From Craspedostauros australis (lineage: Eukaryota): a DNA stretch of 64,000 nt. The notes beneath the pieces were generated by a model. The model saw nothing but the letters and a program-made list of their open reading frames with translations. It made no database searches and had not been told where the DNA came from. The stretch lies in the NCBI GenBank assembly GCA_030167865.1, contig JALAGF010001700.1, forward strand, positions 1 to 64,000. Reading direction: 5' to 3'. Below are positions 1-64,000 of the stretch, piece after piece. Numbering within the stretch: the stretch's first letter is position 1; each line of letters starts with the position of its first letter. A program made the translations under genes and the position numbers.

Positions 1-220
1 GGTCGCGGTCGACTGGTGGGAGACCGACGAGGGAACCCTGTCCTCCCTCAACCATGTTGAGCCACACGAGGGCCGTGATCATGATGACGACGGCGACCAC
101 TGGGTGGACCTCGGACGAGACCTTGGTCTGCTCATTGAAGATGAGTCCGCAGACGATGGTGATCGAGAAGATGAGGAGTCCGGTGGAGTACACCGACTTG
201 ATGAGCTGAATGGGATCCAT
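1..220 (-). CDS. SIT: Silicon (silicic acid) transporter, 5' part; runs off the left edge of the window
   Basis: Manual translation from ATG at 220 (not in the ORF track): MDPIQLIKSVYSTGLLIFSITIVCGLIFNEQTKVSSEVHPVVAVVIMITALVWLNMVEGGQGSLVGLPPVDRD. Two hydrophobic helices precede the SIT EGXQ motif in the context W-L-x-M-V-E-G-G-Q-G-S-L-V-G-L-x-P-V-D. Confidence 0.93.
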   Translation of the reverse strand, partial: MDPIQLIKSVYSTGLLIFSITIVCGLIFNEQTKVSSEVHPVVAVVIMITALVWLNMVEGGQGSLVGLPPVDRD

Positions 221-984
221 CTTGCTTGTTGTTGTGTTGCTTGTTGATACTCTGGTTGTTGCTGTGATTGAGCGTTGCAGAGATTGCAAGATTGTGAGAT
301 TGTGAGCAAACCAGACTCAGGTGCGATAGCCGTTGCGAATTTGCCTGTTGTCGCCTGTGGTTGTCTGGTATGTTTCTGTATTAGTACGTGATGCTGGTTG
401 TTCCCACATTTTCCTGGTCGCTTCTGCTGTTGTTTGGCTTGTCATTCCTTTGCTTTCGTTTGTGTTTGTTGTTGTCGTTGTTGTTGTTTGATTTTCGAAA
501 AGATGAGCGAAGCAACCTCATAGTCCGCGAAATCGAGTTGGGACAACAGAGCGGAAAGACAAATCAACAATAATATTAATTATATGCACATCTGAATATA
601 ATGATAAAAGAAGCGATGACGTTTCAGACTCACCTCGCTGGCTGGAGAAACTGGCGCGAAAAGTCGGCATTTGCGAAAGCCGAGAATAACGGTCGGGCCT
701 TTTCCATCCAACACCAATCCGATGAATCGTGGACGGAAGCCGAAACACGATCGTGATTGGAACCGTGTTCACGATTCAGTTGAATCCGTGTTGTCGTGAC
801 TGACAATCAGGATGTTTCGATTTTGGGCGCAAAGGACAGGAACAACAATCGATGTGTGTGGAGAAAACGAAAGGAAAGGATACTCGCCGCGGTGATGACC
901 GTGTTGCTGGGGGAAAGAGGATTGGAGGCAGGTCTTCTTCTGCCCTCTGTACTATTCGCATAATGCTTGGATGGAGCTGCAACC

Positions 985-3900
985 ATGTGGAAGGAGAAGA
1001 AGTCCAAGATCAAGGCTGTCAACAGCAATGGGGGAAGCAAGCAAAGAAAGGCAGCGAAACAAGAGCGAGGGGAAGGACGAAGCACAAAAACAGATGTGAG
1101 ACGGACTCCTGCAGGCGCCGGCGTGGCAAGGTCGTTTCGGCCAAGCAGGCGGAGCAAGCAAGCGGCCATGCTGCGTCTCTCTGAACAGGAAGCACGCAAC
1201 TTGACCGTGATCAGGAACATGGAATCCAATGAACACGAGTGGCAGTTGCTGCGACAGTCGGTGTCACAAGAACGACAGTTTCCCAAGCAGCAGAAGCTGC
1301 AGCCCGCGAAGGCACAGACAAGGCAACCGGCGATCACGGAGAAGGGGCAAGCACGGCGTCGGAAGCCACGAGAACGTCCAAGGAAGACACCCTCGCAGGT
1401 CATCAATGCTTCCGGGCAACCAGAATTTTCAAAGGGAAAGGTTGCGACAGCAATGCCGAAACGAAAGATCGCCAAACGGAAAGCCGAGCGGCCGCCGACA
1501 AAGAAGCAGCCGGAAGTCACGCTGCCCAAGGTGAGATCGAGAGAGGAGAGAGCGGCCAATCGTCGCAGTGCTGCTCGTGACCGCACGGATGATAGGAGCG
1601 ACAATGACACCAACGGCAGCATCGCAAGTATCGACAGGAGGAGCAGCAAGAGAAGTCGCCGGGAACCAAAGCGATATGACTCCCTTGTTGGTGTATTCGA
1701 AGTGGGGGCGCAAACTGAACAAGTACAGCAGCAACGTGCAGGCAGGAGTGAAGCTGGTGATCTTGGGGAGGTTTCATCGCACGCTGAAGCAAGGCCGGAT
1801 TCCATGGAAACTGGCAGTACCCCGAGTACTTGTAAAGATCTTCAACAGCACACCACGAGTTTGGTTTCGAGCACTCAAGATCAAGATGATCAAAACGAGG
1901 GCGATGACCATCCTCAACGAGAGGTGGCCGATTCATCCATTCCAGATCTTCCCGAGAACATGGAGGATCTCAAAGCATCGGCGCCAGCATCAAAAGCACG
2001 TGCATCCCATGTGAAGGAAGTCGATAGAAACCTCGGCCGATACTTGCGGTCTGTCAGGAAGAAGAAAGCGCGTTGGAGAAACCGGAAGAAGCCGATGCCT
2101 CCAGACCCAACTCCAGATGTGCTGGATGAGGATACGGCACACATGTATCACAACCCCCCGTGGCCAGGACATGTGTCGAAAACAATGGAAACGGTCTCAC
2201 CGGAAGATCTGCCACCTCTTCCACAACCACCTCCCATTCCGCAGCTACCATCGTCAGGCTCTTGCGAATGGAGTTGGCACGATGAGTCTCGCGTGCTGTA
2301 TGCCGACTTTGCAACGGATCGCACCATCGACCCTTCCGATCAACTCTTCTTCCTGCAGATGCTGGAACGACCCGACCTCACCGTCGTTAGCAGGGGCTTG
2401 GCCTCTTTCCCTTCCGTCGATTCTGCTCGCACCGAATCGGTTTGGGTCTCGGACGAGGATGAAAACAACAGCACCGACAGTCTCGCTCAAACTGCCGATC
2501 GTGCGGCATCTCCTTCCAACGCAGGATCACAATTGCAGAATGCAAACCCACATCCAAACCAACAACTGCTGGATGTGATCCAAGAAGCGGCAAGCAACAT
2601 GGACGGCTTGGTGCGCCCCTCCTTTCGGCGATTCGACACCCAAATAGACGAGCTCGGCAACGTCGTCGGTGTCAATGAAGTGGACAAAGTTCTGAGGATG
2701 ACCTTTGCTGATTTCCATCGGTATCTGCGGCAACGGCATGCCGTCATGAATGGCGACCACGGCGATGGCATCGGCATGCCTGCGACCCAATCCGAAACCA
2801 ACGTCGGGGCATCAGAACCAACGGTGATCGCAGAGGAGCGACCGCCAACGAACAAAGAGTTCACGTTCGTCAACGTTTCAGGGGAGCCGGTGACATTCAA
2901 TGTCGATAGGACAGTCCTGTATCTTCTCGACCTCGATCTTCCCAATTCGTTACCGGATATCCACGACAGCTTCCGTCGCAGCATGCGGATGGATGCCTTG
3001 TTGCCTGGTGGCAAGTACTGCATGATGCATCACGTAAGTAAAGCAATGCGATCTTGCTGATGGTGCATTCCACAAGTATTCGGACCCTCGCCGCACCAAA
3101 CGTGTGCGCGGAGTTGGTGCATGTGGCAGGTGGAGCTGGACAATGGAATTGCTGTTTGGATATTGGTCCACCGTCCTGACACACAAGGAGACAAAGACTG
3201 CTCGAATGTTGACCGCACCATGCTTGCGACCATTTTGGTCTATTCACCATTTGTACCACACAGCCACGCACACACACTCTGACACTATTCTTCTCGTACT
3301 CTGTTGTGCATGCGATCCATCTCCCTTGTTTGAACCGAACAACGGGCAAGCGCAGCTTGATCACAAGACAAGGCCCTTCATGGGACCCAACCTCTACGCC
3401 ACCCCACCTGAGGGCTTCACACACTTTCATCAGGATGGACATGGGACGGTCGATTCGGGCCATTTCTGCGTGTCAGGGTACAACGAGGTGGTGATGCTCC
3501 GGCGGATGCCGGAGAGGCACAAGCAGCACGCACTGATGCTATTAACGCAGCGAAATGGAAAGCGTCAGAAGGAGTATGGTTCAACCAAATCCGCAGATCA
3601 CACGAGGGCTGATGACGCCGATCATGCCGTGGAGAGTGCGAATCATGCAAATGGTGCAAATGGCAGTATTGCGCAAGTCCGAGAAGAGGCATCCCAAAAG
3701 GCAAGCGAGGCGGCAACCGTCGACGGCCCTCATTCCGACAACCTTCAACCAGACAGCAAACCAGTACCGAAATACACATTCTTTGATGGTCTGTACAAAA
3801 CTCCTCATGCGGATGCAAGGGTAAGACCGAAGCTACCTTGATGAGAGGAAGCAGGCGAGAGGCAGGAAACTCAACGTCTCCATGACCTCTGTTCGTGGCC

Positions 3901-6094
3901 GCTTCATTTCTTCGTATTGTGACCATCATCTGCCCACTTTGAATCTCACGACATCGTCATTCGTTTGCCCTATTCTTCTTGTCCTCTTCTGTATTTTGGC
4001 CACTCTAATATCTACGGTTGTGCCACTGCACGGCACCTGCAGGGCGCCAAACCGGAGTGGCCAAGAAGCGAAGCGATCAAACAGTGCAAGGTTATGGGGT
4101 GAGTGACAAGTGCGCTCTTGTGCAACCGCTGCTTTGTGACTGCTACTGCGCCGGCATTGGCACCGGTACTGGCGCCGTAAGGTTCCTGCAGCTACTTGCA
4201 AGCACGTCACGCCAGTCTTCTTGACACCTAATGATGCAGCGACAGGCACGGACGAGCATGGTGCATTGACTGCACGCCGGACCACCAGCGATAGCTCTAC
4301 TATTCAGAAACATCTTGTCATCCATGGCATCAACAAACGTACCATACTCACCTCTTTCGCACACACACACACTCTTACTCGTTTCCAGGTACTGTCCGTC
4401 TGTGTTCGTGCTAAAACCTGGAGAATTGGTGCACATCAACAAGGGACGGCTGCATGCATTCCGCAAGCTTTCATCGAACGAGCTGCCTCATGATGATTGC
4501 CACCACGCATTGCGGCAGGGCATTCACCAAATGATGAAGCGGCAAAGTGGGAAGGACAGAGTCGATGAATATTTTTGCATGAGCGTTGCCTGGGACTGGA
4601 TGTTTCTTGGCTTCACTGCCTTGGGGATCCACCGCGAAGTGTCATCAACCTTGGAATGCGAGGCCTTGAACATGGCGCACGGATGCGCGTCGCTTGCAAT
4701 CCCGGAGCTATGCCTATGGACGATGGCCAGTTCGACCCTTCGATCCATAGAGTCATCGAGATCGCGCCGGCAGCAGAACGGGTTGCAAAAGCGGAGGCTG
4801 TTTGCCAGCCGTGGATTCAAACGAAACAGACCAAGCAAAGGCAAACGCAGAACTGCACCGACGAAGCAGCCGGATCTTGACTTGGAGGTTGTCTGCGCCG
4901 GGATAAGCAAGTCGCTGGAGTACTTGAACGACAAGACCAGGTCCTCGATGGATCGTGCGCGGAAGCTGCTGCGTGCCCAAACACGTGGGAAGTGCACGGA
5001 CAGGATCTGCATCGATACGACAACGACAGATGTGCAGAAGGTGGAGCGCTTCAGAGGTCAATTCGCGCACGGAAACGCCATCCAGTTACATCTTGACCCA
5101 TTGGGGAACATTGATGAGTACAACTGCGAGATCTGCTTCCGCGAAATCTCCAACGTCTACTTCCAGTGCGATGGCTGCAAGCGGTTGCTGAACCACACGA
5201 ACAACATCTGCGTGGATTGCCACGCGAAGCGCTTTTACATGTTCTACAACGACAAAGTCTATCCTGCAGGCTCCAGCCCATCCGCCTCTGACAGCAACCC
5301 ATCAAGAACACATTTCGGTGAGTGCCGATGAGTGTCTGAGGCGAAACGCAAATGGGACAACACCGTTCCGAAGGGACGTTGCTTTCAATAATTCTGATGG
5401 GGGTTGCTGCTTTGACGATAACTGCGCTCGTTGTAAGTCGATCTGTCCTCACACATGACGATCTGCTTCTCCCTTCTGTTGCTGATCTTGTGCTGCCGTT
5501 CCTTTTGATAACGTCATCCCGAGCGGTACCATCGCACCTATTCGGCCATGATTCCACACGATGTGATGTTCGTCATGGACATGAGCAGTGCGTATGCTTC
5601 ACGGTAACAGCGGAGTCGGAAGCGAAAGCGGCAGTGTCAACGGTAACAGCAACGACAACGCTAACACCGTGAACGCCGCTACCTGTAACAACACCAGTAA
5701 TGTCCAACAGGAGGATGAGGAAATCAACGCCGACACGGAAGACGATAATGATGCCGTCGATAGTTGCATCTGCGGGTCTGGCCGACCGCATAGACCATGC
5801 AGCACATGCGGCCAGTGCTCTCAGTGCAACTGCCAGTGCCACACCCACTTCACGGTAAGGTTCCGCGTGCTGTCGGAATCCGCAGAGGCAGCCGTCTGCG
5901 AGAAGGTTCGGCACATCGCCGAAGAAGCGATATCCTCCCCCGAAAGCCTCGTGACTTGGCCAGGCTTCGACCGCATCGGAAAGTTGCGAGATCGAGTCGA
6001 CATGGTGCTCGATAATTCGAGGGGTTCCCTGCTGAAATCCATCGAGGCAGAAGTCGCTGCCGTCGTCCAAGGGGCCGCACCAAGGAAGAAGTGA
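985..6094 (+). CDS. JmjC-domain (Fe/2-oxoglutarate) protein with Cys-rich Zn-finger-like segments; putative chromatin demethylase/hydroxylase; 5 exons
   Basis: Inferred exons 985-3033, 3356-3820, 4043-4098, 4389-5317 and 5589-6094; all introns GT..AG with consistent phase. The HxD motif lies in GPNLYATPPEGFTHFHQDGHGTVDSGH and the distal His in VLKPGELVHINKGRLHAFRK. Cys clusters CEIC..CDGC..CVDCH and CSTCGQCSQCNCQCH follow. The N-terminus is basic and low-complexity. Confidence 0.8.
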
Positions 6095-7192
6095 ACACGC
6101 TTCAGCTGATCCAGGCTGCATACAATGTTTCTAGACAATAAATCGGCGCTCAATGAGCAATAAATGAGGAGAGGTGGGAGCATGGAGATGAACATGAACA
6201 TGGGCATGGAAGTTCCCCACCGTGTGTCTCTCCCTCGGACGAAGGGCATTTTCGGCTCTACGTTCAGAAGAAGCGCCCGGGAACAGGGCACGAGCATGAT
6301 GCGACACTTCGACAACGGTAGCTCGTGTTATATTTTGGAGGCGATGGCGACGGTGATAGAACAGCAGCAACGACGCAGCGATCATTTGGTTGCGTTCGTG
6401 TTCGTATCCGTGTTCGTGTGAGACCAACATTGGATGCAGGAGAAGGAGCAACTTCGATGGCGGCACCAATTTGTCGGCTGCATAAGATGTCGGCTACTTG
6501 CTTCGACATACGACTCGGGTGGAAGCCAATGTAAACATCCACCTCAATTCTCCATTCTCCAGACATGGTTTGATCCCCCCATGAAAGCGCCGAAGGGCAC
6601 CCAGATGTAGAATAGACACACATAGAGTCAAACGAAGTAGACCAGAGTGCACATACGGCGCAGCCGAACGTGGTACCCAGCTGGCACCTGTGTTGGATTT
6701 GTCGGTAGAGTGGCGTCCGAACGTTCGTTTTGCCATGGTGCTTGGTGGTGTTCATAAATCCCTCTCGGGCGCAATGTCCAAACATGTGTCCGTCTTGCAG
6801 TCCAAGATTCGTTGCCTTCGACCCGCCCGGTTGAAGTTCGAACGCATCGCCTTTGGGGGAGAAGCTGTTCTGTGTAGTATGTGAATCTGTGGCTTGTTGG
6901 CACATGTTGCCACCATGTAACACCATACAATGGATCAGAGTGGAAGTGGAGTGGAGCGGGAGTCAGCGCAAGGAATCGTTCTATAAATGATAGGGTCAAG
7001 TATTATTGGGTGGAGCAGAGGGGATGCTCTGAGGTGATGTGCGACAATTTTGTCCAAAGTTTGCATTGCATTTATTTGCAAGAAGCACCACCGCTGCTGC
7101 TACCGTTGGTACTGAAGTTGATGCTCTCCACAGCCGTCCACAGTTGTCCACAGTCAGCGAGTATGCCTCCTCGTATTAACGCTGCTCTGTCC

Positions 7193-8398
7193 CTACGGCT
7201 TCCGCCATATAGCGCGAACTTGATCCGTTCGAAATCTCTGCGTGCAGGAACTGTCCTCCAAGGCAGTGGCAAAGCCGTATTGCAGTGCGAATATGCCAGC
7301 CTGAGCAATCATCGCCCCGTTGTCTATGCAGTATCTGTGATCCATGGCGCACACGGTCCCCCCGCGCTGTTCCACCATCTTGGCCATCATCTCCTGCAGC
7401 CGCTTGTTGCATCCCACGCCACCAACGATGAGCACCTGGTCCTGGCCCGTGTGCGCCATCGCCCTTTCTGTCGTTTCGATGAGCATCGCGAAGATGGTCT
7501 CCTGCAAGGAGAAGCATAAGTCCGCGACAGATTCTGTCTTGGCGAGTTCCTGCGCTTGCGTGAGAATCCCCGAAAAGCTGACGTCCATCCCCTTGACGCA
7601 GTACGGCAGCGGCAGGAACTTCGTACCCTTCTTCGCCTCCTGCTCGATGTTGTAGCCGGGCGACGGGTCGTTGCTCAGCGAGATAACGCGTGCGAACCGG
7701 TCCAGACAATTTCCAATGGCGATGTCGATCGTTTCTCCGAAGATGCGGTAGCGCTGATCGGAGTACGCGATGACCTGCGTGTTGCCGCCGCTGACGTAGA
7801 GAACGACGGGGTTGGACGCGCCCGTGGCCAGCCTGCCCATCTCGATGTGTCCCACGCAGTGGTTGACGCCGACGAGGGGCAGATTCCACATCAGCGACAG
7901 CGTCCTGGCGCACGTTGCGCACGATTGCAAGGGCGCGCCCATTCCGGGGCCCTTGGTGAAGCATATCGCCGAGATGTACTTGTGGTGGTCCTTGGGAGGG
8001 ACGCCAGGAAAGGCCTCCGCCAGAGCGGTGCGTACGAGCGCGACGATGTGCGCCTGATGATGCCAGGCGGTTTCCTTCGGCAGGAAGCCATGGCCAGTCG
8101 GCGCTATGTACGTCTTTCGTGGATTCGCCAGGATGGTGTAGGTCGCCTGCTGTTGTTGTTGCTGCTGCCGAGTTGACTGTTCGCCATTATCATTATCTGC
8201 AGCGGCATTAGTCTGTGCGGGTGTGTACCTCACGACGCCCACACCAACCTTGTTGGCGGATCCCTCGATGCCCAAGACGATCGTGTCGCCATCCGCATTG
8301 GGCTTGTAATATGATGGGATCCCGCACGGCAGAGGGAGGTTCTTGATGGGGTCCGCCAAGCATGGTGGGTCGGTCGCTGTCTTTGATGTTACCTTCAT
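7193..8398 (-). CDS. KAE1: tRNA N6-threonylcarbamoyladenosine transferase Kae1/OSGEP (KEOPS subunit)
   Basis: Motifs [61 protein letters not shown] and [10 protein letters not shown]. Single exon; first ATG at 8398. Confidence 0.96.
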
Positions 8399-10326
8399 TG
8401 TCAATGTTGTTGATGATGTCTGTTCGTGTCCGTGTCTGTGTGAGGTGGTGGACTACTGATACTCCTAATCAGTCGATATGTTGATTGGCTGACGAGAGTG
8501 GTTTGACTGAATTGATTGGTGGTCCTTGGCTTCTCTGGCGCGTTTTCGTTTCGTATTGTTGTGTTTTGCTTGTGGTTGGATCTTTCGTCGCTGGTTGTTG
8601 CGCTTGTTGTCATTGATTCTTGGCGCGCTGTTTGCTCATCGTCGTGGGGGTTCTCGTATCTTGGATGTAGTCTAGATTCATTGTAGTCTGTCAGGAGAAG
8701 GCGTTCGGCTGCCATGCACGGACCAGAAGGAAGGAGACAGAAGAAGCACGAGCAGAAGGCAGCGGGAGACGTGCATCAGTGCAAATATCAGTGCGACTCT
8801 ACTTCTGCACATGCGTGTAGGACCATTCTTGGTTGTGGGAAACAACCGCAGAAGCAGTTCTCTCCTTGCCTTCCGCAACAGGTACTGTTGCACCAAATCC
8901 CTTGGTCGTCGTACTGACACGATCTATTGATACGGCCATCATCCCTCTCGGCGCTCCGCCCTCTTGAAGGTCAAACTTGTGGATGGCTTGTATCGCATCG
9001 TAGGCACCATACTATACTTGTCCCAGGAGTTCGTAAATATAGCTCATGGATTGATTGTGCGTTTGTGTGCGTGTGTGTGTGTGAGAGAGAAGGTGGCAAG
9101 TGAGAAGCTTGGCAGCGCAACTTCACCACCGCCAGAACATACGTTCCGTCCCAACAAACAGGATTTGGACGCAAGAGGAGAGAGCTGATCGTGGCCATGC
9201 GGTTTGGTGATAGATGTGCGAACGAAGCATCCCATTGCCTTTGCCCAACGTACGAGTACGAGTTCGGAACATTGTCATACCAGAGCTGCATCACCGATAC
9301 GTGCTCTGCGCTGTTCCACTCCGCTCTGCTCGCATTTGCGATACTCCTCCCAAGGCACAATTTACTTATTCAAGCCGCATCGTGTTGGTGGGATCATGTA
9401 CGGAGCCAGGGAGAAAAGAAACCGAACGCTCCTCGGATCGGCTTTTGGTGTGTAATGTCAGCGCTTCAACAAGTACGCTCTGCCATCCATAGATCGTACT
9501 TTGCCACACTTTACTCTCTGGTTGCAGCCGGTTGAAGATAGACTTGATTGTACCAATGCACCCGCCGGCTGTTCGTACGAGCACGACCTATCAGTATTCG
9601 TAGAGCGCTGCCGTCAAAACCAACGAGGAAAGGGAATTGGAGGACGATAACACGTGCACCATGCGCAGCGGGAGGTAGCGCCTGGGTGGAAAGATCGCAA
9701 CCAACACCTTCGCATGAAGGCAGTGGAGAACAACAATAAAGCTGCGATGCTGACGAAGACGAAACATCGATTCAAACAACAGCACCTCTGTCGCATCAAC
9801 ATCCGAACAAAACAAAAAGGTAACTCAGTCCTCAGAACAGGACGCCGAGCGCCGATATTGCTGTCACTTTTCAGCGCTTTCCACCTTGCATTTCGATATT
9901 TACCCTTGCGACCATCCAAGTGAGAGACAAATTCCACAATGTCACCGTTTCAACCTGGTGAGGTTCATGGATAATCTTTGCTGTGGTGCGTCGCAGCAGC
10001 TTCTTCGCTCCGCTCTTCCTTCACGTCTCGCCTGAGCTCGTGACTATGCACCACACACGCATTGCGGATACGAGTTGAGCGCATCGAATGCTTGTACGGA
10101 CGCCTTGGGGAGGGATCAGAATGCCTGCATCACGAACGGAATACGGCCTTCCGACCAAGAGGGACCATGGACCAAACATACCCCAGCTGGTCGCGAATGC
10201 GACGCAGGTTCATCACCATTACCTCTCTGAACAATCCACTTTCATCACTTGTGCCACCGTGTGCCACCGTGTGCCACCATCAGCAGTATCTGTACCTGTA
10301 CTCGCACTTGCGCTTGCACTTGCATT

Positions 10327-11973
10327 TCAGCGAGCGGTCGGAACCATCCGCATAGCGTTGGTACCGAAGCGACCAGGACGGAACGGGAACAACGAGACCC
10401 GCGGGGACTCCTTCCCAGTAGCGATAAGATGCGCCATGGCCTCACCCGTCGCAGGTCCCATGAGGATGCCCCAGCAGGAATGGCCAGCAGCAATGTAGCA
10501 TCCTGGCATGTCTCCGTCAGCGCTCGAAGCCAATGGGCCCATGAGCGGCATGCCATCCGGTGTTGATGGGAGGTAGCAGGAAGACTCGACACAATCAGCT
10601 GATGTCGACGATCCAAGGCGAGTACTATCGTCATCAACGCTGCTGTTGGTGTCGCGAGTCTTAGCTAGCTTGCCAGACCACGGCGCTGCAGGAGATGCCA
10701 TCTGAACCGCCTGTCGGATTCGTTTGATCTTTTCGGGCCGGACCTCCTCGTGGCCTGGCTCCTCCGTGACGCGGACGGGGTCGTCAGGAAATCCGGTGAG
10801 GTAGGCAGTGCGGTCTGGACGAACGTACACCTCAGGATCTCCTGCCCCGCTGAAGAACACGCACTGGGACAGCACCTCATCCGTGGGCACAACGACGCTG
10901 TGATACTTGACGCCCGTCATGATGCTGGACGTCCATGGACCGCAAGCGTAGAGCAAGGCGTCGGCATCGATCAACGTTCCATCCTCGAGCTTGACGCCCT
11001 TCAGTTGGCTGCGACTGATGTTTTGGCTGCTGTTGGCGTCTCCGCCATCGCTCTTGGCTGACTCATGCACCGGGGCAGCAACTTTGCCTTGCACGATCTT
11101 TGTTGATGATGCCATCCGTCTGGTCTCTTCCAGCAGAGTCTCACAGAGCCTCTTGGGATGGACCTGCGCGATGGTTTCCTCCGATCCCAGTGGCTGCATC
11201 CCCAGGACGCCCTGACCATCCGCCCATTCAACGCCTTCCAACTTCTTCCCGCTCGGTCGATTCCCGCCCCGGCCATTCTTCATCTCATTCACGCTCACTG
11301 CCGCGCATGTCAAGCGCCGGTATTGGATCTTCTCGGCGCCGACAGCATCCGCAATCTCCTGGTGCAGCTGAAAGGAGCGCCGTGCAAGAGGACCGACGGG
11401 GCTGTGATCGTTCCAATCCAAAGCAAGGAACCCGCCTGCCTTTCCTGACGCCGCAGGTGCCACGGCGCCTGATGGATCGACGATGGTGCACGCGATGTTG
11501 AAGTCCCTTGCCAGATAATAGGCCGTGGTCGTACCTATCACTCCGCCGCCTGCAATCACCACGTGCTTGACATTGGTAGGCTCTCCGTCGTCTGCCCTCT
11601 CTGCGGACATGGCCAATGCTCGTACTCTTGAGTTTGCTTGCTGTCTTCGCACGCAAGAAGAAGCGTAAGGAGCAGCCGTGCTTGTTGATGCTGCGTGGCC
11701 GCCAACGAACACGTTGCGGAGACACCCCCTTTGATCGGACCTGTTTCGGTTCGATGCTTGCCACCGATGAGGGTTCCTCGGCGTGAGCGTTGGTGCTGAG
11801 AAACCCAAGCACGTGGTGACGGAGGAGGATAGACCTCTGGGTGCGAGTATGGTCAAGCTGATTGCGATAACTGCAATCCTCCGTGTCGAAGCCACGGACT
11901 TCGATGCCTCACTTGCGGCGCGCTTGATGGTGCTTCTCCTCCCAAGTTGCCTCTCTCCAGACACGGAGGGCAT
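10327..11973 (-). CDS. FAD-dependent oxidoreductase (DAO/glycine-oxidase superfamily, TDA3-like); possible organelle-targeting leader
   Basis: Rossmann motif VVIAGGGVIG, ASGKAGGFLA and C-terminal AAGHSCWGILMGPATGEAMA. The start is uncertain. ATG 11973 precedes a hydrophobic stretch ending ...TTCLG-FSAP; the further 5' extension of the listed ORF looks non-coding. Confidence 0.85.
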   Translation of the reverse strand: MPSVSGERQLGRRSTIKRAASEASKSVASTRRIAVIAISLTILAPRGLSSSVTTCLGFSAPTLTPRNPHRWQASNRNRSDQRGCLRNVFVGGHAASTSTAAPYASSCVRRQQANSRVRALAMSAERADDGEPTNVKHVVIAGGGVIGTTTAYYLARDFNIACTIVDPSGAVAPAASGKAGGFLALDWNDHSPVGPLARRSFQLHQEIADAVGAEKIQYRRLTCAAVSVNEMKNGRGGNRPSGKKLEGVEWADGQGVLGMQPLGSEETIAQVHPKRLCETLLEETRRMASSTKIVQGKVAAPVHESAKSDGGDANSSQNISRSQLKGVKLEDGTLIDADALLYACGPWTSSIMTGVKYHSVVVPTDEVLSQCVFFSGAGDPEVYVRPDRTAYLTGFPDDPVRVTEEPGHEEVRPEKIKRIRQAVQMASPAAPWSGKLAKTRDTNSSVDDDSTRLGSSTSADCVESSCYLPSTPDGMPLMGPLASSADGDMPGCYIAAGHSCWGILMGPATGEAMAHLIATGKESPRVSLFPFRPGRFGTNAMRMVPTAR

Positions 11974-14900
11974 GATGGACAACCACACCGCAGCTGATCT
12001 ATCGACGAACCGACCAACAAAGCAATCGGTTGCTATCACCTTTCCAACCACGTTAATCGTCTGCTCAGCTAAATCAGTGTATCGAATACACAGGCCCTGC
12101 GAAGACTGCAGAATGCCGCAGGGCAGGCAATACCAGTAATGCAGATGACACCCTCGTTGCTGTTGCTTCGCAAGTACGAACGGAGATGGGACGCAATCAG
12201 AATCGGTATCGCCATTGCGGCTTTGCGGCGCCGCTTCCACACCGTTGACACCATTCCTTGTTCTCGCGTTGCTGTCGTTTTGCGGTTTTTCCTTCCCAAT
12301 TTCGTTCCGACAGAAACGCGAGTCCGTGGACATTAGTCGTACTAGTCGACATCGCAAGGATGTGTTTGTTCGAGACTGAAGGAGTCCCAACGGATGTTGT
12401 GTATTTGGAGCGAATGGAAAAGTGACCTGGCTGAAGGTCATGCGTTTTCAGAATGACTTTTTTGGCTGGCAAACTGGTTGTTGAACATTGAGTTTTTTGT
12501 CGCTCATACTCAAGCGAATAGCCGTGGTTCCACCTCGATTTGCTCCAATAAATCTCAAGCCTCGAGTTTTCCGTGAGGGTGGCAACATCACGACTTCGTG
12601 GCCCAAAGGCGACTCGCCCATGAGAAATTGCGCAGAACGAACCCGAATAGCCTCTGCGGTGGAGAACATCCCTGTGCCGGTTGCAGCAAATGTCGCCGAA
12701 ACGTTCTTCGCAAGGCGAAGTCTCTGTTTATCACTCACGGACCATTCGTGAGGCGTGGCGGAGCGGGACTTTTGCCGCGTGCTTTTTTGTGCGTTTCTGT
12801 TTGTTGTTTCTTTCCTGGTGCTTCGTGAAGTTCTGGTGTGGGCTGGAATACTCCTACCTTATTTTGTCAAGCAACGTGGCGGATTGTGCCCTCGCTGTAC
12901 ATGTGTCAGATCCCGCATCGTTCCACATCGAACCCTCTCGCGCGACAGCCAAGCATTGTGCTCGGCTCCGTTTTCTGTTCTTCTCGGCCCTTGGGAGCTG
13001 GCCCTAGTATTGATAGTACGTGTGTGTGAGCGTGCGTGCGCGAGCGTGTTCTTACCAGTGGGGAGATGTGCACGCTGACATGAACGGCCAGCACAACACC
13101 CGCGCAGCGACAAATACAACAACAGCAACACTTCCGGAAGAGGAGCAAAATCACAAAAGACGAAAAAATTGAGGGGTACCAACGGCAAAGACGAAACCAA
13201 CCAATCGAGGCACTGCTCTCATTGGCTGGAGCGAAAGGAGAACAGCCAGCAACGACAAAAGCAACGACAAAAGCAACGAAGACAACAGCAACATCCTCCC
13301 CAAAAACATGCTGGCAGGTTGGAATAGTCGTAATTGTACTAATACGTACCCGTAGCGTGAAAGGGGCAGAGTCGACGTCCCAGTGGATCAACCAATCTGA
13401 CTTCACGTGGAAGATATCAGCAAAGAGCATCAATCTCTTTAGTCAGGTCGGCGCTCTTGCCACTGCCACTTCCCGTGCCCGTGCGTGCCATCCCGCTACC
13501 ACTGCTCGTGTGAGTGCAAACCTTTAGGCTGAAGCAGAGTACGAGTACTCCATCCGTATCCGTTTCCATACCAGCTCACTAGAACAGCAAACATCTACGA
13601 CGTGCAGCCACGAAGGCAAGCCCAACTGTGAAGGATAGCAACAGCAGCAGCAGCAACAACAACAATCAACAGAATCGCATACTCTCCTGCAGGGCTATCT
13701 CAGAGTAGCGACGCCAAGAACGGTACCGGCAAAGGTCACCAGAATAGCACGATACAGTTGGAGAAGGAAGCAGAAGGGTGCTGCCGACGCCGTCCACGCC
13801 AAGGAAACATCAACAAGCAGCAAGAACAGCAATAGCGAGAACTGGAAAGGCCAAGGAAGGACAACAGCAATTGCGAAATAGAGGGAGGCGACATACAACT
13901 TGTGTCAACGCAACACCAAACAAGACAAAACCAAGACGAGCAGATACGAAGCGAGAAGAACAGGGAGCAGAGAAGGGAGGGAAAGGATTCTTGGCTACGT
14001 TTCTATCCCACGTCGACTTGCAGTTGCATTGATCGTAATCCTTCTGTTCGTGATCATCAGCGATTCAGCGCGTCGTTGCCTGCTGTCACCTTAATCAACT
14101 TGGTCGTTCCTTTTTCTTCCACAAGAACATTGCCGGCTTCATTCATTTTTGCTTCCAGGCCACGAGGCGAACACTCCCAGAGGTAAGAACACTTGTACGA
14201 GCTGTGCGCAATGCGGCACTCTGGACGTGAGTATTCCGGCAGCGCTGTTGCCCATCGCCACGACCATGATGCGTTCAGGCACCAAAACGGTCTCCACACG
14301 GTCTCTACACAGCCTCCACAACAGCATGCGGTTCACTCACGAAGGTGCCAAGAGAGCCAACGTCCTGGCTCGTATCCATCGCCGTCAGACAGATGGTCTC
14401 CGGCTTCCGCACGATGCTCCAGTCTTGATCCTTCGGAGGATCTCGATCCTGAGCGGTCTCCATCGTGATGGTGGCAACAAGTGATCTCCGTTTTGTTCGG
14501 TATCTCGGACAGCCTCATCCCTCTTGGAAGCGTCGCTTTGGATCAGGATTGGGACCGACTTGGATCTCTGGTTCAGCTTGATTGGGTTGGGTTGGGTTGG
14601 ATTACGTTGAGAAGAGTTGAGTCGGACCGGATTGGACTATCTTGTTGCGGATTTGCTCCTGCCTCGACTTTGGCGTTGGGTGGGCGTATGGTCTGCATCC
14701 TCCTTGGTTTCTCAGGCGAAATGATGGGGAACCAAGAGGTATGCGCCATCGCCTCTGCTGTAGCCAAGTTTCGCAGATGTGCTCCGTACTATGCCTGCCA
14801 ACCGACTCGACTCTATTCGCATATACCGACCGACCTACCAACCAATACTCCTGATAAAACATGCACGTTGAGGCTCAACGAGCCTACGAGTATAGCGCAT

Positions 14901-16972
14901 GCCTCTCGTTAAGGATGGCACCCGTACGAGCCATTCTGCCACGGACCTCATTCCAACCAATCCAGACGTACACCCACAGACCTTCCCTGCCAAACCGCTG
15001 CGCTGATGAACAAGGAGAGAAGAGAAAGTCCATGTGTACCACCACGTTGCTCGCGATTGTATGTGCATGGTGCCAGAGTTCGCACCATACGCACACACTT
15101 GATGAACCAACCAGGGCACAGAGAGCGGGACCGTGAAGTCGGGAACGATGCTTCCTGATTGCACAGAAATATGACTTGCGCACCATTCCTCAACGTGCGA
15201 GCTACTTTGTCAATTCCCTTTTTGCTCCACTCACATCAAAATGTCCCACGCCGTGTCCCCACCTTTCTATTCATATGTCCAGTGTCACCGTTGTAGCGGA
15301 GACATCGTGAACAAACATCATCTGTGTTATCCGCTCAGGAGGAGTCGAACCGCATGGTCACGTAAAGCCCCAGGTTCTTCTCTGAGACAAAAATCAGACA
15401 TTCGACTGCTCGAGACAAAGAACAGCCACGACGAACTACGGTGAGGGGAACGAGAAGCCTCCGAGGATCAAACCCGCGTCCATCACGTCGGAACGATCAG
15501 CGTATCCGTAGCAGTACCAGTACTCCAGGCTGCTACTTGTGCCCTGTCCGAACAGAAAGGTCCAGAGCCTGTCCCCAAAGAATAGCGGAAAGCAGCCATA
15601 CAACCTGCGTAGACCGCGGTACATAGGCGCAGCACCACTCGCAGAGACACGCACGCTGCTGATCAGTTCGAAAAACCGCAACACAACAGATTCGTCTTTC
15701 GCGTTTCGAGTTGGTGTGTGAGGCACAATCGGCCAAAGAGGCTTCCTCCCACGATTACGCACTTGCACCAGCCGATAGCTCGTAGAGCACAGATACGTTT
15801 GCTCGTCCCACACATACCCGCGCCCGTATGTGCACGGCATGCTCTGCTACGAGTACTGTACATCATCTTCAACACTTCGGACACACAACAAAACAAAACA
15901 AAACAAACGAGCCCACCGAAAACAGCAACGCGAGCAACAACCTGTCCACAGGGGAGCGAAGTGACAAAGCACGTTCCACCAGACCGCGAAGCAAGAAACA
16001 CAAAACATAAACACACATCCGCATCCACAACACAACCACGAACACACGCACGCAAGGCAGGCAGGCCGACAAGGCAAGGCAAGGAAATACATATTTACCA
16101 CACGTACATGACACACCCACATACAGATGCAATCGTACTCGTGCTCCTGAACCAAGATCCGCACACATAACGAAGAGCAAGACAGGATATCACAAGGGAA
16201 CGCACCAAAAGCTGTGTCAAAACCGGCAGCAAGACCAACGGTGTGGAGAAGCTTCGGCATCCTCAGGGATCACCACGGAAGGAAGTTCACGCCCGCGTGT
16301 GTCTTTTTCCTCGCCCCATTTCTTGGCGGCTCCAATTCAAGGTCCAGTCCCAAGATCAGGAGTGGTATCAGCAAGATCAGTTGATCGTACGGATACCTCG
16401 TATCACATTCTTTCCCCATCAAATACTCGGGCCCGTACTCGTGCTCGTACTCGTGCCGTGCTCATCGGTACCCATCCGTATCATCTGACCGCAGTACACT
16501 AGCCCATTCGGAGATCGTGATCGTGGGAGAACCTTCCTTTACTCACCCTCTCCTTCTGCTTCACGACCCTCCAGTCTGCTCTTGCTCTCTTTTCGGTCCT
16601 TGACGTCGTGGTCGTTGCTGCCGTCATCGCCGGCGCCGTCGCTGTTATCCCTATTGACGCCATCCTCATCCTTTTGGTCTTGACCCTTATTCGTCTGCAA
16701 CGCCGGCAGAGTCCTCGTTCTTGCCACAACCACCGTCAGACCGAAGGGACGACAACGCTTCAAAGAGCAGGGCCAGTATCGAAGCCCAAGACTCGATTGC
16801 TGTCAGGACAAGGCAGTGCTTGCTCATTCATCAGAGCATTCGTCCCGAGTCGATCACCTCGTGTGACGCCAGCGTCGGCTTTCGACATCGACACCGTCTA
16901 CGCGTCCGCCTGCGCCTTCGCTTACGGGTACACTGGCGCCTTCTTGTGGACCTACCGCTACAACGACAACCG

Positions 16973-17015
16973 CACTGACTAGTACACTGACTAGTACACC
17001 GACTAGTACACCGAC
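16973..17015. repeat. 12-bp tandem repeat CACYGACTAGTA x3.5 just upstream of the HMG-box ATG
   Basis: Units cactgactagta cactgactagta caccgactagta caccgac read directly; each full unit contains the palindrome ACTAGT. Confidence 0.9.
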
Positions 17016-17062
17016 AAAGGTAACAGCAGCTACGCGTTCGTGTCATAAGGAGACGAACGACC

Positions 17063-19732
17063 ATGTCCAACGGCCCCAATCGCAAGTTCTCTGCCGTATC
17101 CAATTCGATGAACGGTGCCAGCAAGGACCCGGGATCTGACAGAGCCGCAGGGGATGCTGACGGTGCCAAACCCGCGGCACGTGTAAAGCACGAACAGCCT
17201 GCAGCGTCGGCGGCAGATTCTGCACCGGGACGAGGATCAATCAACGAGATGAACCTTGGCGATGCTTCCTCCCAACAAAGCTTTTGGGGGGATGCCGCTG
17301 CCCGGGCTGGCATCGCCGACTTCCTCGAGGCTCAGCCCATGGACGACGTCATCCTCGACGAACACGGAGTGGACCAGGTGGAGGGCAGTTTCGGGCAAGA
17401 CGAAACTGCCACACCTGTAGCTATCAACGAAGCTAGATCCGCCACGAAGACGGCAGCAACAGCCACAGGTGCAGCTGCTCGGGGGAAGGCACGCAATCGA
17501 CCTCCAGCAGCTGCCAAGCGTATAGCGCCTGCCACCAAAACAAGCGCTAGGACAAGCAGAAAACAGGGAGCCTCCACAAAGCAGGTGTCATCGCCCAGAA
17601 AGGCCAGACGCAAGCCTGCTACGAACTGGAAGAAGCCAGAGGGCATGCCCAAGCGCCCGCTGAGTGCCTACAACCTCTTCTTCAAGAGCCAACGCGAGGT
17701 CATGCTGAAGGCCAAGACCGAGGAGCAGCAGCGAATCAAAGAGGAAGCTGCTTCGGGGAAAGGTGATCCGAAGGGCGCACCCGGACGGGGGCAAGCGTCG
17801 GGCAAGAAGAGAAAGAAGAAGCCCAAATCTGGGCTCGGATTCGAACGGCTGGCGAAGACCATCGGCAGGCTTTGGCACGAGCTGGATCCAGATCGCAAGC
17901 AAGTGTACGAGGACACTGCTGCAGGCGAGAAGAAGAGGTACGAAGGCGAGATGGAGGTGTGGAGAGCACAGGAGAAGAAAGAGAAGCAGAAGATCAAGGC
18001 TAGAATGAAGGAGGAGAAGGAGAAGCGCAAGCTCATGGAGAGACAGAAAGAGGCGAGTGCCATGAGAGAGATGCAAGCGGCAGCATCGCAGCCGGCCGCT
18101 TTGGGAGCTGTGCAAGGAGTCTTCGATCCTTCGTGGTTCCTGGACCCGAACCAAACGATGATGCAGCAGCAATGGATGCAACCAGGAGGAGTCAACGACC
18201 TGATGGTACCCTTGCCCTTTCTCAATCCGGCCCAGGCTGCCACCGCGACGGCGAGCGCCGGAGGCGCTTCTGGTGCTGATGGCCACCTGCAACCAAGCCT
18301 TCAGAACGGGATGGCCGTAGCCGCGGCGAATCTTATGTTTGCGCAGCAGAGCCAACAGCAACAGCAGCAGCAACAGCAACAGCAACAGAGCATGGCTCTG
18401 ATGGGAGGCAATGCAGATCTGCCTGCGTTTGACTTTGGCAACGCTGCCACCGCTTCTACTGCTGCAGGCACCGGCAACATGCAGGTGGACGCAGAGGAGC
18501 AGCACCAGGCGGGCATGGGATCAACTACCACACCCGGAAGGGGCTTCTCCATCGATGCCGCGTCGCCCGAGTACACCATGCGTGTTCAGCAGCAGCTGGA
18601 GCAACAGTTGCAACAGCAGCAAGAAAAGCGACGGCAGCAGCTGGCGGCATTCAACCAGGATCTCGCCAACGAGCAGGGCATGGCTCGTATCTCGACGCAA
18701 TCTCCTGGCCTGGGCGACCGTAAGCCACGATCGATGTCTGCTCCGACCATCCGACAAGCCATTGACTGCCAACAGGTCAATCAGCACTTTGCCACTGGCA
18801 ATGTGTTCAACCAGCAGCTCTTGCAGCAACAACAACAACAGCAGCAGCAACATAATCAGCAGCAGATGCCACCGCAGCATGCAGATGGCGACACGGCAAT
18901 GCCAATGGACGCATGCACAGCGCAGATGCAGCAATTCGTCTTGGCGCAGCAACCGCACCATCCGCATCACTCACAGCTGTTCCAGGCATCACAGCAGCAG
19001 CTTCAGCTATCAGTTGGAATGCCTTGGGGGCTGACTGATGCTGGTGGTCAGAACAAGCTGGGGGAGGCATCAGCCTCGATGGCTGGCAATGCGACGATGC
19101 ACCACATGATGCCCGGCGGCCAAGGACCCTTCATCACCGACAAGGTCACCGGAGATGCTCTCCACCAACAAGCGATGGCCATGTTTGGAATGAACAACGG
19201 CATGGCACACGCTGCAACAGTTGCACAGACGGCGCACATGCAACCTGGTGCGCACAATCAAGCTGCGGCGAACACCCAGGCCTTCCAAGGCGGTGCAACG
19301 ACCTTCGGCCAAGCATTGCAGGCCAGCCACGGCAACTCGCCGTCGCCGAATGAGGGAACCGGCCCGATCAAGATGATTGATGAGATTGATGGTTCGACTA
19401 ACAAGGCCAACATCTCACAGGGGCTTGGGGACAACTCCTTCCACGACACCAACAGCAGCACCAACAGCAACGGCAACCAAGATGGGACACAACAGTCTCC
19501 CAGAGGTGCAGCGCAACGAAACGAGAACGGTCATCGTCAGCAACAACAACATGGTCTCACACATGGCAACGAAGCATCCATGCAGCACATGACCGATGCC
19601 CAGGCCATCTCCTCAAGAGCCTTCGTCGGACAGTTTTCGTTCAACGATTGCAATGTTGGCAACGATCACGGCAATACCAACAACAACCGAGCAGCAGGGC
19701 TGGGAGCTGGCCAGCATGCCAACGCAAGCTAG
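17063..19732 (+). CDS. HMG-box transcription factor-like protein with long Q/M/A-rich low-complexity C-terminus
   Basis: HMG box KKPEGMPKRPLSAYNLFFK...GFERLAKTIGRLWHELDPDRKQVYEDTAAGEKKRYEGEM, with a basic insertion between helices; several polyQ tracts; 889-aa single ORF. Confidence 0.9.
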   Translation: MSNGPNRKFSAVSNSMNGASKDPGSDRAAGDADGAKPAARVKHEQPAASAADSAPGRGSINEMNLGDASSQQSFWGDAAARAGIADFLEAQPMDDVILDEHGVDQVEGSFGQDETATPVAINEARSATKTAATATGAAARGKARNRPPAAAKRIAPATKTSARTSRKQGASTKQVSSPRKARRKPATNWKKPEGMPKRPLSAYNLFFKSQREVMLKAKTEEQQRIKEEAASGKGDPKGAPGRGQASGKKRKKKPKSGLGFERLAKTIGRLWHELDPDRKQVYEDTAAGEKKRYEGEMEVWRAQEKKEKQKIKARMKEEKEKRKLMERQKEASAMREMQAAASQPAALGAVQGVFDPSWFLDPNQTMMQQQWMQPGGVNDLMVPLPFLNPAQAATATASAGGASGADGHLQPSLQNGMAVAAANLMFAQQSQQQQQQQQQQQQSMALMGGNADLPAFDFGNAATASTAAGTGNMQVDAEEQHQAGMGSTTTPGRGFSIDAASPEYTMRVQQQLEQQLQQQQEKRRQQLAAFNQDLANEQGMARISTQSPGLGDRKPRSMSAPTIRQAIDCQQVNQHFATGNVFNQQLLQQQQQQQQQHNQQQMPPQHADGDTAMPMDACTAQMQQFVLAQQPHHPHHSQLFQASQQQLQLSVGMPWGLTDAGGQNKLGEASASMAGNATMHHMMPGGQGPFITDKVTGDALHQQAMAMFGMNNGMAHAATVAQTAHMQPGAHNQAAANTQAFQGGATTFGQALQASHGNSPSPNEGTGPIKMIDEIDGSTNKANISQGLGDNSFHDTNSSTNSNGNQDGTQQSPRGAAQRNENGHRQQQQHGLTHGNEASMQHMTDAQAISSRAFVGQFSFNDCNVGNDHGNTNNNRAAGLGAGQHANAS

Positions 19733-21094
19733 ACCACGTGGATTGGAGAGGGAGTGAAGTGCCGGCACTGTTGATGCATCGACAAAACAGCAGCGATGAT
19801 CATCAAGGCCCCACCACAACCATCGCACGAGCGGATACGGAGGCAAGATCTAGGCCAAGACCAAGACCAAGCATGGCCACACCAAGAACATCTCAAATGG
19901 TCGCAGCCTCACCCGCAACAGCGGCAATTGAGAGCAAGCACCATCCATGTATCCACGTGCGCACGCACACAACAGCACACACCAAGCAGCGCATACAACG
20001 AGATTACTCCACGAGTAGTCTACCATGCCACACCACAATACACTACACAAACGAAGACAAGACAAGACAAGACATCAGTCGACATGCGCAGCAGCGATAA
20101 TCGCAGCAGCAGCAGCAGCAGCAACGACAACGAAAACGAAAACGAAAACGACCGCAAACAAGCTAACATGAACGCAGCATCATGCTTCTGCAGATGCTCG
20201 TCCATCGGCAAGTTTGCGCACAAATATGCCATGCAAATGGCGAACGCACCGACCTCCGCTAAGTTACTTTCATCAGGCAGACCGAACCTGGCAACAGGCT
20301 TCTGGTCAGCATGCAATCTCTCTCTCTCATTTATTTATTCAGCAACGTGCTCGCAAGGACACGGAGATGCGGAGAAGACCAAGGAAGGTGAAGGTGAAGA
20401 CGAAAGGTTGGGTGATGTACAATTCGACCGCGCGGTCACAACGGGCGTTGGTCTTCCATGCTTCCTTCCTTACTCGCTTTTGCAACGATCCAACCAGCAA
20501 CAGAGCACTTCGAATCCCTTCGTCGTTGATCAAGTTGCGTGGGAGCGAGTTGCACGGGAGGGTAAAGGAAGGGACCATGGAGTCCAACATGCACGCACGA
20601 ACATACCTACACGCACGACACACCAATGCAGAAATGCACACGTGCAGGTGCAAGGGACTGTTGGAGACCGATGGAAACGCGACACAAGCAACAAAGCAGC
20701 AATACGGGGACTTTACACAAGAGACACGAGCATTCGGGCCCAACGAGACACGAAACAGGACGACGCCGACGACATGGCAGAGAGCGATGCTTCATCAGGC
20801 AAGCAGAAGGTGGGCAGGACATACAAACCAGCACACACTGAAGGCCAGAGCATACGCACAGGACATGCCATGTCGCGGCACGAACAGACGAGTCTCGTTG
20901 GAGTTGGGATAAGCTATCACAGGGCAAACGGGGGGAGGCGGAACACGAACGTACATTGAGAAAGAGCGAGGAGATCCACACTCGCACACCATACCACACC
21001 ATAATACCATACAAAAATCAAAAGTTAATGCGGGACTTTGACACGGCACGCTGCCCGGAAGCAAGTGGCCACGACCTGGTGTCGCCTTTTGCAC

Positions 21095-21149
21095 AGAGCA
21101 GAGTAGAGTAGAATCGAGTAGAGCAGAGTAGCGCAGAGTAGAGTAGAGA
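21095..21149. repeat. Degenerate (AGAGT)n pentanucleotide microsatellite
   Basis: agagc agagt agagt agaat cgagt agagc agagt agcgc agagt agagt agaga. Confidence 0.85.
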
Positions 21150-22670
21150 ATTCTCCTCTGTGCGACGTGATGCAACGCGATGCGATGCAGTGTGATCTGA
21201 CGTGCCTCCACCTCCTTGCGTCTCGGCCAGTTTGTCGATGAGCGGATGCAGACATGTGTGACGCGCTTCGGAGCAAAGGAGCGATGATGACACAATCGAC
21301 TCGTGATGGGAAGAATGCGGCGCGACTTGCGGTGGTGTCGCTCGAACGCAAACGTCAGCCGTGGGTTTTTTTCGGGGAGAGGAATCAAGACTTGTCCAGT
21401 CGTGAACGACAACAACCCATTCATGTGCGGTCATCCGAATTGCGCGATCGTGTCTTCGACGGGCGCAGTCAAGTGTGACCAAGACAGCGAGAGAGAGAGG
21501 GAGAAAGAGGGTGGTGGGAGCGAAACGCGCGGCAAGATCACACATACGGTATGTTGCCCGTTTCTCTGTGCGTTTGTTTTGTGCATGTGCGTGGAACGAC
21601 CACCGTGACGCAAGGCGATTCGACAATGGCGTGGCCGGAGTTGTCGATGCGTGATGGGAATACAAGGAAACGCGTCGCGCTAAGTTGTGTGTGCGTGAGT
21701 GTGTGATTGTGAATGTGGGGTTATCATCGACCCGCAAGAGCGGAGTACGAGTACGATTCGGAGTAGTCTTGGTGCTCATGTCCGTTCACACCGTTTTCAT
21801 GTGTGTGTTCATGTGGGATAACAAGGGCCCGCCATGCGGAGCCTTCGCGTTTGCGTGGAAGGGAACGTGGCGAACGTCATCGACCTGTTCCCCAAAAACC
21901 AAATCGACTCTTTGTGTCGCTGATCATGAAGCACAACCGTCATTGCCACCAGTTCTGATGTCATCATCATCATCATCGCCAACAATGGCCTTTGCATGGA
22001 ATCACCATGAAGAGCACAAGCACAAAGGTGACGATGGAACAGAAAGAAAATCAATCAACCAGATCCAACCAGAATCAATCAACCAAACGGGCCAACGAAG
22101 CGAGAAACGTGACATGGCTTCGCATTATTGGAGACGGAACAAAGGGGATCTACCACACGGATACCGTGGATATCGTATGAATAATCACATGATACGAAGA
22201 ACTATATTCAAGGTACTATTACATCCTACTCTGCTACTCCCACAGACAACGAGTAGGGCGCTCACTTTGGATTGTGCCACGAAGTTCGAACAGGTCGATT
22301 GATGGATGAGGGCGCCAAACACCGGCGTCCGCCTTATGCACATGGGATAGCGAAGATCCACCCGACAAAGATCGTTCGATGTGCCGCTCCGCTTCTGCGT
22401 GTTCGATGAAGCCGAGGAGAGGAGAAGGGGTGCATCTCTCGCTGGCTTGGATGCGTTGCGGCATGCATTGCCATGCGGTTCAACGGGGAGCAGATGTTCT
22501 TGCTCCTGCTCATGGTCGTGCTTGCCCACGCGTCTGTGTTTGCGTTCGACCTACCGGCACCGGCATGGCGATGCTCCAATCCGTTGAGTAGAATGAAGCA
22601 CTCTTCCGATGCTCGGATGCGGCTGCGATTGCGGTTGCGGAAGCATGATACATCGTACCGATTTGCGGGC

Positions 22671-23450
22671 CTAGCCGTGTGCGCGGCGCCGGTATTTTCC
22701 AGTCCTCTTGATGTTGTCTCGGCGGATCGCGGCAATGATCTTGGTGTAGGGCAGACCGTGACCGTAAGTATCGTAGATTGTCTCAATCGCATCCTCCGCC
22801 GACTTTCCATCCTTGATATGTCCCTTGATGCACATCCATGCGACGCTACGGAAGTCGTACAAAGATCTCCTCCCCCTGAGCTGCGCCGGGGTGAAATCCT
22901 TGGCGGGTGTGTTTCCATCGATGCCGACCGTGTACTCCCGCCAGAGATCGTGCAGCGTCTTCACTTTGTGGCTCAACGTTGCCGGCTTGCCCTCGTTCTT
23001 CGTTCTGGTGGGAGGCTCTGTCCGCGATGCATCGTCGTCCTGCGCATGGAAGGAGCGGCGCTTTGATGGGCGTTGAGATGGTCCGGCGGCATGGCAGTGG
23101 CAGGCAGCGCGCTTCGAGACTCGCGCCAACGTTGCGGCGATGCCTTCGAGCTGCGCCTTGACGGTCTTCAGTTCCCGCAGGACGGCGGCAGGGTCGTCGG
23201 CGCTTGCGTCGCGCGGTTCTTCGCAGTTGTCATCGGAGCTGCTATCTTCGCTGTCGTTGAGATCGCTGTCGTTGAGATCGCTGTCGTAGGCGTCGCTGTC
23301 GGAGGCAAACGATTCAGTGTCGCTGTCTAAGTTCTGGTCTTCCTCCTGTTGCACGAGGCTGTGCGATTCGCACGGACTCATCATTGCGCTCATGGTCTTT
23401 TTGTGGTCTGTGTACATGGCGGATCTTGTAATGCGATCTGGTCTTGCCAT
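22671..23450 (-). CDS. Small protein with acidic N-terminus, short coiled coil and C-terminal GCR1_C-like DNA-binding domain
   Basis: The C-terminal segment LSHKVKTLHDLWREYTVGIDGNTPAKDFT..LRG..SLYDFRSVAWMCI...SAEDAIETIYDTYG..LPYTKIIAAIRRD matches the GCR1_C pattern (T-x-x-D-L-W-x-E-[WY]-x-x-G...P). The start ATG is uncertain (23450 or 23417). Confidence 0.7.
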   Translation of the reverse strand: MARPDRITRSAMYTDHKKTMSAMMSPCESHSLVQQEEDQNLDSDTESFASDSDAYDSDLNDSDLNDSEDSSSDDNCEEPRDASADDPAAVLRELKTVKAQLEGIAATLARVSKRAACHCHAAGPSQRPSKRRSFHAQDDDASRTEPPTRTKNEGKPATLSHKVKTLHDLWREYTVGIDGNTPAKDFTPAQLRGRRSLYDFRSVAWMCIKGHIKDGKSAEDAIETIYDTYGHGLPYTKIIAAIRRDNIKRTGKYRRRAHG

Positions 23451-23758
23451 CACAACACGCAGCCGTTGCCTTTCTTGGTCCAACGGCAGCCACAGCGGCA
23501 GTCCACGCGCATGTTCTCGAGGGTCATTGCGACACGTCAACAGCGGTGCCTACAAGACTGTTGTGGGAATGGGAATGGCGACTTCTTGCTCTGCAGTCGT
23601 ATCCCAACGGCGGCGTGGTTGCGGTCGACCAAGAAATCTTTGGCTGGGTGATGTTTCGCGCCATTTTTGTTGTTTCCACCCGAGCAGCTTCTTCAGTACC
23701 ATAGCATCGAATCCAAAGCGAGACAGGCGGCTGCCGAACTGGAATTGGATCGTTTCGC

Positions 23759-23759
23759 C

Positions 23760-23799
<40 letters not shown>

Positions 23800-23800
23800 C
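23759..23800. repeat. (CAA)n microsatellite, about 13 perfect units
   Basis: Read directly from the sequence. Confidence 0.95.
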
Positions 23801-24118
23801 GTCTACCCTACCTTTCATTTGGGCCCGCGTCAACATTTTCACACGCAGATGCACCCGCTGTGTGGAAGAAATTCAATGTTGATGGTTTGGAATCTATATT
23901 TTGTGTTGTATGTAGGTGTAGTTGAGGATGCCATCTGCCTTTGCCGGATCGTACGTATCATGACCTCGCAGATGGAATGCAACCAAGGTGTTGCGCTTCT
24001 TATGCAAATGGTATGCTTGCTTGTTTGCTTTCATTCTTGTTTGCTTGCTCTCTCTCTCTCGCTCGTTGCCGTATTAGTCCCACGACAGCAATCGAAAACG
24101 GTCGCCTGCCGGGTACGC

Positions 24119-25516
24119 TTACAGCATGGAGAACATGCCCAAGGCGACGGAAGCGACGGCAGCGAACATGGTCGTCATCGCAGTGGCAGCAGAGTCGTCT
24201 GGGGCGTCGCCGTATCCAATACCGGCCTCTGGGTCCCAGTAGATCTCGGACGCCATCTGCGCGGCGGCTCCAACGAAGGAGAAGGCGATTTCATCGGAGT
24301 TGCCGTCGGATGTGGCGATGACGGAGATGGTCTCGCCGTCCTCCTTGGCGGTGACATTGGTATTGTTGCTGGTGCTGTTGCCCTCGATGACCTGCGCTGT
24401 GTCGGCCCAGGTGTATTCGCCAAATGGAACGAATCCGACGGTCTCAATGGCATCATCGAAGGTGATCTCCACCTTCGTGGTCTGCTTGGGTCCCTTGGAG
24501 CCGCTGTCGTCCTTCTCCTCCACTTCGATCTTGCGCTCGGATGTGACGGAGCAGATGAGGGCGACGTACGTGTCATTGGCTGCCCACACGTACGAATCGA
24601 GGTCGAAGTCGATCTTCATCTTGTTGGCGGTGATGTTCTGTCGGTCGGCGCGCGAGATGGTGAAGTCGAACTTGGCGACGGTGGCAGTGGCAGTCTCAGT
24701 GCTGGAGATGGAGAACGTTGAAATATCACCCTCGGTCATGACATCGCTGAATTCGCCCCACATGTCGAGCTGCGTGGTCTTGACGATGGTATCGGCCGCC
24801 CAATCGAAGGCCATGGAGTCGGCGTCGGTGGCCGACACGGAGACTTCGTCCGCCTTGCGGTACTCGATGATGCGGTCGAATTCGATCTCGTACTTGGTCT
24901 TGGTCTCAGTCTCGGTCGTGTTGTCGCCCGTTCCTTCTTCAATTTCGTTCTTGTACTCCACCTTGACCTTGAGATCCTCGTTGTCCTTGGAGGACACCTT
25001 GAACTTGATCTCGTCCTTGATCTCGACATCGTCATTCTCTGTCTTGGCCTTGCACTTGAATTCGACCTTGTCACTCTTTCTCTCTGTCAACGCAGGAGTG
25101 GAACGGAGTCGTGCGGAGTGAAGCAGAATCGAATGGAGTCAAGCAGATTGTGTTGTGGAAAAGCAACAAAGTGGAGGGGCATTCTTGCGTGTGAGTTGGT
25201 GTTGGAGGCATACAGAAAGGCATTGCCGGCATTGCCAATGACTGTTCGATCTTAATACCAATGCACCTTATCAACAACATGCACCGTTGCCGTCTGTTGA
25301 AAAGCGCGCCTCGACATGAGTCAACGTACCGACTTCACATTCGCGCTTGGATGGTGCCTTCTTTTTCTTCTCGCTATCCAACCTGCGGCCATTCTTCGAA
25401 GTTGATGGCTTGCGGACACCGCGTGGGCCCTTGGAGGCGGCGGCGGCGGTGCTGTCGGCAAGCAGGACGATGCCTGCGAGCACCAGGATGAGGAGCTTCG
25501 TGATGATGGAGTTCAT
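24119..25516 (-). CDS. Secreted, probably GPI-anchored acidic protein of unknown family, paralog A; 2 exons
   Basis: Exon 1 25516-25330 encodes signal peptide MNSIITKLLILVLAGIVLLADSTAAA, then KGPRGV..GRRL..KKKKAPSKRECEV. Phase-1 intron GTACGT..ACAG spans 25329-25084. Exon 2 25083-24119 ends DDSAATAMTTMFAAVASVALGMFSML. It aligns by eye over its full length with paralog B. Confidence 0.85.
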
Positions 25517-27145
25517 TGCGTGTGTGTGGTGTGTTGTTGCGGAATTGTGGTGGTGGCTGTGAACAGTTGTGTGTTTTGTTTTTTATGAGGAGGATGCGAT
25601 CGTATCCAAACAAGATGGTGTGTTGTGCAAGTGCGATGCGCGATGTTGCGATGTTTCGATGTTGTGTTTGATGTGATGTGTGAGATGCGGCGTTGAGGTG
25701 TTGGCATTGGGCGGTTGCGTATCGGATGAAGTTCGGTTTTTCGTTGGTTGGTTTGGTCGTGTTGTGGACCCTTCTCTCTTTCTTGTTCCATCAACGGTTT
25801 GCCTCCGTTTTGTTGTCCGCCGCGGAGATCGTGTGTGATTGATTGGTTTGCAATGACGTCATGTTGTTGTGTCGCGGTTTTCCCGGTTTTGCCTTCTCGG
25901 CCTCCTCGGATTTGGAGTGCCTTGCTCGCGAACGATGTCGGAACTGACATCATGTGTCGTCGTTTCCGACCGTTGGAGATGCCGACTTCAACCCATTTCT
26001 TCATGTGTGAGGTATCTTTCTCCTTTCTCCTTCCATTCGATTGCGCACAAGCCGCTTCACACTTCGAGACCAGTACCGAATCTCCACCAGCCACAACGAG
26101 CGTGACTAGCGTGACGAGTGTGACGAATGTGTGGTACCAGCCACTCCGGAGATTTAGAGAGAGGACATGGTTGTCAGTACGATCCACTCCGCTCCGACTC
26201 CTAACACTATCCCAACACTGTCACTCTCTGCTCTGTTTTACGAATTGAGTGCACTTGTGGCGCCTCCACATGTGTACTTGTTGATGTCAGAGGGGCCAAT
26301 GACAACTGGATAGTATTGGTATCGTAATGAGTGTGTCCAAGGAGAAAGTGGTGGGGGATGAATTGTCGGAGAGGAGCAGTTTCATACCAGTCAGCACCAC
26401 CAACGTCATCGCGCTTCCTCCATCTTCATCCTCGTCACGCCATGTGGCTTTCGTGACCGTCACATACCCCTTGGTTCGTGCCACTTCTTACCACTTCGGT
26501 GGTGTCACTCTAGAACGATTGACGATCCTGCCGGATCAGCGTCCATAAAACTTGATGCACGATTGATGCGAAGAGGAGGCGGGAGAGAAACAGAAACGGA
26601 GACACATGACAAACAAAGGAGACAGAGACAGAGATCGGAATTTTGAGGTTTGAAGGGAAAGGAGGGAGGGAGAGGATGAACAGAGCGTTCTCACAGAACC
26701 AGTGCGACTTGCACCTGGGATGAGAGGAACGGTTGAAGCTTTGTTTCGACCACGAAGAAAGGAGAGATGAAGAGCAGTGGACGGTGTGTGTTGATCAGAT
26801 GCTGAAACGTTTCTCATCGTTCCCTGCCTCTGTCAATAGATTCGTGCATGTCTTGTCTTGGTGGTTTGCGTGACGTGATTTGATGTCATTGGTTGGTAGG
26901 ATGGATGTGGGTGCTGCTACGGACTACTGTGTGGAATTGAGTACGCGTACGCAGGAGCTGCTCTCTCTGCTTTATTGACACTCGTATCATTCTTTACTAT
27001 CTTTTGCTTTACATTCGCATCGCATCGTTTCGTTTGTCATCTGTCATCAGTATCTATCAAGTGTTGAGAGTCGTGGTGTCGTTTGGCAAACAAAACGATG
27101 GTGCCAAACATGGCAGGACACTCTCAGCGCTCCATGGTATAGCGA

Positions 27146-28853
27146 TTAGACAACAGCCGCCATGACGATGGCTGCACATGTCGCCACGATTCCAAATCGC
27201 ATCGATGTTGCAGAGCTGTTGGGGTCCTTCTTTTGGTAACCGTCATCCTTGTTGTCACCAACGATCGGGTCGCGCCCTGTTGGGGCATCGTCGACGACGA
27301 GGTCGCCGTTGCCGAATCCACTTCTGTCACCTGTGGTGTTGGTGTCGGTGCTGTTCACGTCGGTGCTGTTGGAGTTGTCGACCACGTCATCACCTCCGCC
27401 GCCGATAAGCAGAGGACTGCCGCCGCTGTACCCGACGCCTGCTTCTGGATCCCAGAAGATCTTGCTGGCGAACTTGGCATCGTCGCCCAAGAAGGAGAAC
27501 GCGATCTCGGTGGAGTCGGAATCGGATGGCGATGTTGCCACTACGGAGATGGTGGACGAACCGGCTTCGGCGGTCGTGTCCCACGTGTATGTACCGAATG
27601 GCGTGAATCCGATGGTCTCCACCAAGTCTTCAAAGTCAACGAAGACATCCTTTGGCTTGCGACCGCTGTTGCTGCCGTCATCGTAGTCCACCAGCACCTT
27701 TTGTTCGCTCTTGACGGCGCAGATGAGGGCGACGTTGCTGTCCATCTCCGCCCAAGGGAACATGTCCAGGTCGAAGTCGATCTTCATCTTGTTGGCTGCC
27801 AGGGCGGATTGCTCCGTGCTGGTGTCGGTGATTGTGAACGTGAATGTGGCAACATCGTCGTCTGTGGACACGGAGAACGATGTCGTGTTCCCCTTCGTTT
27901 CCACCGGACTCATGTCGTTCCACGAGCTCATGGTCCATTCACGCACCACGATGTCATTCTCCCAATCGTATCCAAGGTTGCTGTCGTCGGCGGATGCCTT
28001 TTGGTACTCCACAACGCGATCGAACTCGACTTCGAACTTTGTCTTGCTCTCGGTGGTTTCCGAGCTGTCAGCGTCAGCCTCATCATCGGTCGTCGGGAGT
28101 TGCTGCTTGTACTCGATCTTGACCTTCAGCGCCTCTCCTTCCTTGGACTTCACATCGAACTTGATCTCATCGGAAATACCGGTGATCTCATCCTCAGATT
28201 CGGACTCGCACTTGACGGAGATTTCTCGCTCCTTGCTCTCTGCTCCAGTATTGCGCCGTGATTGTTTCGCATGGTATTGATTTGCATTGTTGTGTGCGGC
28301 GACGAGGTGTAGCGAAATGGTGAAGCATGAGGGTGTGTTAGAAAAGAGGCTTGTTGTCACTTGCATTCGGAGTCTTCATCGCTAGGCACAGCTCGGCACA
28401 ATGTTTCAACGAATCATGCATCCTGCATTATGTACCACCCCAAGCAATGCCGCAACAGCGACATCACCCAATCTCACACTGTTGCAATCGTACAATGTAG
28501 CGCAACGTACTGGTCTTGCAACTGCGCTTGGACGGACCGCCCTCCTTGAACGCCTCTGTCTTCTTCTTCTTGCTCTCTTTCGATTTCTTTGATTCCTTGC
28601 TTTTCTTGCTCTCCTTCGACTTCTTGTCGCCCTTGCTTTTCTTATCCTCCTTGGCCTTGCTATCATCGCCTCCTCCCGTGGTCCTGTCACCGTCCGTTCC
28701 CTTGTCTGCCGACTTCAGCACGCGGTCGAGACTTCTGGCAGCCGCGGCGTTGTTCACACCACGTGGACCACGCTTTCCGAAGACGCATTGAGCATTGAGG
28801 AGGAGTGCCAGCAGCAGTATCCGCACGAGGTTTCGAATTGGTGACGACGTCAT
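27146..28853 (-). CDS. Secreted, probably GPI-anchored acidic protein of unknown family, paralog B, with (KKSKES)n segment; 2 exons
   Basis: Exon 1 28853-28511 encodes signal peptide ..RILLLALLLNAQCVFG, then KRGPRGV..RSLDRVL..KKSKGDKKSKESKKSKESKKSKESKKKK..PSKRSCKT. Phase-1 intron GTACGT..GCAG spans 28510-28240 at the same position as in paralog A. Exon 2 28239-27146 ends NSSATSMRFGIVATCAAIVMAAVV. Confidence 0.85.
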
Positions 28854-30122
28854 GATGCAAGTATCGTTGTTGTTGTTGTTGCTTTTGCTGTTACTGAATG
28901 GAGTGGTTGTGACGAAAGAGTGAGCGAAAGCGATAGAGAACTGTTTGATGTGATTGTGTACGTCGGTGTCTCCTCTGCTCTGGTCTATTTATGATTGTGC
29001 TTGTGGCAGTGCTCGACGACGTGTGATCGTTTCATCACAATGGCTTTGTATCGATGGGCAACAACGATGGCGTCATCTTTCTCATATCCGACCCCTTGCG
29101 TTGAGCGTAAACCGACCAGCTCTTCATGCGCTTCATCAGCTTCGCAACGCACCGTGCTTGCGTTGGCTTTTTGTACGTGCACTTTCTCGCAAACACAATG
29201 ATTTGCGTGCATTTTGTGCTTTGTTTGCTTGTCGACGATTTTGTGAGCGAGGCTTGGAACTTTTCCATCCTTTCTCATCCTCGTCACAAGACATGACTAT
29301 TTATGTCGCTCGTGTCGCATCAAAGCCAATATTGTTAAATACTTGTGTCTCTGGTGGGTCAAAGGACCCGGATGTGAAGCCTTCATCCTCGCCAAAGTGC
29401 AAAACACGCAAGCAAGAGGAACGCGTCAGTTGTGAGACGAGATGAGGTTTGGCGATTGCGTGTTGAAAGTTTTTTAGCCGTTCACTGCTCTCCGCGAAAC
29501 AAGAGAAGTGGAAGAACATACGCAAGATGGTCGTCCTCAAGATGCTCGCGTTGGTGCTGATAGAGCACCATGTACTTGTGTTCACAGGACACATTAAAGA
29601 CTCTATCCACATGTTGCACTGTAGGGGATGAAGCAGAGCGAGGGGGACAAGGAGAAAGGCATCCGTACTCTGATGTGTTTGTTCTCTCAACGTCAGCCTC
29701 GTTGTCCTGTGCTGGGTGTCTCACATCGTTGATGTCCGAGTTTGCGTACTCTCTTGAGTGTAGATCGAAATGGAGGTCGAGTGTAGTTCCAAACCTGATT
29801 GGTTGCAATAGAATGGGCACGCGTCCTCTACTTCTTTCTTTCAAATCAGAGTAAGTACTAATACTCGACGTATGAATATGATCAATAGCATTGTATGCAT
29901 GGCATGGCAAGGTGCATCGGCGGAAATTGGATTAGCTAAGCTCCTACTCTCCTCTATTGCACTCCTATTCGTCTGAACGAAGGCTCGCGCCGCTCAGCTC
30001 TGCCATCTTCTATTGCGCTACATTCGTTGGGAACCGTCCTCCACGTTATTCATCGATCAAGAATCACCATTTGATCACAAAGAGAAGTGCCTTACGCCCC
30101 CATGTCACTCTGCCGCAACAAA

Positions 30123-31019
30123 TCACTTTATGCGAAGCTGCTCGGCCGCGATGGCCTTCATGGTCGACTTGAGCTTGCCGCCCAGCTCCTTCGCCACCAG
30201 CTCCAGAAGCTCGGGCTCCGACGACGCCTGCGACTCCAGATCCTGCTTGATGCCTGCGACCACTTGTTGAAAGAGCTCGGCCTCCACATCCAGCTCGGCA
30301 AAGACGCTCTGCAACCTGTCCAGGACGGGAGCCGCCTCAGCGCCACCGGCGCTCTGCGCTTTGTTGAAGTCGTCGATGGACTTGAGCTGCGGTCCCCCGT
30401 TGAGCTGCTCGCGCAGATCCGTGCCGCCGAGGAAGGTCTTGGTCTGCGTGTCATCCTTCGTCTCGCTGCACGTGCCCGTCTCGCATCCCGGAATGTTCTG
30501 AAAGTCCTCCCAGTCGTAGGCCTTCTTGTTGGGACAGCAGGCCCAGTACTTGGCGGTCTCGTGGAAAACGGGCGGCATCTTGTGGTACTGGCATTTTGGA
30601 TACGGACCACCTTTGGGAAAGCGCTTCTTGCATCCGAAGTGCGTGCATGCCGCCGTGCTGGCCAACTCCTGCTGCCTCTGCGCCTCGGCCTCCTTGCGCT
30701 TGTCGTCCTGCATCGCCTTCGTCTCGCTGGCACCGTGGCAGACGTAGATGTCGCCGCGATCGGGCACCACCTCCACGACGACGTCGTCGCTGCACAGCGG
30801 CATCAGCTCTGTCTTTTCGGAGGTCGTGGGCTTGCGGATGGCGAGATGGACATCGGCGAGCACCAGAGCGTTGCTCTCGAACTTGGGATTGTAGAACTCC
30901 ACGAACTGCTCCAGCAGCTGCGATGTGGGCCCCGTCTTCCAGGACCTTGGCAGAGTGATCTTCATCGATTTGTGCAGCGACGCATCATCGGTGTCTTCGT
31001 AGTGAATCAGGACCTTCAT
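30123..31019 (-). CDS. CHORD (Cys/His-rich Zn-binding) domain protein, single CHORD
   Basis: CTHFGC-x12-CQYH-x14-CC...WEDFQNIPGC, with PVFHETAKYWACC typical of CHORD; strong GC3 codon bias. Confidence 0.88.
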   Translation of the reverse strand: MKVLIHYEDTDDASLHKSMKITLPRSWKTGPTSQLLEQFVEFYNPKFESNALVLADVHLAIRKPTTSEKTELMPLCSDDVVVEVVPDRGDIYVCHGASETKAMQDDKRKEAEAQRQQELASTAACTHFGCKKRFPKGGPYPKCQYHKMPPVFHETAKYWACCPNKKAYDWEDFQNIPGCETGTCSETKDDTQTKTFLGGTDLREQLNGGPQLKSIDDFNKAQSAGGAEAAPVLDRLQSVFAELDVEAELFQQVVAGIKQDLESQASSEPELLELVAKELGGKLKSTMKAIAAEQLRIK

Positions 31020-31565
31020 CTTTGTCTAATCAGAGCTTTATTGCGTTGTGCTGAGTTGCACTGTGTGCAAGTCAATAGATGATAGAGTATGATAGAGTAG
31101 AGTAGAGCAGAGTGCTTCAATGCAGTAGCTTGAGTGTGATTCTTGAGTCGAGTGGAATGGAGTATAGTTGTGCAATGCTTGGGTTTGTCGAGATGGCGAA
31201 TGAAGGCGAGTGGTTGGCTGACTTGTGTCAGAGCGTTTGGTTGTTGGTGGTGGTCATCACACGCGGTCGTTGTCTTGGTCACGGCGATCCAACGAAAGAA
31301 TTCGAAGGCGAACAATCCTGACTCCCGATGCGGTGGACGGACAGGCGTTTCTCGTGATGTCAAGAAACACACGTTTAGGCAAAAAATGACCAGTCGTTGG
31401 CTTACGATCAATTGGAGTAGCGCTAAGTACCGCAAGCCACCAGATTTCAGGAGAGGAAGAAAGTGGTTGTTGTCATGCTCACACAGAACATCAACAACAC
31501 GACCATTCCACCCCGCAACAAGCAATGCCAAAGGTCTGATCGATCGATTGTTCTGTCAAATCATT

Positions 31566-31605
31566 CACCACTTGCACCACCACTTGCACCACCACTTGCA
31601 CCACC
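31566..31605. repeat. 12-bp tandem repeat CACCACTTGCAC x3, followed by an (AAT/AAC)-rich leader, upstream of NOSIP
   Basis: Read directly; lies between the divergent CHORD and NOSIP starts. Confidence 0.85.
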
Positions 31606-31667
31606 AATAACAATCGCAATAACAATAACAATAGCAATAACAACAATACACGCATAGCAATAAAACG

Positions 31668-32471
31668 ATGGGCCGCAAAAGCAAGAACGCGAGCAGCGGC
31701 CATCTGCCATTGACGGCCCACGAACGCGCCGTCTACAGCAAGGGATACGGCACGCAGACGCAGCGGCTGTCGGAGGACGCGCAGTACAAGTTCGGCAACT
31801 GCCTGCTGTCCATCTCGCCGGCCGAGGATCAGCCCGTGGCCACGCCGTCCGGCAACGTGTACGAGCGACCCGCCATCCTGGAGTACCTGCTCGTCAAGAC
31901 CAAGGAGGTCAAGAAGGCGCAGGAGAATTACGAGAAGTACGTGACCAAGCAGGCCAAGGCGGAAGCCACGCAGCAGAACGACACGAAGCGGGCGCAGGTC
32001 GAGGCCTTCGAGGAGTCGCAGACGAAGATCGTGGCCAAGAAGCGTCGCGTGGAGGCCAGCAATCCTCTGGCGCAGACGAGCTACTGGCTGTCGGAGTTCC
32101 AGCCCGAGATGGATCAGGGCCGCGAGCAGAAGACGCCGCCGCCGCAACGTCCGCCGTCCCCGTTCTCGCAGCAGCCGCTGCGGCGCAAGGAGCTCATTCC
32201 GCTGGATCTGAAGCGCAACGATGCCAAGCAGGTTCTGTGCGCCGTGTCCGATAAGGCGATCTCCACGCAGCAGGCCGTGGCGTTGGTGCCCAAGTCGGGC
32301 AAGCCGGCGCAGGTGGTGCTCAAGTCGGTCTACGATGATCTCGGCAGGGAGAAGACGTGTCCCGTCAGCGGGGAGAAGATCAAGCGCGTGCTCAAGCTCA
32401 AGAAGGGGGGAAGTTCGTTCGCGTCATCAGGCACGGTGGAGGCCAAGATATACACACCGACAATGACATAG
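31668..32471 (+). CDS. NOSIP: Nitric oxide synthase-interacting protein (NOSIP)-like U-box/RING protein
   Basis: MGRKSKN..LTAHER..GYGTQTQRLSEDAQYKFGNCLLSISPA..PVATPSGNVYERPAILEYLL, and C-terminal CPVSG..LKKGGSSFASSG. Confidence 0.9.
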   Translation: MGRKSKNASSGHLPLTAHERAVYSKGYGTQTQRLSEDAQYKFGNCLLSISPAEDQPVATPSGNVYERPAILEYLLVKTKEVKKAQENYEKYVTKQAKAEATQQNDTKRAQVEAFEESQTKIVAKKRRVEASNPLAQTSYWLSEFQPEMDQGREQKTPPPQRPPSPFSQQPLRRKELIPLDLKRNDAKQVLCAVSDKAISTQQAVALVPKSGKPAQVVLKSVYDDLGREKTCPVSGEKIKRVLKLKKGGSSFASSGTVEAKIYTPTMT

Positions 32472-34390
32472 TGTGCATTGGTACGTGTGCGGTACGTGTA
32501 CGGTATGTGTATGGTATGTGCATGGTGCGAGTAATCGGACAGCACAACTGCGATCAGAAAACTATTGTAAATTGTAATGCGTGCGGTGGGGGTGGTGGTG
32601 GTGGTGTTAGTCGACGGTGACGGGTCATGTGCAGAAGGAAAGGATGGCAGCATGACGTGAAATCGAAAGGCTGATGCAACATTGTGCATCGCACGGATGT
32701 GAAACACATGCTGTTGCATTCCAAAGCAGGATGCCGCCAGCATCGACAGGGACACCAAACAGAGCACCACACACGCACACACTGAACACAAACAAGGACA
32801 TGACAGATCAAGCAGCAGATACACAAGCTACTCGTAACCAGGCACACAATGAAGAGGCCAACACCAACATCCACCAGCGTCGTTGTACAGTCGCATAGCA
32901 CTCTGTGTTCAAGAGAGGCTCATCTCCAATGTGTACAACTGGAGAGGGAGAGAGAGAGAGTAGCTGTCTATGGTAGAGAGGGAGGAGCGGAATCGTAACA
33001 CCAACGTCGAGCCACGAGGTCCGACCAACACCCCTTCCCATTTCCCCGTACCCTGGTCGGTACTGCTCACCCACCACCAAAACCATTGCATTAATCCCGG
33101 TCTCATTCAATCACGAGCGGAGAGGGATGTCCCTCCAGTCAAAAGTTTGGTGTCGCGCGATAACACACATGTTTGCAATACTATCCTCAAGAATGCATAC
33201 ACAAGAGTACTCTAATGTCAAAGTGGAGAAATCCAAGCGAATCCACATGGTTCGTATTTATTGGGGTGACAGTTATATATTTATTCATGGCTGAATGTAA
33301 TGATAATTTCCCTCCCTATCAACTGACCGTTCCAGTACGTTGTAAATCGGATATTGAAGTGAAACCGACGGTGGGAAAGGAAAATTTGCTGAAACGCAAC
33401 GAAGGAGATGGAAGGTTTCGTGCACACAGGCCGTAACCGTAGAACGTAACCGTAGCAGTTCGAGAGCGTTAACGATGCGCGTTTTCTTGTTTGGTGCGAG
33501 AAACCGCGTTGTTTGTGCTTGTTTTTGTGTCTGTGTTTGTGGTGGGATGAAATTCAGAAATCCGCGCCATCAGAGCAAAAGAACGAGGAACCGAGGCAGA
33601 GGTCGTTCACAATACTTCTATTCTTACTCTCTGCTACTCTCATACCCGCCCGCCCGACACCATCACAGTCAGCCTGCGCATGCTCCATTGGATACCCCTT
33701 GGGTATGGTGCATGTCATCCGACTTGGTCTCATCAATCTCCACACTCGCACAGAGGCACAGCTGACCACGAGAGCGGTGTGCGACTTCATCGGGTTTGAG
33801 TTGGGTTGGATCGAGCGGACATCCATCCAATCGCTGTCTGTGCAAGCAAGGGGCTCACACCAAGAAAGAGCGTCTTGGTTGCCGCGTCCGAGCGAAGAGA
33901 CTCTGCCAAGAGCAGAATAGGCTACACTATTACTATTATAGTCGTATTCTGCACAACAAGACGATACAACACATCACGGAAGCAGAGACATCATCAACAA
34001 CAGACATCAACAGACACCAACAACAGGCACAGACAACACCAACAACAGGCACAGACACAGTCTCAATCCATCTCACCGAACGAACGCAAGAAAGAGAAAG
34101 ACGGAAAGAGTAACTGCCGTTCCACTGATCGCGATTGCGATTCCGAGAGCGGAGTTGATAGCGGTTTGGATCTGTGATACTCATAAGAGTCCAGCGACAC
34201 AAGAGTCCTGTGATCAAATCGGGAATCTCAGACACACGGAATAACGTCCTCCACAAAAGTGTGATCAACAACATCGATTACAACATCATCAATTGCATCA
34301 ACTACATCCATTGCAACATCATCAACCACACCAATTGCAACCACATCAACCACATCAATTGCAACAACGTCAGGCAAAGCAAAGCAAACC

Positions 34391-36998
34391 ATGAAGCGCA
34401 AGGACCCACCCGGTTCCTCGGAAGCCTCGGTGGAGGGCGACGATTTGCCGGATACGCAACCGCAGGAACCATCGGACCTGACGCCCGTCGCAACCCCCGT
34501 GGCAACCCCTGTCGCAACTGTGGTGGCAACAGCCGTAGCAGTAGCAGTGGAGGCAAAGCAGCAGGATGTCCCACCCACAGCTCCTGCCACCGCTCAGACG
34601 GGGCAGACAACCACAACAACTCCACTTGCACCTGTCACTGCCGCAGCCGCCAAAGGTGAGGCAACCGCAACGCCAGGGGCTCAGGAAGCGTCAGAGGCAA
34701 CGCCAACCACAACACCAGCACCATCTGCACCTGACGCTTCCACCACAACAGAGACAGACACAGAGACAGCAAAGCCCATCGCCAAATCACCCACAACCGA
34801 AAGGAAGTCCGAAGAGTCGAAACGATCACGCGGTACCACCTGGTCGGCAGAAGACGACGCCGCCTTGCTCAAGGCCGTCCAACAGGACAAGGGCGACGAT
34901 GACGATGAAGAGGAGGACTGGGATGAGATCGCGAAGTCCGTTACGGGCAAAACTCCCGTCCAGTGTTTGAAGCGGTACATGGTCATGGATCGGAAACTGC
35001 CACAACCCGTAACGGTCGCCGCGCCACCCGTCATCGACCCCGTTGCTGATGCCAAGGCCATGCCACCCCCGGCTATGGTGATTCCAGGAACGGCAACAAC
35101 AACAACATCGCCTGCAGCCACATCAACGGCTCTCTCTTTGAAACCACCTGCAACAGCAACGACAACAACAACGACGGCAGCGCAACCCAAGAACAACGAT
35201 GCGACGGACACCGAGGCCTACAGCCCACCGGCCAAGAAGATGCGTACGTCATCGGAGGATGAGGAGCAACTTCTGCTGAGGGCGGAGAACGAACCAGCAA
35301 CCAAGTGGGCGCAGGAAGAGATCGAGCTCCTCAAGCGGTTGGTGGAGCAGTACAAAGGCAGTAAGTTCGGACAAACAAGTGTGATTGTGGGTGTCGGATG
35401 AGAAAGCATGGGACGATTGCAATGATATGTGTTGTGTCTTGTGTTGTATGAACGGTGATTCATATGCATGACGAGTACACACAGCCTTGTTGTGGGTTGT
35501 GGATGCACATGGACGATTCCATACGTGATACAGCATGATACGGCTACGCGACCAACCACCTGCACATACTCACACAAACGTTGAGCTCACACATGTTGCT
35601 TGCCTCGTACTCATCCTTACCGTAACCTTGGCGTACATGTCAACAACAACCACCACAGGCGCGCCAAGATGGAACGAAATCGCGGACAACTTCAAGAACC
35701 ACCTCGCCGTCGACTGCCTCAGCACGTGGCAATCCCTCACGCACCCGCCCGTCATCAAGGGCAAGGGTTCCTGGACGGTCGATGAGGACAACATCTTGAG
35801 GGACAAGCGCGCGCAGTACGGACGCAAGTGGGCCAAGATCGCCACCTTCCTGCCGGGCCGACAGGGGAAGCAGTGTCGGGAGCGGTTCGTCAATCATCTC
35901 GATCCTGATCTCAAGAAGGGGGAGTGGACGGACGATGAGGAGGCCATCCTCATTGCCATGCACGAGCATCATGGCAACCGATGGGCCAACATTTCAAAGC
36001 AGCTACCAGGGCGTTCCGATAACGACGTCAAGAATCATTGGTATTCGACGATCCAGAGGAAGTTCCAGCAACACGGCAAAGATGTACGTTCGTCGTGTCT
36101 TGTCTTCGCTTGGCTCGTCCTGTCTTGTCTTGTGATGGTTGTAAGGTCATGCTTGGGCGTGTCCGTGTTCGTGTGCTCGAACCATCTCGTTCGAGATCTT
36201 CCTCGTTTTCATGCTCTCCTTCTTCTCACACGCTCTGTCTCCTCCTGCGCTTTGTTTGCTCTACTCTTCTGTCACCACCACCAACAACAACTATTACTAC
36301 TACAACCATAACAACACTCGAATGACACTCGACAACTTCAGAAACTAATCCAAGCGGCTCTCGAACAGGTGCAGATGATGCAAACGATGGGAACATTACC
36401 GACGCAGCAACCAGTCGCGCCGCAGTGGGGCAGCGGTCCTTACAACCACGCCACATCGTCACATCATCCACCACCTCCCTACGCACACCACCCGCCGCAT
36501 CATCAGTACCCCCATTCGCCAAGTGCCGGTGGCTACGCCTACCCGCCGCCGCACCACCCGACACATCATCCACACCCGCAGAGCGGTCCGCATCACCACC
36601 ATCCGCCACCGGGTGGAGAGAACCCGCCGCCATCCTACATGTATCCACCGCCGCCGCAGCACGGTCACATGCCGCCGCCTCATCCGTACTACCATCCGCA
36701 TTATCCACCACCGCACCCGCATCAGCACCACGCGGCGTCTCCTGGCGCCCGCGGGCCCGACGGCATATCGCCAGGTCGCGACAAACCCAGTGAAGGTTCG
36801 TCGAAGGATCGAGATGATGGCAAGGCACCACCGCCGTCGGGGCATCCGCATTATCCGATGCAGACGATGGGAGGACATCCATCCTACCCTGGCCCGCCGC
36901 CTGGTGGCAGCTCATCGTCGCCGCCCGGAAAGGATGGGTCCAATCGGGACGAAGGATCGAGCGGCGCCATGGCGTCGAGGCAAGGTGATCAGAATTAG
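34391..36998 (+). CDS. MYB transcription factor: three adjacent repeats (3R-MYB-like) plus an extra N-terminal MYB/SANT repeat, His/Pro-rich C-terminus; 3 exons
   Basis: Exons 34391-35360, 35659-36083 and 36342-36998 (GT..AG, phases consistent). Repeats: WSAEDDAALL..WDEIAKSVTGKTPVQCLKRY; WAQEEIELL..PRWNEIA..DCLSTW; KGSWTVDED..KWAKIATFLPGRQGKQCRERFVNHLDP; KKGEWTDDEE..GNRWANISKQLPGRSDNDVKNHW. Confidence 0.9.
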
Positions 36999-38047
36999 AG
37001 CAGCACGGCTCCGCGAGCTTGTTGGCTGCCTTAATGGCTGCTGCTGGTCTGCTATGTGTATGTATACGTGTGCGGCATGGTTCGTCATTACCATGCCATG
37101 TCTATATTGGTATTTGTGTGGGCGTTTGTTTCCACGAAACAAACAAGAAAGCGAAGGAATTGATACGAGGAAAGAACGCAAAAAAGAAAAACAATGGACA
37201 GTCCAAAGGGTGGATTGTGATCCTCATCGCAGGCTGAATTCCAGCAAGCGACATGGGGGATCCACGACGACATCTTCCGAGAATGGGAAAGAGGGGAGAT
37301 AAGTGTTGCATTGTGTGGGATGGAAACGAATTCGTGGGTGAGCGCGTGAATGGACGGATGCGATATCGACCATCCGACCCATCTCTTGGATGGTCGGACA
37401 CCTGCCGTCGCAGTGCAATTTCCATCACCATCACCCAGACGACGAGATTCGTTCGGGAACAAGTAAATGTTATGAATGGAATGAAGTATGGAAACAGAGA
37501 ACCTACGTAGTCTGTCTAGCTGAGATGTCTCGTCTCAAACAACAACTACGACAGCTGAGCCGGGCTGATGGACAAATGGAATCGTGCGGATCAACAACAA
37601 TGAAAGAGTAGAGCTGTTGATCAGACGCATCAATGCCCAGTAGAGTAGTTCAAATACAAGTAGAGTACGGATCTGGGTAGTAATATTCAGGTAGTGCTCT
37701 TCATGAATTGGCGCAGCGAAACGCAACCACGCTTCAGAGAGAATAGAGTAGAGTAGAGTCGATTATACGTAGTCTTGAAGAGGAAGCGTCGTCCACGTGG
37801 CCACTGCAGCTCCGAGAATATGCTCTGCTAGCAGGATGTGCGACAATAAACCACTCCCACAGCCATGCTGCTTTGTGCATTGTGGAGGAATCAAGCACTC
37901 AGCTCTGCTTCACTCGACGACGATGCCGCATTGCATCTCGCGCTCATACAAACAAGTACAATGCTCCCACTTGTACCACTTGTAACAGAGTACGACCATC
38001 ACCATTCTAGTATCATACCTTATGCTATGCTCTAACGACCCGCCGCT

Positions 38048-39646
38048 TCATCTCTTGGATCGTGCGGCCCTGCGCGGACCCGGGAAGACCAACGGCAGCT
38101 TCAATGCGACGGCCGTGGTCTTTTTTGAATTCTTGATGGCAACGCATCCCGCCATGCGCAGGAGCTGTCCCGCATCCACAACGGGCAGCTTCAGCTCCGA
38201 AGAAATGCCATTGAGATCAGGGATGGTCATGGCAGGACCCTGGGCGATCATGAAGAGGAGGAAGGTGTGGACGAGGAATTTATCGCGCTTGGCCTTCGTC
38301 ATGGCGAAGCCCGTCTTGCCTGTATCGAAGCTGATGGGGTTGGCGAATTTGTGGACGCTGTAGGAGGCGATTTCGGTGGGGATGCCAAAGTACCTGGAGG
38401 CAGTGGGGTTGACGGGTGCGAGGAATTTTTCCCTGGCGCAATGGGCGTAGAAGTTCATCATCCAGTTAGTGATGATGGCGCACGTGAGCTGATGGGCCAG
38501 CTGATCTGAATCGCGGTCGCCGCCGGTCGATATCATCTCCTCGATGATCTTCTTGATGCATTGGTTCCAATCGGACTCCTCTTTGCACAGCGCCATGATG
38601 TTGGCGAGGGCGTTGCTGTGATGATTCTTGAGCACGTACGTGGCCTGCTTGTGGAACTTGGCCCACACATCCTTGCCAACAATATCCCTGGCCTTGTAGA
38701 CCATGCGCGGTTCTTTGGTATGCTCGTCGTACGGTGGCAGGAATTCCTTGCGCGCCGCCGCGTAGGCCGCATCGGCCCCCGTCGCCATCTGTCGGATCTT
38801 GAGCGCCGCGTTGGCATCGTCGCTGTCGCCGCCTTCCTCGCGCAGTTTGTGCAGCTGCATCTCGATGGCTTCGCGGTTGCTGGAGCTCATGGCGGCGCCC
38901 TTGAGCATGCTGGTGACGAGGGCGCTCTGGCCCTCGCTGGCGCCCACGACGAAGTTCGGATCGACCTGATTGGCACGCTGCGACTTGAGGACCTTGCGCT
39001 TCTTGGAGCTGCCGAAATCTTCAAACAGACGCCCGTACTCCATCGCCACGCGGTCGTTGATGCTGCTGCTGCGTCCCAGCGTGTTCTCGTCTTCGTGGTA
39101 GGTCGGCACGGACTGCTGCAGGGAGAAGATGGCGCCGCCGGACGCCGCCTGCGTGATGCGCAACGTCCTCGTTCGCTTGTCGTACACGCCGACGCACAGT
39201 TTCGTGGCACGCTTGTTCCCGCGCGTTGGCAGCGGCTGCGCCGCGTCCTCGCCCGGCTCCTGCTTCGTGGCGGCCGAGAGGGAACGAGACGCAGCCGAAG
39301 TGGCCGTGTAGACGCAGTTCTCATCGCGGCCAGCAACGGTGCGCTGGTCGTTGCCCGATTGCGATTGCTGCCAGTAGAACTCCGGGAACTGCCCCTTCTG
39401 CAGGATGTCCTCCTGCGACGCCGTCAAGGCCTGCGGCAGGCCGCTGGGAAAGGAGACGACGATGGGGTGCTTGGACTGGTCGTTGCTGCCATCGACCGCA
39501 ATCGAGACGCAGCTGCCCGAGGGCCTCTTCTTCTTGGGACTGCGCGAATCCTTCGACTTGCTCTTCAGCTTCGGCGACGTCGGCGCTGAGACTGCTGAGC
39601 CATTGCTCTTCCTGCTCTTCCTGCTTCGGTTCTTGCTCTTTCCCAT
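38048..39646 (-). CDS. RPA49: RNA polymerase I associated factor A49-like (RPA49/PAF53/POLR1E)
   Basis: Motifs LCVGVYDKRTRTL, LFEDFGSSKKRK and FLPPYDEHTKEPRMVYKARDIV, with C-terminal ISSELKL..LRMAGC..VALKLPLVFP consistent with A49. Confidence 0.78.
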   Translation of the reverse strand: MGKSKNRSRKSRKSNGSAVSAPTSPKLKSKSKDSRSPKKKRPSGSCVSIAVDGSNDQSKHPIVVSFPSGLPQALTASQEDILQKGQFPEFYWQQSQSGNDQRTVAGRDENCVYTATSAASRSLSAATKQEPGEDAAQPLPTRGNKRATKLCVGVYDKRTRTLRITQAASGGAIFSLQQSVPTYHEDENTLGRSSSINDRVAMEYGRLFEDFGSSKKRKVLKSQRANQVDPNFVVGASEGQSALVTSMLKGAAMSSSNREAIEMQLHKLREEGGDSDDANAALKIRQMATGADAAYAAARKEFLPPYDEHTKEPRMVYKARDIVGKDVWAKFHKQATYVLKNHHSNALANIMALCKEESDWNQCIKKIIEEMISTGGDRDSDQLAHQLTCAIITNWMMNFYAHCAREKFLAPVNPTASRYFGIPTEIASYSVHKFANPISFDTGKTGFAMTKAKRDKFLVHTFLLFMIAQGPAMTIPDLNGISSELKLPVVDAGQLLRMAGCVAIKNSKKTTAVALKLPLVFPGPRRAARSKR

Positions 39647-40127
39647 CGTTGTTCCCTTCTTCTGCTTCTCTCTTCCTCTTTGTGGTTGGCGTCTTTACCC
39701 GTGCTCGATGGAGGCTTCCCATGAGATGGCGATGATGAGTTGGGGTGGTTTGGACTCCTTGCAGATTCGCAGGGAGTATTGCCAATGGATGAGTTGATGG
39801 GTCTCATCTCGCACGATCACTTCATTTTTCGGTGGACGACAGACACCTTTTGCGCGTATGGCAGGACAGACAGGTTATTTCTCGACTAGACATTTGGCAC
39901 TCAATTCGATCGTTGTTTGTGCAAGGGTATTATGTTCTTGCTTGCTTCTCTACACCACGCTCCGCTGTTCTACTCTACTCTACACAACACTCAACTTTAC
40001 ATCCAATCACTACTTTGTGCTGTCCAGTTCAACGAATGCAACTCAAGAGAGAAGTGAAGTGAAGTGAATGTCAGGTTCCAACCTAGAGTACAGCTATCCT
40101 TCCTCTTGCTGGGAAACGTTTGCGCTG

Positions 40128-42035
40128 TCACCACTGCTGCTCGAATGTGGCGAAGGTGGACTTCTGGGTGGGCGGAGGACACGACTGAAGCTCCTGCACG
40201 AAAATGTCAATCTTGGATTTGGTGATGTTGGGCATGACGACGACGTGGGCCATGTCCTTTTCGCACGCCAGCTGCCACCGTCGGATGAATTCCTGGGAGG
40301 AGGGACGCTGCAAGATCACCGTGTTGCCGTACGTGTTGTACCGGCAAGGAACGCCGACGCGCTGGAGCTGTTCGTAGAGGTACTGCGCGGTGGACATGCA
40401 GTGGTGGACGTCGTCGGCGATGCCGGACATGCCCTTCTTGCGCAGGCTGTACCAGAGGTAGAGGGCCGCCTGGCCGTTGCGGCTGCCGAGGATGGTGGAA
40501 TCGACGCTGTTCAGGTAGTCGATGTGATGCTCGATCACGTGCTCCTTGCGGCAGATGGCGATGCCGCACGGCATGGGGCAGCCCAGCATCTTGTGCCCGC
40601 TCACCGCGATGGAATCGATCGGTTGCGAATGGAAGGAAAGGTCGGGCGTCACATCGTCGGAGAGGAAGGGCGCGAAGAGGCCGTACAGAGCGCCGTCGCA
40701 ATGGATGTGATAACGCTCCCTCGGTATCTGGTTGCGCTCCATGATGCCCACGATGCGATCCAGATTGTCGACGGCACCCTTGACGGTGGTGCCGATGTTC
40801 GCATTGATGATGACCTCCTTGTCAGGATTGGCCAGTATTTGCTGCTCCAGGATCTCGTAATCGATTTCGCCATTGGGCAAGGTGGGGACCTTGTTGCATT
40901 CCATGCGGTAGTAGGTGGCGGCCTTGAAGAGGCTGTAGTGCGACTCCTCGCTGGTGTACAAAATGCCTTCGGGGAAGCGTTCCCGTGCCAGCAGGATGCC
41001 ATGCAGGTTGCCCTCTGTGCCACTGGACGTCACGTAGCCCCAGTAGTCGTCCGGCTCGCGGAAGTCCCACAGCTTGGCGAAGAAGTCGATGACGGCGCAT
41101 TCGAACTGCCGGGAATGCACGGCGTAGTTGGAGGCGATGTAGGGATCGCCGAGGTTGTTGATGGAATACTTCATGAATTCGTACAGCTCCGAATGGTCGT
41201 AGCTCAGGTTGTACGGGTAGCCGAAATGCAGCGACGAATTGGATTGCAGAAGCTTGTCGTACGACTGCAGAATCGCTGTCTCGTCCGGGGCCATGGACAG
41301 CTCCTGGTGATCGTGACTTTCATGTGTGCGTTCATCCTGCGGACCGCGTGGCGTGATCGCATTCGACGACGCGGAATGTCCAATTCTCGGCGCTGACCGG
41401 GCCGAACCATCGGCACGAAGATAGGCGTCGTCGATCGGTATCTGAACAGCCTGTGGCGAAAGGTTGTCGTCGTCGATGGGGTTGATCAGATTGTCGTGGA
41501 CCTGATCAGATCTTGCTCCCCAGGCATCAAATGCGGGCGCCGCGGAGTTCATCTGAAGGGTGGTTCTCCTTGCCTCGTTGATGGAAGCTCGCAGTTCGGT
41601 GCGGCGTTGGTCGTCAACACCGTTGCCGCTGGTTTTGAAGTTGCCGATCCGAGACGATGCGGCTGTTCGGTTGCTGGCATCCTGTTCCGCACGTTCGTAG
41701 GCGTCGTCGCCGTCCGAGTCTTCCTCCAGCGACGCCATGGAGGCAGACTCGCGTCGCTGGTCGTTGATTGGAAGCAGCAGCTGGTGCTTCAGGTTGTCGA
41801 GGTCGTTCTGCAGCTCGTTCTGGAGGCTGTGCGTGTTCTGCTGGAACGAGGACTTGGACATGGTGGTGTACATGTACTGCAGCTTGCAGTTGGACATGAC
41901 CTGCGATGGCGGCGCAGCCGCAGTCAGAGTTGAGGAAGCGCACACCAATGACGACGACAGCCTGCGTTCCACGATGGCTGGATAAGCGCGGCGGGAGCTT
42001 CGCTGCAGTTGCTTGCGTAGGTGATGGGACATCAT
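40128..42035 (-). CDS. Group II PLP-dependent decarboxylase, serine decarboxylase / histidine decarboxylase type, with long N-terminal extension
   Basis: HFGYPYNL, INNLGDPYIASNYAVHSRQFE, YWGYVTSSGTEGNLHGIL, HIHCDGAL, the PLP-lysine motif SGHKMLGCPMPCG, and GSRNG. First ATG at 42035. Confidence 0.92.
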   Translation of the reverse strand: MMSHHLRKQLQRSSRRAYPAIVERRLSSSLVCASSTLTAAAPPSQVMSNCKLQYMYTTMSKSSFQQNTHSLQNELQNDLDNLKHQLLLPINDQRRESASMASLEEDSDGDDAYERAEQDASNRTAASSRIGNFKTSGNGVDDQRRTELRASINEARRTTLQMNSAAPAFDAWGARSDQVHDNLINPIDDDNLSPQAVQIPIDDAYLRADGSARSAPRIGHSASSNAITPRGPQDERTHESHDHQELSMAPDETAILQSYDKLLQSNSSLHFGYPYNLSYDHSELYEFMKYSINNLGDPYIASNYAVHSRQFECAVIDFFAKLWDFREPDDYWGYVTSSGTEGNLHGILLARERFPEGILYTSEESHYSLFKAATYYRMECNKVPTLPNGEIDYEILEQQILANPDKEVIINANIGTTVKGAVDNLDRIVGIMERNQIPRERYHIHCDGALYGLFAPFLSDDVTPDLSFHSQPIDSIAVSGHKMLGCPMPCGIAICRKEHVIEHHIDYLNSVDSTILGSRNGQAALYLWYSLRKKGMSGIADDVHHCMSTAQYLYEQLQRVGVPCRYNTYGNTVILQRPSSQEFIRRWQLACEKDMAHVVVMPNITKSKIDIFVQELQSCPPPTQKSTFATFEQQW

Positions 42036-42749
42036 CTTGGACGGTGTATAGCGTTGGAATGCGTCTCGGTCTCGTCGGTCTTCTCTCTCGTTCTGGTGTT
42101 GCTGGTGATGCTTCGGCTTGTGCACAATTCCTTCGGGTTGCAAACCGATGGAGGCTTGGCTCTGCGACGCTTGTTCTGCCTCTGTGATACCTGTTGTGTT
42201 GTTGTGAGGAGAGGCTCAGAGTGCAACAATGCTGCGTCCTCGATCTTCTCTTCCTATTGCTGACGTAGTGAGTACTTCTGTGGATGAGAGGAGGTCGAAT
42301 GTGCCGGAGAATGCGATTTATGAACGCTCGCTCACCTCCATGACAGTTGAGCGTGTTTCGCTTTCGAACATGCGACTGTTGGTCGCTGTTCGCAACGAAC
42401 GCACAACAAGGAAGAAAACGTGAGGCGAGCGAGGTTGGCACTTGTTTCCAAAACGAACGCATTCTGACTGGTTGAGCCATCCAACTCACACGCCAGTCAC
42501 GCTTTCGTTCGTGAACCAATGGGAAGACTCCATCACAAGAATCATGGGACGCGTTTCAATCGCGTGTCTCAACGTCACCCGCAGTCTACAAATACCGAAG
42601 ATAGGCAATTTCAAGAACGTGATGAAATGCGCCAATCTCATCTACTCCCATCACATTGATTAAAAGAGCAGAAGACAAGAACTATCGAATCAAATATCAT
42701 CTCATCTCATCTCCTTTCATCTATTCTATTGTACTCTGCTCTATTTGAA

Positions 42750-44873
42750 TTAAATTTCTTTCACTTTGCTTTTACTTGGTTGCGATGGCTTGGTTCTCAA
42801 CCACTGCTCAAAGGGATGTCGCTGGTTGCCTTCCGGGCATGCCAAGGACGCCGCTTGCAGCCAGGCCTCGCGCACAACATGATGCTTCACGTGCATGTCG
42901 CTGTCATCTCGAGGCTCCAGGCCAGGAAATCGATTCACCTCGATCAGCCATGGATTTTGATGGGCATCCACGACGAAATCCAGTCCCAAGATTTTGGGGA
43001 GGCACAGGTTGCGGAAGGTGTCCCCTTGCTGTTGCATGCGCTGCTTGCAATTGCCATCATGGGATAATGATGCATCTTGCGTCGACTCGCGAAAGAGTTG
43101 CATGGTCGTCGCGATCGAAGACTCGATGCGATGCCAAAACTCGTCGAAGGAAAGGCTGTTCGCAATGAAATGATCGCGCAGATAGGCCAGCTCATGCTGC
43201 GTCATCTGTTGTTCCCTTCCGGAATTGGTCATGTGGTACTTGGCATCGTCGCGCGATGTATCTGCCATGGACTTGCCATCAACTTCGAATGATTCGCTGG
43301 CCACCTTCACCAGACCCAGCTCTGATATGCTGTATTGCGAAGATGCGCTGCCAAAGTACACCACATAGATCCGCAACGAGAACTTGCGTCCTTCGTCCAG
43401 CAGCATGGGCGGATGCACCATTTTCTGCAGCAGCACCTCTTCGTCGTCGTGTTCGTCTTTGTTCTCTGTCCGAACGCGAATGTTGGAGCCTGCGCTCTTT
43501 TCGTCTTCGGTGGCAACCACACTGTGTAACGTCACAATTTGATTCCCATGCGACCCGTATCCCGACCTGCGTTTGCGAATCCACAGCTCATCGCCATGAT
43601 CAAGGCCATCTTTGACATCCATCGCTCTGATTTGATCCATCTGCGTTGGAAGGATGTACCCCCTTGGCCAAAATGGAGCGGACTGGCGGCTTGCATTGTC
43701 ATTGGATGTCAGAAGCCTGTGAAGCTCCACCTTGTCGTCCAACAACAGCAAGGCAGGATCGTCGAATGGAGACTGGTTCATCTTGATTAAATCAAGGAAC
43801 GAGAGAGACGGTGCAGAAGCAATAGCTGCTCCATCTCCATCTCCTTCGTCGCCAGCGTCCTTCATCTCACCCTGCTCCTGCGCCTGTTCTTCATCACGGG
43901 TACCATCCCGCAATGTCAAAACATGATGCATCCACATGTACTGCGGACTGCATTCAGAAGCTTCTCGTACCATTTCTTTCCAACGGATTTCATCTTCGGC
44001 TGCTACAACGCAATTGCCATGTTCGCTGTTATCTGCCACCAACAATGCGAGCGTCGCGCGGATTCCTTGCACTTCGGCAATGAGGCGACGGCAACCCTCT
44101 GACGGCTCTCCGGCTGGTGCATCGGCTTCCGCTTGTGCAGTCCGCACTGCCAACATCTCTGATGACGAGTTGAGCACATCGAGGGCGCCATCCGTGTCAC
44201 CAAGACGCAAGCAGCAGGTTGCAGCTGCCACGATGCCCTCCAGCATACTTGCGTTGCCACTTCCATTCTGCATGTCGAGATACTGCCGCTTCGCATCTTC
44301 GTATCGCAGCAGCCGTTGCAACGCACGTCCGCGTCCCAATTTCAATTCGTCGATGGTCGCTTGCGGCATTTGCGCAGCGCAGATGCGCAAGGCCCGACTG
44401 TAGACACTTTCTGCGACGTCGTCCTTGCCAATGCGCACCAAGGAATTCGCGTACAAGGCCAAGCAGAGCACTTGAACGGTCGGCTCCAATTGGAGGTTGG
44501 GTTGAGACAGCGCGATCGACCATGTGTGGCAGGCTTCGTGCGCCGCCGTGATGTTGGCTTCGGCCAACTTGGATTGCTGCATCCCCAATCGAATTGTAGA
44601 AAGCATGCCGATCTCGAGTTTGCTCTCATCGTCCATGCTGTTTCTGTTGCTGCTTTGACAGGATCTGCTTGTGCAGTGCTTCATTGGGGCTGCTTTGCGC
44701 ATGTTGAGAAAGAGCAAAGCAGAAGCTGTTGATGATGCGTGTGGTATTCTCCTTGGCATGCGCGATGGCGATGCAAAGGAAGTCACACTTGCCATCATCA
44801 TTACAAAGATCGTTGACACCACCAGCAGCAGCAATAGTCGGACCGAAGGAGCTGACACCAGCATGGTGTTCAT
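42750..44873 (-). CDS. TPR-like repeats + tubulin-tyrosine ligase (TTL/TTLL) ATP-grasp domain protein with predicted signal + transit peptide
   Basis: TTL motifs WPRGYILP, WIRK..GYGSHG, LLQKMVHPPMLL..GRKFSLRIYVV, HMTN and ILGLDFVVD...PWLIEVNRFP. A helical TPR-like region reads ANSLVRIGKDDVAESVYSRAL / GRALQRLLRYEDAKRQY. Leader: VRLLLLLVVSTIFVMMMASVTS-FASP. Confidence 0.82.
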   Translation of the reverse strand: MNTMLVSAPSVRLLLLLVVSTIFVMMMASVTSFASPSRMPRRIPHASSTASALLFLNMRKAAPMKHCTSRSCQSSNRNSMDDESKLEIGMLSTIRLGMQQSKLAEANITAAHEACHTWSIALSQPNLQLEPTVQVLCLALYANSLVRIGKDDVAESVYSRALRICAAQMPQATIDELKLGRGRALQRLLRYEDAKRQYLDMQNGSGNASMLEGIVAAATCCLRLGDTDGALDVLNSSSEMLAVRTAQAEADAPAGEPSEGCRRLIAEVQGIRATLALLVADNSEHGNCVVAAEDEIRWKEMVREASECSPQYMWMHHVLTLRDGTRDEEQAQEQGEMKDAGDEGDGDGAAIASAPSLSFLDLIKMNQSPFDDPALLLLDDKVELHRLLTSNDNASRQSAPFWPRGYILPTQMDQIRAMDVKDGLDHGDELWIRKRRSGYGSHGNQIVTLHSVVATEDEKSAGSNIRVRTENKDEHDDEEVLLQKMVHPPMLLDEGRKFSLRIYVVYFGSASSQYSISELGLVKVASESFEVDGKSMADTSRDDAKYHMTNSGREQQMTQHELAYLRDHFIANSLSFDEFWHRIESSIATTMQLFRESTQDASLSHDGNCKQRMQQQGDTFRNLCLPKILGLDFVVDAHQNPWLIEVNRFPGLEPRDDSDMHVKHHVVREAWLQAASLACPEGNQRHPFEQWLRTKPSQPSKSKVKEI

Positions 44874-45529
44874 TTGTCGTGCATTCTTGCGCGGGCGATG
44901 GTCTGATCCACGGTGGGACTCCATCCACGATAATGGCGTCCTTGCCCATTGACGATGATCCATTGTGAAGTGGATGCGCAGCAGACGTTGAGATGTCGCA
45001 TGATGCTGAAGGAGAGTGTTGTCAACAAGGTCCGCAGATAGCACCACACACATCACGACGCACAACAGCACATGGCCAAACACTGACGGATGTGTTTTGA
45101 CACAATCCTCACACTCGTGAATGGATGGATGCTGTGGACCGAATCTGCAACCCATTCAATTTTGGCGCCAAAAGCACAAGCGTGCGCATCGGCGTCTTGG
45201 ACGCGCATCTCGTACGACTACAATACCAGCAGCGGCTGAGGATGCAGTCACATTCGTATGTAAACAAAGCACATGTGATCGATTGCTGCGAATGCCTGTG
45301 GATCCCAGTCGATCAAAAAGTAACAATTAGAGACTTTATTCATGCAGGCCTTGTCTGTCTGCTGTTGATACCAATTCGACGACCCAACGCAGCAACCTTG
45401 TCGCATCCTCTACCGCGACACGTGGCGCGTCCAGGTGCATGCCCATGCTCATCTCCATACTCGTGCCCATGACTGCGCATGGCGTGGCATAATGGCATGC
45501 AGCACTGTACCCGTATCTGTTCGTCGCAT

Positions 45530-47964
45530 TTAGTACGAAACGCCGGCCTCGCTGAGCTTGCCCTCCAGGTACTCGACTCGCTTCTTCAAGTCGTCGACCT
45601 CCTTGGTGAGCACTGGGACTGTCTTGAACACCTTCTTTGGAGCAGCCTTGGCACCGCCCGTGTTCTTCGGGTTCAGGGACATTGTCACTGGGAGCTTGGT
45701 GCTTCCCTCCTTCCATTCCATGCAAGTGTGGGCTGGCGTGCTTGACGGGCAGTCTGGGAAGATGTCCTCCTGGAAGGCGTCGGATTTTCGTGGCACGATG
45801 AACTTGAGCGGGTGCATGCCGGCGCTGTTTGTGATCTTCATGATTCTGGCAGTCTCGCAGTCCATGATGTCCAGTCCGCGCTTTGGTGCCATGCAGTATC
45901 CCTTGCCTGGTGTCGTGGAGCGGAATCCATCGTTGAGCTTGTGGATGAATGGCGCCTTGTCTTCGAACTCGTAGATTCGGATGATACCGTCTCCCTTACC
46001 GCACAGGTAGAGCACGCTGGTGTCCTGGTCGTAGAGCGGGATCAAGGCTCCAGAGGCGGTGTCGACGGCCTCGGTGTGGAGTGGTTGTGACAGGTTCTTG
46101 AGATCCCAGATCTTGATCTCGCGTCCGGATTGCTTGGATGCTCCCGTGGAAAGGAGCTTTCCGGACTCTCCCATGTACTGGAGCTTCATGGACTTGGCAC
46201 CCTCGTGGGCCTTTGCGATCTTGGCAGTCTCGGCGCAGGTACGTCCATCCATGAGGCGGATGGCCTTGTCCTTGTTGGAAGCGGCGAAGTTGTCTCCGCG
46301 GATGTCCCAGATGATGTCCTGAGTGAGGTCCGGCAAGTCGCGGAATGTGTTGACGCACTCGGACTGCTCGACGTCCCAGACCTTGATGGTGTGGTCGGCG
46401 GAGCAGGAGAGCAGGGTGTTGGCCGCGGTTGGGTGGTAACGAAGGAGCTGGACCTTCTTGGCGTGTCCCTCGAGGTCGAGCATGGAGTCTCGGAGGTCCT
46501 CTCCCTTCCTTGCCATTCCCTTCTCGTCGGTTGGCTCCCACTCCTCTGGGATGGACCAGATCTTGATGGTGGTGTCCTCGGAGGCGGTTGCCATCATGGT
46601 GTCATCGAATGGGGAGAATTCAATGTCCAGGACGGAGCCGGTGTGTCCCTGCACGATTTGGGAAGTTCCATTCTCGAAACGTCCTGGGCGGTCATGGCGA
46701 CCGACGAGGACTGGACCACCACCACCGGCCAAGGACGTTGCCCAGTACTTGGTGGATGCCTTGATGTACTGCTGCTCGCCTGTGGATGTGGAGAGGCGGA
46801 AGTCAGTGTGCAATTGCTGCGAGGTTCCAATAATTCATTGTATTTGTCGCAATTGTGTTTGTCGCAATTGTATTCGTCACAATTGTCGCGATTGTTGCAA
46901 TCGGTGGCGGATGCCAAAGGTTGGTTTTGCAGCGTATAGATGCATTCGAGGAATGGGTCGATTGTCATGAGATCGCAGTCATCCATCAGTCGCACCAGCA
47001 CCAGTTATCGCCGTAAAGTTGGTTGTGTGTCGACATGAAGACGTGGGGAAGTGGATGGGAGTTAGTAATCGTGTGGCACAAGCATGGGCGCATTGTGTGT
47101 TGTATTGCGGAAGGCTGCCAACACAGGCTGCCAACGCAGATGTCGGAGGGTGAGCATGTGCAACCGACTTTCGTGAATGACAACTAACCGGACAAACGCA
47201 AGGCAAGACAGTCACAAGACGATGACAAGAGTCCAGACATGTTCCGACCATTTTGTCGTGCAGAGCTTTCCCATCCAAAGTGACCATCTGCCTCGTCGTG
47301 CCAATGTGTACGCCTGTTGCACCATGCTGGTTCTCACGCCGCGATGGATGATGGACATGCCGCCAATCCCAGAGCTGAGCGAAGTGCTTGTACTCATGCC
47401 AGCAGAGGCGTGAGCTCCATCCAACGTCCATGCTCTTCCAAGCTGCGTTGATGTCCCATGCATGCATGCATGCACACAGCGAAGCCGAGCCCAACACAGA
47501 CCCGCACGTATGCAAAACGGAGTAACCGTGTGGCTGCCGTTTTGATGCTGTGCGACACAGAGCCGATGGAAGGGATCCGCGATGATCCAACCAGTGCTTT
47601 CCCTCTGGTGCATTCCCTTGCTTGCGCTTTGCATCTGCATCAGCTTGGCGTGACCGGAGACGTTGGGCTTGCCATGGGTTGGCAAACGCGATTTTCTTGG
47701 TTTCCGTCACTCTGTTGTGGTTTTGCGAGCGAATGACTGTGCTTCCGGATACTGCAGCACCAGCTGGATCGGATTCGGCTTTGGTTGCATTGCTTGGCGG
47801 CATTGCTTGGCGTTCATGGTGTTCACGACGACGATGCGGTTGTTTCTCTTGGACTGTCACTCTCTCAATCAATTGGACATGGCATCTCTCATAGAATTCC
47901 CTACCTCTTGCTTGGGTTGGTCACAGTAGACGTGACGGAACTTGGATGTGCGGAGCTTGAACAT
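45530..47964 (-). CDS. Coronin (WD40 actin-binding protein); 2 exons
   Basis: Exon 1 47964-47905 encodes MFKLRTSKFRHVYCDQPKQE, with the coronin SKFRHV signature. Intron GTAGGG..GCAG spans 47904-46817. Exon 2 46816-45530 has WD repeats (GHTGSVLDIEFSPFDD, GHAKKV), GKGDG, PKRGLD, VPRKSDAFQEDIFPD and a C-terminal coiled coil. Confidence 0.95.
46837..46886. repeat. 15-bp tandem repeat ATTGTRTTYGTCRCA x3.3 near the 3' end of the coronin intron
   Basis: attgtatttgtcgca attgtgtttgtcgca attgtattcgtcaca attgt. Confidence 0.85.
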
Positions 47965-49170
47965 GGTGGTTGGTTGTCTTGACTATCTTGGTTGCCTTGG
48001 TTGTCTTGGTTGGATGTTGTTACTGTTATTGTTGCTAATGCTGATGCTAATGCTGTTGCTATTGCTGTTGCTGTTAATGTCGATGCGGTTGTGGAGATGC
48101 AATGTGATACACGTCTATTCGATGGAAATGTGGTGTGGATGCTTCTGGTGTGACCTTTTGATGTTGACGAATGACGGGGGGAGAAGCGAGATGTTTCCTC
48201 TTTCACTGGAAGTGGCAGCCGCTCTTGTTGTTGGTGTTACTGTGGCTGACCGTGTTGTTCTGGCTTTTGTTTTCGGTCATGCAGGCGTCCGCGTTTCTTG
48301 GAGTTCTTGCCACCGTCGGCTTCTCTCTGTGCCACGCCATTGGATAGATCGTACTCGTCACAACGAGGCGCGCGCGTCCTGAATTGGTGAAAATCCACAC
48401 CACCGCCGTTGTTCGCGCACCACGCGCAACAACACGGAGCAAACAGAGAGACGAACAGACAGACGCAAGATCCAAAACCCAAAATTTGATTTCGTCGGTG
48501 GGGTGCGCAGTCATTGCAGTCGCGGTCATTGTTCCAAATGACACACGCAACAAGGATTCGAACATCGATATACTATATAGTACCTATGGTATCAAGTGGT
48601 ATCTTATTTGGTGTATCATAGTGTTCCATGGTACTCATTGAACAGCATTTGTCGATCGTGTGACAAGCTCGACTGGCCAACTCGCTCGTTCGAAAACTAT
48701 TGTTAGCGGAACGACACGGTTCAAGCCGCAAGCACATCGTGTGCAAAAGAACAACACACCACGCAACCACATTTTCGAACGCAGCCACCAAACAATTCGA
48801 AACATGAAGTGTGCACATTTCTGTTGGCCGTGTTGCCTGTGTTGTTGATGTTGATGGTGATGGTGATTGCACCCGCATCCTTGTCTGGCTTTGGCTTGTT
48901 TGTCTGCGAGCATGGGGAAGGCGATTGGAGGCATGTCACTGTCCGGATTTGTTCTCGCATTGTCGGTAGTGTCGACCACACAAGACAACACAACAATCAC
49001 TCGGCGTGGCGCGTGACTTTCACTTGCACAACCAACATCCACATCTCATTGATCACATCATCGATCGCATCATTCATTTGGTCCGCCTTCTGACAATCAT
49101 ACATACATCCACGAACATCAACACTCCCAGCATCAATATCAACATCAACAACAACGCCAACAAAATAACG

Positions 49171-52100
49171 ATGGTGAGGCGCATCGAACTCTTTGCGGAT
49201 GACGGCAACTTCCAACCAGGTGATAATCATGCCCTTGATGACAAAGAGAACGACGCCCCTCCCAGGCGCACCGCAAAGTCGAACAGATCCCACCCAGGCT
49301 TCGACCGTCGTGATCAAGTCAGCAAGGGCATCCGTGACGACAATGACGACGATGATGACGACGACATGATGATGGACGGAACAGCAATTGAGATAGGCCA
49401 ACTGGTGCACAGCCTGTTGGTCGGTGAGGGGCAAGCTCAAGCAGATGCTGGCATCGACTTGGGTGACAGCGAATCGGAAGGATCTGACGATGACGATGAC
49501 GACTCTCTCGATGGCAAGCAACGCTCCAAGCACAGGGTGATGCAGAAGATCCAGGGCAAACAATGCCAGCGACTTTGGGAGCTACTGCACAACGTTCCGG
49601 AGCAACGCAACATTCGAACGGTGCTTTCACCAGCGGCTTTGGCTGCAGGTGCGGATTCGGCAGACAATGTCCTTGAAAGCCAGAATACCATCGCTTCATC
49701 ACTCACGACCGCCACCACCTCAGGCCGCATCTCATCGGCCGAAGTCTCAGAGATCGCATCCACCATATCCAACCTCATGACGCAGCGTGTGGACGCGCAA
49801 GATCTGCTTCCTGCGACCCAAGATGACAAGGCAAACGAGCAAGTCATGCAAGGCAAGCGATCCAACACCATCACGCTCGCAGCGATGCAGGCCGCACGTC
49901 TCTACGCCCATCTGGCGTCACGTCCCGGTGCTTGGGCGTCATCCTTCCTGGAGCTTCAAGGTCTCACATCGCTCACAGCCTTGTCGAGAAGGTGGTCCCT
50001 GGAGCTCTCATCATCAACACCATCATCGAGAAAATCGACGCAAGGCAGGACGAGCACGGCGCGGCAGAGCTCGTCTGGCAAATCCAATCGCAACAGTTCC
50101 GCTGCCCAACCACGCAAGAAGCAACGTGCTGGCAGCCACGGCAATGCGACGCGCCAAGGACGCATGCGTTCCTGCAGACAGAGCACCAAGCCCAGCATCG
50201 ACGATTCCATCAACTCGAGCTTTGCTAGCTCAGGCAGCACATCCGCCGCATCGCCGCATGCCCTTGGCTTTGCGGTGGCGAAGGAATTGGCCAACATTCC
50301 ATTCCAAAAGGAGTTCTCGAGCTGGACCAGCGAGGCCCGTGAGGCGCTGTTGGAAACGCTCGTTGTCTGCTACGTCACATGTGCGTCGTGCCCAACTGCT
50401 GCACAGGAACTGTGCAGTAGGCAAGGATTCAGCACCAAGGACCTGCTGGACAGCATGAAAAGTGCCATCGACGCAACCCTGTCTCGGGGAGATGCACAAC
50501 ATCGCATCGAGACTTGCAAGGTGATCCTGCGACAAACTCTCCCCTACGTGACCGTGGCTGTCAGTGCAGGACTACCAGGAGGTGAGAAGGGGCGTTTCGC
50601 CGCACAAGAGGAGTCATCCAAGTGGATTCGACGCATGCTGCTGACGATCACAAAGATCGCGGAGAAGGACGGTCCCAACTCCTTCAACACCCCAACTCAA
50701 CAACGGCGTCGATTGCAGTCCACGACGCCAGGTACCACCACCGCCACCGCTAACTCCGTCATGAAACGCACGCCCAAATCCCACCGCAAGAAACGCAGAT
50801 CAGCGGATGGACGGTCCAGACCCGTCTTGACGTCTCCAGCACTGAAGAGGAACGGTAGTAGAGGCCACAACAACAACAGCCGGCGCAAGGAGAACCCAGG
50901 CAGCGGCAAGTCTCTTCGCCCCCTGCTCTCCATCTTCGTGGGGTTCTTCCAGAAGATTGCCACCTTCCGAACTGGACTGGAGAAGGCGAGGGTTCGACAT
51001 GCCATCCTCTCGACCATCAACTCGTGCTTGGGAGACCTTCCGATCCCAGAACGCACCCACATCCTGCAGTTCGTCATCCGACTTGCGCAGTCCAAAGTGA
51101 GCGTCCACAGACTCATGGCATGCGAATGGATGAGCCACATTCTTTGCCAGCCATGGCTCATTCGCGATCACAGGACCAGCCCCGCGAGTTCCATTGAGAT
51201 CCTTGGGGAGGGTGCCACCGCCATGCAGAGCCCAACGCAACTGAATCAAGCAGCGACACCCGACACGAATGACGATGGAATCGCACGAACTCCATCACCC
51301 GCTGATCCGACCCGAATGTTGGCACCAGCAGATGCGTTGCCACATGTCATGTTCGAGGCATTGCAAGGACGTCTCGTGGATCGCATTGCAACAGTTCGTG
51401 CAAGGGCAGCATCAGCGTTGGGAACGGTCGCGAACCGTGACGTCTCCAACAGCGCCCTCACTAGTGCGAATGCTCTTGCAAATAGCAACAGCATCAACGA
51501 AGCCCCTGAATCGGACAAGGCATGGATGGTGGTGGACGAGACACTGTTGTTCGCGCTGCGCAAACGAGCTCTGCAGGACGAATCGGCATTGGTGCGCAAG
51601 GCCGCCATCTCGAGCTTCGGACAGCTGCTGCTCATGGCTCAGGGTTTGGACGCCGAACGCAACGTCGCGGCACTGTGCGAGCTCACACAAGACAAGTCCC
51701 TGCTGACGCGTACAGCAGCTGCGCAGGCGTTGACCACATTGCTGCTGGAAGAGAGGAGAAAGAGTCATAGCAGCGCCGACGGTGGGGACCACATGCTTGC
51801 GTCGTCCCATGACAAACAGGAGACGTGGAACAAGCTCGAAGAAGCCTGGTCATCGTGTGTACTTCCCATGGTACTTGAAGACGATACGACGAGGTCGCAA
51901 CAGCGCTTGCTCGGTTTGGTCAACGAAGTTCTGATTGCACCCTTCCTGACGAACTTGGACGGGAAGTCCTGCGAGCAAGCCTGCCGTATCCTTGGTTGCA
52001 TCGGGGCTTCTCGTGGATCGCAAGGCTCAGCAAAGAATGGAATCCTCGCCCTCGGCGCGACGTTCAAGCAACTGGCAACGGATGACCCTTCCCGTATCAC

Positions 52101-54583
52101 CACGACCTTGGTCGAGCGCTTGGTCCGCATGGCCCATCGAAGCGAACTGGATGCCCAGAAGTCGGATGGGGCTGAGGAGGACGGCAACCTGAACTCCAAC
52201 TCCAACACCAAGGCGGTGGCATTTGAGGACGATGCGGAGTACACCGAGCAGCAAACGAGGACTGTTGCGATCTGGACCATGCTCGATACCTTGGTGACTT
52301 CGCTGGTCGTAAAGAAAGAATGGAAGGTGCAAATGATCGAAGCCATCGAAGATTGCGTGGAGGGACTTGGGTTTTGCCTTTCCGCGTGGCGTCGGACACT
52401 GAAGCGACTTAAACCGCACCTGCGGTCATCGTTGAGTCCCGAAGACGACCGTCAGAGCACTCTGTTGCTTCGCGTTACGCTGCGTTCCTCCTTGGTGGTC
52501 CTCTCCCATCTGGCCTTCCGGCTCGATGTCCACGAAGCACGTGAGTGCAGTGCTGATCTCACCAAGTGCGTGGAGCGGTTTGCGTTCCCACCGGATGTCA
52601 TCGGTTCTGCCGTGACGGCCTTGGCATCGCTGTACACCGTGAGCTGGAAGGATACCGACACCATCAAGACCGAGTACGGCAAATGGATCCGCAAGTCACT
52701 TGCCGCGTGCGAATTGGAGTTGACCGACTTCGCGCAACGAGCCGTGAAGCTTGATGATCATGACAACGCCAATCCACATGCCATCGGACACAGGCTTTCA
52801 CGGGATGCTGTTCGTGCATTGCACACTGTCGGTGAATTGACGATGCTCGGCTTCAAGGCAGATGATGACAAGCCTAAAGCCAAATCTGTGGCGAAGAACA
52901 GCAAGAATGGTTCCAATGGCGCCGATGCAAGACAGCAGGGCCACACATCGCCCGAGGAAATCCTTCGCAGCGTGACCGAGCTTCCGTCGCGCAAGCTTCA
53001 GGATGTGGTGATGGCACTCCTCCCCGCCCACCTGCCAGGTGCGGAGACAGTGAGGACACCGGAGAGCATCCGTGCCCATGCCTTCGTTGTGCTGGGGAAG
53101 ATGTGCCTTCGAGACGAGACGTTGGCCAAGACCTCGTTGAATCTGTTCGCTCGGGAGCTCCATCCTGCGACCGCCAACGCGAGCCCCGCAGTCCAGAGCA
53201 ACGCCCTGTTGGTGCTGGGTGATCTCTGCATCCGATACACCAATATGGCGGACCGGTACCTCCCCGTGATGGCATCGTGCTTGCAGTCAGGCGTGAACGC
53301 TTCGGAGATGCAGATCCTGAAGGTCCCTCAACCGCAAATGGCCATCGTGCGCAAGCACGCCATTCTGATGCTATCAAGCCTGCTGTTGCAGGATTACGTG
53401 AAATGGAGAGGCTTGCTTTTCCACCGATTCCTGGTGGCTTCATCCGATGATGACGACACCGTGGCCCAGCTTGCGGAGAGCGTGCTATCCGGGCCGCTGT
53501 GGGTGAGGTACCCGAAGTTGTTCTTCAACCAGTTCGTCGAATCCATCTTCGTGCTGAATCGCTGCACGGCACATCCGATCTACGTGTCAGCGGCAACGAA
53601 TGGCGATGGTGGCAGCGGGATCGCGGTTGGATTCGATGGGATCGACCTGCGAGGCGCCGTGGGGGAAGCGAGGCGTCGGCTGATGTACGATTTGATGCTG
53701 TCGAAGCTTTCTGATGAGGAGAAGATTGGCATCACGGCACGTTTGGCGAAGGAGGTGTTGGGCAGCGCATCGAGCGCGAGAGATGGCGACCTGGCATTGG
53801 TGTGCCGACGTCCGCAGGTTTCCGCCGAGGAGAGGTACGAAGGCGCCGTGGCCGTTCTGAACGACTCGTTCTACATCCTGACGCACAAGATGCTGAAGGT
53901 TGGCAAGGTGCACGATCAGGATGATGAGATGGAGATCGTGGATCCGAACATGACTGCAAACCCAGGCAAGCAGATCGTGGCCGCGAAGAGTCGGTTGCTG
54001 TCGAACATCAGCAGGAAGCACCTAATCGAGATCATCTTGCCCATCCTGTGCAATCTGAAGGCGGTCTTGCAGGTAAGTTGAACTTGGTGGGAGTCATCGT
54101 ATATGTGTGCTCGGTTGCTGTTTTGCTGCATCGGGCTGTCGTGTCGTTGTATTGGTGCATCGTTGCATTGGCGTGTTGGTGTATCGTTTGGCATGTACTG
54201 TGCATTGTTTTGGAGCATGATTGAGTACTTTATCTAACGTTGCATGGTGATTCTCTTCTTATTGCTATCGCTATCCCATGAACGGTTGGTCGCACGGCAT
54301 CTTCATTGTGCGTATCAATCTGCGCTACGCTACTCTGCTCTACTCTACTCAACGAATGTGGTGATCGTGGACGCAGGCTTCATGCTCACCACTGCTGAAG
54401 GATCTGATGTCGTACTTGGTGTACATCTTTCGCAACTACAAGAGTGAGGTAAAGGAGTTCCTGACGAATGACCCCACGCTGTTGAAGGAGATCGAATACG
54501 ACGCTCGACAGCACGCAACGAAGTCGAAACACAAATCGCACGCGCCACCTGCCACCTTTACCGCAGTCATTGGCAATCAATGA
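49171..54583 (+). CDS. NCAPD3: Condensin II HEAT-repeat subunit CAP-D3; 2 exons
   Basis: Exon 1 49171-54072, intron GTAAGT..GCAG, exon 2 54377-54583 (ASCSPLLKDLMSYLVYIFRNYKSEVKEFLTNDPTLLKEIEYDARQH...stop). Cnd1-type HEAT motifs RAHAFVVLGKMCL, VQSNALLVLGDLCIRYT, RKHAILMLSSLLLQDYVKWRG and IILPILCNLK. The QDYVKWRG and SPLLKDLM..EIEYD features favour CAP-D3 over CAP-D2. Confidence 0.9.
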
Positions 54584-54669
54584 TGGAAGCGATTGGGATT
54601 CGCTGTGTTGGCATATCCGTACTCGTTGGGTAGATTGATGACTGCTGGATGATGGATGGTGAACGATTC

Positions 54670-55891
54670 TCACTGGATGAAGGTTCCCTTGTCGATTTGC
54701 GATGGTTCCGGCGCAGCGATGTTCTGCGTGTTGACCTTTTGCGCTCGAAGGGTGGTGGCGGATTCCCGAACGAGCGAGTGGATGGCACCGATCATGAGCT
54801 GCGTGTTGGATCCGACGGGGTCCGTGATGACGATGGGAATCTCGATGTTCATGTCCTGAATGGCATCGGACATAATTTCCGGAATATCCTTGGTAACGTG
54901 ACGACCGGGGCTGAGGAAGTACGGATGGCATATGATCTCGTCTGTTGCAATGGGTTGCAACCGGACATTGGCAGTGCAAGGGAAGATTGGTGGAGAGGGG
55001 AAGTAATGTGGCGTTTGGTCCAATAATGTATGGTAGCAGTACAAGTTAGCAATATCAAGTCAGCAATACCAAGTCAGGATGAGAATTGTATCGGTTGGTA
55101 GCAATGCAAGGCATGATTGTCAACACACATAGTCGTATTTGACAGAGATTGAGATCATGTTGCTTGCTGTTTTGTGTGCGTGGTGTTTGTCTGCCAAGGA
55201 ACGTACCAACACCTTCATCGAGCAATGCCTGAAGCCCATCTGGAATAAAAGGGGGAACGATCTCCATATGCGCTGCCTTAACGACGATGGAATCATCGTC
55301 GATTGTCAGCTGATAGAGCTCCGCCAATTTCAACAACCGCTCGTTGCTGGCAGGATTCTTGGAGCCATGATCCATGAGGAGGATGCCCATCTTCCCGCTG
55401 CGGGACGGCACTGTGTTGCGCGCTGGCGACGATTGCTGATTTCGTCGAATGCCCTTCGTCAAACGCAACGGGCTGTCCTTCTTCGGCTTGTCCTGCGTCG
55501 CACCGCCAATGCCATTGGGATACTCGTGCGGGCTCTTCAACGGATCGAAATACTCAAACAGATCCTGCTGCACGCCTCCTGGGGAGCTCTCTACGGATGG
55601 CGCCTTTGGCGTTTCCTCCTCACCGCTGCTTTGCGCCACGGCTTCTTTCTTCTCGACAGCAGCATCGCGCTTCGGCTTCGTGTCCGGCGAGATGCCTTGC
55701 GGATACGCATGCGGGCTGAGGAGCGGATCAAAGTACTCAAACAGATCCGGTTCCTTGTCGTTCGATGCCATGCACAGCGATGCATGTCGTTGTTGACGCA
55801 GCAGCGAAACAACAGATGGAGCGGTCGTCCATGCCTGCGTGCTCACGATCACTGATCCGGCGCAGACGCAGGCCAGGGAAATACGATTCAT
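54670..55891 (-). CDS. Sirohydrochlorin chelatase (CbiX/SirB family), predicted plastid-targeted; 2 exons
   Basis: Exon 1 55891-55207 has leader MNRISLACVCAGSVIVSTQA-WTTAP, ILLMDHGSK and AHMEIVPPFIPDG. Phase-1 intron GTACGT..ACAG spans 55206-54942. Exon 2 54941-54670 gives DEIICHPYFLSPGRHVTKDIP. HGS and P(Y)FLSPGRH are the CbiX/SirB metal-binding His motifs. Confidence 0.9.
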
Positions 55892-56301
55892 TCGCACGAT
55901 CATTGTTGTTACTGTCGTTGTTATCGTCTTCTTGGTTGGAGTGCTCGCATGTATGGGTGCTCAACTCTATCCACGATTGTGCAGGTATGGGTGGAATGAG
56001 CGGCATCAGACAAGGCGGGAGAGGGCTGATGATGCCCACATGACGGAGGATACAGTCAGATTCCACAGAAAAGATCGTGTCTGGACACGAAGCAATCACC
56101 AAGAACGCTTCTTGACATCGACTCGCGAACGCGAATGCAACCTTCTCCAAGAATGACTTATTCGTGTGATTCACGGTCTGCCATAGTCCCAAATGTCTTT
56201 TTTGCTTGACTCCATCGAATTCAATCAACAACAACATGCCCGACTCAACGCGATGTGTGTGCTTCCACGTTGAAATCTACGGTGTCTGGTACAAACCGGA
56301 T

Positions 56302-56314
56302 TTCAAATTTTGAA
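56302..56314. promoter_or_regulatory. Inverted pair of CHR-like elements (TTCAAA-T-TTTGAA) about 300 bp upstream of the KNL1-like ATG
   Basis: Sequence tttcaaattttgaa. TTTGAA is the CHR consensus of G2/M genes in animals; function in diatoms is inferred only. Confidence 0.35.
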
Positions 56315-56617
56315 TCTTGGTCGGAGTTGGTGGGAAGAATGAAAAGCACAACAAGAAAATGAGGCACGCGAAGCAAGACACCAAACGAAGCGCAACAAGC
56401 AAGAAGGCATCTGACACCAACAGAGGCAACATCAGTCACTCCACCATTGGGACGACCATCGTTGTGGATACGAGCCGAGGCAACACTCACTACAGCAAAG
56501 ACATCTGCTCCGCCAACGATAACATCGTCAACAACAGCATCAGTTGCGACATCGTTCAAGCATCAAACGCCATCACTGAGAGCCACTGCTGCTACCACCC
56601 ACATCCACACCCACACG

Positions 56618-59600
56618 ATGGACAAGGAGAACGTCGATGTGCAGCTGCAGGCTGTGCGATCGCACGCGCAGCCAAAGGAGGCAGCAGAAGACGAGACAAT
56701 GAGCTTGGATGGGTCGTTTCAGAAGAACCAGCTGGATCAGCTGCTCTCCATGTCTCCAGCTTCGTCCGCTGCATCGCCGTTGCCAAGGACTTCGCCGGCA
56801 TCTCTGCAAATGACGGCATCCAATGACGATGGTGGACTCGAGAGTGTGGATGCTGATGAAACATCCCGCCGACAGGACTCGTTGGATGGTGGCAACCTCG
56901 CTGCCTCCACCAACAGCCACAACCAAGGCAGCAACGATCAGAGAAGGGTGCTGGTACCACGACGACACAGCACCCAGATCAGTCAGATCGGTCCCAGTGA
57001 TGCATCTCCGATGGTCAAGCAACCGGTGCTCAGAGCAGCCTCATCTCCGTCGTTGAGATCCAGAGTGTCTGCTTCGCCCAGCAGCCTGCTTCGGTTGACG
57101 GCAGAATTGAAGGCCTCCAAAGTGCGAAGGCGAGAGAAGGACACCGCGAGGAGGCTGTCTGTTGGGATTCTGCCACCGGCTGCATCCGTTGCGCCTGCTA
57201 TTGACCCGCTCGTCGGGCATCAGCATTCGCCCAATGCCACAAACAGCAGCGATGTCGCACAGAACCAACCGTTGTCTGCGCAGGCGTCTCCGGCATCTCA
57301 TCTCCACCTGCAGATGTACTTACAGGCGCGATCCCAGACAAACTCGCAAGGACTGTCCCAAGAGACGGTTGTCGCATCCAATACTGGTACGCAGAGCATG
57401 TCTTCCATCGGCGCTGACCAATCCAAGGCGTCGTCCGACAAGCAGACTGAACGAAGTGGAGATGGCGATGGAATCACCACTCCCAGCGATGCCAAACTCG
57501 AATCACCCCAACACAACACGAGTACGGATACTGCAAGCCTTGGGGACATGGCAGATCTCTTCGGTCCTTCCTCGCATGATCAAACCCCCACCAAGGAACA
57601 GGATGATCAGAGTGTGCCATCGCCGGATATGCAGCAGTCGTCTCCCATTCCACTGTCGAAGCCCATTCCTGCATCTGTCCATACTGATGACTTGCTACAG
57701 AGCGGTGGGTTGGACATGCAAGTCAATGGTGGGAACAGTGAAGATGCTGGCAGCGGTGTTGGCGTCAATGGCATGAAGAGCAAGGAATCCAATGCGGAGG
57801 AACATGAACACGGACAGGAAACAGATGATGCTCCTGTGTCTATCATCAACAAGGACGTTGGCGCCGACGAAGGAGACAGCGATTTGTCTTCAACAATGAA
57901 TCTGGCCAAACTCTTGGGGGCCTCACAGGAATCGACGGCAGAGCTTCTGCAACCCTCAGTCTCCACTCCCGCCTCCGATTCAAAATCAACGCAGCCTTCG
58001 GCGTCTTCGTCAGCTCTCAGCAGCAATCCGGATACTGTCAGCGTCACGCACGTCATTTCCAAGCAAAAGAAGAGAAGGAGAAAGTCCACCATGTCAACCA
58101 ACGGAAAGACAATCGACACGTTGGGGAGCATGCTCGGCAGGAGAGAAAGCACGGTGGATGTCTCCTTCGGTGATGAAACCATGGACTCGGATGGCTTCAG
58201 AGAGCTCTTTGGTACGTCAGCGTCGCCATCCAGCGCTAGCACGCCGTCCACCATCAGTGCAACGGAGCAGTTCAACCTCTCCCTCTCCAAGTCACCATTT
58301 GATTCCAACCAGACAGCCAGCGATGAGACTGCCGATCTTTCTGATCTCAACTCCCTCTTTGGACCATCCAACAACAAGATGTCACGAAAGAGCTCGATCA
58401 GCAAGATATCTTCGGAAGGAATCACCTCGCTCTCTGCCATCAACGAAAGCAAGGATGATGCCGATTTCATGATCACTGATTCGTCCAAGTCCAAGTCCAC
58501 GACTGCGCCGGATGTGTCGGAACCGAGCGAGGCAGAGCAGAAGATGGACGCCGATACCAACATCGGCAGTGCATCCAAGGATACAGTCGCGCCCATTGTG
58601 GAGAATGCTTCGAACGTGGGTGCTGCCAAGGCCAAGTCGCCAATACAAGCACAAGGAGACGGCAACAGCAAGAACAAGCCAGTGCAGACTGATGAACTTG
58701 ATTCAACATCTATCTCCACATCCCCACCAACGGCAGCGGCAACAAGCACAAACGCAAACACGCAGACGCAGATAACAGCTACCGAAAAGGCTAAGTCCCA
58801 GCCGTTCGGCAGCACTTTCGGCAACGATGAATCCTACATGTCCAACCTCGCGAGTCCCATGGATACGTCCAATGAAGACACTTTCGATGAGTCAACTGCT
58901 CCTTTGCAGATGTTCACGCCCACAGGTAAGCGAAAGTGGACATCAGGTTCAAGCATCACAAACAACAACAACGCCTCTGCGAACCTCTCCAACTCCAAGC
59001 CAACAACCCGGAGCTCCCGCAACATCCTCTTCACATCTCCTCATCCCAAGGCCAAAGGGGGCGGCTCCAACACAAGCAGCATCGACCCGAGCAGAAGCAG
59101 ACCCGAATCAAAGCCTCTGCAAGGCATCTTGAGTTCACGCAAGAAGAGACGACCGCTGGCGGCCGCCTTCAACAAGTTCAACCCTCGCACCGTCGCCTTC
59201 GGTTCACCAGAGGCAGCCGAGTATCGCATTGGCAGCCCGTCGATCAGCCTAACCCCAATGCCCCAAAGCAAGGCGAAGGCGCTCTTCGGCATCCGACCTG
59301 CGCACAACATCGACGTGCAGAGTCCAGATCAAGCTCCAGGGGACGTAGAACTCCAGCCTGCCATTATGTCCGGCGAAGATGCAACAATCGAGATTGAAGC
59401 CAACCTCGATCTGCTCGTGAACAACATGAAGGATTCCGCCGCGCTCAGTCCCATCGCCAACACGGAATCAGATGCCGCCAGCGTTGTGGACCCCATGACC
59501 CTGAAGATCAATGGGCAGGACCCAACCTCGGACTCTCCACTCAACGTGGATCTGTCCAAGAGCTTGGAACGGGCCAATAAGAAACAGGATACGAGCGATA

Positions 59601-62463
59601 GCAGCAGCACCAGTCTGAACCTCATCGGGACCAATGAAAAGACTGTGGAACTGGAGATTGGAATGGATCAATTGCTTGCGCAGACTTCTTCAAAGCCAGC
59701 GAACGGTGTATCATCACCCGCAAGTCTGCCTTCCACCCAGCAAGCACCAACGCCCAGCTCCAACATGGACACATCCAAGCAAGAGAGCACCACTGGTCAC
59801 AGTGATGTCAACGAATCCAGTTCCCGCATGAGCTTCGACAGCAGCGATGATACGACCATGAATTCCATCGGATCGCGCATTCAGCAACCGTTTCTCACTG
59901 CGCCACAGAAGGGACCGGCGGAAACGACCGTGGAGCTGGAAGAAGGCATGACCAATGTGCTTTCCGCAGCAATGGTTGCATCTGCGTTGGCTGGAAGCAA
60001 TGTGGCACCCACAATCGACGAAGCGGCATCAATGTCGAAACAATCAGAAGATGGTAGCGACGGTGCAGCAGTCGACGGTGCTGGCAACGACGACGACATG
60101 GATACAGATTCTGATTCAGAGGAGAATGGGATGGATGAGGATTCGATGGTCCTGCCATCGTCTGGCAGCGAACCCTCAACGGAATCCAAGGCACTCTCCA
60201 TCCCTGCCAACGATGATATCGCTCAAGACGCAGAGCAAGAAACAGGAGTGCATGATCTAGAAGACGACATGACGACGCTGCTTAAGGTAGCCATATCGGC
60301 ACCTCCTCCATCTGCTGCAATCAACATCTCGAGCGAAGAAACGACTGATCTACCATCCAGCGTTGATGACATTCTCAAAGACAGCGCCTCATCTCAATCT
60401 ACAGATGCGTCGGAAGATTCTGCGCAACTGGAAACGCCGAATGAATCCGATACCGTGCATCCTACGGGTACTGACACTTCAGAGATGTCCATGACGTTGG
60501 AAGACGCGGTCACGAAAGACGACCCCATTCAGGCACAAGAGCCTGAGCCAAAGCATCAGCCCCACAATTCAAGGCTTTCTCTGGCATCGGCGAAGGACAT
60601 GTGGAAGGATCGAGTTTCCATCGGCATCAGGATCGATCCGGATGCATCCATAGATGAGAACAAAAGCCATCTCAACAAGTCGACCGCAGGCCCACAAGAT
60701 GAAGGCAGCGATAATAATGGAAACGGTACCAGCATGCATGGAGAAGACAGTGCCGAAAAGGACAACAGTGAAGGGAATAGAAGTACAAACAAGCAGGATG
60801 ACGAATCAGTATCTGTGGCGGCCACATCAGATGATATATTCAATGCCGTCAATGTCTTCTCCGATGACACATTCAATGCCTTCGCTGCGAGAACATCCGA
60901 TGCCATGGTCCGATTGGGCTTGTCAACGCACGAGCTTGGCAACGGGATCGTCACAGCATCCGTGCTGCAGTTCGTGGAGGCCATGTGCTCCGAGATCGAA
61001 TCCAGGACGGAGTCTGAGGATTGCATCGAAACATCATTTCAATCATGGGGGAAGCAACAGCCAGACATGTTCGCGAATTTTTTGCAAGGGTTGAAGGGAG
61101 ACGACGCAGCAGCATTGGGAATGAAGCGCAACTTGGAATCAGTTGGGCGCACCCTCTCGAAACACATTGAGGATGAATGGATGGAGTGGCTGTCATCGGT
61201 GCTGGAGTTCCTGGCAGCACAGGTCCCCATCGAGTCTATGAGCATGGACTTGACGAATGATGACGAAGCATTGCACGGGGCATTGCGAACCATCGACGGC
61301 ATGAAGGGAATGATCAGAAGGATGGGTGAGAAGTCGACATTCCGTGCGAAACGCAAGAGCCTCGCACGCAGAAACGTAAGTTGGTGTTGGAGCTTGGGGA
61401 GGGGAAGGTTTGGGCTGTTGAAATGGTGCTGCGATGGCGCTTCACATACGGATATGGAATGATATGCATACCCTGCAATACTTGATTGCACCAAGCATCC
61501 AACGCAAAGTACTCACACGCCTTCATGTCTTCTACTCTACATCTTCGATTCAATGCGGATTCAATCTCGCTTCCAATGATTGCCAACATGCCGTGTTTTC
61601 AAAATATGCCTCTGATGTCACTGCAGAACATGGTGTCGACACTTGAAGACTCGGTCGACGATTTGGAACACGAGCTGGAGGAAGCCCGACGCATTCTGCA
61701 AAGCAAGAAGGACGACCATGCCGCCATCAGCAACGAGGTGCACGGCATCGCTCGAGAGAAGTCTCTGCGTCGTAATTACTTGGAGAAAATGAAGGTGGTT
61801 GCTTCCAGCCAACAGGGCTACCAATCGATCAAAGGAATGACGAACTGGTCACCGGAGTCGATCAATGGCGGGAGATTCTCGCTGGTCTTCCGCGGTCCCA
61901 CGAAGATGCATTCCATGCGCATGATGATCGATGGTGCGACCTGCGCCGTCGATGCAAGCGTGATCTCCGCGCACAACGCATCGAAGGAGAACAAGTACGC
62001 ATACCAGTACTACCTCCCACTGTCACGAGAGCTGATCGATCTCAGGACCGACCGTCTGTGCACTGAGCTGAACAGATACAGCGCAGGGCCCGAACCACAA
62101 ACGGCGACATTCATGAGGAAGATCATCGCCAAGACTTCCAGATCGTTGGCACGGCTCGAGATCCTGGCATCCGAAGTGGAACGGCTCGGCCATAGGTACG
62201 GTGTGCGGGTCAAGCATGGGATCCATGCCGACAGCAACCGATTCGCCATCACCGTCTCCTTCGCTGGCTGCGCCGGTGAGGTGGAGGCACAGATGTTTGT
62301 TGAAGAAGGCTACGCGAGCACACCGATCAAAATTGACCTGAAGGTGCTCAAGGGGGAGGCCGGCCAAGAAAGGGCGATCAAGCGCAAGCTGCTCAAGTCC
62401 AACTGCATCGGTTTCGGCGGCATGATGCAGAGCTGCGACATCATCGCCGCCATGGTGAGATAA
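56618..62463 (+). CDS. Large S/T/D-rich disordered protein with C-terminal coiled coil and RWD-like domain; KNL1/Spc105/Spc7-like kinetochore scaffold candidate; 2 exons
   Basis: Exon 1 56618-61375, phase-0 intron GTAAGT..GCAG, exon 2 61627-62463. Features: N-terminal MDKEN; GILS + RTVAF motif pair; recurrent TxELExxM..LL motifs; coiled coil (LEDSVDDLEHELEEARRIL); alpha/beta C-terminus. The gene is secure, but the KNL1 identity is inferred from architecture. Confidence 0.65.
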
Positions 62464-62911
62464 CATGACACGGCATGACACGGTATGCACGAGTAGAGTA
62501 GTGAAGTAATTGGATGAAGACTAATGTGATGCACAGCATGGTAGAGCAATCGTAGGTTGTTGTGTACAGGATGTTGTGGCGTGGCTTTGCTCCGTGTTTG
62601 CTTCGATGTATAGTCGCAAATGTAGAGCAGAGCAGATACAAGTGTGCAGAATGAACTTCGGCCCGCGTAGTGCAACGCAGGAATGAAAATCGTAGCCTAT
62701 GACGCTAAGACTAGTTCCTCAAACATTGTCTCATCATGTGATCGACTCATACGACTACCTTCATTTACCGCTTTACTCGTGTCGCGACAAAACTGCGCGC
62801 GGCGGGGCACCACCAAACAGGCTTCTTCTTGGGCCGTTTTGAATTCAACAGCTTCTTGGCAATCACAACACCAACACAGACACTAAAAACCACTCAACAA
62901 GAGCAATCAAG

Positions 62912-63648
62912 ATGGTAAGAGATCTATCGTTGATCCGCCCATCAGGTCCAGTCGGCGAGGCCCCTCACCGGGCATCCCGACGCACGACCTGAGGGCCCAG
63001 ATGCCTTTTGTTGCATGCCTGAACTTTGCGCGTGAACTGCTCCGAAGAGCACGAGGATGAAGGATGCTGCGGTTGCAGTTGCGGTTGCCACGATGGTGGA
63101 GCCGATTGGACGGTCCGCAACAGCGGCAGCAGCGACAGTGACGCAAACGACAGCTCAATGGAAACAACTCACTAATCCCATCACACCATGCACCACCTGA
63201 TGAACTGCGTCACGTCACGATATCCCATGCGACGACAATCATTTCTGAACGAACCAATCGACCGACCGCCTGGACGAACGCAACGACACAGGCCAAGGGA
63301 AAGAAGTCCGCCGTGAAGTTCGTGCTTGATTGCACTCAGCCAGTCGAGGATAAGGTCCTCGATGTGGCCCTCTTCGAGAAGTACCTCCACGATCGCATCA
63401 AGATCAAGGGCAAGACCGGTGCCCTGGCTGCCAACAGCGTCACCATCCAGAGAGACAGAACCAAGCTGACCGTCGTCAGCCCAGCCGAGCTCGGCTTCTC
63501 CAAGCGTCAGCTCAAGTACCTCACCAAGCGCTACTTGAAGAAGCAGCAGCTGCGTGATTACCTCCGCGTCGTTGCCGCCAGCAAGAACTCGTACGAGCTC
63601 AGATACTTCTCCATCAGCGGAGGAGATGAAGAGGAGGACGAGGAGTAA
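62912..63648 (+). CDS. RPL22: 60S ribosomal protein eL22; coding exon 1 is only the ATG
   Basis: ATG 62912-62914 is followed by GTAAGA; acceptor CAG at 63289-63291. Exon 2 63292-63648 reads [71 protein letters not shown]. Confidence 0.95.
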
Positions 63649-64000
63649 GCAAAAACGTACTCTAGAAGCAAATGAACCCAACCCCCCACATTCAAATCTC
63701 GACAGATTCATGAGGAGACGAGCAATGTCTTGCACAAGATGGCCGAATGGGACGAACAGAGCATCTGTTCGATCGGTTCCTCATCGAGATTCTCTCATCT
63801 CTTCACTTCCTCTGATCCCTGATTCTGCGCGACATGATCGCAGCACGGTTGTATTAAAATTAGATTCTTGTACTGATAGAGACGACAGGAACATCAACAA
63901 CGTCCCATCGATTGAAGTGGTGTGGAGTGGTGAGGTTGTTTGGTTTGATCGTCTGTTTGAGGCAGCAGAGGAGCAGGGTTGCGCTGATACAGTTGTCTTC

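What the first reader, a model, noticed from the sequence alone, without database searches (positions are those of the whole stretch)
24119..28853. Tandem pair of unannotated secreted RXL-propeptide, Lys-rich/acidic, GPI-tailed proteins: candidate diatom cell-wall or silica-interface family
Seen: two head-to-tail paralogs whose first exons appear in the ORF track only as separate short ORFs. Both have a signal peptide, then (K)xGPRGV, an RXL motif (GRRL in A; RSL/RVL in B), a Lys-rich stretch and PSKRxC, followed by a phase-1 intron at the identical position. A conserved ~280-aa acidic, beta-patterned domain follows (DEIKFxVxSK, LKVKxEYK, EFDRxxEYxKA, ANKMKIDFDL..W...VALICxVxSE, GFxPFGxYTW, ISVxATS, EIAFSFxG, SxIxWDPEAGxGY). 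Each ends in a small-residue site (DDSAA / NSSA) plus a terminal hydrophobic tail with no cytosolic residues. Established: RXL is the propeptide-cleavage motif of many diatom silica-associated and extracellular proteins such as silaffins, cingulins and silicanin-1, and a hydrophobic C-terminus after small residues is the GPI-signal architecture. Inference: a duplicated membrane-tethered protein presenting a polycationic segment beside a polyanionic folded domain at the plasma membrane or silica deposition vesicle. I do not recognise the core domain as a named family.
Basis: partly seen in the sequence, partly recalled or inferred. Interest (0 to 1): 0.8.

Follow-up and report, generated by a model that had tools for sequence, protein, structure and literature searches.

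The report
Diatom GLMP-fold surface coat proteins
Two neighbouring diatom genes encode secreted proteins whose core is homologous to archaeal proteins and is predicted to share the fold of the lysosomal shield protein GLMP; they are likely lipid-anchored surface-coat proteins rather than silica-building ones.

Summary
There are two minus-strand, two-exon paralogs: A (383 aa, intron confirmed in a spliced contig) and B (478 aa, intron predicted). A third copy lies on another contig. RXL propeptides and GPI-type tails are enriched across the family beyond shuffles.

The core has no Pfam family but is not diatom-specific. Its AlphaFold model matches the luminal beta-sandwich of lysosomal GLMP (Foldseek E 3e-7; Z 17.9 against 12.3 for the next hit). 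By sequence it is homologous (HHalign 99.9%) to membrane-anchored proteins of actin-bearing archaea. Coral skeletal SAARP/CARP4 proteins share three anchor motifs, by eye only.

The silica reading is weakly opposed. The Phaeodactylum homolog Phatr3_J46046 is in the medium of all three morphotypes, lower in the silicified oval form, and absent from a list of 223 Si-responsive genes. Best reading: a non-enzymatic, glycosylated, GPI-anchored surface shield that is shed. Lys/Ser-rich paralog B could still be wall-bound. The family is unnamed and a new variant of a known fold; its function is inferred, not shown.

The parts
25330..25516 (-). Gene A exon 1: signal peptide, GPRGV, RRL (25387-25379), KKKK, start of strand 1 of the fold
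25084..25329 (-). Gene A intron, 246 nt, phase 1
   Evidence: joint in spliced contig; P0001 sequence
24119..25083 (-). Gene A exon 2: GLMP-fold core to about residue 355, then GPI-type tail
24122..24193 (-). Gene A predicted GPI signal (S360-A-A, then hydrophobic end, no cytosolic residues)
   Evidence: sequence; family statistics; no GPI predictor run
28511..28853 (-). Gene B exon 1: signal peptide, GPRGV, RSL/RVL (28736-28716), Lys/Ser tract, PSKRSC
28560..28658 (-). Gene B Lys/Ser tract (residues 66-98; up to 8 Lys in 14 residues; exon 1 holds 5 KxxK)
28240..28510 (-). Gene B intron, 271 nt, phase 1 (predicted)
   Evidence: GT..AG and same position and phase as in A and the third paralog; not covered
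27146..28239 (-). Gene B exon 2: GLMP-fold core, acidic/N-glycosylation-site stalk of about 70 aa, GPI-type tail
   Evidence: 3' end covered by a contig
27149..27220 (-). Gene B predicted GPI signal (N455-S-S-A, then hydrophobic end)
   Evidence: sequence; no GPI predictor run

Best explanation
These genes encode paralogous secretory proteins whose core is predicted to adopt the GLMP-type beta-supersandwich, and which are likely GPI-anchored, glycosylated, non-enzymatic coat proteins that would shield the outer face of the diatom plasma membrane and be shed into the medium. Shown: gene structure, splicing of A, homology to archaeal membrane-anchored proteins, and mass-spectrometric detection of the Phaeodactylum homolog in cells and medium. 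Predicted: the fold. Inferred steps: the signal peptide is removed; the hydrophobic tail is exchanged for GPI at S360 (A) or N455/S456 (B); 5-6 N-glycans are added; the propeptide is cut at RXL, leaving the short basic segment on the mature protein; the flat glycosylated sandwich covers and stabilises neighbouring membrane proteins, as GLMP does for MFSD1; anchor cleavage releases it.
For: Fold: AF2 pTM 0.74, all-beta core. Top PDB hits are GLMP (6nyq E 3.3e-7, 8r8q E 6.4e-6; Z 17.9, rmsd 4.5, 236 aligned, next Z 12.3). The archaeal model gives the same top hits. Three of 20 distant homologs hit Pfam NCU-G1 weakly (E 5.7e-4 to 0.015, below cut-off). Anchor: 213 of 220 non-archaeal tails end hydrophobic without a cytosolic tail. 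An omega-like small-residue triplet is present in 187 of 213 against 154+/-6 shuffled. The genome has Gpi16 and PIG-U matches over cut-off. All 8 archaeal homologs examined end in TM plus basic tail; one passes the Loki-CTERM cut-off and two match Heimdall-CTERM below it. So the same domain is membrane-tethered by different anchors. Location: Phatr3_J46046 (46% identical to A) is in the 100,000 g supernatant of all three morphotypes and in cell extracts (PMC8977783). Shield role of GLMP: PMC11252000 passages. N-x-S/T sites: 6 in A, 5 in B.
Against: No localisation, GPI assay or phenotype exists for either protein. A shared fold shows no function, and the same supersandwich occurs in glycosidases, lyases and YidC (Z 10-12). 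Identity to GLMP is only 11-12% and the diatom proteins have no NCU-G1 match. The secretome lists also hold many proteins without signal peptides (40-50% have one), so leakage from cells is possible. No client protein was identified. Signal peptide and GPI calls rest on hydropathy heuristics.
Confidence: 0.5

Rival explanations
1. Silica or wall interface scaffold. The GPI-tethered protein presents a modified Lys/Ser segment beside an acidic fold in the silica deposition vesicle or at the wall. This is most plausible for paralog B.
For: RXL enrichment, a motif reported in silaffins, cingulins and Sin1. B has 5 KxxK and 8 Lys in 14 residues. Homologs P0191, P0196 and P0197 carry KSGK/KSSK tracts. 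B is on a long branch (1.21 against 0.36 for A). Coral SAARPs may be the same fold used in mineralisation (by eye).
Against: The Phaeodactylum homolog is present in the two non-silicified morphotypes and is among 38 proteins down in oval cells (oval cells were grown at 10% seawater, a confound). It is not among the 223 Si-responsive genes of PMC2758714 Table S1 (fusiform strain). A has no KxxK. Acidity and the Lys tract vary across the family. Homologs occur in 37 of 41 archaeal genomes searched. The Phaeodactylum protein lacks B's tract, so it does not test B.
Confidence: 0.18
2. Glycan-binding tether. The supersandwich binds wall or extracellular polysaccharide and links the organic casing or mucilage to the membrane.
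For: After GLMP, the closest folds are domains of glycosidases and polysaccharide lyases. Invariant E136, D221, D346 and near-invariant aromatics could form a site. The homolog is more abundant in organic-walled fusiform cells.
Against: Those matches are Z 10-12 at 5-11% identity, which the tool notes shows no function. No binding site was mapped. [quoted passage not shown]
Confidence: 0.2
3. A functional GLMP equivalent inside the vacuole/lysosome, acting as chaperone for a transporter; the medium signal is leakage.
For: GLMP is the best structural match. Five of 220 non-archaeal homologs keep a TM helix plus cytosolic tail. The homolog is detected in cell extracts.
Against: A and B have no cytosolic tail for sorting, whereas GLMP is a single-pass type I protein. 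The homolog is in the medium of all three morphotypes. MFSD1 presence in this genome was not tested.
Confidence: 0.12

Closest known systems
GLMP / NCU-G1 (PF15065; PDB 6NYQ, 8R8Q)
   Same: Predicted beta-supersandwich over the whole core (236 residues aligned), signal peptide, several N-glycosylation sites, C-terminal membrane attachment.
   Different: 11-12% identity, no Pfam match, GPI-type tail instead of TM helix with cytosolic tail, RXL propeptide, homolog found in the medium.
Loki-CTERM / Heimdall-CTERM archaeal surface proteins (NF033507, NF045529)
   Same: Homologous core (HHalign 99.92%, E 5e-35, 245 columns); signal peptide, low-complexity charged N-terminus, membrane anchor; often adjacent gene pairs.
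   Different: Acidic rather than basic N-terminal tract, no RXL enrichment, TM plus basic tail instead of a GPI signal, no Cys pair in strands 1-2.
Coral SAARP1-3 / CARP4-5
   Same: Signal peptide, acidic composition, hydrophobic C-terminus, three colinear anchor motifs seen by eye; described as a predicted beta-sandwich.
   Different: Long Asp tracts; Asn where this family has invariant D221 and Ile/Val for W345; homology not scored; the preprint likens the fold to Ig/FnIII.
Silicanin-1, silaffins, cingulins
   Same: Signal peptide plus RXL; KxxK tract in paralog B.
   Different: Sin1 has an NQ-rich, 18-Cys domain, a TM helix and a cytosolic tail; silaffins are random coil. No shared folded domain; A has no KxxK.

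Membership tests
GLMP/NCU-G1 | Luminal beta-sandwich fold | tested here: met
   (predicted model; top hit well above the next)
GLMP/NCU-G1 | PF15065 match over cut-off | tested here: not met
   only sub-cut-off hits in 3 of 20 distant homologs
GLMP/NCU-G1 | Single TM helix with cytosolic tail | tested here: not met
   both proteins end in the hydrophobic stretch
GLMP/NCU-G1 | Lysosomal location and MFSD1 binding | not testable with these tools
   needs localisation and pull-down
GPI-anchored proteins | Signal peptide, omega triplet, terminal hydrophobic tail | tested here: met
   heuristics only; transamidase subunits present
GPI-anchored proteins | Actual GPI attachment | not testable with these tools
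   needs PI-PLC or mass spectrometry
Silaffin/cingulin-type silica proteins | RXL propeptide | tested here: met
Silaffin/cingulin-type silica proteins | Clustered KxxK motifs | tested here: inconclusive
   B 5, A 0
Silaffin/cingulin-type silica proteins | Unfolded, repetitive polypeptide | tested here: not met
   about 300-residue all-beta domain
Silaffin/cingulin-type silica proteins | Biosilica association or Si response | tested here: inconclusive
   negative for the Phaeodactylum homolog only; untested for A and B
Silicanin-1 | NQ-rich Cys-rich domain, TM helix, cytosolic tail | tested here: not met
Coral SAARP/CARP4 | Scored homology of the non-acidic regions | not tested
   by-eye motif match only
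Loki-/Heimdall-CTERM proteins | CTERM sorting tail | tested here: not met
   P0001 has no NCBIfam match; the core is homologous

The most novel reading that the evidence does not exclude
One ancient membrane-coat domain, tethered by a CTERM helix in Asgard and other archaea, became the lysosomal shield GLMP, the GPI-anchored diatom family described here, and the core of the dominant coral skeletal proteins SAARP/CARP4. It was recruited to biomineralisation twice: by Asp tracts for aragonite in corals, and by a silaffin-like Lys/Ser tract for silica in paralog B. The superfamily part alone I put at about 0.6; the full reading with silica recruitment is lower.
Probability: 0.2. Interest if true: 0.85.

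Novelty: new variant of a known kind. Interest (0 to 1): 0.58.

Why it matters
It gives a fold, relatives and a test organism (Phatr3_J46046 in Phaeodactylum) to an unnamed, widespread diatom surface family. It also ties a lysosomal membrane shield to archaeal surface proteins by a sequence bridge, which bears on the idea that the lysosomal lumen coat derives from a cell-surface coat. If the coral link holds, the most abundant coral skeletal protein family gains a structural ancestry, and mineral recruitment can be tested by swapping charged tracts on one scaffold.

Tried and rejected
Pfam on both exons of A and B and on 120 homologs: no family over cut-off. PDB sequence search with two profiles: nothing significant. 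A search with the distant alignment returned only 4 proteins and no coral sequence. The second Atlas query gave no usable hit. Viral fold library: two weak hits at E about 5e-4 to 9e-4, not pursued. Homodimer prediction of A's core: no answer, score 0.00, which is no evidence either way. PF15065 in the own genome: no match, but the controls were also silent. Run search: one holder only, not on record as RNA; B's junction is uncovered. A single-exon model of B from the ATG at 28366 was rejected because it loses the first strand and the conserved Cys. The upstream in-frame acceptor at 28359 was rejected because it inserts 40 residues between strands 1 and 2. Trees are quick and unrooted, so no direction of transfer is claimed; one search lost the third paralog to a frame slip and includes it. 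'46046' was not found in the held supplements of PMC6617621, PMC7283521 or PMC6156597; their completeness and ID formats were not checked, so these are uninformative. My recollection that the eLife coral genomics paper mentions diatom CARP homologs was not borne out: 'diatom' occurs 0 times in its main text. Three papers were not held. Earlier findings of this scan: nothing. Weak NCBIfam 'SAR2788' and YidC hits on archaeal homologs are far below cut-off.
Full report
Observation. Both genes lie on the minus strand, head to tail. Gene A runs 25516-24119 with a 246-nt phase-1 intron; gene B runs 28853-27146 with a 271-nt phase-1 intron. A's junction is shown by a contig of run X1 that skips 25084-25329 and by database protein P0001, labelled Craspedostauros australis, which equals the spliced product. 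B's junction is predicted; only B's 3' end is covered. The own-genome search found three copies, the third on contig C1711 with the intron at the same place and phase. Exon-2 identities are A-B 42%, A-C 54% and A-Stauroneis 57.5%. B is on a long branch, so the tandem pair is either old or B diverged fast.

Targeting features. Among 262 fetched proteins, 238 had the WDPxxG end motif and 228 a hydrophobic tail. Of the 220 non-archaeal tails, 213 had at most 2 residues after the hydrophobic stretch and 5 had a cytosolic tail; all 8 proteins I classed as archaeal had a basic tail. An omega-like triplet was present in 187 of 213 tails against 154+/-6 in 500 shuffles. Gpi16 and PIG-U match the genome over cut-off. 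RXL was present in 16 of the 28 proteins with a recognisable signal peptide and first strand, against 5.9+/-2.1 (maximum 14) in 1000 shuffles. The segment after RXL varies: Lys/Ser-rich, acidic or absent. These are hydropathy heuristics; SignalP and GPI predictors were not available.

The core. No Pfam family passes cut-off. The AlphaFold model (pTM 0.74) is all-beta over residues 58-355. GLMP is the top hit by Foldseek (E 3.3e-7), by VIA-align (Z 17.9, rmsd 4.5, 236 aligned; next 12.3) and among named Atlas structure rows (TM 0.68, under that tool's naming bar). The remaining hits are supersandwich domains of glycosidases, lyases and YidC.

Range. The profile search found 584 representatives at E<=0.001; 150 were listed. 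Named diatom members are five raphid pennate genera, a Bacillariaceae MAG and, distantly, Eucampia antarctica. Full-length hits at E 1e-17 to 1e-26 include eight archaeal-type proteins; one passes the Loki-CTERM cut-off. HHalign of the diatom and archaeal alignments gives 99.92%, E 5e-35. The archaeal profile scores A and B at about 1e-27, with reversed controls at about 0 bits or below. The archaeal model also returns GLMP first. The domain was found in 37 of 41 genomes searched around G001, often as neighbouring pairs. Four of five such genomes tested carry a full eukaryote-like actin and the fifth a fragment, which points to Asgard archaea (inference). The Atlas also lists Bathyarchaeota and Thermoplasmatota clusters, so the domain is not Asgard-specific. 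In a quick unrooted tree the archaeal rows form one clade beside divergent eukaryote-type rows; no donor is claimed.

Coral lead. The SAARP1, SAARP2 and acidic SOMP sequences printed in a supplement of PMC3748352 show, in order, counterparts of the family's three anchors (LDSIEE, KFNIKISNWDF and VNIDP in SAARP1). A pattern built on my alignment matches 186 of 247 family proteins and 0 of 49,400 shuffles. By eye, SAARP1 and acidic SOMP fit it and SAARP2 fails the last anchor. The pattern was widened at two positions with the coral sequences in view, so this is a lead and not a test.

Functional evidence. The Phaeodactylum homolog B7FZV5/Phatr3_J46046 is 46% identical to A. In PMC8977783 (passages, section 16 part 1 and supplement rows read) it is in the secreted lists of fusiform, triradiate and oval cells. 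It has 7 peptides in an iTRAQ table whose channel labels I did not read, and is among 38 proteins down in oval cells, the silicified form. Oval cultures were at 10% seawater, and only 40-50% of listed secreted proteins have signal peptides. It is absent from the 223 Si-responsive genes of PMC2758714 (passages and both supplements searched). The C. australis trail preprint (abstract and first third of Results read; supplements closed) describes eight proteins, none with this architecture.

Mechanism. I favour a GPI-anchored, glycosylated, non-catalytic surface shield that is shed (0.5). It rests on the GLMP precedent (PMC11252000 passages), on the repeated tethering of this domain to membranes by different anchors, and on the secretome data. 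Rivals are a glycan tether (0.2), a silica scaffold, mainly for B (0.18), and a vacuolar GLMP equivalent (0.12). No step beyond gene structure, homology and detection of the homolog is shown.

Prior knowledge. Searches for the accessions returned one paper, which lists the homolog as a predicted protein. Searches pairing CARP/SAARP with diatoms returned nothing relevant. The main text of one Asgard structure preprint has no mention of GLMP (supplements closed). I did not search the whole library for a GLMP-archaea link, and most subscription papers are not held, so that link may be in print. RXL and KxxK background comes from passages of PMC5525289 and PMC4557024; coral background from passages. 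The ComC supersandwich is recalled and untested.

Verdict. A real, correctly described gene pair; an unnamed family that is a GPI-type variant of the GLMP fold with clear archaeal homologs; the silica role is unproven and somewhat disfavoured. Interest 0.58.

Noticed in passing
family-wide, e.g. P0115, P0072, P0079, P0248: R[RK]L motifs recur, also in internal loops: 71 in 254 non-archaeal proteins against 10.8+/-3.4 shuffled, and 1 in 8 archaeal ones. The fold may be nicked at several loops during maturation.
   Followed up: partly
L012, L013, L014 (G035, G022, G040): Archaeal homologs sit as pairs next to the same unannotated ~275-aa gene in all three loci, and a probable regulator-plus-membrane gene in two of them.
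   Followed up: partly
G000:C1711, L002 762-2601: Third paralog with two RRL motifs, a Thr/Ser/Asn-rich tract and the same phase-1 intron.
   Followed up: yes
window 22671-23450 (-): ORF with a GCR1_C match just over cut-off (E 2.5e-5); a contig covers 22000-22796. Possibly transposon-derived (recalled association).
   Followed up: no
window 30123-31019 (-): CHORD-domain protein directly upstream of gene B.
   Followed up: no
window 23752-23809: (CAA)n microsatellite just beyond the 3' end of A's transcript contig.
   Followed up: no
window 40128-42035 (-): ORF that looks by eye like a group II PLP-dependent decarboxylase; not scanned.
   Followed up: no
P0292 (B7FZV5): The database model seems to have a wrong N-terminus: SignalP columns are blank in the proteomics supplement while another column says 'signal peptide' and origin 'Dinos'.
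   Followed up: no
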